A stretch of 63,234 bases of DNA, the filler included, from Octopus bimaculoides (Eukaryota), in the NCBI RefSeq assembly GCF_001194135.2. It is 6 parts of 5 records of this genome, joined end to end, with 100 filler letters (N's around TTAATTAATTAA, not from the genome) between each part and the next. Parts side by side here need not be neighbours in the genome. Positions count along the whole stretch, not along the records: positions 60,944 to 63,234 come from NC_068984.1; 5 more parts are not named here. One strand, written 5' to 3'. Numbering within the stretch: position 1 is the stretch's first letter; each line of letters begins with the position of its first letter. The notes under the pieces are model-generated. The model was not told the DNA's origin. It made no database searches and saw nothing but the letters and a program-made list of their open reading frames with translations. Positions 1 through 63,234 of the stretch are shown one piece after another. The translations under genes and the position numbers were made by a program.

Positions 1-1418
1 ATATATATATATATATATATATAGTTATTTACGATCAATCTAGCATGATATACTTTATTGCACTTGTTATTATATATCTTATCTCTTCCGTTCATATTGA
101 AGATCCAGTTATGAGATAATGTACGTAGTCTTTGCAATAAACATGATTATAAAATAATTACCATGAAGATGTATTAAACATTACGACGTATATATTAATG
201 GTACGTAGACTTTCATTTTATATTTCATTTATTGCCTTGTGCTTTCCTTTATTTTTTTTCGCTTTTGTAATCCAATTAATCGGAATCAAAACAGTAAGGG
301 TTATAATTTCTTTTATAATGACACGTTTCATTCCCGAGTAAATGTGTACAAATAATGATTTGAAGCTGTCTGTAGTATCTTAAATGAAAGATAATAGCGT
401 TGAATTATTAATGCCTCAAAAATTCTCTTTATATCATATTTAATTATATATAAACTAGCTTGTTTCCTTATTGTTTTTCTTGAAAATAATGCATTATAAA
501 CTAAGAAGTTGAAATGAAAAAAAGTTATTTGTTTCTTTATTGTAAATCAACACCTTTATAGGACACACTTGTGAAGATCGATCAAAAATTATTTTCTCAA
601 ATAAAACCAGAAAAGGAAACACAATTCTCTACAGCAATTATGTCGCTAGAATTTGCATATTAAAAGAATATTTAAGTAGTGTACTAAAAGTTGTTTGTTG
701 AAGTATTGACGCAATTTATAATCATTCAAGTTAAGGTTTTTGTAATTTTGAAAATACGATAATTTTTCAATTGCGGGCATCGATTAATAAGATTAGAGAT
801 CCAATAACAGAAATTCGGCGTTTCAAATATATGACTCTTTTGGCAGGTACTTATAGGATGTAGTTTTAATTATTTTTGGTTTTATTGATTTCAATACTTT
901 GTTTTGACAACATAAAGGTAAAATATACAAAGTCCAATATTTAAGAAAAAAACTCAGTAATTGTCTTTGTTAAAGTAGTAACCACTTTCTTGTAATGGAA
1001 CTTTTTAGGAGTTCACAAAAGAACGTAAAAGGTTGGAATATTTTAGTAAGTCAAACAACTCACACCTAGATTTGTACACCGGCTTAGAAATTGTTGCATA
1101 CATGAATACACGCTAAACAATAACATAACCGCAGCTTTAATCAATAAATGTTTCCCCAGACATCTCTCCATTACAACTCACTCTGAGACCTAATTACCAC
1201 TCCACTCAAAGCCAGAAACGGACTGAATGTTTTGCCTTAACACAGAGTATAAAAAGCTAAGATGAAATTCTACATGTGTCACAGTCCGACAATGGTTTAC
1301 TGGCCTAAAATTCCAAGTCAGTGTTAATAGTATTCTTGATTAAGAATATTAAATATATATGTATATAAGTATGTATATGTGTCTGTTCACAAACACACAC
1401 ACACACACACACACACAC

Positions 1419-1464
<46 letters not shown>

Positions 1465-3455
1465 CCGTTACATTGTAGAATATAAAGTCAAAACTGAGAG
1501 TTCAAAGCAATATAGTTACTACTGTTCTGATTCCATAGAATCGGTTGTTCGAAATACCTAATCAATATAATTTGAGACGAAATTTCTATAAAATTTGCTA
1601 ATAAAATTCTAAATATGTCATTTTCCAGTGACATCTAGGTAGTAAATAATTACAATGATTTTCTATTCGCTATAAAAGGTCATTCCGCTTGACCTTATAG
1701 CGTACAACCTGAAAATAAAGTTACAAAAATTGTTGGTGTCACAAAAGCTATTTTCCTAGATATTGGAAGCTCACTAGAATGAAGCAGTTGCTTTGCAGAA
1801 TATCGCAGAAATATAAACCTATGCAAATGATATTAAGGTTTATCATTAAATCCCTAACAATGAGCGAACCTAATTTCTTTTGTCACTCAAATTACCAATA
1901 AAGTCTTACATTAAACGAGCAGAATTTAACGTATTGGGCTACATTGTTAATGAGTTAGGATATTGTCTGTCAAATCCCAATAATTTATCACGGTACATTC
2001 ATTGTACACACATATACACCCTCACATACATATTAATATACATACAAACACGCATATATATACATGGTAAAAACTCAATTAAAATTAATTTATAAAAAAT
2101 TAAAATTAAATTGAGCTTTATATATAAAATATATATAAAATATATAGTTTTAATAATTAATATCTTTATCTTATTATATTTACTTTGTTTATACTATACT
2201 CATTTATTGTGCTTTTAATTATAATTTTTTCTGTGTGTGATAGTGGATTTTCATCGATGAGTTCTTGAAACATGTTTATTTTCCCAAAGACTATATATGA
2301 TATATATATATATATATATATATANNNNNNNNNNNNNNNNNNNNNNNNNNNNNNNNNNNNNNNNNNNNNNNNNNNNNNNNNNNNNNNNNNNNNNNNNNNN
2401 NNNNNNNNNNNNNNNNNNNNNNNNNNNNNNNNNNNNNNNNNNNNNNNNNNNNNNNNNNNNNNNNNNNNNNNNNNNNNNNNNNNNNNNNNNNNNNNNNNNN
2501 NNNNNNNNNNNNNNNNNNNNNNNNNNNNNNNNNNNNNNNNNNNNNNNNNNNNNNNNNNNNNNNNNNNNNNNNNNNNNNNNNNNNNNNNNNNNNNNNNNNN
2601 NNNNNNNNNNNNNNNNNNNNNNNNNNNNNNNNNNNNNNNNNNNNNNNNNNNNNNNNNNNNNNNNNNNNNNNNNNNNNNNNNNNNNNNNNNNNNNNNNNNN
2701 NNNNNNNNNNNNNNNNNNNNNNNNNNNNNNNNNNNNNNNNNNNNNNNNNNNNNNNNNNNNNNNNNNNNNNNNNNNNNNNNNNNNNNNNNNNNNNNNNNNN
2801 NNNNNNNNNNNNNNNNNNNNNNNNNNNNNNNNNNNNNNNNNNNNNNNNNNNNNNNNNNNNNNNNNNNNNNNNNNNNNNNNNNNNNNNNNNNNNNNNNNNN
2901 NNNNNNNNNNNNNNNNNNNNNNNNNNNNNNNNNNNNNNNNNNNNNNNNNNNNNNNNNNNNNNNNNNNNNNNNNNNNNNNNNNNNNNNNNNNNNNNNNNNN
3001 NNNNNNNNNNNNNNNNNNNNNNNNNNNNNNNNNNNNNNNNNNNNNNNNNNNNNNNNNNNNNNNNNNNNNNNNNNNNNNNNNNNNNNNNNNNNNNNNNNNN
3101 NNNNNNNNNNNNNNNNNNNNNNNNNNNNNTACATATACATGCATATATATATACATATATATATGTTTGTGTGTATGTGCATACATATACATGCATATAT
3201 ATATACATATACCGTTTAATAATCCGAATGTAGGCAATTTAAGCGGAAACTAGAGGAACATAATTAATAACCACGCAGAGAATCCGATATATATATATAG
3301 TCTTCTACGTTAGTAAAATCGATATAAACATTCTAAATAATATAAATGTGAATTTACAAGTTACAATACAATGGTGTAATAAAAAGTTTGATACTATAAG
3401 ACATTATAAAGACGTACTAAAATTCCACGAAAATATTACAGAGATTTAAAAGTTC

Positions 3456-3540
3456 CATCTACGGGTCGTTTCGGAGATGTGCCAAGTAATATAATATATA
3501 TTTCATATTTTTAAAAACTGACACTCCCCTCATCAGGATG
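3456..3540 (-). ncRNA. Type I hammerhead ribozyme with intact core
   Basis: Minus strand reads CAUC-CUGAUGA-GGGGAGUGUCAG-(AT-rich loop)-UUGGCACAUCUCC-GAAA-CG-ACC-CG-UA-GAUG. Stem I is 4 bp, stem II ~12 bp, stem III 3 bp, and the GUA cleavage triplet gives a predicted cut at 3460/3459. Confidence 0.75.
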
Positions 3541-3929
3541 TTTACACATAATGCAAAACCAAAAAATACAGAAATACAAATTCTACAATTACATATCAGC
3601 TATTCGAAAAATTTAGACTTTACATTTACCCCCTTTATAGTTATCTAATGTTACCTCATTAGTATATAACCGTGGTAAAGTTCTGTGCAAAGCTCAATCC
3701 ACACCAACCCATTACTGCACTTTAATTTCATTCCTATGCTTTTTTTATGAAAATAGCTATTTAATTTCAAATCATACCTATTACACTTCTGCAACCTTAT
3801 ACTATACCTATTATTTTTTATTTATTTAATTATCATATTATGTTTCAATTATATTTTAAATTATTATTATAGTTTCTAATTTTTATTTTTATCTTTATTT
3901 TTAAATTTCTTCAAAAACTTAGAGTGGAA

Positions 3930-4258
3930 CCTATGTGTATAAGCTGGAATTGCATCAATAATACGATTCCATATGGGGCGTGTGCAAGGATAGACAACGA
4001 TAATTTGAATGTAATACTTTTTTCTCTAAGGTCATTTACATATGATGCCAATGCGGTAGATGTCCTATATTTAGGATCGTTAAAAGAACTTAGGTGGCTT
4101 CGGTATCTCTGCTTGAAGTCTATCGAACTACCTATATATATTTTCCTTTGGCCATTTTGCGCTTCAACGCTACATTTATTAATAACATGATCCTGGCAAC
4201 AATTTCCGAAAATTGGCCATCTTAGAGTGTACCTACAATTACAATTTTTGCACCCTTT
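3930..4258 (-). pseudogene. PLE GIY-YIG endonuclease domain fragment (no ATG, so absent from the ORF track)
   Basis: Manual translation from 4258: KGCKNCNCRYTLRWPIFGNCCQDHVINKCSVEAQNGQRKIYIGSSIDFKQRYRSHLSSFNDPKYRTSTALASYVNDLREK. This matches the PLE pattern CNC..CP..G.C, VIYKC..YIG..FK.RY..H..SF..STALS.Y. Confidence 0.85.
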
Positions 4259-4418
4259 ATAGGGTCTACTGCATTATTCAGCATACTTCTTGCTCACGTC
4301 CTTCCATTTCCGGGATCCACGGTAACAATTGTACTTTTATTCAAGCCAATTTAAGGTTTATTGATTTTATTACTACTATTATCATTATCATCATCACCAT
4401 CATCATTATCATTAGGCC

Positions 4419-4942
4419 TTCCTGGAAATTTCTGAGGCCGTCCTGGAAAGTTCCGAGGTCTTCCTGGAAAGTTCCGATGACTTTCTGGAAAATATCCGGA
4501 GATGGTTTACTTCTTGGAAAGTTCCGAGGATGGTAGTCCCGGGAAGGGCCCGAGGACAAACTACATTTTGGAAATTTCCGAAGATGAGCAACATCCTGGA
4601 AAGTACCGAGGTTGGTACTTCCTGGAAATTTCTGAGGATGAGCAACTACCTGGAAACTTCCGTGGATGGAACTTCTTGGAAACTTCTGAGGATGGAAATT
4701 CCTAGAAAGTTTCGAGGATGAGCTACTTTCTGGAAATTTCCGATGATAAGAAATTTCCTGGAAATTTCCAAGGAAGGTACTTCCTGGAAATATCTGAGGA
4801 TGAGCAACTTCCTGGAAAGTTTCGTGGATGGGACTTCTTGGAAACTTCCGAGGATGGAAATTCCTAGAAAGTTTCGAAGATGAGCTACTTTCTGGAAAGT
4901 TCCGATGATCAGCAACTTCCTGGAAAGTTCCGAGGAAGGTAC
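4419..4942. repeat. Minisatellite of ~20 monomers (21-29 bp) with a 162-bp higher-order repeat
   Basis: Monomer is approximately TTCCTGGAAAGTTCCGAGGATG(AGCAAC). GTAC phase markers at 4615, 4777 and 4939 give a 162-bp period, and monomer lengths 28,26,26,28,28,26 repeat. Confidence 0.9.
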
Positions 4943-5165
4943 ATTCCGAATAAGAAAAATATTTATACATCAAACAAAGCTGCTAACAGCAACTGAACAA
5001 AGCAAGACGGTAACTTATATAAATACAGCAGACTCTCGGTCATCTTCTTTTATGTTACGTAAACAATCATTAGTGTATTCGCTCCTCAGAGAAATATAGA
5101 AGAATTAATAACTGAGAAACTTAGAATAATTGTTACGCACAAACAAACATATACATATATATATA

Positions 5166-5537
5166 GGCGTAGGAGTGGATGTGTGGTAAGTAGCTTGCTT
5201 ACCAACCACATGGTCCCGGGTTCAGTCCCACTGCGTGGCATCTTGGGCAAGTGCCTTCTACTATAGCCTCGGGCCGACCAATGCCTTGTGAGTGGATTTG
5301 GTAGACGGAAACTGAAACAAGCCCGTCGTATATGTGTATATATATGTGTATGTGTGTGTGTGTGTTTGTCCCCCCAACATCGCTTGACAACCGATGCTGG
5401 TGTGTTTATGTCCCCGTAACTTAGTGGTTCGGCAAAAGAGACCGATAGAATAAGTACTAGGCTTCCAAAGAATAAGTCCTGGGGTCGATTTCTTCGACTA
5501 AAAGGCGGTGCTCCAGCATGGCCGCAGTCAAAAGACT
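5166..5537 (+). mobile_element. tRNA-derived SINE family A (CORE-like segment, internal TA/TG microsatellite)
   Basis: A/B-box-like head (ggagtggatgtgtggtaag; ccgggttcagtccc), a ggcatcttgggcaagtg CORE-like motif and a tail ending ggcggtgctccagcatggccgcagtca. Homologous copies lie at 24800, 32668, 60426 and 61125. Confidence 0.9.
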
Positions 5538-7254
5538 NNNNNNNNNNNNNNNNNNNNNNNNNNNNNNNNNNNNNNNNNNNNNNNNNNNNNNNNNNNNNNN
5601 NNNNNNNNNNNNNNNNNNNNNNNNNNNNNNNNNNNNNNNNNNNNNNNNNNNNNNNNNNNNNNNNNNNNNNNNNNNNNNNNNNNNNNNNNNNNNNNNNNNN
5701 NNNNNNNNNNNNNNNNNNNNNNNNNNNNNNNNNNNNNNNNNNNNNNNNNNNNNNNNNNNNNNNNNNNNNNNNNNNTATATATATATATATATATGGTTGC
5801 ATGCATGTGTGTGCGTGTATGTATGTGTATATTTATATATTAACCTAAACATCTACCAAGCTGGTGGGCTGCTCCATTTCTATGCAGGTATGTCAATGTG
5901 TGCTTTCAAACAATATATGTAATATAGATCGGGATGATTTCATCGTTAATATCATTCGTCACCGACATTATAAAATATTGTGTTTTAGGTTCGAGCACGT
6001 TAATCATTGTTTAATGAATAACAACTTCACATATATTAATAGACAGGGATACTGTTTTTTTTTTTACATTCAATACATATCACTAGATTTCTTCCCGAGA
6101 GTAGGTCACTGCTCGCATGTTACTGGGAAAGAGGATTTCCCCAAACATTTTTCATTTTTATTTGTACAGCATGCATTATAGGGAACAACTATTATGATAG
6201 GAATAATCACATTTACCTGCTAATAGACAATGAATCATACTAGCCTAATAGGAAGTCAACCCGAAACAATTCATTATATTAAAATAAAGAGAAATCAGCC
6301 ACAAGACATATTATACATTACTCTTTGCAATATTTGCATTCGACTTTCACCAACTCATACGCTGAGATTTATTTCAGCAATACTCCTAACAGCAGTTCCA
6401 TGGAGAATATATATTACATACTGTTCATTAAATCAACAACAAGAGACAAAATTATAAAACAGAAATGAATATACGACTGTACACTCCTCCTTCAAATTAT
6501 ATGTGATCAGCAGTAGAGCCAAATATATTTTCAGGTTAATAAGCAGAAGTTTTCTAAACCACACGCCATGAGTGAAGTTTTCTACTGAAAAATTAATAAA
6601 TTCATTCAAATGGCACATGTGAGAATTTTCATACGTATTTGCCTTGCCTCGATTTAAAAGAAAATATATTACGTCAAACATTTTAAAGTATAAAACGTAT
6701 TTGCATCACAAGAATACAATGACATTTAAAGGTAGTTCATTCACCTAGATCTAACTGTATGACGCAAATATATTCAATCATAGACATTTATTCAAACATA
6801 AAGCATATATATACTGGATTAACGGGGAAGATCTGAAGTAAATGGTTATCTATAAAAATATATATGTACCAGACCAGTCCGAAAACATCAGGCATACTAT
6901 TATACAAATTATGATTAAATTAAATTTCAGAAATTTAACGATGACATATATTGAAAATATCTTTGAGTTCGCAAATTGTTTAACAGTAAAACAAACATTT
7001 TTGCGCAGAAGTGTTTTACATAGAACATAGTTTTACGTAGAACAGGAATATTCTATTTTCTTCTTGGTACAATGAAGAAGAAAATTTGAATACGAAATTT
7101 CTGCCTCTAATATAGGAATCAGTTCATTGAAACCTAAATTTTACTGCATGTTTGTCTAATGAAAAATAAATGAATGAAGTCATTCCTTTGGGGTGTTGAA
7201 CAACTACTTCACAGGACTGTCACATGAAGCTGACAGTATACTATATATATATAT

Positions 7255-7794
7255 ACTTTTCCAGTGACGAAATGTCACTAATTTCGAAAAAGTGGGAATA
7301 AGCAATAATAAATCTCTGAGCGAGGTATAAACAGTAGCTGCACGACATCGTGAATTATATTTGCCACCTAAATGTGGCTAACCCCTAAGAGGTGATGCTA
7401 CTGTAGCTTCTAGTCCCAGGAAGTCATCTCCTCCAGCTGGCTATTGACACCCTTTCTGTGCCCTATCAGATTTATTATTGTTTGTTCCCACTTTTTTGAA
7501 ATCAGTGACTTGCCGTCTCTGGATAAAGTATATATGTATTTTCATTGAGAACTACTTCCCATCGCCAACCAGTGGTTGTCACACGCTGATGACGGGTCAA
7601 TACCGAGAAAATCGGGTCCGCGTATATCACGTCAGGCTGGAGATGGGAAAGATGACTTCCCTTTGCATATACTGATAGGGCCCAGAAAGTGTGTCAAAAG
7701 CCGGCTGGAGGAGATATCTTCCTGAGGCTACAAGCTACAGTAGCACCAACTCTTAAGGGTTAGCCACATTTAGGCGGCAAATATACTTCACGAT
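7255..7794. mobile_element. Foldback element between (TA)n runs (PLE-derived inverted structure or MITE)
   Basis: 123-bp inverted repeat 7347-7469/7672-7794, plus a second inverted pair ~7255-7316/7467-7530. (TA)n flanks both ends. Confidence 0.75.
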
Positions 7795-8851
7795 ATATAT
7801 ATATATTTCGGAATAGTAAGTGTCTGTCGTAGGATTTGGCGTGATACTTTGTTGAAATTAAACCAGTTATTGGAAGGAAGATATGTGTTAGGCACTCATG
7901 TATAAAAATAACAGCTGTTAATTTCATTTAACCACTTATTATTCATTGGCAAGCATCATTTGCTACCTGATAACCGACACCATCATCGCTTTGAGCCAAG
8001 GCTATTGGCCAGTACAAAAAAGACTCAGAATATTAAATGTAACGTTTCCCCTGAATTTTCATGTGACAACCATTTTGCTCCACTTGCATATTGTGACGTG
8101 AGAGAATATATCTAAAATTCTGAGGACCATATACATACAATCAGAAACAACTTGGTTGGTTTGTAACCATCTGTAGCGAATCTCTTAGCCCACGTGACAA
8201 ATGCGTATAACACCACCGCTAGTACGGGGACCATTCAGAGACAGGCACGTAGTAGCTTGTGCAGCATTGTTTGAGTACATCTTTTATTGAGTTAAACGCT
8301 TTACATCCTTCACTTATTCACCTAAAGAATTTTGCCTCGGTGTCTCGGTGCACACTCATTTTTTGGATATATATCCATACATACAGAGAAAGAGAGGGAG
8401 GGGGAGAGAGAAATTGTGGAAATGACATGCATATACACAGTATAATAATAATTTGACATAAAGCTTTCAACATATAAATGCGGCAATTCAACATGAATAC
8501 ATACTATACATTTTAATTCATGCACACAGTAGTTGCATTTAAAATGTATTTGATCAGTATGAGTAAAACTATAAAATCCTATTTATTTTATTATTTGATT
8601 ATTAATAAAGCACGCGTGGATTCTTGCATACATGCTTACAACATTCATTCTGTTTAAACATTGTTATGACGAAACTACTTTCAAGTGATTTATAGCAAAT
8701 TGCACCTGCTTGATTATAACATTTATTATTGTCCAAGGAAGAAATAGAAATGTCACAATTTCGAAGTTTCAGCTCACCACGATGAATTGTTTCTGATTGG
8801 TTGTATGCATATGTGCATTATGTGGTCCGTTGCATGCATACATGTATTTGG

Positions 8852-8886
<35 letters not shown>

Positions 8887-11508
8887 NNNNNNNNNNNNNN
8901 NNNNNNNNNNNNNNNNNNNNNNNNNNNNNNNNNNNNNNNNNNNNNNNNNNNNNNNNNNNNNNNNNNNNNNNNNNNNNNNNNNNNNNNNNNNNNNNNNNNN
9001 NNNNNNNNNNNNNNNNNNNNNNNNNNNNNNNNNNNNNNNNNNNNNNNNNNNNNNNNNNNNNNNNNNNNNNNNNNNNNNNNNNNNNNNNNNNNNNNNNNNN
9101 NNNNNNNNNNNNNNNNNNNNNNNNNNNNNNNNNNNNNNNNNNNNNNNNNNNNNNNNNNNNNNNNTATGCATGCAGGTACATACATGTGTGTATGAAAATT
9201 TCCATAAATTGCATGCTTGTAAGGGAGATATAATTATGTAAGACAGCGTTAGTAATGTTCGCTTCCTGTCAGATTATATTAAATTTTATGGAGTTGGATG
9301 GTCTCTTATAGGAAGTGGGAACTGATAAAAATATTTCATAAATATTAGGAAATTTATTGTAAGGTATGTGTGATTATATAAATTTGTGGTTTCGTGAATC
9401 ATAAATCGTATTTCTACCCTAAATAGCATATTTAACATTGAGATATAATGCAGTAGGAAATTTAAAATGGGAAAATGGATAGGATTTCGGGACGGCACAA
9501 AATAATAGATCATTGTAAGTGCTTGTTTTCATGTTCTCATTCGAACGTAATATGCGTGTATGTAAATGGAGAAGGTTCTACAGGATTCTTAATATCCTGG
9601 CTTAACTGCAAATTTGTTACCCAAATATAAAGAATAAATATAATGCCGAACAGAAGAAAGATTCTGTAATTATATACCCGATATTTTAATATAAATATTT
9701 CATTATCTAGTATGACAATTGCATATTCAGAAATTAAGTAAAAATTAGTTCACACAAACATGCTCGCACGTAAATCGCTTCAGCATATATATCCAATTAT
9801 ATATTGGACATTGTAACTCACATAAATAAAGCATTAAAATATCAAGTGTCAAGTTCAAACAACGCACAACCCCAAATTATTATAGGCATGAGAAAACTAA
9901 ATATAGGGGTATCAACCAAAATAAAAGATGCAGCCAGAAAATTAGCATACATTTTTATCAAGCAGAAAACATAGCTCAAAACAGTATTTGTCGTAATTGG
10001 CAATATGAACTCCAACAATATCAACCAGTATTGTCAAAATAACTTTAAATGATACACTGGAAAATTAATGCTCTCATCAACCTTTTCGCGAACATTTCTC
10101 ACCATCATTGACGAAAAGTGGATAGAACACTATATAAATTCTGGAAGTAATTAACTTCAAAACGACAACCATTCTCCGATATACATACGCAATTTTGACA
10201 AAAAACGGTTACTTCCTTCTGCACAATCAATATCGCCAACAGTTCATAATTTTTAATTGAACACTAACTCGTGTAAGTCAAAATGTGAAATAGTTGTTTG
10301 TTTGTTTTTTTTTCATTTTTTTTTTTCATTTTCGGGTATGCAGGAACAAAATCAATAATATGGATACTATATTTCTGCATATCGATGTTATGAGTTTAAT
10401 ATGATGCACTTGTTTCAAATACAAGCTAAGTTTTCCTCAAACTCAGAAAGTATATTCGAAACGGATACGTTGGATAATATGGTTTTTAACCACAGCAACA
10501 CAAGAGTTGATGGTCAAGGCTAGATAGTATTTGGAAGTGGGCTTTACGACTGAAGTTGAATAAATAGAAGCATCGTAAGACATTTACAGAATTCGGCAAT
10601 ATAAAATTCGACTCAAAATAACGCAGTCATCAATTTGAAAAATTCACTTTCAGCAAAAACTACATAGAGATACGGAGCAATGAAGATTACACCCGACTGT
10701 AGACGTTATTTACTTTTTATCTAGTCAGACTCGGTGTATGAAAACAAAATTTTTCCTTAAATGTTGTGACCTCTACAATTTACGCACATTACAAAGAATA
10801 TCAACAAGCTTCAGTACAGACTACAACTGAATGATGGGCATAAATATCAAAGTATGACGTGCCATCCATTTTACAATTCCGTTTTGCAAACATTCTCAGG
10901 TAAAACTTTAAGGAGATAATTATAAAATAATTGCATGCACTATACTAAACAAATGTTGTCTTTTGATATTGGAATATACGGGTACAATGTTGTGTTTCAT
11001 TGATATAATCTACTTCAGAAGATTATAGCTTAACTCTCTAGAGTACTAAAGCCTGCAAAAACTAAATCAGTATTTTTCACTTTGATAAACAGAATTTCTC
11101 TAATACACACAGACTCAACTGAAATTTCATAGAAATCTTCGTGAAGCTAATTTACATATGTGCATACATTTTTCCCTCCACGCATACCATAAATTGCTCC
11201 ACAAAAACTATCAAACTACAGTACCATAAACATCATGCAGACAGGTAACTATATTAAATGCACAAACTGCTCTTCCAATGTTCCATACCAACAAAAAAGT
11301 AGGCTGTCAATGTGTTGTAATAAGTAAGTTATAGATGTATCAGGTTGATGCAAATATAATGACCAATTTTTTCGGAAACAGTTTTAGATAATATTCTTTA
11401 AAAGTGTGCCTCTTGGAAACTTTTAAGAATGTCACAAGTAATTTATACATTGTTCTTTTTTTCAGATTCTGGTTGCATTGGTCATAAACCTCTGCTATAT
11501 TCGCACTC

Positions 11509-11790
11509 GTGTTCGTTCCATCTGAAGATCACATTAGACATGTCTTATTCTATGAGTTTCAGAAATGTGTAGATGAAAGTACAGCAGTAAAGTCTCTTCG
11601 GAGAGTTTATGGGGATTTTGTAGTGAATGCAAGAATTTGCAAGGGATGGTTTTCTCGCTTCAGAAGTCGGGATTTGAGTTTGAAAGACGAGCCAAAATAA
11701 GAGTTGGAAACTGTTGTCACAAAATCTAGCCGCTACTTGTAGAGAACATGCAGAACAGTTTAACCTTGCCCATGCAACTGTTCTATACTA
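11509..11790 (+). pseudogene. Mariner transposase N-terminal HTH remnant
   Basis: ORF 11509-11700 reads HIRHVLFYEFQK..AVKSLRRVYGD..CKGWFSRFRSRDLSLKDEP, resembling the mariner/SETMAR HTH region. Confidence 0.8.
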
Positions 11791-12267
11791 ACTGAAAAGG
11801 ATCTCCGATTGTATATAGCGTAGAATCCTCTGTGGATAGAATACATTTGCTGAACTAGAAAGAGTATAAAATACAGCAAGGAAAATTAAAAGAACAGAGA
11901 ATAAAATGCACGAAATATTATGGAAAAATACCATTAAAATATCAGAAATATATATGATACATTAGCTGGAAAAATATACTAAATTGTCAACTACAATAAA
12001 AAGGAAGTTTTGAATTAAAAATAAAATAGCAAACAATTCGGTAAACTGAAAAAGTGTTTCCAATGCTATACGGATAAATGCAAGTCGTTTCGACTGTCAT
12101 ACAGAAAAAAAAAGACTTAAGTGACGATACGATATTTCTGGAAAAGTTAAGATTTATGCTGTGTCTCACAATAATTATAACATCATTTATTCTGCCAAAT
12201 TATGTTTCCAATGGTTCCAAAATATCGGAGAATTGCAAAGAAATAACCGATAGAATTTTGCAATATA

Positions 12268-12323
12268 TTCTCTTTTACTATTTTACTTGTTTCAGTCATT
12301 TGACTGTGGCCATGCTGGAGCAC
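12268..12323 (-). mobile_element. SINE family A 3' tail fragment
   Basis: ttttacttgtttcagtcatttgactgtggccatgctggagcac is the reverse complement of the family A tail. Confidence 0.8.
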
Positions 12324-12987
12324 AGTCAAAATTTCTTAATATTCACTAGGTTTTTTTCTGATAATTTGAGTCTTGCACATTAGTTTACTTGCAATGTTGC
12401 AAAGCAAACGTTTACGTTGGCATTTATGTAGCACGATTCTTAGCCTCTAGATTCAGTAAATTCTTGTGCTAAACACTATTATCAAGAAGCGATCATAACT
12501 TCATATATTATTCACCAAACAGATTGCAACCTTTTTTTATTCTGTTGTTGAAACAAAGAATATACATACTGGGTTTTGAATATTCTTGAGTAGGTTTCAT
12601 CACTTGCTAAGTGATTATTGACACATTTTTTATCATCAGGTACACGTCCCGTTTGTTAACTAATTAATGTAGCTGTTTTTCTTTATTTAACATTAAAACA
12701 TTACTATTCAATCTGGTGCAAGTGAAATATTTAAACAAAGCGCAATACAAACCAGGTAGTTCTTCTGATGCTATAGCATCATTGTCACAATAAAAATGCA
12801 TCCATGTTATGGCAATATGAAGACTCGTTATCTTCACAATATTTATATTCCTTCCAAGAGTTAGAAGAAGCAGGAATCCATAGAAATTCTTCAAAATGAA
12901 AATACTTTATGACATATCCTCCTATCAATTTCACTTTATTTTGTGATTCTGAATGAATAGTCAGAGGAGGCACATACACTCACATAC

Positions 12988-13061
<74 letters not shown>

Positions 13062-13286
13062 NNNNNNNNNNCAACAGACGAGGACAGGTGGTGTAAATAA
13101 CAAAAGTATATATTAGTATGACGCTCGGGAATACGGAAAGTCATATATATGTTATGTATGTATGTGTGAGTGTGAGTGTGTGTATGTGTATCCTGTTGAA
13201 GGCACCACAGTTGCAAATATATGTTACGGCTCCGTACTGTTACTGCTCATATCTCGCTCAGAGATTTAATATAACGTTCTCACTTT

Positions 13287-13352
<66 letters not shown>

Positions 13353-13394
13353 GGAGGGGGCGGTGTCTGTGTGTGTTGAACCCGATGGGTTTCC

Positions 13395-14205
13395 TAATGG
13401 GAGTAACTGCCTAACGCAGATCCTGCCATACTTTGATGACATTTTGGGAGCTTCGGGAGAGGGCTCTAATACCGATGTCGTCTACTTTGATTTCATCAAG
13501 TTCTTTGACAGCGTTGATCATAATATTCTCTTGAAAAACTATCCAACATTGATGCCCCTGGAAAGATACTACAATAGATCAAATGTTTCCTGACAGACAG
13601 AAGCCAACCCGTTGTAGTCGAAGGAGTAAAATCAAGCCCAGCCTAAGTCAGTAATGGTGTTCCACAAGGCACTTTGGTGGGCCCACTTCATTTCATCATC
13701 CACATGAATGACATTACTGACATCATCAAGCACAGCAGCATAAGAAATTTTACAGATGATTCCAACATATAGAAAGACCTCAATGAAGTGGGTGACCGGA
13801 CATGCCTTCAATCAGATCTAGTGGCTGTCATCCAATGGGTGGAATAGAATAATATTCTAGTGAAGGAGGATAAATTTGAGTTAACCCACTTCGGAGAAGT
13901 GGATACCCTGAAACTCCCATACTCCCTTCCTTCAGGTCAAACACTCTTGGCACACAACATCAGAGACTTCGGAGATATTGTGGACAACAACATGAACTGG
14001 GTCCTCGGAATGTGTTCCTAGATTCACAGAACTTTTCAGTCGAGAGATATCCAGACCATAATCCTTCTCTTCTCCACATTTTCCTGACTCCACCTTGAAT
14101 ACTGTTGTCCACTGTGGTCTCCCCACACAAAACAAATTATCATGAAAGTTGAATCACATCAAAGGTCAATTACAAAAAAGATAGATAACAAGACTGGCCT
14201 TGACT
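13395..14205 (+). pseudogene. Degenerate CR1-group LINE reverse transcriptase
   Basis: SNCLTQILPYFDDIL..DVVYFDFIKFFDSVDHNILLK; NGVPQGTLVGPLHFII..NDI; FTDD (YADD position); LEYCCPLWSP. Contains stops and frameshifts. Confidence 0.85.
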
Positions 14206-14206
14206 A

Positions 14207-14240
<34 letters not shown>

Positions 14241-14418
14241 ATCTAATATGTGACAATTAGTCGGTTGCCGTAATGAAACTCAGAGTCTCGGATGTCGGGG
14301 TGGATTCTATTACGGTCTAAATTGAATCTGTTAATTACTAATCTATAGTATCCTACCGGCATTGTTTGACCTATAAAATCCTCGTTAAATCATTTACATT
14401 TAATATCATATATTGAAA

Positions 14419-14489
14419 TTTTTGAGGATCAGGTAAAAATGAACATACAACAGATTTTTACTATGTTCATTTTACCTGATCATCAAAAA
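14419..14489. other. ~28-bp-stem hairpin
   Basis: tttttgaggatcaggtaaaaatgaacata pairs with tatgttcattttacctgatcatcaaaaa, with one mismatch, one bulge and a 14-nt loop. Confidence 0.8.
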
Positions 14490-14494
14490 TATAT

Positions 14495-14990
14495 ACATTT
14501 TTGTTTTGTTTTCAATGAGGTTGTTGCAAGTCCCGACATTGAAGCAGCGGCGTATCTGAATGTTAGTGTGGAGTCTGTAGAAGGTACATGAACGCTGGTG
14601 AGTGATTTTGATTGTCTTTTGTGTACTTTAATTGCTTATTTCATTAATCGGTTTTATCTCAGTGGAGGAATTTTCTATGGATAATGTTGTAAAACTCTGT
14701 TTTGTGGGTAGTGTGTTGTAAGAAAGGGTAGACTATTGGGTGTATCTGAAGTGTTTTGTTTTTTCATTTTTTGTAATTCTTGAATATTTATTGATGTGGG
14801 CACGCTCTATTACTTTGTCTTTTAACATTGAGGGATATTTTCTCTCGGGTAGTATTTCATTTAATTCCTATAGTCTTTTATCAGGAGTTTCAATGTATGA
14901 AACTACTGTGCTAGATTGCAGGGAATATTAGTTTTGATGTGTTTTCTTGATAAAAGTTTCAAAGTCATTCATTTTTTCAAATGGGCACAC
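14495..14990 (-). pseudogene. Degenerate Penelope-like element fragment (RT thumb to Cys-rich linker)
   Basis: Minus-strand pieces HIKTNIPCNLA, LPFLTTHYPQN, KRQSKSL and IRRCFNVGTCNNLIE resemble PLE K..IPYNLARR / PFITT.NP / RQP.SL / C..C..C motifs. Heavily frameshifted. Confidence 0.55.
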
Positions 14991-16093
14991 TTGCCTATAA
15001 GTAAATAAATTCACAAATATTTCTTCATTACAACATACGCTATAGGACAAAATAGAAAAACAAAACTTGCATATGTTTAATATAACCCTAACAGTAAAGT
15101 GAATTTCTTCAAACTAATACAAAATATGGAAATAATGTTACGTTTTGCAAAAGATCCTAGAATATTTTTCTCAAATTTTGCCACACGGTCAGCAGTTCCG
15201 AGGATGTGTCTAAGTCGATTACATCGACTCCAGTGCTTTTACTGCATCAGCATATGTAGAAGCAGGGGAGGCTGTGCTCCTCTATGTGTGCGTAAACTTT
15301 TGCACATGCACACATAATGACACACACACACACACCAACACAAATAGCTTTCAATATATAGGTGTATATATTTGTGTATATATAAATATATACATATATA
15401 CATGTATATATAAACACATATGTACATATGTGTGCGTATGCATATATTTATGTAAAAATGTTTAATTGTAACTATGTATTTATGCATAAATTATAATATA
15501 AAAATAGATGTGTATATACTTATGAAAAACGGAAGGTAAACAATATATTTGTTATTACATATTCTATTTTTTTTCTGAAGCCATTTCAATTACCTTTAAT
15601 ATTCAGAATCATATAAAAATTCATATTTATACCGGATTTGGAGAATTTTGTGGATAATTTTTGAAGCATGTTATTTCGGTTACCTTCGCTTTCCCGTCAC
15701 TATCGTTACGTTATATATAGTTTTTATTTTTTCAATCATTTTCATATCTCTCAGTGTTTCACTCTATTCTCAGGTTTTTACGTACTATCTCATTCTCTCC
15801 ATATTTCACAGTTATTCTCGAATATATTTATGGATTTTCTTGTGCTTACAATTTCATATTTGCAAACTGTCCTTGCAAACAATCATAACATAAATTAAAA
15901 TTACAGGAATGTGTATCAAATTTTTTAAATTTTTCAGCTTCGCTTAATTTTGCAAATTGATATCTAAATAGTGTTTTTGTTTCACGACCGTAAGCATAAA
16001 TTCAATATTTCATACACAAGCAGACACACACACACATATATGTATATGTATATATACGTATAGACCATAAATATATATATATATATATATATA

Positions 16094-16193
16094 NNNNNNN
16101 NNNNNNNNNNNNNNNNNNNNNNNNNNNNNNNNNNNNNTTAATTAATTAANNNNNNNNNNNNNNNNNNNNNNNNNNNNNNNNNNNNNNNNNNNN
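16094..16193. other. Artificial 100-bp scaffold linker N44-TTAATTAATTAA-N44 (also 41375-41474, 54981-55080, 56746-56845, 60844-60943)
   Basis: An identical 12-mer with stops in all six frames, centred in exactly 44+44 Ns, occurs five times. Confidence 0.9.
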
Positions 16194-16583
16194 GTTTTCC
16201 GTACACCTAGGGCAGAGAAACTCGTTATATGCATTCCCAGTTTACACACGCAAATTCACAGGTAAAATATGTATTAAAAAAAAAATTCATGAATGGATGT
16301 TGTTTTCACAGCGACAATGCTCTTCGCAGTACATGAGTCGTTCCAGTTAGCACGATTTTTTGCACTTCCTGTAGGGATGGTAAGCCTGGTATCATTTTCA
16401 AATAGGTTTCAGTACCTTTTCTTATCATTCCTAGAGATCCTACAATCACTGGTACGGTAGTCGCCTTGAGGTGCCACATTTTTTCAATTTCTATTAGCAA
16501 GTCTTTATATTTACTGATCTTGTCAAATTCTTTCGCCGCTATATTATGATCACAGGGAATACTCATGTCAATTAATAAACATG
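16194..16583 (-). mobile_element. 5'-truncated Dong/R4-like non-LTR retrotransposon (restriction-like endonuclease C-terminus and 3' UTR)
   Basis: CLLIDMSIPCDHNIAAKEFDKISKYKDLLIEIEKMW..VPVIVGSLG..QKIVLTGTTHVLRRAL. Abuts (TTA)n at 16584-16686. Confidence 0.85.
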
Positions 16584-16632
16584 TTATTATTATAATTATT
16601 ATTATTATCATTATTATTATTATTATTATTAC

Positions 16633-16686
<54 letters not shown>
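16584..16686. repeat. (TTA)n microsatellite
   Basis: Direct reading. Confidence 0.95.
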
Positions 16687-16688
<2 letters not shown>

Positions 16689-19639
16689 TGACGACATCCT
16701 ACAGTTATCCTTAAGATGGAAATTATTGCCGTTCAACTTCTGGAAAGTTGATCTCCTAAAATAAATATTAAAATGATATAAATTAACTAGTAATACAAAT
16801 TGATGCATTAATTCCTTTCTTGTTTGCATTCATTTTTTTATTTAATATTTTTTTCATTCCATACCGTGTATCAAAAATCCTGTCATACATCTACTATCTG
16901 ATTACTTGTATTATTCCGCTACCTTCCATTGACAAGGAATAATGTCAGTGATATGTCAGACATTCATGGATCGTTTTTTGCTTTAAATGACTATCATGTC
17001 TCTATTACGATGTAAACATTTTACTTTCAACTACAGGTTCTGAGATCAAATCGAAATAAATTTATAATTGATACAGTTATTTTTGTTTGAATGATATAAA
17101 ACACAATGTCGCAATGTGTTAATAGAGTGTCCTATTTCATACATCGGAGAACATAGGTTTAACATTGAAATTCGCAAAATAAGGAAGAAAATAATATAAA
17201 TGTTGTACAGTGTTGTACAGTTTAAGAATTCTTAGCTGTTTGAGAAAATAGTCAATTCTTTTGGACATTTTGCTCGCACTATTCAGTACGTTTTCTTTGT
17301 AATTTTTCTGATATACACTTTAGGACACGACTCGACAGTGTGAATAAATATAATTTGGCTTACGGATAAATATTGTTTTTATTTCAAAGACATCACGTCG
17401 TGACATATACTGGAAAGTCAATCGTACTTGATTCCGAGCAACAGAAAATCAATACCAAAATTTATTAGATTGCTTCATGCCAATTATTATTTTTCCATTT
17501 TTCTGCAAAATGTTATAATCACAATTTACCTATTTCAGTGCACTTCTTTCAGAGAGTGAAACTAACCTGTAGGATTTCACATTTTTTTTTCTAAAACCCG
17601 CTTATAAGACTTCCAAAATAAATGCGACTTAAAATACATTATCAAACTACGGTAGTGCTTCTGTTCTGTAATTAAAAACTCTAAGATATTAGCAAGAACA
17701 AAGTACTATATATAAAGTTTACAAATGTATGGATACGTGTATAGAAATTATATAAATAGCAATCTTCTACGTGTATGGAAATTATATAGACATTTTCTAT
17801 TTCAGTGTCCTGTTAAGCAAACGGAATGATATTAATTGTTGTTCTGAGTAGATTAACTATCTCCTATGAAGATACACTTTTTTTTAATCACCACAAAATA
17901 AGATTCGAAGAAAGGGAATTAGTTTTTATAAAATAATTAAAACACACCGACAACACAGTTCGTGAAGTGTAGTCGATTGAATGCAATAACATATTTAGTA
18001 TATAAGAACGAATTATCGGCATTCAGACATTAGCCATGTGAGTGAGAGTTAGAATTGTAGAAGTCTAACAAAGGAACCTAGTTCGGAAAACAATGCGACG
18101 ATCTGGGATAAATGAGTGTGCTCTAGAAAAGGGAAGAAATAACCTATGATATCGTACTGCCATCACTACTTCGCTGTGTCTAATCAAATATTATATTTTA
18201 ATGTAGGTGTCTAAATTTATACATAAAGAATTTCTCATATAAACTAAATTCGGATAATGTTTAATTTAAGATATATGAATTATGTTTTTCTGCCTATGTT
18301 CTAAAGTATTGCCACTATTGTTTTTTATTCTATCAATGTGCTGTGCATAAGGAATATAACTACTTTTACGTGCTTATCATGATGCAGAACCAATAAAATA
18401 CGTATCGTAGAGATAAAGCAAAGAATAACTACACAATATGTAAGTGCCCAACAGGAAATTGATGAGTAGTTTTGTGAAAATTCTCACAAGATATATGTTC
18501 AGTGAATTGTATATATTCATTAATTTTAGATATATTTCTCGTTATAGTATAATTCACAGAAGATGGATTATTTTCTGTTACAATTTTAGAATAGACAATA
18601 CATCAGGGGTATGTTGTGTTTGATGCATTGCACAACATTTATTTTACCGTAATTTATTGAAGTGAAGATCCATGTATTAAAACACGAGTACGAAACATTT
18701 TAGGAAATCATTTATTTCACGTTCATCAGTATTGAAATACCAGGATTTTATTTCCTTTATTATTGTAACCTATTACAAGCAAATTTGTCAGATTTTGATG
18801 ATATATTTACAGATTTTTTCCAGAAGTAAAAGAATAACCGTGTTCAGAATTCTTGATTTCAACTAAACGAAAATATTGATTTCTGACACAGGTCAGAAAC
18901 TTAAAGCGATGGGAACTTTATAAATTAATTACATTACTTGATTATTTCTTATTTTGGCTATCCCAAGAGTATGAAGTACAAAATAAACTTAAAGATATAA
19001 AGAGGATCTTGCAACTTAATATGTAACCCATTGCTGTTTTACAATATTCATATTATTTCTGAAGAAACTTCATGGGGTGGAGATCATAATTTTCATAGTA
19101 TTTACGTTCGATGACGCAGTTCATTTGCATAACATTACATTTGCTTACTTGCAAACAACCTACAGAAAATGTAGCGATTTTGAACAGATACAGACACAAA
19201 CACATGCACAAGCATATATATATATATATTAATATATATNNNNNNNNNNNNNNNNNNNNNNNNNNNNNNNNNNNNNNNNNNNNNNNNNNNNNNNNNNNNN
19301 NNNNNNNNNNNNNNNNNNNNATATATATATATATAACTAATGGGTTTCCGAGAGTTTTTTACAGTTGTTTCGATAGGAATTTTTATTTTGATGAGAGCAT
19401 AATACAGTTATTCAAGTTATACGATACTCTAAGCACCTCCCCAGCTTGTCAAGCAATCTCAAAACAGATTGATATAACAATTTGTTTAGTAATCCATTGA
19501 TTCGCAATGTATCTGGAAAATAATTCGTGCACGATTATAAATATGGAACAGTAGTTAGGGAATCTATGTGTCACCATGTTTTTCTGCCCGGCCTTATTTA
19601 CCTTTAACAAGTATGCTATACTCAACACAGCTCGTATAT

Positions 19640-20580
19640 AAATGCTTTCAGTGAAAGATCAACTATTCTGCTGATATAGAAAATTTCAATTTGTATTCTG
19701 TAGCTACCAGACTACTGCTCATGTTTCCTAGTGAAATTGACATGAAATTTGGATTAGGAAAAATGAGCAAGAATAACGTCGTTGGGAGGAAATTTAACAA
19801 CTCTTACATCATGTTAGACAATAAAACAGAGTTGGGAGTATTAGGGTGACCACAGGCTGACAATTATACTACAGAGTTACTGATGTAAATAGAGTACATC
19901 CTAAAATGATCGGTCAAGAGGGGTGTTGGCGGATAATTAGAGACGTATTAGATTAATATTTAACACAGTGTAAAGTTAACAGCCATTAATCCTCTACCTA
20001 TTCCAACAATAAATTACAGTCAAAATAAATACAAGGGAACATTAAGGGAACTAGGAATACTTAAGAAAGAAATTAAGAAAAATAATGAATGCATTTACAG
20101 TACATTCCTACAAATCCTATAGAAAAACATTTGCCGAGAATGTTGAAAAATATAACATTATGCAACTAGATAATTTGATCAAATATCTTCAAAAAAGTCA
20201 CAAAAGCTATCTAGTAAATGAAAGACAGAGAAGTAATGCCAACATCGATACAACTAAATGTTGTTATCTAATGTAAAGGGAGCAAAAAATATTAATTGTA
20301 GGCTAACTGATAACGGGATCAATACGTTCTTGTCGGGTTCCTCTTAAAAGATATGCGCAACAACAGCAGGATATTCTAGAATGCTTAGTTAACCCCTTAG
20401 TAAGGAAAAAATCCATCGCTGTCAATATCTGAGAAGATTGAAAAAAGTGGAAATATATAAATACAAATCACTGAGAAGCGCATGTGTCAAAGCAGAGACA
20501 AATGAATTCTTTATCGCAGCACATGATCAAAGCGTTCAATCAGAAACTCCCAAGGCGCGAAATAACCGAAGAAATATCTG
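19640..20580 (+). pseudogene. Old, highly degraded Dong/R4-like RT C-terminal region
   Basis: Frameshifted motifs DMKFGLGK, LTAINPLPIPTINY, ELGILKKEIKKIMNAF.VH, EKIHRCQY and VKAET..FIAAHDQS (compare LKAETEGFIIAAQDQ). Confidence 0.55.
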
Positions 20581-20873
20581 CTGATTACAAAGAAACAGCA
20601 TAGTTTCTGGCAACTCAGTCTTAGACAATTAACAATCCACATTGAGATATGGCAGCGCTCAGATTTTCATGCACAGATGTTCTTTAATAAGTGAAAGTCT
20701 TCGAAATATAAACATATGACAGATAATTCTTATGCTGTAAATGAAATGAGGAACAAATCTTATAATATATTCCATGAAAAAGATTGAAAATTGTTCGTCG
20801 AGAAATACATAGTCAAACACTTATGGCTCATACAAATACATACACACACACACATGCACACGTACACACACAC

Positions 20874-20927
<54 letters not shown>

Positions 20928-21059
20928 ATATATAAAATTTAATGATGCATATATTTACAGCGCACACAACCTGCGCCCGTTAACACAGTGGAAACACAAA
21001 ATAATATGAGAATACTAAAAAAATATTATCGGTTTCTAATAAAGAGAAAACACAATTAT

Positions 21060-21185
21060 TGTATTTTAATGATTCTGAAAGGATGAAAGACAAATTTGAT
21101 CTCAGTGGAATTTCATCTGAGAACGTAAGGAACTTGAATGTGCATAGCACAGAACTTTGTTGGTCATTTTTACGATTCTGCCAAA
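21060..21185 (-). mobile_element. Degraded SINE family B
   Basis: gaaaggatgaaagacaaatttgatctcagtggaattt..agaacgtaag..acgattctgcca matches family B. Confidence 0.6.
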
Positions 21186-22066
21186 ACAAACTATCAAATT
21201 GCACCCACTGATATTCTGTTGAAGGTCTACCCAATAATATACAATACATATCCTAGACAATTACAGTCACAAAATAATATACACATGATGCAGCAACATA
21301 ACATATGCGAGATCAATTGTCAACCAATAAAATGGTACATCTCACATATGATATACTCTTCACAACAAAGAGACATTGAAATTCTACCAGAAACAATAAA
21401 ACAAAACTCACTTAAAAAATAAAATATAACAGTATACAAACACAATTCTTCACCTCAATAAACGAAAATGTTACGCCACCTGAAACACGGCAGTTCACCA
21501 CAGGCCAATAAAGGAACCTCACTGACACAAATAAGAATTTAATAATCTTCAAATTATAACTTATCATCTTCGTAATGGAAATCACATATTGGATAATATA
21601 CTTCTGTGTACCCCTAAACAGGTGGGATGGCCACGTTTAGAGTGCTCTCTAATGATCAGTCCGCTCAAACAGGTTTGACCCACGACTGAAATTCAGTAAC
21701 AATGGTAAACATGCTTCTGGTGGCGAGAAACAAGTTAGAAAAAACTGTTGCAAACATATATATCGGGACAAAAAGGTCACCAAATCATGAGAGCTTATCA
21801 AACAATACAAAATATAGAATTATTTACATACCAGAATATCTATTTCAGATAAATGATGACTCAAACTTATCGATTACATTATGTATTCATTTCACTTTAT
21901 TTCAACTTTCTTCATTTCTTTTAGTTTTATACTTGTGTTTGTTATTGATATTGCAGCAAAATGTGCTGTTTCAAACTTCAATAACGGGAAAAAACAGCTG
22001 CTTCCGAAAATTAGGGTGATTTTTATCTCTTTTCTTCTATTGACCTCTCTGGAGCAGCATCAGCAT

Positions 22067-22125
<59 letters not shown>

Positions 22126-22377
22126 TGGTGGTGGTGACGGTGGTTTTGGCGTTGATCGTCGTCGTCGTAATATATTTTCTTGCTCTAGAGACAAGCTTTC
22201 AACACAAACAATTTATAAATTCCTTTATGTTCGTCATTGTAGAATTTCAAATACTCCCGGGAGAGATTTACCTTACAATGAGAATATAAATCTTTTTCAT
22301 AATAATTTCAAATTTACTTACTGATGTATACACATACGCATACACACACGCGCACACATACACACATACACACACAC

Positions 22378-22414
<37 letters not shown>

Positions 22415-23514
22415 TGCACATACACACTCACCCAATCGCAAACACATACATACATATAATATATACACGTATATATGCATAGATGCATGGATATATGTAT
22501 AAACAGTAAACGTAGTTGTTGATGAAGCATAAATTTAAACTAGTTCTGTATGTATCTAATGTTCATGGGCTAGTTAGTGCCGTATTTGTGCAAAATAACA
22601 TGTCTTATGGACGTACTGTGTTAAAATACCAAAGGCCGTGCTAGCTACAGCTAGCGAGAACGCCAGATGAATTTTAGCCATTTTGGGACTTATCAATGAC
22701 GTGTACTCACCGAGTGACATGCTTAGACGAGCATTAATCGCCTCCAAATAAAGAAAACAGAGAATAAAATATTCGCCGATGATGCGAGTAGTCGCCCGAC
22801 CGAATATAAATACAGTAAACGCAATAGAGATAGCATCAATATTAATTAACTATCTAAGTATCAAGCATGATGTATATACAGCGTTGATAGACTGGTTACT
22901 CGGTATTCGTCCGAGATGACATCTCTTATGAACATGTTGAGTTAAAAAGAAAATAAATATCGAAGGGAGACGTTAAACAGCCCAACAACAGCCAGAGGAA
23001 CACCAGAGGAATTTTGGCTATTTTTTGCCCTAATTAAAGTCACATGACTATCACCAGGAATCTTTGTGTGTTGCTGCCAGTAGCAGCAATATAGTGGTAT
23101 GTTGTGGTATTCATTCTTTTTCAGGGTTCGGAATTCTTCCAAATATACTATATAATATAACTCAATATTCAGCTCGATAGCAGCGGCCAGTTAAGCATGC
23201 ACTGCGTTGAACAATAATACTATAGATGGATGGAATCTGTTCATAATTCTCCTAGGGCCGTATTGACAGATAATGTTCATCTTCATTGACAGATGTGTAT
23301 TCAGTCTTCTTCGCATAAAAAACACAGGCCAGCGTTAACTGCAGCATATACAACCAAAGCTAACAAATCTTGCTTATCACACAGTTAAGGAGCTATGAAA
23401 GCAAGAACAGCATTGTCTTAATGCATACATACATACATATACACACACACAAACATACACACACGGAAACACACACACACACACACACTTACGCACGCGC
23501 TCGCACACACACAT

Positions 23515-23585
<71 letters not shown>

Positions 23586-24799
23586 TCTTATGCTTGCTAG
23601 TTTGCAAAGACTGAAATTAATTGTAATTTTTTCCACTATACACACAATGATTCAAGTAAATGCTAGTGCGTAGAGTATTACTCCTTTGCATAGTTTACAT
23701 ACGCGTGCGCCACTCCCATACACACACAGAGAAAGAGAGAGATGAAGGAAAGAGAAAGAGAGTTGTGAAACATTGCAGATCCACTTAAAATAATGTTCTG
23801 AACCAAATTTAGTTTGTTCTGAATAGATAATTCTTGTTAGAAGTTAGTTATCCACCGTAGCGTTGTGAAGTAAACTGCAACTGCCCCTGTATTTGTTTAG
23901 GTATCGCAACTACATTCTCCTAACATCTGCAGATAATATATCTAATGTCCTATTAATCGATAACACTGCCATTAGATGTTAATTAATTACCAGTATTAAA
24001 CTCTTGAACGGGTGAACGACGAATTTAAACGTATTTAATAAAGATTTTGAATTATTTACTAGCATTGTAATAGATCAGTCCTAATATATAGCATAATTAA
24101 TGCAGTGAATATTTTGCATAATCGCGAAATTTTCATAATGAAAACATTTGAAAGTATCAGAAAACGATAAAGATTTCACATAAATTAATTATTTGAACTT
24201 ATTTCAAAAGCACCTTCAAGCATATTCTATGTTTGATTCAGCTTTTATCAATTCTAATTTGCTGTTCGTCATTGCATTAAATCGTCTCAAAAGACCATTG
24301 GCCTCTACTAATACTTGTCATTTTAGAAATTTTTAGAATCATTTACAATGAACATTTATATTATCGCATAAAAATTAGATCACTCTTCTGGGCCATTCCT
24401 TTTTAGGTTAAAAGAACCAAACTGCTTTTTATATCTGAATCGTTTGTGATGCGAATGGTTTTACACAATGCAACACTTTCACTAGCATCTTTTATTTTAT
24501 ACAAGAAGGTATTGTCAGTTCTTTGAGAAGAGCATTCCGATAAAATCCAACCTTATGAACAGAAAAATTATTATAAATTCCCAATGTAATAATTATAGAT
24601 AATTAAAATTCATAGTTCAGTGGAAGAATGCTTATCTACCATGCTGACAGCCTGATTTCGTTGCCCAGCCGATGCATTATATGTAGATTTATATGTGATC
24701 TGTATTCTGTGTAGTGGTTAACGCGCTTAAAAATTAAAAAAACAAACTTACAACAGGTTCCGCATTCGAATCAAGCAACCGCTGTTGCTTACATTTCAT

Positions 24800-25180
24800 A
24801 GGTGTCTCTGTATGGTAAGAAATTTCCTTTCCAACCACATTCTCGGGTTCAGTCCTGCTGCATACCATCCTGAGCGAATGTTTTGTACTATAGAATTGGG
24901 CTGACTAAAGACTTGTGAATGGGTTTTGTAGGCGGTTACTGAAGAATCCTGCCATACATCTATGTGTGCGTGTGTGTGTGTGTGTGTGTGTTTGTGCTTA
25001 TTACGCTTGACAGCCGGTATTGGTTTTACTATGTCCTCCGTAACTTGGTGGTTTGGAATAAGAGACCCATAGAATAAGTGTCAGATTATAGAAATAGGTA
25101 CTCGACTCGATTCATGTGACCCTTCAAGTCAGTGCCACATCATGGCTGCAATTCAATGGCTGAAACAACTAAATCATAAA
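24800..25180 (+). mobile_element. Old SINE family A copy
   Basis: ccaaccacattctcgggttcagtcc head, (TG)n middle, cgcttgacagccggtattgg, and tail catggctgcaattcaatggctgaaacaa. Confidence 0.75.
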
Positions 25181-25272
25181 AGTAAGTTAAAAGGTGCGTG
25201 CGTGTACAGGTGTATATACACGTATACCTCTGTGTATGAGTTAGTATACGTATATAACTGCCAAGATGCGTA

Positions 25273-25429
<157 letters not shown>

Positions 25430-25600
25430 TCAAAGTTTTGCCACAAGGGCATGAGTCGATTACATCAACCCCAATGTTCATCTGGTACTTATTTTATCGA
25501 ACCCGAAAGGATGAAAGGCGGAATTTGAACACAGAATGGGCGAAATACCGCTAAGCATTTAATCTAGGGTGCTAACGATTCTGCCAGTTCGCCGCCTCAG
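25430..25600 (-). mobile_element. SINE family B (tRNA head plus Nin/Deu-like domain), internally deleted
   Basis: Minus strand reads ggcgaactggcagaatcgttagc head then gcctttcatcctttcgggttcgataaaataagtacc, similar to the Nin/Deu SINE domain as recalled. Confidence 0.8.
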
Positions 25601-25697
25601 TAACAATAATAGAGGTCCTTGTTGTAACTTGACAAACAGTACAAACTCCGGGTAGAGACAATCAACAACCTCATGATATTGTATACTGTGCATCGTC

Positions 25698-25782
<85 letters not shown>

Positions 25783-26586
25783 TTTTTCCTATAAGAACAT
25801 GTACAAATTTACACATAGAAAATGCCATCTACTTTTCTTGAAGCAAATAGTAATTACTGCCCCACATTACGTTTGTTTTCAATTCAATTTTCATCTACAA
25901 TGTAATTGCTTTCAACAACAACTACCTCTTCCAGTTTTGCTGCGTATATTATATATTATTCCATGCCCCAAAATGCTTCTACTGTACGTTATATTCAACG
26001 TATTAGATAATAATTACTTGGCAAGGGAAAATGTATGAAATACGTATTCGGCTTGAGAGTTCAAACAGTCCTGGGTAGTCATTTATGGTTTTTAATGCAT
26101 GCAATCTTTAAAAGCTATCTAGAAATAAATATGGGATTGATCTTCTCGATAAACACTTCACGATGGTGCACCAGCATGACAACAATCCAAAGATTGAAAC
26201 CAGAGAAGAATCACATAATTCGAATATATTAACTTTACTTTTAAGTAAAGTTATGTTTATTCTTGCAATCCATGAGGAAGGTTTCCTTGCTTTATATCAT
26301 TTACATATCTTAACAAAATTCAAAGGAGAGGTTTATAGGTCTATCGGTATGGAATGAGTGTTCAACAGTTTCATAAGATGTCAATATGTGTGCTTGTTGA
26401 TGTTGGTGTAATAGTTTATTTAGCTTTTCTTGCGGAAGGGATTATTTATGGTGTGATAGAATTAACTGTTATGAAGATTATTAATAGTATTTGCATCATC
26501 ATAATTTCTTGCCTATTTCTGACTTCACACGCTCTCTATTATATGGGATATATATACATATATTATAAACACACCCACACCCACAC

Positions 26587-26622
<36 letters not shown>

Positions 26623-26850
26623 TCCTATTTATATAGATGTATATATATATATATCTTATCGAATTGGTGCAAATGTATATAGAATAATTTATCATTTGAA
26701 TAAAGTTAAAACATGGTCTGGCTTTCACATTTTTATTATGGTATTTAAAAAAATAAATAAATACTTTTTTACAATGTTGACTGTAAATTTTTTTCTTAAA
26801 TACCATAATAAAAACACGTGATATTTAGATCAAGTTTTAAGTATATTCAA

Positions 26851-26937
<87 letters not shown>

Positions 26938-27459
26938 ATGTATGTATAATATGCATATACATAGTTCAATCTGCCTATATTTTCAGTTATAATGTTTGTT
27001 TAAGAAAATTTCCTTAAGTATTCGATTTTACCAACTGATGCTTAATTTAAGAAGCAGAACAAGAAAAACAAATAATGTAAAGACTCCAATAAATGGAGAG
27101 TATAGACAGTTAATGGCATAGCTGAAATAGTAAATATGCGTAATGCAAGCAGATGGAAAGAACCATAAATTCGATAAATATAAGTAGAGATTTATTTTAT
27201 AGTTATGAAAAGACACACAGAATTAATATGAAATAAAATATGTTGGCATATGTATGTATGCTATTTAAAAAAAAAACTATTAGCAATATAGATTGAGAAA
27301 TATATATATTCTAAACCCTACTGGGTATCATTTTATCCGAGTTAGCCATAAAGCATGTGTGCTTTATATCACTCGTATATTTAAGCTTGAAATTTAAGAA
27401 TGATTTTCAAATTATCAATAATTTAGCTTAGGGTGAATGGAACCAATAAATATATGGGC

Positions 27460-27551
<92 letters not shown>

Positions 27552-28923
27552 CTAGCTAGCTAGTTAGATAGACAGACAAAGAGAAAGACAGACAGACAGA
27601 TAGACAGATAGATAGATAGACAGACAGGCAAACGAACGGACAGACTGACAGAAAGACATGCAAAAAGACAGATAGATACGCATGCATAAATATACGGCTA
27701 TATAAACGTACGCGAAAGGTATCTGTATAGACTCCAACCCACGCTGGCTGGAACCAGGTTTGGTTCGCTCGCTGTGGTCAGGTGTTGTTCTTCTATTGTT
27801 TGAATTGTTATGTCTCATTTGAAGGAAGCAGTTTCTTTTAATTATGATGTAATGTACTCATTAATCTATTTATAAAATCCGTTGGAAACAGCTGTAATGA
27901 AGTGACACTTACTAATCCCAGCATCACATTATTAATTTTTATCCTACAGTATCACACTGCAACCTCGAGGATAGGAGCCAGGATTATTGATAACTCTAAC
28001 CAACCCGATTATGCTAACAAAATTTTAGACAGATATGTATGCGGTAAAATGAAAGAAGCATTGGAAACCAAAATTTAAAAGAATCGTAATGAATATTATG
28101 TTAATAAAACATATCAATATAATAAAACACATTAACATAATATACATATTATGTTAATAAAAAACATCAATAAGAAGAGAACTAAGATCTGTCTCAATCT
28201 CTCTGTTACGGCATTTCACAATTATGCAGAAAATTACGACTCACTGTATAATTATGTGATAAGAATGACGAATCGCTTTCTCGAAACAAATAAAGTATAA
28301 ATCATGACATGCTTTGCCACTAAAAAAGTTAGGTATATAAGATATCATTTTTGTTCGACGCGAGTTTCAATATTTCAATTTGAATCCTTCTCATTCGAAA
28401 GACGCCTGCTGTTATTTCTTGTTGTTTGTATTCGTAATTCTGTGCCATGTTCTCCGTTTTGTTTTTGTTTGTTTGTGTTTTCTTTTTTGTCCTTGTTGCT
28501 ATGCACATTCGCTAACTTTCTTACAAAGGGGTCTAAGGCTCTTTTTTTTTTTTTTTGGTTGGGGGGATTACCAGATCGAACAATCTCAAGTGTAACTGTC
28601 GGAAATGGTCGTGATTTTTGGTACTTGACCGAAGAAAGAAAGCCATGAATAACCCGTCTTTTTGCTTGTCTTTCTAATTGTTGTTCCTCTTTTCTGTCTT
28701 TGTGTCTTCTATCTGCCCAAACGTTTTAATGCCCTCTATTGGGTTTTTGTCCCATATNNNNNNNNNNNNNNNNNNNNNNNNNNNNNNNNNNNNNNNNNNN
28801 NNNNNNNNNNNNNNNNNNNNNNNNNNNNNNNNNNNNNNNNNNNNNNNNNNNNNNNNNNNNNNNNNNNNNNNNNNNNNNNNNNNNNNNNNNNNNNNNNNNN
28901 NNNNNNNNNNNNNNATACAAACA

Positions 28924-29172
28924 AGTGAGGTGCAATGGCCCAGTGCTTAGGGTAGCGGACTCGCGGTTTCGATTCCCAGACCGGGCGTTGTTAGTGTTTA
29001 TTGAGTGAAAACACCTAAAGCTCCACGAGGTTCCGGCAGGGGATGGTGGCGAACCCTGCTGTACCCTTTCACCACAACTTTTTCTCACTCTTACTTCCTG
29101 TTTCTGTTGTGCCTGTAATTCAAAGGGTCAGCCTTGTCACTCTGTGTCACGCTGAATATCCCCGAGAACTAC
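28924..29172 (+). mobile_element. SINE family C, 3'-truncated
   Basis: gtgaggtgcaatggcccagtgcttagggtagcggactcgcggtttcgattcccagaccggg head. The body matches the reverse complement of 59372-59765. Confidence 0.85.
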
Positions 29173-29928
29173 TGTGAGAACAATATTTTACACTCAAATA
29201 TTTCAAAGGACAGCCCCTATGCGCGAGGGTAACCTTACCAGGATAACCCATTTCCAATACATGAACACATAGTACATAAACGTCACACAAAGAGGAAATA
29301 TTCCGCAATGACGAACTACCTCAGCACACAAGTATAAGAACAGCATGCCCAGAACAAAAACAAAATAATGCGAACAATGCAAAAAAACTGAACACAAAAA
29401 AATTTCGCCCAAAAGACAATTTCAAGGGAAACAAACATCCAAGGGATACCTTGATTCATTGATTCATTGTTTATTAACACGAATTTACGATCGAGACTGT
29501 TTTCAAAATCAGAGGTGATCACATTTCTCCATGTGATCCGCTTGAAGATTTGTTAAAAGAAGGATATTATAAGTTCATCAAAAATCATGATTGTATAGAA
29601 GTATATATACAGAAAGAATTTGTAGACAGTATTTGATAGGAGAAAGCGTGTATCGCTTAGCCAAAACTTCATCAGAAATCATATTTAAGTATTTATAAAG
29701 AATTTTAGGGGAATGACCAACATTTTTTTCTCCATCTCCAGTCTTGTATATGTATTTGGCAAGGATGGTTACTATTTTTAGAAATAGTGTGAGAGGTTGT
29801 TTGATGGGGGAAAGCATTCACATAGTTTGTGGAATCAAAAGGATTTTATTTGTTTTTGCGCTAGTCTGTCATGGTTCAGTGGTTTTTGGACTGGTCTTAG
29901 AGTTCAAGATAGTGTGAGNNNNNNNNNN

Positions 29929-29959
<31 letters not shown>

Positions 29960-30296
29960 CTTGTGTATGGGTCTGTGTATGCGTGTGATTTATATTTAGC
30001 AGGGTGGTGCGTGTATATGTGTACTCGCTTGTGTGTGTGTGTGATTTGCATTTGCGTGCTCGTGTGTGTATGGGTTTGTTCGTGTGTCTGCTTGTGTTAT
30101 AATTGTCCAGATGGTGTGTGTGTGTGCATCCGTATGTGTGAGGGTGCATATGCATGTATGGGTGTGAGTGTGTATGTGTGTGAGTGTGTTGTATTTGTTG
30201 GGGGTTCTGTGTGTGTTCGTGTGTTACGTTTATCAGTGTGGTGTGTAGGTGTGTGCGAGTGTGAGCGTGAACGTGATGTGCGTGTTTACACTGAGT

Positions 30297-30585
30297 ATGC
30301 TGCCGATTAGGTCTTTTCTCTTGAATAGCCGTGTTGAGTCGTTCCACCTGTTGAACATAGAGTTCCGCGTTCACCGTTTCATTCCGTTCAAGCAATTCGT
30401 AATGGATAATCTCTTCACAGTCCCACCATACGCAAAACATCGTTTTACCCGGATGAAAATCTTGTTTCACGCGCAGTTTACCGAGACTAAGCTTGTTTAC
30501 CGAGACTAAGCCATTCCTTACGCTGCTTCATATTGATGTACAGGCACCATTTTTCGTCGCCAGTAACGTTTTGGGCTTTGGTAAA
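30297..30585 (-). pseudogene. Mariner transposase catalytic-domain fragment
   Basis: VTGDEKWCLYINMKQRKEWLS..KQDFHPGKTMFCVWWDCEEIIHYELLERNETVNAELYVQQVERLNTAIQEKRP. Breaks into (TG)n-like sequence before the HDN motif. Has a 19-bp tandem duplication near 30476-30511. Confidence 0.9.
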
Positions 30586-32667
30586 GAAATCGCTGCTTTA
30601 AAAACGGAGAATTGTTCGAAACAAAGGAACATTTTATTTGCCGGTATGCACCAACCTGATTTTATGTTATTTTTTCTTTCACACTGCTTAACGATTCNNN
30701 NNNNNNNNNNNNNNNNNNNNNNNNNNNNNNNNNNNNNNNNNNNNNNNNNNNNNNNNNNNNNNNNNNNNNNNNNNNNNNNNNNNNNNNNNNNNNNNNNNNN
30801 NNNNNNNNNNNNNNNNNNNNNNNNNNNNNNNNNNNNNNNNNNNNNNNNNNNNNNNNNNNNNNNNNNNNNNNNNNNNNNNNNNNNNNNNNNNNNNNNNNNN
30901 NNNNNNNNNNNNNNNNNNNNNNNNNNNNNNNNNNNNNNNNNNNNNNNNNNNNNNNNNNNNNNNNNNNNNNNNNNNNNNNNNNNNNNNNNNNNNNNNNNNN
31001 NNNNNNNNNNNNNNNNNNNNNNNNNNNNNNNNNNNNNNNNNNNNNNNNNNNNNNNNNNNNNNNNNNNNNNNNNNNNNNNNNNNNNNNNNNNNNNNNNNNN
31101 NNNNNNNNNNNNNNNNNNNNNNNNNNNNNNNNNNNNNNNNNNNNNNNNNNNNNNNNNNNNNNNNNNNNNNNNNNNNNNNNNNNNNNNNNNNNNNNNNNNN
31201 NNNNNNNNNNNNNNNNNNNNNNNNNNNNNNNNNNNNNNNNNNNNNNNNNNNNNNNNNNNNNNNNNNNNNNNNNNNNNNNNNNNNNNNNNNNNNNNNNNNN
31301 NNNNNNNNNNNNNNNNNNNNNNNNNNNNNNNNNNNNNNNNNNNNNNNNNNNNNNNNNNNNNNNNNNNNNNNNNNNNNNNNNNNNNNNNNNNNNNNNNNNN
31401 NNNNNNNNNNNNNNNNNNNNNNNNNNNNNNNNNNNNNNNNNNNNNNNNNNNNNNNNNNNNNNNNNNNNNNNNNNNNNNNNNNNNNNNNNNNNNNNNNNNN
31501 NNNNNNNNNNNNNNNNNNNNNNNNNNNNNNNNNNNNNNNNNNNNNNNNNNNNNAGCAAGTATGTGTCCATATGTCTTATAATATATATATTTCACTATAT
31601 AAAGAATTGGTTATGAATCCATTTCAGAACATTATTGTCTCCTCGATATCGTTTCAATTTAGCAATTTCAAAACTAGTTTATTGTAGTTTTGTTTATAGT
31701 ATTGTTCATACTATTCATTTTAAATAACTATTTTTTGTGTTCAAACTTTTAACTCGTACTCGTTTACTAAATAATTTAAGTGACATTGATCTTTGAGAGA
31801 ATGCATTAAATTTTTGTGGTTCTTGATAACTTGCAGATGATTTTTTTATAAATTGCTTTATCTTTCGTTTTATTCCTCGATAATCTATAATGGGATTAAT
31901 AATTCACAAACATTCTGTCTCAAGTAATTGTATGTAATTTGATATTCTCAGGATATTGCCATCCAATACGCTAGCATCTAACATCAAACATGCTAATTGA
32001 AAAACGAACTGCTTCTGCAAATTATCAATTTCTTTTAACTTCTTTCTCTGCTTATTCACCATCAAAACCATTTCCATCCTCATCATGATTTTCTTTGTCT
32101 TTTATAAATTTTTCATCTCCATTTAACTTAAAATTTTCTTCAAAAATAATTCTAATTATTCTTGTTTGTTGTCTTCTCGTTTGCATCTTTCCTCTCTATT
32201 ATACGCTAAAGTTCTTTTCCAAATTTTGCTGTAATCCTTTTTGTTTGCCTTTCAACAACATGCTGTCGATGTTAGCATAGCTATATTCCTACTATAGCTC
32301 CTAATACAGTTTCGGCTTTCGTGTTATTGATGATGAGGAGGATACTAATACTACTACCGATATTTTTTTATATTCCCCACAAATTAAGGAAAAACGCAGT
32401 TACTTAAAATTGTGTGTGCATGCGAGTGTGTGGGAGGAGAGAGAGAGTAGGGAGAGTGAATGAGAGTGAGTTCAAAATTATCGATGAAAACACCAATAAC
32501 GAATATATTAAAAGCCGAGTGGAGTAATTTGATGCATACTGACATTAAGTGGGAGTGTCTATGTCGTTCTGAGGGCAGGCTATTTTTCAGACAGCTTGAT
32601 TTTTAGAACGAAACATGATAGAAGAAAGAATGAATATATGAGCATTCTGTAAATGTATAAATTGTTC

Positions 32668-33272
32668 TATGGTGAGAAGCTTGCTTCCCAACCACATGGT
32701 TCCGAGTTCAATCCCAAGTGACTTCTACTATAGCCTTAGGCTGACCAAAGACTTGTGAGTGAATTTCGTAGACGGAAACTGAAAGAAGTCCTTCGTATAT
32801 ACATATCTGTGTGTGTGTGTGCGTGCGTGTGTGTGTATGTGCGTCTGTGTGTGTGTTTGTGTGTCTGTATGTGTGTCTCTGTGTATTTATGTGTTTATTT
32901 ATGTGTGTGTATCCTAGTGTCCGTTTTTGTCCTACCATTGCTTGATGCTGGAGCACCTATTAAGGCGGCATTTCAACATGGTTGCAATCAAATGACTGAA
33001 ACTAGTAAAAAAAAAGAAAAGAATAAAAGAAGTTATATATATATGTGTGTATATGTGTCTGTGTCTGTCCCCCACCACCGCTTGACAACCGGTGTTCTTG
33101 TGTTTGCATCCCCATAAGCTAGTGGTTTAGGAAAAGAGAAGCGATCGAATAAGTACCAGACTACTAAAAATGTACTGGGACCGATTCATTAGACTAAAAT
33201 TCTTGAATGTTGTGCCCCAGCATGGACGTTGTCTAATGACTGAATCAAGTAAAAAACAAAAGAATAAAAGAA
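32668..33272 (+). mobile_element. Two adjacent SINE family A copies (deleted copy plus 3' half)
   Basis: Head at 32668, first tail ending ~33030, second body and tail at 33050-33272. Confidence 0.8.
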
Positions 33273-33308
<36 letters not shown>

Positions 33309-34505
33309 NNNNNNNNNNNNNNNNNNNNNNNNNNNNNNNNNNNNNNNNNNNNNNNNNNNNNNNNNNNNNNNNNNNNNNNNNNNNNNNNNNNNNNNNNNNN
33401 NNNNNNNNNNNNNNNNNNNNNNNNNNNNNNNNNNNNNNNNNNNNNNNNNNNNNNNNNNNNNNNNNNNNNNNNNNNNNNNNNNNNNNNNNNNNNNNNNNNN
33501 NNNNNNNNNNNNNNNNNNNNNNNNNNNNNNNNNNNNNNNNNNNNNNNNNNNNNNNNNNNNNNNNNNNNNNNNNNNNNNNNNNNNNNNNNNNNNNNNNNNN
33601 NNNNNNNNNNNNNNNNNNNNNNNNNNNNNNNNNNNNNNNNNNNNNNNNNNNNNNNNNNNNNNNNNNNNNNNNNNNNNATATATATATATATATAATGTAC
33701 TTGTATCTATACATATATTATATGAATACACACACTGTCATAGAAAATACAACAAAGCTTACTTCACCTGGTGAGAAATAAACATTATTTATTTAAAGGA
33801 CACAATATTTGTCTAAGTGCTACTAATAGTTTCATATGTTGAGAAATATCTCAATCATAATCACGAGACACAAACCGCATATCGTAACGAACTGAAAAAC
33901 TTGAATAAGGGAAGAAACGCGAAAAACCTTAGAAGGCAGCAAATAGAAAATGCGGAACGTTAAAAAATAAAAACAAAAAACGGAGAACGAAAACACAAAA
34001 ACTAAAATGTAAAACGAGAAAATTTAAAGAGTTAAAAGAGTTATCTCCCTTAGACCTCAAATTATAGAGCTGGAAAGGTATCATGAAGTCAATCAGGAAT
34101 AGGCGGGATTTTCTAATTCTTCAAAATATATTTATACATATACTTTCAACTGCCGAAAATTTCAAGCTTAGAGTTCAGTAGAGAGTTAGTGAGCTTAGAT
34201 GTGAAAAGGAGTTTTGCTCGCTTAGCTAAACAAAGCCCACATTTATTCTCTTTATTATATATATCTCTTTATGAGCCATATATACGCTTAACCTGAACAA
34301 GTCATTTCCAACCTATACTGCCGAATTGAATGGAGATCCGAAAAAATGTATCTCAATTGGACTCAACATTCTGACTCTCTCAGCAGCCCGGTGACTCAAT
34401 TACAACGCCGCTCAAAGAAACTCTATTTACTTTCTTTCTATTGTTAAACAACAGGCAACTGAAACAGTCATTTCACTATAATGGTGAATTTATATTTTCA
34501 ACAGT

Positions 34506-34799
34506 TCAGAAACTGTCTGAAAGCCTATTCTTCCCTTTAAAGTTAGAAAATATTTTAAGCCTAAGCAACTGTTGTTTCTCTCTAAACACGCCCCGGAATT
34601 CTACCATATCTGGAATGACGTTTCTAAAATTAGTTAATACGCTCCATGTCGTATCCAAAAATATCCATTCCATTGATTGAAAAGTACTCATTCGCTGATA
34701 TTTCGAGCATTTGTCCAATAGCACACATTCTTCCCCATACCTCAATGCCAACCCTACATCTCCATTTCTATAAATTGTCTTCAATTCTCTGGAGGCCAT
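34506..34799 (-). CDS. Unassigned 97-aa ORF (MASRELKTIYRNGDVGLALRYGEECVLLDKC...)
   Basis: Non-repetitive sequence, ttcaaaATGG start context, protein-like composition. No family recognised. Confidence 0.2.
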   Translation of the reverse strand: MASRELKTIYRNGDVGLALRYGEECVLLDKCSKYQRMSTFQSMEWIFLDTTWSVLTNFRNVIPDMVEFRGVFREKQQLLRLKIFSNFKGKNRLSDSF

Positions 34800-35169
34800 T
34801 TTGAAAAATATAAATATTGTTTTCAATGAATCGTATGTTCGGCTATACACATACATAAAGACAGACCTGCACACATATGCATAAAGATATATATATATAT
34901 AAATACATATACATACATATATATNNNNNNNNNNNNNNNNNNNNNNNNNNNNNNNNNNNNNNNNNNNNNNNNNNNNNNNNNNNNNNNNNNNNNNNNNNNN
35001 NNNNNNNNNNNNNNNNNNNNNNNNNNNNNNNNNNNNNNNNNNNNNNNNNNNNNNNNNNNNNNNNNNNNNNNNNNNNNNNNNNNNNNNNATATAATTGATT
35101 TAGGCACCAGCAGTAACCAAAAGTATGTATATACATTGCGTTACGGTCAGGTTACAGACCTAAGTGCAG

Positions 35170-35830
35170 GTTATACTGTTCTAGAAGGGAAACGAAGGAC
35201 AGCGTATACAAGCGACTGTAGGATTGCCCCCCAAAAAAGTTGAGCGACTTACCACACGGTATTACCAAGAGATTTATGGTTCTGTGTATGAAATTAAGAG
35301 TTGATCACGATTTGACAATTACAAGTACATATGCACTGAATGTAGATAGCAGGGAAGAAGCAAAACATGAATTTTATTAAGCTTTAAAAGACTGTTTGCA
35401 TTATATAACCAATTTTGAAGAAGTTATTTTGATTGGTGACTTTAATGCTACAGTTGGAAAGGAAACACATGAAAATATCTTGGAAGGTATGAGGTTGAGA
35501 AAATGAACAATGGCAGTTTGTTACTCCTTCAATTTTTCCCAGAGATGAACTTATGTATAGCAAGTACCCAGTTTAAGCATAAAGAATGTGTTGTTACCAC
35601 ATGGATGCATCCTCGATCCAAACAGTAGCATCTAATGATGTTAGGCAAGGAGATATAAAAGATGCACTTAATGTGTTTTCCTTAAAATGAGCCAACTGTT
35701 GGTCAGATCACGCACTTCTTAGAGCAAAATTTAAAATGACAATACATACCAGGTACAGACGGTCTTAAAATAAAACCTTACCACGCATTAATGTAGGAAA
35801 CCTTAAGTATCTTGGTGTGCAAAACGTTTT
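35170..35830 (+). pseudogene. Degenerate RTE-clade LINE apurinic-type endonuclease
   Basis: ILIGDFNATVGKE, NLCIASTQFKHK..TTWMHPRSKQ and CWSDHALLRAK are RTE APE motifs. Confidence 0.8.
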
Positions 35831-36639
35831 CTATGAACAGTTTTCTCTAATTCAGAATCGATCTTCAAAGGATGAACTACAAAACACGTTATAAATCACT
35901 TATGAAATCCTTGGTCTTTAAAACGCTGATAATCAAGGTTGCTATATGAGCATAACTGCGCTCAGAAAATCCCTTTTTCAGAATAATTTATGCTCTATTA
36001 GACAAAAAAAAATTACGACATTTCTTTTTTCATGTATCAAGCAACTTACGAAAGCATTAGAAAAAGAAAATTAAATTCATAGAGCCGAACAAAATCAAAA
36101 ATATTAATTTTATTTTTTCCTTTTACTTTTTACTTTCCTACAATATAATTAATTATCGTATCCTATATACTGTGTCCTTGCATATTAGGTGAGTATTTCA
36201 GAAATATTTTCACCTTAAAAAAAAACTGCCTAATACATTCGTATATGTTTTTCATTTGAAACTCTCTGAATCATTTTGGAGATTTATTGCTTTAATAACA
36301 AGTTTTAAAATATAGATAATCGCGTGAAGAACGCAGCACGAGAGAAACCGCGTGGAAGGAGAGAACGGCTACGCAAGGAACACCGGGAGAGAAGAAACGA
36401 AATAAGCCAAGAGTAGAGGGAACGCATCCTACGCCATAGGAGGGAAATTAATCAGCAAAGGAAAGAACAAATGAGGCAGGACCAAAGGGAAGTGAATTTT
36501 GAAAATAAGAGACATAGAGATTAACAGAATCGAGAATACATGAGTCAAGAGTAAAGGCAGCTGTACTTAGAAAATACGAGAAAGAAAGCTGGATCTCTAT
36601 CCGCATACCAGCACACAACAAGCCAGCATCACCACCACC

Positions 36640-36945
36640 TCGAAGCCCGTCGTACATATATATATATATATATAAATATAGATAGATACATAGATTGATA
36701 GATGTGTGCGTGTGTTTGTACATGTGTATATATTTATGTGTGTATGTTTGTGTCTGTGTGTGTCCCCCGCCACCATTGCTTGACAACTGATGTTGGTGTG
36801 TTTGCGTCCCAGTAACTTAGCTGTACAGCAGAAAACACTGATAGACTAAGCAGCGGGCTTACAGGGGTCAATTTCTTCGAATAAAGGGTGGTGCTCCTGT
36901 ATGGCCACCGCCAAATGACTGAAACAAGTAAAAAAATAAAGAAAT
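36640..36945 (+). mobile_element. SINE family A, 3' portion
   Basis: aagcccgtcgta, microsatellite, ttgcttgacaactgatgttggtgtgttt..aaatgactgaaacaagtaaaa. Confidence 0.8.
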
Positions 36946-37074
36946 ACGAGAAAAACGTTCCGTGCCATTCAGTGTTCTCTGAATATATACGATGTATTTT
37001 AACTGGTTGGATTATATAGTTATCGGTTTTACAGTTCAATCTATATTCTGTAACTGTCGCAATATACTTTTTTA

Positions 37075-37275
37075 CTATAGGCACAAGTGCTGAAATTTTG
37101 TGAGGGAGGGGGCCAGTCGATTAGATCATCCCCAGTACGCAACTGGTACTTAATTTATCGACCCCCCAAACGATGAAAGGCAAAGTGGGCCTCGGCAGAA
37201 TTTGAACTCAGAACGTAAAGACAGACGAAATACCGCTACGCATTTTTCCCGGCGTGCTAAAGATTCTACTACCTC
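37075..37275 (-). mobile_element. SINE family B
   Basis: Nearly full copy: ggcacaag..agtcgattagatcatccccagtac..gatgaaaggcaaagt..tttgaactcagaacgtaaagac..cggcgtgctaa. Confidence 0.9.
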
Positions 37276-37387
37276 ACGTCTTCTAACTGTCACAATATTG
37301 AAACATTTCTCATGGCACCAGCACACAATTTACAGATGCTTAAATATTTTGTATTCTTCGTGAAAGTTTCAGGGATCCACCTTGTTT

Positions 37388-37411
37388 TTATTATTATTAT
37401 CATTATCATCA

Positions 37412-37446
<35 letters not shown>

Positions 37447-37467
37447 TTTTTTTTTTTTTTTTTTTTT

Positions 37468-37514
<47 letters not shown>

Positions 37515-37518
37515 ACTA
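37388..37518. repeat. (ATT)n-T19-(TTG)n block at the 3' end of the Dong-like element
   Basis: Direct reading. Confidence 0.9.
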
Positions 37519-40500
37519 TTCAGGTACACTCAAACATTTTAGACTCTCGGAAAAGAAAAGAAACAAGTTGCCTTAGATGCCAAGAACCCTCCTAAGTATC
37601 CTAGCTGCCCCTAACAACACTGTTTCCTGCAGCTGTACTAAACTGGTTTTTATTTCCTCTATCCACAAAGCAGATTAGACTGTTGGAAACGAAAAATTCC
37701 TAACAACGGGCTATAACATGTAAACCTAGATGCCAAGAACCCTCCTAAGTATCCTAGCAGTCCCCAAGAACACTGTTTTATGTCTATTTTCTCTATGCAC
37801 CACTTCAAATCTCTAGGGATAGATCCTAATGTACTAATAACTACCGAGATACATTTTCCAGAACTTTCCATAGTCTCTTAAATTAAATGGCTAGGTTCTG
37901 CTACTTTACTATTTTTTCTATACCTCTCATATTGCTTTTTTCATCATTTAGGACTGTAAAGTCAATTATGTGGCACTTTCGTTTTTCTTTACTACTACCA
38001 AATGCAGCCTTCTAGCTTCTATTACACTTTCAGTCTGAATGTTAAAGTCCCACAACATCTTGTACTTCTTACTATCTAGTACTTTACTAGGCTCATGTTC
38101 ATACCATATACCAGTGTGTTCACATCCTAGCTTTCTACAAAGCTCCGGGTGGATGGTTCTCCCTAGATTGTCATGTCTTTTCTTTTATTCTTTCTGTTCC
38201 AGCATGCTACATTCACTTACTATAACGGTTTGCATAATCTACATTGGGAATCTACTTGGATTTTGTGTACCTTGGCTTTTATACAATTCTTGCTTAATGC
38301 TTGATCTTGTGCAGCTACCAATAAACTTTCTGTCTTGCTCTTCAGTTTACCATTCTGCAGCCATAACCCTATTTCACTACTATTATTTGCTGCAACTATC
38401 TTTGGGAATCTTCTATACAACGCCTTCTTCTGCCAGTCAGATAATTTCTGTTATTTTCTTTTGGTTTTTAACTTCGTTGAAACCAAAAGGTTTCCCTATG
38501 TCTTGCTTCGACATTAGCAGCTTTCAATAAACTTTCTTCACTATAACCTACATAGGAGTCTATATCTACTCTAGCTAACTCCACGCAGTCTTCCACTGAT
38601 ATTAACCCTCTTCCACCTTCCTTTCTATGTAGATATAGTCTTGCTACTCCTGCCCTTGGGTGGAGTGCACCATTTATATTGAATTCCCTCCTAGTTCTTC
38701 TGTCTAGCTTTGCTCGTTAAGTTTTGGTCCAATCTACAGAATCTGCTGAATATGTAAGTAATGATAATGCCAAAGTATTTACAGCTTTCACTAGATCAGG
38801 GCCATTTAGCTTTGAATTCATTAGCTACCGTAACTTTCTGATGTACTCCTTCTCAATTTTCGTTTTCATTTCTATAGTACTTTGTCAGATTCTAATACAT
38901 GCTTATAACTCTCTCCTCCTTTCAATGATTTTACTGTCTGACCATCTGATAATTGCAGGCCTGCACTGTTGACGACCTGTCTCTTCCCATGACTAATATT
39001 GCACATTTAACTATGCCAAATTCCATGCCTGTATCTTTGCTGCAGAGTCTTTCAGTCTGCATTAAGGAATCTATCTCTTTTTCATTCTCACTAAAAAAAT
39101 TTCAGATCGTCCATTTAGAGCAAATGTTCCATTTCTGAATTGACACCCTGCATTTTCCCTTGATTAATACTAAACTAAGGGGGATCAAACATAAAATTAA
39201 TATTAAAGGGAATAACGAGTCCTTCTGGAGAATTCATCTTTTGATATGAACTATCCCTATGCTGTGTCACCTGAGTATAGATCTACTTTCCATTACTTCA
39301 TGCTACAGCTAATTAATTCCCTTATGTTGTCTGCAATACAGAGCATACTCAAACATTCATTTATCCATGAGTGTGGGATCATGTCATAGGCTTTCGTATA
39401 ATCTTTCCATGCTATTGTTAGATCTTCCAGCCTTCTCCCACCAACCTTTCTGTTCTTCTGGTAGTAAATTCTGGTTGTCAAGATGCTCGAAAATGCTTTT
39501 TGAAAGCATTCATGTTAACATCTTCCACACTAATGGTAAGCAAATGATTGACGTTGTTCCCCCAGCCTCTAATATAAGTTGCTGAGTTTCTTTAGCCTGT
39601 ATCCTTGAACTAAATCTGGTCCTGGGCCCTTCCATTTTGGCATTTTTCCTAACACTTTACTCATTAATGCACTAGTTAATCTTAGATCTGGCTGCTTCTC
39701 ATTCACTACTTCTTCCTTCACTTTATTTAACCATACTGCATCTCCATTATGATTGACTGGTTTATCTCAAATATTATTCCAGAACTTTCTAGCTTCCTTT
39801 GCATTAGGTTTCTCATCTTCAGTACTTCGTTCTCCACTTTTTTTTTTTTTGTTACAAAATTTCTCTGGTTTGTCTCAAATAATCTATTCTGTTGATACTG
39901 ATCTATTTTTTCTGATATCTGTACAGCTTGCTTGCTACTGCTATGATACTGCTGTGATATGTTTCAACTCTTCTATTACTGCCCCAAATCCTATCTGTTT
40001 GACTATCTTTTCTCGAGGGAAAATTTGCACCTTGTGTTTCCTAATTTATCAGTTTGCAGGTTTCTGTTCTACTCAGATCTTGTTTAAATTCACCACTTTA
40101 TTTTGTTACCTCCTTTTCCACATTTTCTCCTTTTTAATCTTTCCCTGTGAGACATATAATCTTCTGGTGACTACTACCCCTCCTGCATAGATCAATAAGT
40201 TAGTGTCTATCCTACAGATAACAGAATCGTCTTTCCTAGTTATTTCTAGTAGCTTCCTTCTGTTAGTGCCTCATAATGCTGGAAATCTTTTTCTTACTTC
40301 TTTACTCATTATTTCCTGGAACTCATCTAAAGTTTTCTAATCATCCTCACTTAAATCACTTAAGTTCCTTATTCGTAGCGCTATTATTAATTTTTGCCTT
40401 TAGGTTCTTCTTTAGTTTAAGCTGTGTTTTTTATGTTGTTGTTTGTCTTTCCTACTGCCTGGTCTTTCTTTTCCAGTTTTCTTGTGATCTCTTCTTTCTC

Positions 40501-41220
40501 CAATTCTGTCATCCACTTTCTTCTAATGGCATTAGCTTTATCAACTAATTTCTGCCCAGTCACTTTAAACATACCCTTCTCTACCTAAAGTATTAACATT
40601 CGTTTTCTATAACTCCATCTTTTAGGTTCAATTTCTAAGTATTAATAGCACTGCATGACTATCCTGTTTTCTTCGCTGGTCCACTTCCTTCTCTTGACTC
40701 TATTGTCTGCTGATGCTGTTTTAGGATGACATTTGTGGTCAGTGTGCACCTTTACGGAACCACTGCCGAGCGAGAGACCTTTCCTTAAATGTCCAGCTTC
40801 ATAGCAGCTGTTACCCCCAGACTTCCATCGGAAACTCCTGTATCTCATAAACTGAGGTAAGGTAATGTTCGTCACCAACCTCATCACTACGGTCTGTTTT
40901 TTGTATGGGGTTTGGTTTGAGTCTTCTGGTGTATTAGATTTTGCTTTGTGTGTTGCTTGTGCAGCGCAGGTTTTGTTCTTCTGTCGGGTATCGCCCTTCT
41001 ATGACACATTTGGACTTTGTTCATTTTGTTGGATATTTATGTTATGAATTTATTCCTTTATATTTTTGAAGGTGTGTTGCATAGTAGTCTGTGTAAATCA
41101 CGGTTATCTGTCCATCGATTTTTCTCTTTTAGTTGATTTTGTAATGGTTTCCGTTTTTACAGAGTTTACTTTTTTAATTGAACACCTCCCTCGGACATGT
41201 GTTGATGCTTCTTTCGTAGT
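37519..41220 (-). mobile_element. Near full-length (~3.7 kb) degenerate Dong/R4-like non-LTR retrotransposon
   Basis: Collinear motifs RRKWTSEENRIVMQCY; WKGPGPD.VQGY; AWKDYTKAYDMIPHSWI; LHPRAGVARLYL.RKEGGRGL; LKSKTESLLVAAQDQAL..CRLC; RHDN; LWDFNIQT; VVISTLGSIP. Many frameshifts; the 5' boundary is approximate. Confidence 0.9.
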
Positions 41221-41895
41221 TATAATTATTATTGCTGTTTGAGCGAGGGACCGCGAAGAATCAGCAATGTGCATATACATATGGAGGTGTTGCATAAATA
41301 TGGATGTATATGTACTTAAAATTCAAAATTTTACTCACAAGTTTGCAGTTGTATAGAAATTATTGCAGTATTTANNNNNNNNNNNNNNNNNNNNNNNNNN
41401 NNNNNNNNNNNNNNNNNNTTAATTAATTAANNNNNNNNNNNNNNNNNNNNNNNNNNNNNNNNNNNNNNNNNNNNCACACACACACACACACACACATATA
41501 AACAGAAACCCATATAGACACACACACACACGACACAGAAACCACGTACACATGCACACATAAGAATCAACCACAACACATAGAAACCACACACACACAC
41601 ACACACATATAAACAGAAACCCACATAGACGCACACACACACGACACAGAAACCACGTACACATGCACACACAAGAATCAGCCACATGCACACAGAAACC
41701 ACACACACAAACACAAACAACAAAACAACATACACATACGCACGACCACACATACACACACACACACACACACACAGAAACCACATACACACACANNNNN
41801 NNNNNNNNNNNNNNNNNNNNNNNNNNNNNNNNNNNNNNNNNNNNNNNNNNNNNNNNNNNNNNNNNNNNNNNNNNNNNNNNNNNNNNNNNNNNNNN

Positions 41896-43170
41896 CAACA
41901 ACAACAACAACAGCAACAACAACAACAACAACAGCAGCAGCAACACCTTCAGTGGCACGAAGAACGAAGGCAATAAGAGCGTCAACAAACGCAGTAATAA
42001 CAGGAAGAATAACAACACGAACAGCATCACCAATAATCAGAAACAATAGCAAGAACAAGAACAACATTAGGAATGGGTAACATGAAGGAGAAGGACAGCA
42101 ACAGTGATGAACAGTAAGGAGAAGAAGAAGAAGAAGAAGGAGGAGGAGGAGGAGGAGAAGAAGAAGAAGAAGAAGAAGGAGGAGGAGGAGGAGGAGGAGG
42201 AGAAGAGGAAGAAGAAGAAGAGCAATAATTGTAATAACAACGTGAATAATAGTTACAAGAAGAACAAGGGTTGTAACAACTACATCACNNNNNNNNNNNN
42301 NNNNNNNNNNNNNNNNNNNNNNNNNNNNNNNNNNNNNNNNNNNNNNNNNNNNNNNNNNNNNNNNNNNNNNNNNNNNNNNNNNNNNNNNNNNNNNNNNNNN
42401 NNNNNNNNNNNNNNNNNNNNNNNNNNNNNNNNNNNNNNNNNNNNNNNNNNNNNNNNNNNNNNNNNNNNNNNNNNNNNNNNNNNNNNNNNNNNNNNNNNNN
42501 NNNNNNNNNNNNNNNNNNNNNNNNNNNNNNNNNNNNNNNNNNNNNNNNNNNNNNNNNNNNNNNNNNNNNNNNNNNNNNNNNNNNNNNNNNNNNNNNNNNN
42601 NNNNNNNNNNNNNNNNNNNNNNNNNNNNNNNNNNNNNNNNNNNNNNNNNNNNNNNNNNNNNNNNNNNNNNNNNNNNNNNNNNNNNNNNNNNNNNNNNNNN
42701 NNNNNNNNNNNNNNNNNNNNNNNNNNNNNNNNNNNNNNNNNNNNNNNNNNNNNNNNNNNNNNNNNNNNNNNNNNNNNNNNNNNNNNNNNNNNNNNNNNNN
42801 NNNNNNNNNNNNNNNNNNNNNNNNNNNNNNNNNNNNNNNNNNNNATAACCAGCAATATCAACAATAATTTTACCACCCCATTACTATCAACACCACCGCC
42901 GCCGCCGCCACCACCACCACCACCACCACCACACCACCACCATCACTACCACCACCATCAAAAACATCATCAACATCTTCATCATCATCAACATCATCAT
43001 CATCATCATCATCATCAACATCATCATCATCATCAACAGCAATAACAATAACAGCAGCAACAGTAAGGAGACAAGTGAAAGTGAAACTAAGGTAGGAAGT
43101 GAAAGTGAAACTGCAAAGGTAGGATGAAGCTATGGGAAGAATCCATTTTATAAAAGATAGATAGATAGAT

Positions 43171-43203
<33 letters not shown>

Positions 43204-43724
43204 CATTGAGAGAGAGAGAGAGAGACAGAGAGAAGCACATAGACGGAGAGAGATAAAAAGAGAGAGAGTTAGAGAGAAAGACAGAGAGATGTTGGGATCC
43301 AAGAATTTCGTGGATTGGTTAACTGACAGACAGACACGCCCTTATATATGATGGACTGCTACTGTCTCTTCGTGTTGTTGTTGCTGTTGTGGACTGCAGT
43401 GAGGTGGGGGTGGGGGGATGTTGGCAGCGATGGTGGATTTCCTAGTCTGGTCGGTTAGTTTAATGGTGGTGGCGGTTGTGACGGAGGAATGATGAAGATG
43501 ATGATAATGATGGGTGGGATGGAGGTGACGTCCATCAATTTGGTGGACTGCATGGCATAAGTAGAAGTAGTAGTAGTAGTACGAGTAGTAGTAATAGTAA
43601 GTGTAGTGGTGGAGGTGGTGGTGGTGCTGGTGGTAGTAGAGTTATGGATTTTATAGGTGTTGGTAGTCAGTTTCATGGATTTGATGTTAGTAGTAGTAGT
43701 AGTGGTAGTAGCAGCAGAAGCAGC

Positions 43725-43755
<31 letters not shown>

Positions 43756-43821
43756 AGGAAGTAGTAGAGATATGGATTTTATAGGTATCAGTAGTCATTT
43801 TGGTGGATTTGATGAATGTTG

Positions 43822-43872
<51 letters not shown>

Positions 43873-43875
43873 TAG

Positions 43876-43908
<33 letters not shown>

Positions 43909-46320
43909 CTAGTAGTAGTATAGGTGGTTGTTGGTGGTGAGAAAGGCAATGCCGATGGATGAGCTAGAAGGATTTTGTTAAATGATACTCATAGTGGAGG
44001 TGGTAGTAGAGGTGGTGTCGGTCGTAGTGGCCGTGTGTGGTGGCAGCGGTGGAAGTAGTGCTCATAACACTGTTTGTCGCGATGTTCCTATACTGGTATT
44101 GGTACTAAAGTTAGTGTTAAGAAAAGATAGTTGTAGTAGTCGTAGTAGTAGTAGTAGGGATAGCGGTGGTGATGGTGGGGGTTGCTGTAGTAATAGTGGT
44201 AGTGGCGGTGGTCGAAGCAAGGATGTGTTGGTTGCAGTTGTGTGATGGTGAAAGCGAAGGATTTAATAATAATAATAATAATAATAATAATGATGATGAT
44301 GATGATGATAATAATAATAATAATAATAACAACAACAGTCCTTTCTACTATAGGCACAAGACCTGAAACGTTTGGGGGATGTGGTAGTCGATTACATCGA
44401 CCCCAGAACTCAACTGGTACTTATTTTATCGACCTCAACAGCATAAAAAAGCAAAAGTCAACTTCGGCGGAATTTGAACTCGGAACATAAAGAAGGGAGA
44501 AATGCCGCTAAACATTTTGCGCAGAGTGCTACCGATTCTGCCAACTCGACGCCTTGATTATAATAATCCTTTCTACCATGAGCACAAGACCTGGAATATG
44601 AGGGAAAGGGGGTAGTTGATTACATTCACCCCATTATTTAACTGGTACTTAGTTTATCGACTCCGAAAGGATGAAAGGTAAAGTCGACCTCGGAGGTATT
44701 NNNNNNNNNNNNNNNNNNNNNNNNNNNNNNNNNNNNNNNNNNNNNNNNNNNNNNNNNNNNNNNNNNNNNNNNNNNNNNNNNNNNNNNNNNNNNNNNNNNN
44801 NNNNNNNNNNNNNNNNNNNNNNNNNNNNNNNNNNNNNNNNNNNNNNNNNNNNNNNNNNNNNNNNNNNNNNNNNNNNNNNNNNNNNNNNNNNNNNNNNNNN
44901 NNNNNNNNNNNNNNNNNNNNNNNNNNNNNNNNNNNNNNNNNNNNNNNNNNNNNNNNNNNNNNNNNNNNNNNNNNNNNNNNNNNNNNNNNNNNNNNNNNNN
45001 NNNNNNNNNNNNNNNNNNNNNNNNNNNNNNNNNNNNNNNNNNNNNNNNNNNNNNNNNNNNNNNNNNNNNNNNNNNNNNNNNNNNNNNNNNNNNNNNNNNN
45101 NNNNNNNNNNNNNNNNNNNNNNNNNNNNNNNNNNNNNNNNNNNNNNNNNNNNNNNNNNNNNNNNNNNNNNNNNNNNNNNNNNNNNNNNNNNNNNNNNNNN
45201 NNNNNNNNNNNNNNNNNNNNNNNNNNNNNNNNNNNNNNNNNNNNNNNNNNNNNNNNNNNNNNNNNNNNNNNNNNNNNNNNNNNNNNNNNNNNNNNNNNNN
45301 NNNNNNNNNNNNNNNNNNNNNNNNNNNNNNNNNNNNNNNNNNNNNNNNNNNNNNNNNNNNNNNNNNNNNNNNNNNNNNNNNNNNNNNNNNNNNNNNNNNN
45401 NNNNNNNNNNNNNNNNNNNNNNNNNNNNNNNNNNNNNNNNNNNNNNNNNNNNNNNNNNNNNNNNNNNNNNNNNNNNNNNNNNNNNNNNNNNNNNNNNNNN
45501 NNNNNNNNNNNNNNNNNNNNNNNNNNNNNNNNNNNNNNNNNNNNNNNNNNNNNNNNNNNNNNNNNNNNNNNNNNNNNNNNNNNNNNNNNNNNNNNNNNNN
45601 NNNNNNNNNNNNNNNNNNNNNNNNNNNNNNNNNNNNNNNNNNNNNNNNNNNNNNNNNNNNNNNNNNNNNNNNNNNNNNNNNNNNTTGTAGCGGGGTGGTT
45701 GTGGTGGTGGTGGTGGTAGTGATGGATGAAGGCGGTGGTGGTTGTTTTACCTGGTGGTGGTGATGGTAGTGGTGGTGGTAGTGGTTGTGGTGGTAAAAAC
45801 TATGCGATAAAGGAGGTGGTGTTTGTGGTGCTGATAGTAATGATGATGACGATGATGATGACGGTGGTGTTGGGTAGTAGTGACGATGTATTGATGATGG
45901 TGGTGGTGGTAGTGGTAGTAGCGGCGATGGAAATGATGGTAGTGGTAGTAGTAGTGGTTGTGGTGTTTATAGTGGTTGTGGAGATGGAAGTTACTAACGG
46001 TGGTGGTGAGGGTGGTGGTGGCGGTAGTGGTTGTGGTAGTGATGGTGGTGGCAGTGGTGCTAGTGCTGGTGGAAGTGGCTATAGCGGTGGGGGGGGGAGT
46101 GGCTGCTGCTGTTGGCGGCGGCGGCGGCGGTGGTGGTGGTGGTGATGGTGGTGGTGGTGGAGCTGGCTGTTGCAGCTGGTGGCGGTGGTGACGACGATGT
46201 GATAGAGATGAAGATAACGGTGGAGATAATGAGGTGGAGCGAGTGGTGGTGGGGGCGATGACGACGGCGGCGGCAGCGGCGGCGGTGATGGTGGTGTCTG
46301 TCGGAGGGGTTGTGGTGTGA
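41896..46320. repeat. Mosaic of trinucleotide repeats (CAA, GAA/GAG, CAC/CAT, TAG, GGT, GGC) with gaps
   Basis: Direct reading. ORFs here are low-complexity artefacts. Confidence 0.9.
44338..44700 (-). mobile_element. Two tandem SINE family B copies (44338-44535; 44566-44700, cut by a gap)
   Basis: Both start with cctttctac..ggcacaagacctg and contain agtcgattacatcgacccc and aaagtc(a/g)acctcgg. Confidence 0.85.
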
Positions 46321-46441
46321 GAATATTTATGATTCATAGTTGTGGCAATAACCAAAAGTAAAACGGCCTGTACACGGCAATCAAAAATATGGTACGGAGA
46401 AGAGAAAGTGAAAGTAGGAGAGAAAGTGAAAGTAGGAGAGA

Positions 46442-46473
<32 letters not shown>

Positions 46474-47829
46474 AGAGAGAGAGAAGGGCAGAAATTGGAG
46501 AGTGAGAGAGAGAATGAGAGAGTGATAACAATGTTTATACGTGTGTGTATATTTTTATATGTATGTGTTTGTTTTTAAATACAATTATGTGCACACACAC
46601 ACACATACACGCACACACCTACAAACACATGTACATGTATACGTTTGCACACACACACACATGTATCCTTATACATATTTATATGTATATATATATGCCT
46701 ATATTTATATACATATCTGTATTTCTTAATATACATACACACACACACACGCGCACATATATATTCATAGACACACAATCCCACAAAGACAAGCACGCAT
46801 ACACACACACATATGTATGAATATATATACATGTATATATATATATATATGTATATATANNNNNNNNNNNNNNNNNNNNNNNNNNNNNNNNNNNNNNNNN
46901 NNNNNNNNNNNNNNNNNNNNNNNNNNNNNNNNNNNNNNNNNNNNNNNNNNNNNNNNNNNNNNNNNNNNNNNNNNNNNNNNNNNNNNNNNNNNNNNNNNNN
47001 NNNNNNNNNNNNNNNNNNNNNNNNNNNNNNNNNNNNNNNNNNNNNNNNNNNNNNNNNNNNNNNNNNNNNNNNNNNNNNNNNNNNNNNNNNNNNNNNNNNN
47101 NNNNNNNNNNNNNNNNNNNNNNNNNNNNNNNNNNNNNNNNNNNNNNNNNNNNNNNNNNNNNNNNNNNNNNNNNNNNNNNNNNNNNNNNNNNNNNNNNNNN
47201 NNNNNNNNNNNNNNNNNNNNNNNNNNNNNNNNNNNNNNNNNNNNNNNNNNNNNNNNNNNNNNNNNNNNNNNNNNNNNNNNNNNNNAGGATCTGGATGGGT
47301 TGTTCTTCGTTGAAAGTTGTGAAAGAAGATCCATTCCACAATACGAAATCAGCTCGCTTTGGCAATTTCTTTGCTGTGCATGAGTGTGTGTGTGTGAGTG
47401 TGTGTGAGTGTGTGTGTGTGTGTTTGTGCGTGTGTGTGAGTGTGAGTGTTTCTGTGTGTATGTGTGTGTTGTGTGTGTTGTGTGTGTGCGTGTGTATTTC
47501 TGTGTGTATGTGTATATGTGCGTGTATGTGTGTGTGTGTGTGTGCATGTGTATGAGTGTGTGCGTGCGTGTGAATGTGTGTGTGCATGTGCGTATGTGTG
47601 CGAGTATGTTTGTGCATGTGTTTGTGAATGCACATCTACATGCATTATCTATCTATTTACCTATGTGTATATACATGCATGTGTGTCTATATATTCATAC
47701 ATACATACATACACACTCATGCATATATATATATATATATATGTGAGAGAAAAATAGAAAGAGTGAGTTACATGTACATGTACACATAAATGTATATTTA
47801 CTATATTTACACACACACACACACACACA

Positions 47830-47874
<45 letters not shown>

Positions 47875-47915
47875 NNNNNNNNNNCTATATTTACACACAC
47901 ACACACACACACACA

Positions 47916-48023
<108 letters not shown>

Positions 48024-49180
48024 GATCTATCGATCTATCTATGTATGTATCTCGCATTCTCTCTCTCTTTCTCACTCTCCTTTTCTTTCTCTCTCTCTCT
48101 CCGTCTCCCTCTCTCTCTCTCTCTTTATATANNNNNNNNNNNNNNNNNNNNNNNNNNNNNNNNNNNNNNNNNNNNNNNNNNNNNNNNNNNNNNNNNNNNN
48201 NNNNNNNNNNNNNNNNNNNNNNNNNNNNNNNNNNNNNNNNNNNNNNNNNNNNNNNNNNNNNNNNNNNNNNNNNNNNNNNNNNNNNNNNNNNNNNNNNNNN
48301 NNNNNNNNNNNNNNNNNNNNNNNNNNNNNNNNNNNNNNNNNNNNNNNNNNNNNNNNNNNNNNNNNNNNNNNNNNNNNNNNNNNNNNNNNNNNNNNNNNNN
48401 NNNNNNNNNNNNNNNNNNNNNNNNNNNNNNNNNNNNNNNNNNNNNNNNNNNNNNNNNNNNNNNNNNNNNNNNNNNNNNNNNNNNNNNNNNNNNNNNNNNN
48501 NNNNNNNNNNNNNNNNNNNNNNNNNNNNNNNNNNNNNNNNNNNNNNNNNNNNNNNNNNNNNNNNNNNNNNNNNNNNNNNNNNNNNNNNNNNNNNNNNNNN
48601 NNNNNNNNNNNNNNNNNNNNNNNNNNNNNNNNNNNNNNNNNNNNNNNNNNNNNNNNNNNNNNNNNNNNNNNNNNNNNNNNNNNNNNNNNNNNNNNNNNNN
48701 NNNNNNNNNNNNNNNNNNNNNNNNNNNNNNNNNNNNNNNNNNNNNNNNNNNNNNNNNNNNNNNNNNNNNNNNNNNNNNNNNNNNNGTGTGTTTGTGTGTG
48801 TACATAAATGAAATGTGGGGAGCGGGGTTGCCCTTCCTATCTTACAGTGGTTCAGACTTTAACCTGTCACTGTTGATGATATAAGAGAAAAGACAGAAGC
48901 ATGGAATGAGAAAGGGAGGGGGGAAAGGGAGAAAAGGGAGTTGAAGGAGGAGGAAGAGGGTGGAAGAAGCGGGGGTGGGGGTACGCAATGATGCAGGGAA
49001 GGAAATAATGGCGGAGGGGAAAAAAAGGACCAAACAAAAACAAAATGGTTACTGAACGTTTAAAATAACGGTACAGCGGCGGCAAAATGGTGGATGATAC
49101 ATTGTATAGAAATGTTTTGTACTGTCTGTCTATTTGCTTTAATGCCCGGCTGTTTAAGAATCTGTCTGTCTCTCTGACAA

Positions 49181-49279
<99 letters not shown>

Positions 49280-50030
49280 GTCGGTCTGTCTGTCTGTCTG
49301 TCTATCCATCTATCTATTTGTCTGTCCGTTTGTTTGTCTATCTGTCNNNNNNNNNNNNNNNNNNNNNNNNNNNNNNNNNNNNNNNNNNNNNNNNNNNNNN
49401 NNNNNNNNNNNNNNNNNNNNNNNNNNNNNNNNNNNNNNNNNNNNNNNNNNNNNNNNNNNNNNNNNNNNNNNNNNNNNNNNNNNNNNNNNNNNNNNNNNNN
49501 NNNNNNNNNNNNNNNNNNNNNNNNNNNNNNNNNNNNNNNNNNNNNNNNNNNNNNNNNNNNNNNNNNNNNNNNNNNNNNNNNNNNNNNNNNNNNNNNNNNN
49601 NNNNNNNNNNNNNNNNNNNNNNNNNNNNNNNNNNNNNNNNNNNNNNNNNNNNNNNNNNNNNNNNNNNNNNNNNNNNNNNNNNNNNNNNNNNNNNNNNNNN
49701 NNNNNNNNNNNNNNNNNNNNNNNNNNNNNNNNNNNNNNNNNNNNNNNNNNNNNNNNNNNNNNNNNNNNNNNNNNNNNNNNNNNNNNNNNNNNNNNNNNNN
49801 NNNNNNNNNNNNNNNNNNNNNNNNNNNNNNNNNNNNNNNNNNNNNNNNNNNNNNNNNNNNNNNNNNNNNNNNNNNNNNNNNNNNNNNNNNNNNNNNNNNN
49901 NNNNNNNNNNNNNNNNNNNNNNNNNNNNNNNNNNNNNNNNNNNNNNNNNNNNNNNNNNNNNNNNNNNNNNNNNNNNNNNNNNNNNNNNNNNNNNNNNNNN
50001 NNNNNNNNNNNNNNNNNNNNNNNNNNNNNN

Positions 50031-51289
50031 TGGCAAGAAAGTAATTTAGTTTTTCGCAAATTGATACTTAAGAGTGTTTTGAATGACTTTTGTCAATGTT
50101 ATGAATTTTTTTCCTCTTGACATTTGATACCCGTTACTTTTAGCTTACTTTAGAAGCAAATTGCGCATAATTTTGTTTACAGGAGTTAGTTCCGTGTCAA
50201 TTTTAACATAGAGTGCAAAAACGAACATTTTCGCCATATTTTGATTTTTTTTTATTTCTGTAAAGGCAAGAAAGAGATATGTGAAGTTTATGATGTTGAT
50301 TGCTTAACAGAACGCACATGTCAGAAATGATTTTTAAAATTCCGTTCTGGATATTTTTCACTCCAGAAGGTTCTGGTCGACCTACTGAAGTTGGTGATGA
50401 CCGAATCAAAGCCATAATTGAGTCTGATTGTCATATAATTGTGTAAGAGGTTGCAGAGTGGTTAAATGTATCACATATAGCAATTGAAAATTACTTAAAA
50501 TGTCTTGGACTCGTTAAGCAGCTCGATATTTGGATTCCACATAAATTAAAAGAGATTCACTTAACACAACGAATCAATGTTTGCAATATGCATCCCCAAC
50601 GCAATGAAATCAACCTTGTTTTGAAACGAATCATCACTGACAATGGAAAATGGACTGTCTACAATAACATCAATCAAAAATGATCATGGTCCAAGCGTAA
50701 GGAACCAGCACAAACTATATCGAAAGCTGAATTGCATCAGAAGAAGGTCATGCTGTTAATTTGGTGGGATTACAAAGGCGTTCTGTATTTTGAACTGCTT
50801 CCAAGGAACCAAACGATCAATTCAGATGTTTACTGTCAACAACTAATGAAACTGGAGGAAGCAATCAAGGAAAAACGGCCAGAATTGGCAAATCGTAAAG
50901 GAATCGTGTTCTACCATGACAACATTAGACTACACACATGTTTGCTAACTCGTGAAAAATTATTGGAGCTCGATTGGGAAGTGATGTCACATCCACCATA
51001 TAGCCCTGACCTCACACCATCAGATTATCATTTATTTCGAAGTTTGCGAAATTCTTTGAATGGTGAAACTTTCAATAATGATGACGACCTGAAATTGCAT
51101 TTGCTTCAGTTTTTGGCTAAGGACCAGAAGTTCTGTGAGCCCGGAATCATGAAGTTACCAGAAAGATGGCAAAAGGTCATCAAACAAAATGGAAAATATA
51201 TAACTGATTAAAGTTCATTCTTTGTATGAAAAAAAATAATCACTTTTATTTCACACTAAAAAACCGAAATTACTTTCTTGCCAACCCAA
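50031..51289 (+). mobile_element. Near-complete degenerate mariner transposon (D,D34D)
   Basis: The left TIR remnant tggcaagaaagtaattt (clipped by a gap) pairs with right TIR aattactttcttgccaacccaa plus TA. Motifs: EHFRHIL, GSGRP, WIPHKL, KVMLLIWWDYKG, HDN and YSPDLTPSDYHLF. Confidence 0.95.
50732..51211 (+). pseudogene. Mariner transposase C-terminal catalytic ORF remnant
   Basis: 159-aa open segment with HDN and YSPDL..SDY motifs. The upstream portion has stops and the first catalytic D is altered (IITDNGKW). Confidence 0.9.
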
Positions 51290-51616
51290 TATATATGCAT
51301 AATATTACACGGTACAAACATTAAACTACATGAGGTAAAAAAACAAAACATGCGAGTGGACAAACTAAAGAATTTGTCTCAACACCTCCTACGCATCGAC
51401 AAAATTAAGTGATATTTGTCACAATATTATACGTGTATGCGTGTATGTGTGTCTGCATGTATGTGTGTTTGTGTTAGTGCGTACGTATGTGTATGTATGT
51501 ATATATATATATATAATCCATGTATGTCTATCTATCTATCTGTCTTTCTCCCCCTCTCTCTATTTATAGATGGAGAGAGACATATAAAAGTACACTCATT
51601 TGTAAGTATATATAGA

Positions 51617-51707
<91 letters not shown>

Positions 51708-51866
51708 GCATACACACGTATATTTGTGTCTGTGTGCATGTCCATGTATGTATGTGTGTGCATGTATGCGTATGTGTGAGTGTGAGAGAGAGCTAGAGAG
51801 CGAGAGAGAGAGTGCGGGAGAGTGTAAGAGAGAGACAGACAGAGACAGAGACAGACAGACAGAAAC

Positions 51867-51919
<53 letters not shown>

Positions 51920-52149
51920 AAGAGAGAGAAAGAGAAAGAGAGAGAGAGAGAGAGACAGAGTGAGAGAGAATGAGAAAGATAAAGGTATCATAAATGAACA
52001 GAACGAAAGATAAAAAACAAACAAAAATAACAAAAATGAAACAAACAAGCAAACAAACAAACAGACAAAAACAGATTACAGTCCATTTAATTTCTAGGTG
52101 AACTGGTTTAATAGAAAATACCTCTGAAAGTCTGAAACCGATCAAAGAT

Positions 52150-54540
52150 AACTAGTTAGACGATAGCAAATGATACAATAATTGGCGCTCGTGTCCCACC
52201 ATCCCGGTGCAGATATGATGGCTCTATTTCAGGTATTGAGTATAGTTTTAATCAAAGCACCAACTTTGGGAACGGTAATGATATCTTAAGCGATCGTTTG
52301 GAATCGTGTGATCTTTATTGCCATTCAGCCGAATTCCAGCAGATGGTATTTACTGAAGCAAGAATGCAAGAATTGAAGTGAGGGCGACTGTCTAATCGGC
52401 TGACGTGTAAACAGCGTATANNNNNNNNNNNNNNNNNNNNNNNNNNNNNNNNNNNNNNNNNNNNNNNNNNNNNNNNNNNNNNNNNNNNNNNNNNNNNNNN
52501 NNNNNNNNNNNNNNNNNNNNNNNNNNNNNNNNNNNNNNNNNNNNNNNNNNNNNNNNNNNNNNNNNNNNNNNNNNNNNNNNNNNNNNNNNNNNNNNNNNNN
52601 NNNNNNNNNNNNNNNNNNNNNNNNNNNNNNNNNNNNNNNNNNNNNNNNNNNNNNNNNNNNNNNNNNNNNNNNNNNNNNNNNNNNNNNNNNNNNNNNNNNN
52701 NNNNNNNNNNNNNNNNNNNNNNNNNNNNNNNNNNNNNNNNNNNNNNNNNNNNNNNNNNNNNNNNNNNNNNNNNNNNNNNNNNNNNNNNNNNNNNNNNNNN
52801 NNNNNNNNNNNNNNNNNNNNNNNNNNNNNNNNNNNNNNNNNNNNNNNNNNNNNNNNNNNNNNNNNNNNNNNNNNNNNNNNNNNNNNNNNNNNNNNNNNNN
52901 NNNNNNNNNNNNNNNNNNNNNNNNNNNNNNNNNNNNNNNNNNNNNNNNNNNNNNNNNNNNNNNNNNNNNNNNNNNNNNNNNNNNNNNNNNNNNNNNNNNN
53001 NNNNNNNNNNNNNNNNNNNNNNNNNNNNNNNNNNNNNNNNNNNNNNNNNNNNNNNNNNNNNNNNNNNNNNNNNNNNNNNNNNNNNNNNNNNNNNNNNNNN
53101 NNNNNNNNNNNNNNNNNNNNNNNNNNNNNNNNNNNNNNNNNNNNNNNNNNNNNNNNNNNNNNNNNNNNNNNNNNNNNNNNNNNNNNNNNNNNNNNNNNNN
53201 NNNNNNNNNNNNNNNNNNNNNNNNNNNNNNNNNNNNNNNNNNNNNNNNNNNNNNNNNNNNNNNNNNNNNNNNNNNNNNNNNNNNNNNNNNNNNNNNNNNN
53301 NNNNNNNNNNNNNNNNNNNNNNNNNNNNNNNNNNNNNNNTATATATATATATATGTAACGGGAAATACAGAGAGAAAGGGGAAAGGGGGTAGAGTGATAA
53401 TGATAGAACTTTGTGGTGTTGGTAGAATGGATGGTCGTCTGTAACAGACTTCAAACTTTTCTCTTGATGACTTCAATATCAGTATGTGACGGTTATCTCT
53501 AACATCTTGGTATACCTATATCACTCTATATAAAATGGATATCCGTCGATTTCAGTGATGATTTATTCCTGTTCTTCGAGCTACCGAACCTTTTATTCAT
53601 TGAATTTGAATGTACGTAGCTGAGTATACCACAAACCTTTGTGTACCTTATCCTAATCCAGGAACAGAAGATAAAGACAAGGAGTACTTTTACCTTAATC
53701 TTCGAGTAGAATCAGTCTAAGAAAGTGTGACATAACAGTGTTTCATTCATTTGACCGTCTGTTAAATAAATTTAGTGAACCCTGTTCGATGCGTGATACA
53801 TGGATCGACCGGAGGCTGTGTTAAAAGAACTACGATACATTTTCGTCGGCTATTAATGGTATTGTGGGTTGTGACTGTTATTTCTTCTGAATGCATTACG
53901 AACTTACAAAACGTGCTGTACTAGTATGGCCAATCTAACAGCTAGAGTCCTGAAGTTTACAACTTTCAGTTTTACTGTCAAGTTTGTAGATTACATTGGA
54001 CATTAGCATCTCGGTTTCAAGTTCAAATGCTTGTGTTAAGTTAGAGAGGTTCTCGCTTTTGGAGTTTTTGTAGAATGCTATTAGTTTTAGTTTATGCATT
54101 TTGCCTTCTCTTTTATGAGATTTTTGAAGATGCATTCGTCTGTTCGACATTTGTTACTCATATATTAAATTCTATGAGTGATTTGTGTGTTTTAATTGAG
54201 TGTACTCTCAAATGTAGCAGCTGTGTTGTGTTATAGATGTATAACTTGAACTACAAGTCTAGTGGTATATCCATTGTTAATCAATGTTTCCTTTTATGAA
54301 TTAAGATTTCTAGCGCCTTCTTTGTGAACGAGAATCTAAATGCTCGTCTATTTCATATCCTGAAGATGGGACAAAGTAAGTCTAGTAACGTCGAAAAGTT
54401 TATACGGAAATACGGAAAATTTGCAATTAGGGAAATAGAATTGGATCATAGTCGTGTTTTTAACGAAATATATGTGTATGGATGTCTAACTTCTTTCTTC
54501 CACCCTTTTAATTTTCTCTGTCGTTTTTACTGTGTGTAAC
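52150..54540. mobile_element. Possible very old Penelope-like element debris (split by a gap)
   Basis: Minus-strand HFNSCI and QPTIPLIA pieces; plus-strand CTGAAGATGGGAC..GTC..AACGTC hammerhead-like relic followed by FIRKYGK..VFNE, like a PLE N-terminus. Weak. Confidence 0.35.
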
Positions 54541-54769
54541 TTGGGCCTATTAATATAAATGTCTATATATTTATACTTAAGAATTCATCATCTGAAAGCC
54601 TCCACTTTTTGCTTTCTCTCGCTTTACACATAGAAACATATTTTGGATTTCATAAACCAAACTATTACATTTAATATTTTTGATATATTTAATATTTTAA
54701 ATTTATTTAGTGAATCTAGTTTGTTTATACGCATAGTTGCCTCTCTCTGTCCCTGTCTTTGTCTGTCTA

Positions 54770-54852
<83 letters not shown>

Positions 54853-55204
54853 GTACGTGTATGTGTGTGTGTGTGTGTGTGCGTGTGTGTGTGTGAGTGT
54901 ATGTATTTATGCATGAATATATGCATGTATCTATCTACCTCTATACACCTACACTTCTATATATATATATATATACACATNNNNNNNNNNNNNNNNNNNN
55001 NNNNNNNNNNNNNNNNNNNNNNNNTTAATTAATTAANNNNNNNNNNNNNNNNNNNNNNNNNNNNNNNNNNNNNNNNNNNNTATATATATATATATATATA
55101 TATATATGCGTGTGTGTGTGTGTGTGTGCAAATAATACCAGACTGACTCGGTGCCTGAACTTAAGTGCCTAGTTCAGCTGAATCTTAATTATTTCTATAT
55201 ATTT

Positions 55205-56700
55205 GTGTGTGTGTGTATGTATATAGCATTGTCACAAGTTCAAATCATTGAACAAAAATGTAGTGTGTTCATTAGAAAGTGGCTAGGCTTACCTCAGATG
55301 TTGAACAGTTCAGCTCTTTATCGTAAAAGAGGCTCATTGCAGTTACTAGCGTCAACAGTCAAAATTTATAAACTAGGGAAGGTACAAGTGGTGATAATGC
55401 TGAGAGAATCGAAGGACATGGAAATCAGGCAGAATCCACCAGATGTGAAAACAGCCAGGAAGTGGAAAGCAGAAGCAGAGACTGATGACATTCTGTCTTC
55501 TCTTACACACCAAGATATGGTGAGTATAATGCAAATTCATTGGAAAGGATTTGGTTTTGGCGCAGATCAGTTCAGGCTGTTTGCAGGTATTATGTAGAGG
55601 AAACACTGATCTATTGTTAGCAACAACATCAAAACAAAGGAAGCAGAGAGAAGAGAACTTCATTTGATCCAATGCACTTAACAAGGACAGATGACGAGAT
55701 AGGAGGAACATGCTGTTGAGAAGAAAATAAGTTGGAATCGGATATGGAGGTGGACCACATCTTAGCTAAGTTTTCTGATTCATTCATCCTATGGTGTCTT
55801 GCCATTACCTGCAAATCTAGTAAGATGGAACATCTCAGAGAATGATATATGCAAATACAGAAAGGTCGGAACACTGAAACATATTCTTTCCAACTGTTCA
55901 CTAGCATTGAATAGGTATACATGGAGACACAACCTGGTCCTTAAGGTTATCTTCAATGCTATAAAGAACCAAATTGATCTCAACAACAGTGAAAAAAAAA
56001 CTGTTGGAAGTACCAACTAGAGATTTCATTACCTTCATGCACTCAGGGCAGCAGATCCATTTCCAAAAGAAGAAGAAACTTCCTGTGAGTGACGAAAAGT
56101 GGAATGGCTATTGGGAGGTGGCTGCAGATTTACCAGGGTGCCATGTAATCTTTCCTGTCCCAGTTACAAAAAGACTGGACATTTTAATGTGGTGTGAAAG
56201 AACGAAAGTTGTGAATCTATTCGAGTTAACAGTTCCTTATGAAGATAACATGGATGCTGCTTGGGCTCAAAAGATCGACCGTTATGTAAACCTCCTTGAG
56301 GAATGTTAAGATGCAAGCTGGAAAGCAGAGTATTTTCCAATTGAAGTCAGAGGTAGAGGATTTGTTGGACACAGTGTGACGTTACTGTTGTTATCGTTAG
56401 GCCTAACTCATCGTAAAGGAAATACCACCCTAACTGATATCCAAACTACAGTGGAAAAGGCTAACCACTGGATTTGGTTAAAAAGAGGCAATGAGTGATG
56501 GCTAAAAGAATATTGAGCTTTATTTGATAACCAGTTGATCTAGCAAGCAGGGCCTCATATCAGTGAGGGTGGTGGTGGTGCACAATGATGCCTTCGAGAG
56601 GTAGGCCCCGAAACAGCACACATTCTCTCCTGATGACGCCATACACTTGCTGGCTTCTGGTATGCAGAGCTTTCGACTGGTAGCACTTACCTGTCCAAGT
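55205..56700 (+). mobile_element. HERO-like (restriction-like endonuclease) non-LTR retrotransposon, 3' part
   Basis: IRKWLGLP..SALY..LQL; KTARKWKA; YGVLPLPANLVRW..C..GTLKHILSNC..RYTWRHN.VL; LDILMW..ELTVPYED; FPIEV.GRGF; EKANHWIWLKR. Confidence 0.8.
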
Positions 56701-57012
56701 TGTTTGTAAAGCATTTATATGTATGTATAAATATATATATATATANNNNNNNNNNNNNNNNNNNNNNNNNNNNNNNNNNNNNNNNNNNNTTAATTAATTA
56801 ANNNNNNNNNNNNNNNNNNNNNNNNNNNNNNNNNNNNNNNNNNNNGGGCCGAAACTGCCCCTGGGGGTCAATTCCTGCCCTTGAAAATACACACAAATGA
56901 AGCCTAGGTGCTTCGCAACAAAATTATTAAAAAATTCCAACAAAAAGTGGACAGTAAAAGGTCAAATAAACGTTTACCTTCGCAGCCGATGTGACAGCAC
57001 GTCCGTGAGAAG

Positions 57013-57064
<52 letters not shown>

Positions 57065-57558
57065 CTGTGAGTGCGTATGAATGAGTTCATCTTAGAAAAA
57101 TATGGCAAATATCACTTTCGTTTTCTTTTATAATTTCTTAACATTAAATTTTTACTCCATGTCGAAGTTATGTTGTTGTTGTTGCTGTTTAACGTGTTTG
57201 GAATTGTGCGCATGCGTGTTAAATGTATGCATTCATGCATTTTTTTAAGCTTCTGCTCTGGTGAGTAAAACAAATTTTTTTTTTATATCTGCACCACCGT
57301 AGTAAACACACGCATGGATGTATGTGTGAGTGCGTATACGTGTATATATAATATATATAACTGTGTGTGTGTGTGTGTGTGTGTGGGTTTATCCAGAGGT
57401 ACCAATATTTTGAAAATATCCAGTAAAAAAAAAGTTAAGAGTTTAAAGTATGACTGATTTTATACCTCTTCATATATGTCCACTGACACAGGGATTAGGG
57501 ATTCATCCGTGCATGTGCATACACAGCACTCATATACATGGGGTTAGGTTTTCTTGCC

Positions 57559-57606
<48 letters not shown>

Positions 57607-58203
57607 NNNNNNNNNNNNNNNNNNNNNNNNNNNNNNNNNNNNNNNNNNNNNNNNNNNNNNNNNNNNNNNNNNNNNNNNNNNNNNNNNNNNNNNNNNNNNN
57701 NNNNNNNNNNNNNNNNNNNNNNNNNNNNNNNNNNNNNNNNNNNNNNNNNNNNNNNNNNNNNNNNNNNNNNNNNNNNNNNNNNNNNNNNNNNNNNNNNNNN
57801 NNNNNNNNNNNNNNNNNNNNNNNNNNNNNNNNNNNNNNNNNNNNNNNNNNNNNNNNNNNNNNNNNNNNNNNNNNNNNNNNNNNNNNNNNNNNNNNNNNNN
57901 NNNNNNNNNNNNNNNNNNNNNNNNNNNNNNNNNNNNNNNNNNNNNNNNNNNNNNNNNNNNNNNNNNNNNNNNNNNNNNNNNNNNNNNNNNNNNNNNNNNN
58001 NNNNNNNTGCATTTCTTTTCATCTTTATCTCATTTCTTCTCCTCCGCCTTCTGACACAACAAAAGGAATCGTGTGTATGTGTATTAGTGTGTGTGTGTGT
58101 GTGTGTGTGTTCATGTATTCTTCATTCGTTCGCATGTAAATTGCCTGAAGACCGTGCCCACTCTCGGGCGAAACTCAGAGTAGCATGAGATTGACTCGAC
58201 CAA

Positions 58204-58258
<55 letters not shown>

Positions 58259-58953
58259 ATGTATATGCGTGTGAGTGTGTGTGTGTGTGTGTGTGTTTGT
58301 GTGTGTGTGTATGTATATAGGCGCGCACGTGTGTTTGAGTGTGTGTATGTATGCGTGTATATATTTATGTATGGGATGTCGGAGATGTCTTACATGTTTT
58401 TCTGCATGTATACGTATGTAGCTCCTGACAGTAAGGAAAAATAAGTAATATATGTGGATTAAATAATAAAAGCGTTTTTCCAGTTTGCTGTTTTAATGTG
58501 TGTGTGTGTAGTTACTGACCCATACACGTAGTAGTATTGGCGATGTCTATAAAACTGACAATGAAGAGAGGCTATACTTGAAGATTCATTCATATCAAAA
58601 TTAATTCAGTTAACCGGTTTCATAATTACATGATTTTTGAAAAGTCTAAGTTTTGCGGAACGTGGAGTGGTGGCAACTTACATCACTTCGGAAGCGAAAC
58701 TGTCTGCCACAAGGGCTCGACGAACCTCAAAACTTATATATTTGAAAAGGTGAAACCGGCTAAGTTTATTAATTTTAATAGGAGGAAATCTTCATATCGT
58801 TGCTATTATGCAAAAGTGTCGTAAGTCCAAAACGTTGTTTTTCAGAAAACGATAAAATAGTTTCATTATTCCATAGCAAAACCGTTGTACTACACATAGC
58901 CAATTTTTGATATCTTGGCATCTGAATCAGCTGGGGATACGATAGACTGACCA

Positions 58954-58999
58954 AAAGACAAATATCCGTCAAATGTAAATGATGTAAATAAAGACAAAT
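58954..58999 (+). mobile_element. Micro-insertion of the PLE-tail sequence flanked by a 10-bp direct repeat
   Basis: aaagacaaat-atccgtcaaatgtaaatgatgtaaat-aaagacaaat. The core matches 62059-62093. Confidence 0.7.
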
Positions 59000-59084
59000 C
59001 ATTATTATGAATTTCTAATTAGAATGCATTGTGTTTATGCAATCAACTCTCATGCATCGCGGATTCTCCTGTTGTATCCGACAG

Positions 59085-59358
59085 GTGAGTTCTTCAGAAT
59101 CTCTTACTGAGCAGGTTGCACTGATGGTTTGCTTATCGTGAACAAATGTTTGAGCTGTACACTAGATCATTCCCTCCATCAAATTAACACTGCATGACGG
59201 GGTGCACATCGCGCTGCACATCAAATATCAAAGTGATTGCAGAGCAACGTGAGACGAAGTATTTTGCTCAAGAGACATAACGCACCGCCCGGTCTGGGAA
59301 TCGAAACCACGACCTCAAGATCGTTAGTGCAACATCCTAAACACTAGGCCACGTACCT
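59085..59358 (-). mobile_element. SINE family D (tRNA head, ..ttgagcaa.. domain)
   Basis: Minus strand: aggtacgtggcctagtgtttaggatgttgcac..gtggtttcgattcccagaccgggcggtgcgttatgtctcttgagcaaaatacttc. Confidence 0.75.
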
Positions 59359-59371
59359 TTGTACATACACC

Positions 59372-59765
59372 GTGGCACTCCGTCGGTTACGACGACGAGG
59401 GTTCCAGTGGATCCGATTAACGGAACAGCCTGCTCATGAAATTAACGTGCAAGTGGCTGAGTACCCCACAGACACGTGTAATCTTAACGTAGTTCTCGTG
59501 AAGATTCAGCGTGACACAGAGTGTGACCAGGCTGGCCCATTTGAAATACAGGTACAACAGAAACAGTAAGGAAGAGTGAAAGAAAGTGAAAATGAAAGTG
59601 AAAGAAAGAATACAGCAGGGTTCTGCTACCATCCCCTGCATGAACTTTGTGGAGCTTTAGATGTTTTCGCTCAATAAACACTCACAACGCCCGGTATGGG
59701 AATCGGAAACATGATCCTATGATCGCAAGTCCGCTGCCTTAAACACTGGGCCATTGTGCCTCCAC
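59372..59765 (-). mobile_element. SINE family C, full length
   Basis: Head gtggaggcacaatggcccagtg.. at 59765, tail ..cctcgtcgtcgtaaccgacggagtgccac at 59372. Homologous to 28924 and 62198. Confidence 0.9.
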
Positions 59766-60302
59766 CGTACAAACATACATACATACATACATAGCATCTA
59801 TGGCATAGAAAAACGCTAAAATATGGTTGATACTAAGCGAACACTAAAAAGATATAATAATTTGAGTAGCACCTGAATTCTGGAGACAAAAGATTGTTTT
59901 GGTCTTCGCAGAAATAAAGGCAGAAATTGAATTATTTCGACAGAATTTCTATTTCTCTTTGTCTCAACCTATCTGATGTTCCTTACTTAAATTAAGTCGT
60001 GCAAGTACAAATCTCTGAGGAGAAGGCTGTTTTTTTTTTGTTTTTTGTTTTTACTTTTTATTTTCATTTTTACACTTGCTTTTTTCTTCCTGACATGAAA
60101 ATATGACCGCACTAGACAATCAACACGCGCACACACACCGCATACACCGCCTACACACATTCACGTATATGTATAGTGGAAGGACAGTAAACATTCAGAA
60201 CAACACAGGGAAGAACTACGTTTGACATTTGGTATTTGTTTAACACTTCAATGTAGAAAAAGTGTTTCTCCACGTTTCGGACTTTAGTCTTTCATCCCTC
60301 AG

Positions 60303-60344
<42 letters not shown>

Positions 60345-60425
60345 GCACACACACACATATCAACGCACGCACGTTGCACGTACACACACACAAACACACG
60401 CTCGCACACTCACATAAATATAAAG

Positions 60426-60800
60426 GGGCAGGAGTGGCTGTGCGGTAAGAAGCTTGCTTACCAGCCACATCGTTCCGGGTTCAGTCCCACTGCATGGCAC
60501 CTTGGGCAAGTGTCTTCTGCTATAACCTCAGCTCGACCAAAGCCTTGTGAGTGGATTTGCTAGACAGAAACTGAAAGAAGCCCGTTATACATGTGTTTGT
60601 GCACGTGTTTGTCCCCGCACCATGACTTGGCAATTGATGTTGGTGTGTTTACGTCACCGTAACCTAGCAGTTCGGCAAATGATACCGATTGAATGAGTGG
60701 TAGGCTTAGAAAGAAGTCTTAGTGTCGGTTTGTTCGACTAAAGGCGGTGCTCCAGCATGGCCGCAGTCAAATGACCGAGACAAGTAAAAGAATAAAAGAA
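60426..60800 (+). mobile_element. SINE family A, full length
   Basis: Collinear with 5166-5537, ending aaatgaccgagacaagtaaaagaataaaag. Confidence 0.9.
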
Positions 60801-61124
60801 AATATACATATATACACACATGTATATATATATATATATATATNNNNNNNNNNNNNNNNNNNNNNNNNNNNNNNNNNNNNNNNNNNNTTAATTAATTAAN
60901 NNNNNNNNNNNNNNNNNNNNNNNNNNNNNNNNNNNNNNNNNNNATATATATATATATATATATATACATTGTCAAAGGATTATTAACATAACATGATCTA
61001 AATATGTACTCTATGAGGTTGATAAGACATATATTGTCCTGAAGTCCTCTACATAACAATATGTGTGGTCTTTGTTTGATGTGTGTGTGTGCTTGATGTG
61101 CGTGTGTTCATACATACGTACACA

Positions 61125-61597
61125 TACGTGTAGTAGAAAGTTTGCTTTTCCTCCACAACATTCCAAATTGAGTCCCAACGCGTGGCACCTTGTGCTAGTG
61201 TTTTTCTACTATAGCCGCGGGGGCCACCAAAGCCTTGTGAGTGGATTTGGTAGACGGAAACTGAATGAAGCTCATGATTACGTGAACACCTGAAGGAAAT
61301 AGTGAAACCACACGCACACACACGCATACACACACTTACATATATGTGCGAGTGCGTGTGTGTGTGTGCTTGCATGCGTGTGTGTCTTCCTGTCTGTTTT
61401 GTTATCCGCAACCGCTTGACAACCGGTGTTGGTGTGTTCATCTTCCCGTAACCTAGAGGTTCGGAAAAAAAGACTGATAGAATAAGTTCCAGGCTTTACA
61501 AAAAAAAAACATAAGTCCTGGGGATCGATTCGCTTGACTAAAATTCTTCAAGGTGGTGCTCCAGTATGGCCGTTGTCTAATTATTGAAACAAATAAA
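61125..61597 (+). mobile_element. SINE family A, diverged
   Basis: gcgtggcaccttgtgc..ccaaagccttgtgagtggatttggtagacggaaactg..accgcttgacaaccggtg..ggtgctccagtatggcc. Confidence 0.85.
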
Positions 61598-61803
61598 TAA
61601 TCCTTTCTACTAACGGCTTGAAATTTCGGGGAGGAGTTAAGTCGATTATATCGACCTCAGTACTTAACTGGTATTTAATTTATCGACCCCAAAAGAATGA
61701 AAGGTAAACTCGACCTCGGCGGAGCTTGAACTTAGAACGTAAAGACAGACTTATTTACATTATTTACATTTGACGGATATTTGTCCTCATCTTGTTTGTT
61801 GTT

Positions 61804-61849
61804 AACACAACGTTTCGGCTGATATACCCTCCAGCCTTCGTCAGGTGTC
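61804..61849 (-). ncRNA. Minimal (dimer-type) type I hammerhead ribozyme
   Basis: GACAC-CUGACGA-A-GGCUG-gagggUAUAU-CAGCC-GAAA-C-GU-U-GUGUU. Stem I is 5 bp, stem II 5 bp, and stem III is a loopless palindromic ACGU. Predicted cut at 61809/61808. Confidence 0.65.
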
Positions 61850-61939
61850 TTGGGGAAATTTCGAACCTGGATTCTCATTCCTAACGATGTTACTATTATT
61901 ATATTATTATTATTATTATTATTACTATTATTAATCATG

Positions 61940-62010
61940 TCGCTGCCGTGAATCGAACTCGGAACTTTGGGGTTAGTAGCCCGCGCTCTTAACCACTACG
62001 CCATATGCCC
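61940..62010 (-). promoter_or_regulatory. tRNA-derived Pol III internal promoter (A and B boxes)
   Basis: A box TGGCGTAGTGG (62003-61993) and B box GAGTTCGATTC (61960-61950). Confidence 0.75.
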
Positions 62011-62197
62011 GTACGGGTATATCAGCCGAAACGTTGTGTTAACAACAAATAAGATGAGGACAAATATCCGTCAAATGTAAATAATGTAAATAATGTTAAT
62101 AATTCCTCATCTCTTAAATATAGAACTGTAGTAAAGACAGACGAAATATCACTAAGCATTTCGCCCGGCATGCTAACGATTCTGCCAGATATATATC

Positions 62198-62252
62198 ATG
62201 GCACTCCGTCGGTTACGACGACGAGGGTTCGATTTGATCAGATCAACAGAAC
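62198..62252 (-). mobile_element. SINE family C 3' tail fragment
   Basis: tggcactccgtcggttacgacgacgagggttc matches the 59372 end. Confidence 0.8.
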
Positions 62253-62790
62253 ATTTTTATGTGCTAAGTGTACGGAACATTTCAGCTAACTAAGTATTGT
62301 TTATGGATAAATTTGGTATAGACCTTATACACGTTCATATGTCTTTCACTTTCTCTTCTCTTTCACTTTAAAACAAAAGTAAATAAATAAAGAATTTACG
62401 GAAATTAACGGATAAAACCAGCTGATACGGATGACAGTTCTGAGAGTCAAAGCGAAAAATTGCCCCAAGGGAATACCATTACAAATATTTTTCGAGTGCT
62501 TTCAACGTATCTCAGTTCCAAAGATTTGGCTGCTATTTTTAGCACACCCTGCTACCAGGTAATAGCTACTTGCGATAAAGGACCCGAAATACCTGTTAAG
62601 TGGTAGCAGGGCGTGCAAGAAATAGTAGCCTTTCTCCTTTTCTTGGGGAAGGAGCCGTTTACGCGTGATTTCGATGTCACATTCGTTGAAAGCACAGGAA
62701 ATAACCTGGAAAAAAACCTCCATGAAACAAAACTCTGTTTCTGGGAAACTCAAACTTTCCAGGTGACCCAACGGGTCACGGGTAGTTTAG

Positions 62791-62826
<36 letters not shown>

Positions 62827-62828
<2 letters not shown>

Positions 62829-63070
62829 GTATTTTTTATAAGCTTAAAGCTTATAGCGATGACTAAGGAAAATAGTCTAATAATAGGGCATATAAGCCCT
62901 CGAGAGAAAAAAGTAGGCTTTCCTGTACGCGACTAAGTGTGTTACCGATTACACCAGCGAACCAGCCTGCTCCTTTCTCTCAACAGGTTTATATGCCTCA
63001 TTATTAGACTATTTTCCTTTGTCATTTGCACGGTGATCGATATAAGCTTTAAGCTTATAAAAAAATACCA
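62827..63070. mobile_element. MITE-like element with ~80-95-bp imperfect terminal inverted repeats
   Basis: tggtattttttataagcttaaagcttata..gactaaggaaaatagtctaataat pairs with attattagactattttcctttgtc..tataagctttaagcttataaaaaaatacca. Confidence 0.75.
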
Positions 63071-63234
63071 TTATTATTATTTGCAGAATTGCAGAAGTCG
63101 ACACCGCTTAACAAAACCATTCGCATCTCTTTCCTTTCCCGAGCGTCCAGTAACACAATCTGTATCACGTCTTCACGTTGTTGTTTTTTGTCTTTTTCCT
63201 TTTTTTGAGCCTATATATATATATATATATATAT

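What the first reader, a model, noticed from the sequence alone, without database searches (positions are those of the whole stretch)
61751..62010. tRNA-promoter SINE whose 3' half is a Penelope-type tail carrying a hammerhead ribozyme
Seen: on the minus strand, a tRNA-like head with intact A and B boxes, a (TAA)n spacer, then a tail containing GACAC-CUGACGA-A-[GGCUG/CAGCC]-GAAAC-GUU-GUGUU. Established: PLE pseudo-LTRs carry minimal type I hammerheads whose palindromic stem III works as a dimer, an extra A after A9 is tolerated in some natural hammerheads, and SINE tails usually come from the partner element that mobilises them. Inference: this is a non-autonomous, Pol III-driven, self-cleaving retroelement that parasitises PLE machinery rather than LINE machinery. 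I do not recall a described SINE class of this architecture, but I cannot check.
Basis: partly seen in the sequence, partly recalled or inferred. Interest (0 to 1): 0.9.

Follow-up and report, generated by a model that had tools for sequence, protein, structure and literature searches.

The report
tRNA-headed retroelement with Penelope-type hammerhead tail
A 380-base insertion holds a short tRNA-like mobile element whose tail carries a minimal hammerhead ribozyme motif, and the shape of the insertion suggests it was copied in by a Penelope-like retrotransposon rather than a LINE; whether head and tail form a real family could not be tested from this one copy.

Summary
On the minus strand there is a tRNA-like head (62010-61936) with an exact A box and a 9/11 B box. 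A TAA-rich spacer and a 40-nt body follow, then a minimal type I hammerhead (61849-61804) and a 3' end at 61751. The hammerhead descriptor hits once in the piece and never in 20,000 shuffles. It shows the published hallmarks of metazoan Penelope-like element (PLE) hammerheads.

- A 79-nt, 99% identical inverted copy of the tail (62015-62093) abuts the head's 5' end.
- A 37-bp extension (62094-62130) lies at one end only.
- A perfect 12-bp target-site duplication brackets the 380-bp block.

Published descriptions of PLE insertions report this architecture and say it is not seen with LINEs. So a PLE-type 3' module inserted by PLE-type machinery is well supported.

Two points remain open. No second copy could be retrieved, so a one-off chimera is not excluded. 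Self-cleavage is also untested.

The architecture is not unprecedented. Schistosome Sm-alpha and Sj-alpha are tRNA-derived SINE-like elements with hammerheads, and animal retrozymes are proposed PLE dependents. I found no paper describing a tRNA-headed SINE with a PLE minimal-hammerhead tail. Verdict: partly supported, moderately interesting.

The parts
61739..61750 (.). Left copy of the 12-bp target-site duplication, GTAAAGACAGAC
   Evidence: Perfect direct repeat D9. It ends exactly where the inverted repeat starts. The chance of this configuration is about 5e-6.
61751..61803 (-). 3' terminal tail of the element (AACAACAAACAAG...(AATGTAAAT)2AA). Together with GUGUU it forms the 58-nt predicted 3' cleavage product.
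   Evidence: The same terminus ...GTAAATAATGTAAATAA ends both the direct and the inverted copy.
61804..61849 (-). Minimal type I hammerhead motif: GACAC-CUGACGA-A-GGCUG-(10 nt loop)-CAGCC-GAAA-CG-U-U|GUGUU, with predicted cleavage between 61809 and 61808
   Evidence: One descriptor hit in the piece and 0 in 20,000 shuffles. Helices I and II appear in the local minimum-free-energy fold. It matches the published PLE minimal-hammerhead hallmarks. No Rfam hit.
61850..61889 (-). 40-nt body between spacer and hammerhead, containing a second B-box-like GGTTCGAAA (61867-61859)
   Evidence: No significant similarity to the head (p=0.56).
61890..61935 (-). Imperfect (TAA)n spacer. It could be an internal microsatellite, or the tail of a separate head-only SINE.
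61936..62010 (-). tRNA-like head with an internal Pol III promoter: A box 62003-61993, B box 61960-61950
   Evidence: boxes 45 nt apart. Rfam tRNA 13.6 bits. It is the only ARAGORN call in the piece at relaxed thresholds.
62011..62014 (.). GTAC junction between the inverted copy and the head. It may be the first 4 nt of the transcript.
   Evidence: The flanking 8-mers GGGCATAT and GGGTATAT match at 7 of 8 positions.
62015..62093 (+). Inverted, 5'-truncated second copy of the tail, starting in hammerhead loop II and ending at the same 3' terminus
   Evidence: Inverted repeat I1: 79 nt, 99% complementary to 61751-61829. The single mismatch is at 61794/62050.
62094..62130 (.). 37-bp extension of unknown origin, present at this end of the insertion only
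   Evidence: It lies between the end of the inverted repeat and the right TSD copy. It has no significant match elsewhere in the piece (p=0.34). It fits the 30-40 bp PLE 'tail extension'.
62131..62142 (.). Right copy of the 12-bp target-site duplication, GTAAAGACAGAC
61560..61738 (-). Context: the downstream part of an older SINE-like repeat that the insertion appears to have split. Its upstream part lies at about 62143-62200.
   Evidence: Read directly. Continuity across the reconstructed empty site is an inference. ARAGORN gives only a very weak call across the junction at a 70% threshold.

Best explanation
The 380 bp from 61751 to 62130 are one retrotransposition insertion into an older SINE-like repeat, bracketed by a 12-bp target-site duplication.

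Contents, on the minus strand:
- A full-length non-autonomous element of about 260-264 nt.
- It has a tRNA-like head with Pol III A and B boxes, a TAA-rich spacer and a 40-nt body.
- It ends in a 3' module made of a PLE-type minimal hammerhead plus 58 nt.
- An inverted, 5'-truncated second copy of the last 79 nt abuts its 5' end, and a 37-bp extension follows that copy.

Inferred mechanism:
- Pol III transcribes a source copy from the head through the tail. There is no T4 terminator inside the element.
- A GIY-YIG Penelope-like element's reverse transcriptase and endonuclease recognise the borrowed PLE 3' module in trans.
- They integrate the RNA by target-primed reverse transcription from both sides of a 12-bp staggered break. 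This leaves the inverted copy and the extension.

The hammerhead is most likely an inherited part of the PLE 3' module. It has no helix III, so it could cleave only when two RNAs pair through ACGU. Cleavage would cut the 58-nt 3' end off the head, so it did not happen before this copy was reverse-transcribed.

Shown here: the anatomy, the statistics and the match to published PLE hallmarks. Inferred: Pol III transcription, the PLE partner, dimer cleavage, and that head and tail form one family.
For: - Motif: one hammerhead hit in the piece against 0 in 20,000 shuffles.
- The published non-descriptor hallmarks of metazoan PLE minimal hammerheads that a single copy can show are present: a nucleotide between 9 and 10.1, G10.1-C11.1 and a palindromic 15.2/16.2. 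The fourth, consensus families with covariation in the same genome, cannot be tested here. Helix I is 5 bp, as in the families described there.
- Independent loci carrying the same core (CUGANGA-A-GGCUG..CAGCC-GAAAC-GUH) have unrelated but complementary helix I strands: UUUCC/GGAAA, UCCC/GGGA and GCCG/CGGC.
- Two of these same-core families lie next to PLE ORFs. L019 has an ORF with RVT_1 and GIY-YIG domains. The L093 ORF is homologous to it at 4e-50.
- In the L093/L039/L091 family the hammerhead lies about 100 nt after the ORF and the element ends about 84 nt after the cleavage site. That is the same layout as this tail, which has a 40-nt body, the hammerhead and 58 nt.
- Insertion anatomy: a 79-nt, 99% inverted copy abutting the head's 5' end, a 37-bp one-sided extension and a perfect 12-bp TSD (TSD chance about 5e-6).
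- Craig et al. 2021 describe exactly these features for PLE insertions and state that they are not observed in TPRT of non-LTR elements.
- Head: A and B boxes at tRNA spacing, and the only relaxed-threshold ARAGORN call in the piece.
- The truncation point of the inverted copy (GGGUAUAU) matches the head's 5' end (GGGCAUAU) at 7 of 8 positions. This suggests the head was already present when the junction formed.
- There is no T4 run inside the 264 nt. The first downstream one is at 61694.
Against: - Only one copy exists in the data. No other copy could be retrieved by any route.
- The TAA-rich spacer after the 75-nt head looks like an ordinary SINE tail. The body has its own B-box-like GGTTCGAAA. 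The head could therefore be a separate element.
- None of 40 eukaryote-like minimal-hammerhead loci from metagenomes has an A/B-box pair upstream, and ARAGORN finds no tRNA in a partly overlapping set of 43 loci.
- The head scores far below Rfam's tRNA gathering score (13.6 against 29 bits).
- No Rfam hammerhead model hits.
- In the full-length fold helix I is outcompeted, and overall stability is no better than shuffles (z=0.21).
- There is no partial tandem (pLTR) copy and no autonomous partner is in hand.
- The 3' end, (AATGTAAAT)2AA, would also fit a CR1/L2-like LINE tail.
Confidence: 0.5

Rival explanations
1. One-off chimera or nesting. The hammerhead-bearing part (about 61889-61751) is a 5'-truncated PLE 3' end or a small PLE-dependent element. 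The tRNA-like head plus (TAA)n is a different SINE. The two were joined either by template switching during the same PLE-mediated event or by a later insertion at the junction. No head-plus-hammerhead family exists.
For: - The 75-nt head is followed directly by a TAA microsatellite, which is a typical SINE 3' tail.
- The body has its own B-box-like motif.
- Other minimal-hammerhead loci show no tRNA-like heads.
- Most dispersed minimal hammerheads are thought to be truncated PLEs.
- PLEs can retrotranspose other RNAs in trans.
Against: - The inverted copy abuts the head's 5' end with only GTAC between them, as expected if the unit begins at the head.
- The 7-of-8 match between the head's 5' end and the truncation point argues that the head was present when the junction formed. 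This speaks against later nesting, but not against a same-event template switch.
- No separate TSD flanks the head-plus-spacer.
Confidence: 0.3
2. An ordinary LINE-dependent SINE. The tail comes from a CR1/L2/RTE-type LINE, the hammerhead-like motif has no PLE connection, and the inverted copy arose by twin priming or by two adjacent insertions.
For: - The 3' end is a short tandem repeat, (AATGTAAAT)2AA, as in CR1/L2-type tails.
- A 12-bp TSD is also typical of LINE target-primed reverse transcription.
- Some LINEs carry ribozymes.
Against: - The motif is far beyond chance and carries the PLE-specific hallmarks.
- Twin priming inverts upstream sequence. It does not duplicate the 3' terminus.
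- The inverted 5'-truncated copy and the 30-40 bp one-sided extension are stated not to occur in TPRT of non-LTR elements.
- A single TSD pair encloses both copies.
Confidence: 0.07
3. A DNA-level structure. Either this is a foldback or MITE-type DNA transposon with 79-bp terminal inverted repeats that captured a tRNA-like fragment, or it is an assembly artefact of a palindromic region.
For: - There are long, nearly perfect inverted repeats.
- Another MITE-like foldback lies 700 bp away, at 62826-63070.
- PLE-type inverted structures are known to cause assembly problems.
Against: - The duplicated 12-mer touches the inverted repeat on one side only. On the other side it is 37 bp away.
- A 12-bp TSD is unusual for cut-and-paste transposons.
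- One arm is simply the 3' part of a longer asymmetric unit, and both arms share a retroelement-like defined 3' terminus.
Confidence: 0.06

Closest known systems
Minimal type I hammerheads in the pseudo-LTRs of metazoan Penelope-like elements (Cervera & de la Pena 2014; Lunse, Weinberg & Breaker 2017)
   Same: - CUGANGA and GAAA boxes, an unpaired nucleotide between A9 and G10.1, and a G10.1-C11.1 pair.
- A 5-bp helix I and no helix III, with a palindromic ACGU that can form helix III only in a dimer.
- A position 60-90 nt from the element's 3' end, as in the PLE family L093/L039/L091.
   Different: - It sits here behind a tRNA-like Pol III head, not behind an RT/GIY-YIG ORF.
- There is no direct pseudo-LTR partner copy.
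- Cleavage activity and conservation across copies are untested.
Sm-alpha / Sj-alpha SINE-like retroposons of Schistosoma (Ferbeyre et al. 1998; Laha et al. 2000)
   Same: A tRNA-derived, Pol III-type non-autonomous element of a few hundred nt that carries a type I hammerhead.
   Different: - Sm-alpha carries a canonical hammerhead with loop-loop contacts and is found with the Rfam hammerhead motif. This one is the minimal PLE type and gets no Rfam hit.
- Sm-alpha is often in tandem arrays, and its promoter ends up 3' of the cleavage site. This copy is solitary and its promoter is 5' of the cleavage site.
- No PLE-type insertion anatomy has been reported for Sm-alpha in the papers I read.
Metazoan non-LTR retrozymes (Cervera & de la Pena 2020; Li, Clavereau & Pollet 2026 preprint)
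   Same: Short non-coding hammerhead-bearing retroelements proposed to be mobilised by PLE machinery and related to PLE pseudo-LTRs.
   Different: - Retrozymes are tandem 170-400-nt repeats with one hammerhead per unit. They are processed to circular RNAs, and no tRNA head or Pol III promoter is described for them.
- Here there is a single dispersed copy with a tRNA-like head and one hammerhead.
PLE insertion architecture (Evgen'ev & Arkhipova 2005; Craig et al. 2021)
   Same: An inverted 5'-truncated copy immediately adjacent to the 5' end, a 30-40 bp extension at one end only, and a TSD of variable length.
   Different: - The inserted unit is about 260 nt and non-coding.
- There is no partial tandem copy.
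- The target is not a microsatellite.

Membership tests
Hammerhead ribozyme, metazoan PLE minimal type (min-HHR) | Conserved core boxes: CUGANGA, GAAA, U16.1, and H17 other than G | tested here: met
   CUGACGA at 61844-61838, GAAA at 61816-61813, U at 61810 and U at 61809.
Hammerhead ribozyme, metazoan PLE minimal type (min-HHR) | Unpaired nucleotide between A9 and 10.1, and a G10.1-C11.1 pair closing helix II | tested here: met
   A at 61837. GGCUG(G)/(U)CAGCC gives 5 Watson-Crick pairs plus 1 G-U. These are the hallmarks listed.
Hammerhead ribozyme, metazoan PLE minimal type (min-HHR) | Short helix I (4-5 bp) and no helix III, with palindromic 15.2/16.2 | tested here: met
   GACAC/GUGUU gives 5 bp. 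A15.1-C-G-U16.1 is the palindrome ACGU.
Hammerhead ribozyme, metazoan PLE minimal type (min-HHR) | Consensus families with compensatory changes within the same genome | not testable with these tools
   No other copy from the source genome is available. Across unrelated metagenome loci with the same core, helix I covaries, but those loci were selected by a pattern that fixed the core and helix II.
Hammerhead ribozyme, metazoan PLE minimal type (min-HHR) | Self-cleavage, as a dimer | not testable with these tools
   Needs an in vitro assay. Published minimal hammerheads cleave weakly.
Rfam hammerhead families (Hammerhead_1, _3, _II, HH9, HH10) | Match to a curated covariance model | tested here: not met
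   No hit at E<=10, even in a 71-nt search. As a control, a PLE-linked minimal hammerhead (L093) and four other same-core hammerheads (L030, L078, L005, L027) are also missed at E<=1; the copy on the sixth locus searched, L021, lies about 20 nt from the contig end and is cut off.
tRNA-derived SINE (SINE2) | Internal Pol III promoter: A and B boxes at tRNA-like spacing | tested here: met
   TGGCGTAGTGG matches 11 of 11 and GAGTTCGATTC matches 9 of 11, 45 nt apart.
tRNA-derived SINE (SINE2) | Head recognisably derived from a tRNA | tested here: inconclusive
   Rfam tRNA scores 13.6 bits against a gathering score of 29. ARAGORN finds nothing at default. At 90% and 80% thresholds the head is the only call in the piece.
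tRNA-derived SINE (SINE2) | Many dispersed copies sharing head, body and tail | not testable with these tools
   The source genome is not in any searchable collection. All attempts returned nothing.
tRNA-derived SINE (SINE2) | 3' tail shared with an autonomous partner | not testable with these tools
   No partner from the same genome is in hand. There is only a layout analogy to PLE 3' ends from metagenomes.
PLE-mediated insertion | Inverted 5'-truncated copy immediately adjacent to the 5' end of the unit | tested here: met
   62015-62093 is 99% complementary to 61751-61829 and lies 4 nt from the head.
PLE-mediated insertion | [quoted passage not shown] | tested here: met
   37 bp at 62094-62130, between the inverted copy and the right TSD. 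There is none at the other end.
PLE-mediated insertion | Target-site duplication of variable length | tested here: met
   A perfect 12-bp duplication with a chance of about 5e-6.
PLE-mediated insertion | Partial tandem copy forming a pseudo-LTR | tested here: not met
   There is no direct repeat of the element in the piece.
Metazoan non-LTR retrozyme | Tandem repeats of 170-400 nt, each with a hammerhead | tested here: not met
   There is one complete hammerhead, and the only second copy is inverted and truncated.
Sm-alpha/Sj-alpha SINE-like family | Canonical type I hammerhead with a helix III hairpin and loop-loop contacts | tested here: not met
   There is no helix III and no Rfam Hammerhead_1 match.

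The most novel reading that the evidence does not exclude
This copy belongs to a real family of Pol III-transcribed, tRNA-headed SINEs that have acquired the 3' module of a GIY-YIG Penelope-like element (minimal hammerhead plus about 60 nt). They would then be mobilised by PLE rather than LINE machinery, leaving PLE-style inverted copies and extensions. That would be a SINE class with a non-LINE partner. It would also help explain why thousands of minimal hammerheads lie dispersed outside full PLEs in invertebrate genomes.
Probability: 0.4. Interest if true: 0.65.

Novelty: new variant of a known kind. Interest (0 to 1): 0.5.

Why it matters
- SINEs are defined by their dependence on LINE partners. 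A tRNA-headed SINE that uses the 3' module and integration machinery of a Penelope-like element would add a second kind of partner.
- It would give PLE biology a small, abundant reporter of what the PLE reverse transcriptase and endonuclease recognise.
- It would bear on an open question: whether the minimal hammerhead is needed for PLE mobility or merely rides along.
- If the window comes from an octopus, as I suspect from memory only, it may explain some unclassified SINEs. A recent O. vulgaris annotation lists 893 recently active unclassified SINE families next to 30 active Penelope families.
- If it is a one-off chimera, it is still a clean example of PLE trans-mobilisation with the complete insertion signature in 380 bp.

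Tried and rejected
- Rfam at E<=10 on the piece, on a 401-nt region and on 71 nt gave no hammerhead hit. The control shows that Rfam also misses a PLE-linked minimal hammerhead and four other same-core hammerheads, so I did not count this against the motif.
- ARAGORN at default settings finds no tRNA.
- Exact look-up of two window ORFs to recover the source contig found nothing on record.
- Translated ORFs used as bait found no homologues. One bait came from the tail and one from the abundant flanking repeat; the aim was to reach other copies or more of the source genome.
- Exact DNA scans with the tail or head found nothing. They covered viral contigs, bacterial and archaeal genomes, and DNA strings in the paper library.
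- The metagenome scan with the hammerhead pattern gave more than 120 loci. None has this tail (GUUGUGUUAAC), so none is the same family.
- The idea that the body is a second, truncated copy of the head is rejected. There is no similarity beyond chance (p=0.56).
- The origin of the 37-bp extension could not be traced within the piece (p=0.34).
- Whole-element RNA folding is no more stable than shuffles (z=0.21). A local hairpin, GUUGU-GUUA-ACAAC, competes for the helix I 3' strand.
- tRNA-likeness of the reconstructed empty site rests only on a 70%-threshold ARAGORN call amid many false positives, so I did not use it.
- A MITE or foldback reading is rejected, because the 12-mer touches only one arm of the inverted repeat.
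- Hairpin self-priming of the cDNA is rejected, because it would duplicate the head and not the tail.
Full report
**1. What is there**

All features described below are read on the minus strand.

- A 75-nt tRNA-like head runs from 62010 to 61936.
- A TAA-rich imperfect microsatellite spans 61935-61890.
- A 40-nt body spans 61889-61850.
- The hammerhead motif is GACAC-CUGACGA-A-GGCUG-(GAGGGUAUAU)-CAGCC-GAAA-CG-U-U|GUGUU at 61849-61804.
- A 53-nt A-rich end finishes with (AATGTAAAT)2AA at 61751.

**2. The head**

- The A box TGGCGTAGTGG fits TRGCNNAGTGG completely.
- The B box GAGTTCGATTC fits GGTTCGANNCC at 9 of 11 positions.
- The two boxes are 45 nt apart.
- As a tRNA the head is degenerate. 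ARAGORN at default settings finds nothing. Rfam's tRNA model gives 13.6 bits against a gathering score of 29.
- With ARAGORN thresholds lowered to 90% or 80%, this is the only call in the whole 2.3-kb piece (61937-62003, anticodon ACT).
- That profile is what one expects of a SINE head rather than a tRNA gene.
- The 264-nt unit contains no run of four T, so Pol III would not terminate inside it. The first T4 downstream is at 61694.

**3. The hammerhead: chance**

I wrote a descriptor for the minimal hammerhead. It requires:

- the core boxes;
- 0 or 1 unpaired nucleotide after A9;
- a helix II of at least 4 bp closed by G10.1-C11.1;
- a complementary 15.2/16.2 pair, U16.1, and H17 other than G;
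- a helix I of at least 4 bp.

It finds this site and nothing else in the piece. It finds nothing in 20,000 dinucleotide-preserving shuffles scanned on both strands. In isolation the 54-nt region folds with helix I and helix II as proposed.

**4. The hammerhead: class**

Cervera & de la Pena (2014) list features of metazoan PLE minimal hammerheads that were not part of their search descriptor:

- a conserved G10.1-C11.1 pair;
- palindromic 15.2-16.2, with no helix III, so that helix III forms only in a dimer.

They also describe a short helix I of 4-5 bp in the families they found. All of these are present here.

Rfam's hammerhead models do not match, even in a 71-nt search. They also miss a PLE-linked minimal hammerhead and four other same-core hammerheads used as controls. 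That negative is therefore uninformative for this subclass.

**5. Relatives from elsewhere**

- An exact-pattern scan of metagenome contigs with CTGANGA-N-GGCTG-N(4-16)-CAGCC-GAAACG returned more than 120 loci, where only a few chance matches would be expected by my rough estimate.
- They fall into two groups. One is GC-rich, with a real helix III. The other is AT-rich and eukaryote-like, with minimal hammerheads.
- Several of the latter share the A bulge and the zero-loop helix III with this site, but have unrelated and still complementary helix I strands. Examples are L030 (UUUCC/GGAAA), L078 (UCCC/GGGA) and L093 (GCCG/CGGC).
- Helix I was not part of the search pattern, so this is independent support that the shared core is a hammerhead.
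- L019 carries an ORF with RVT_1 and GIY-YIG domains on the hammerhead's strand. The L093 ORF is its homologue (4e-50).
- In the L093/L039/L091 family the hammerhead lies about 100 nt after the ORF, and the three copies stay collinear for about 84 nt beyond the cleavage site before ending in (TA)n.
- A PLE 3' end is thus a short spacer, a minimal hammerhead and 60-90 nt. The tail here has the same layout: 40 nt, the hammerhead and 58 nt.
- None of these loci has this element's tail (GUUGUGUUAAC), so none is the same family. None of the 40 AT-rich ones has an A/B-box pair within 450 nt upstream.

**6.

- The last 79 nt of the element (61751-61829) recur as an inverted repeat at 62015-62093, with one mismatch at 61794/62050.
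- The inverted copy begins inside hammerhead loop II and ends at the same terminus, ...GTAAATAATGTAAATAA. Only GTAC separates it from the head's 5' end.
- Beyond it lie 37 bp with no match elsewhere in the piece (62094-62130).
- Next comes GTAAAGACAGAC (62131-62142), a perfect copy of the 12 bases that precede the element at 61739-61750.
- The chance of such a 12-mer in this configuration is about 5e-6.
- The whole 380 bp therefore entered in one event, or at least within one pair of target-site duplications.
- Read directly, the flanks look like one older SINE-like repeat split by the insertion. That continuity is an inference.
- The single mismatch and the intact TSD indicate a young insertion.

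**7. Why this points to a PLE**

Craig et al. (2021) describe PLE insertions as follows. [quoted passage not shown] All three features are present here, in miniature. LINE twin priming would invert upstream sequence, not duplicate the 3' terminus. This evidence is independent of the hammerhead and agrees with it.

**8. Mechanism (inferred)**

- Pol III starts at or a few nucleotides before the head and reads through the tail.
- A PLE reverse transcriptase and endonuclease acting in trans uses the borrowed 3' module.
- Both 3'-OH ends of a 12-bp staggered break prime cDNA on tail-bearing RNAs. Both implied nicks are at AC^G.
- One cDNA runs to the 5' end of the RNA. The other stops in loop II.
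- The stop point, GGGUAUAU, matches the RNA's 5' end, GGGCAUAU, at 7 of 8 positions. This suggests that the junction formed while the head was present.
- The hammerhead cannot act as a monomer, because it has no helix III.
- Cleavage would detach the 58-nt 3' end from the head. Since this copy keeps that end, its template was uncleaved.
- In a read-through transcript that included the inverted copy, the hammerhead's 3' half would be locked in a 79-bp duplex.
- I therefore regard the motif as an inherited part of the PLE recognition module, with any cleavage role unproven. Published minimal hammerheads cleave weakly, and their role in PLEs is itself open.

**9. The weak point**

Everything rests on one copy.

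- The head is followed by a TAA microsatellite, which is how many SINEs end. The body has its own B-box-like GGTTCGAAA (61867-61859).
- A same-event template switch from a PLE-type 3' fragment to a separate SINE RNA would give the same picture.
- The body is not a copy of the head (p=0.56).
- I tried to reach more of the source genome by exact ORF look-up, translated-ORF baits, DNA scans of three collections and string searches of the literature. All failed.
- My estimates: about 0.5 for a true head-plus-tail family, 0.3 for a chimera, and the rest for a LINE partner, a DNA-level foldback or an assembly artefact.

**10. Comparison with what is known**

Sm-alpha and Sj-alpha of schistosomes are tRNA-derived, Pol III-transcribed SINE-like elements with hammerheads.
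- Animal non-LTR retrozymes are proposed non-autonomous dependents of PLEs.
- This element differs from both. Its hammerhead is the minimal PLE type, not the canonical one. It is solitary, not tandem. It has a tRNA-like head, which retrozymes are not described as having. It also shows the PLE insertion signature.
- Searches of the paper library for SINEs mobilised by PLEs found nothing.
- I file it as a new variant of a known kind, conditional on the family being real.

**11. Source organism**

From memory only, the flanking repeats resemble octopus SINE-rich DNA. No tool confirmed this. If it is true, the context fits: a 2026 annotation of O. vulgaris reports 893 recently active unclassified SINE families and 30 recently active Penelope families.

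Noticed in passing
window 62826-63070: A near-perfect foldback of about 245 bp next to a (GT)n run. Arms 62832-62863 and 63033-63064 are 94% complementary, and arms 62859-62898 and 62986-63025 are 90%. It looks like a MITE or hairpin element.
   Followed up: no
window 62528-62630: A hairpin with 44-nt arms (80% complementary) and a 15-nt loop. It gives weak hits to miRNA precursor models, far below their gathering scores (mir-5444, 33.5 against 90 bits). It is probably another inverted-repeat element and not a miRNA.
   Followed up: no
window 61560-61738 and 62143-62200 (minus strand): The flanks of the insertion read as one older SINE-like repeat with its own A/B-box-like motifs, split at GTCTGTCTTTAC. 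More SINE-like sequence and (AC)n/(GT)n runs fill 61060-61600.
   Followed up: partly
window 61867-61859 (minus strand): A second B-box-like GGTTCGAAA lies inside the 40-nt body, between the TAA spacer and the hammerhead. It has no A box and no similarity to the head.
   Followed up: partly
window 61750|61751 and 62130|62131: Both nicks implied by the 12-bp duplication fall at AC^G (GACAGAC^GAAA on the plus strand, CTTTAC^GTTC on the minus strand). This may reflect an endonuclease preference.
   Followed up: no
loci L007, L011, L037, L044, L071, L100 (metagenome contigs): GC-rich contigs, of which L007 (59% G+C) is densely coding and so looks prokaryotic or phage, carry hammerheads with the same CUGANGA-N-GGCUG..CAGCC-GAAACG core; in most copies the 3' flank reads as a helix III hairpin. 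They occur in pairs 2.1-2.9 kb apart on one strand.
   Followed up: no
loci L093, L039, L091: Three copies of one GIY-YIG PLE family end about 84 nt after the hammerhead cleavage site, directly in (TA)n. This matches the microsatellite insertion bias reported for PLEs.
   Followed up: partly
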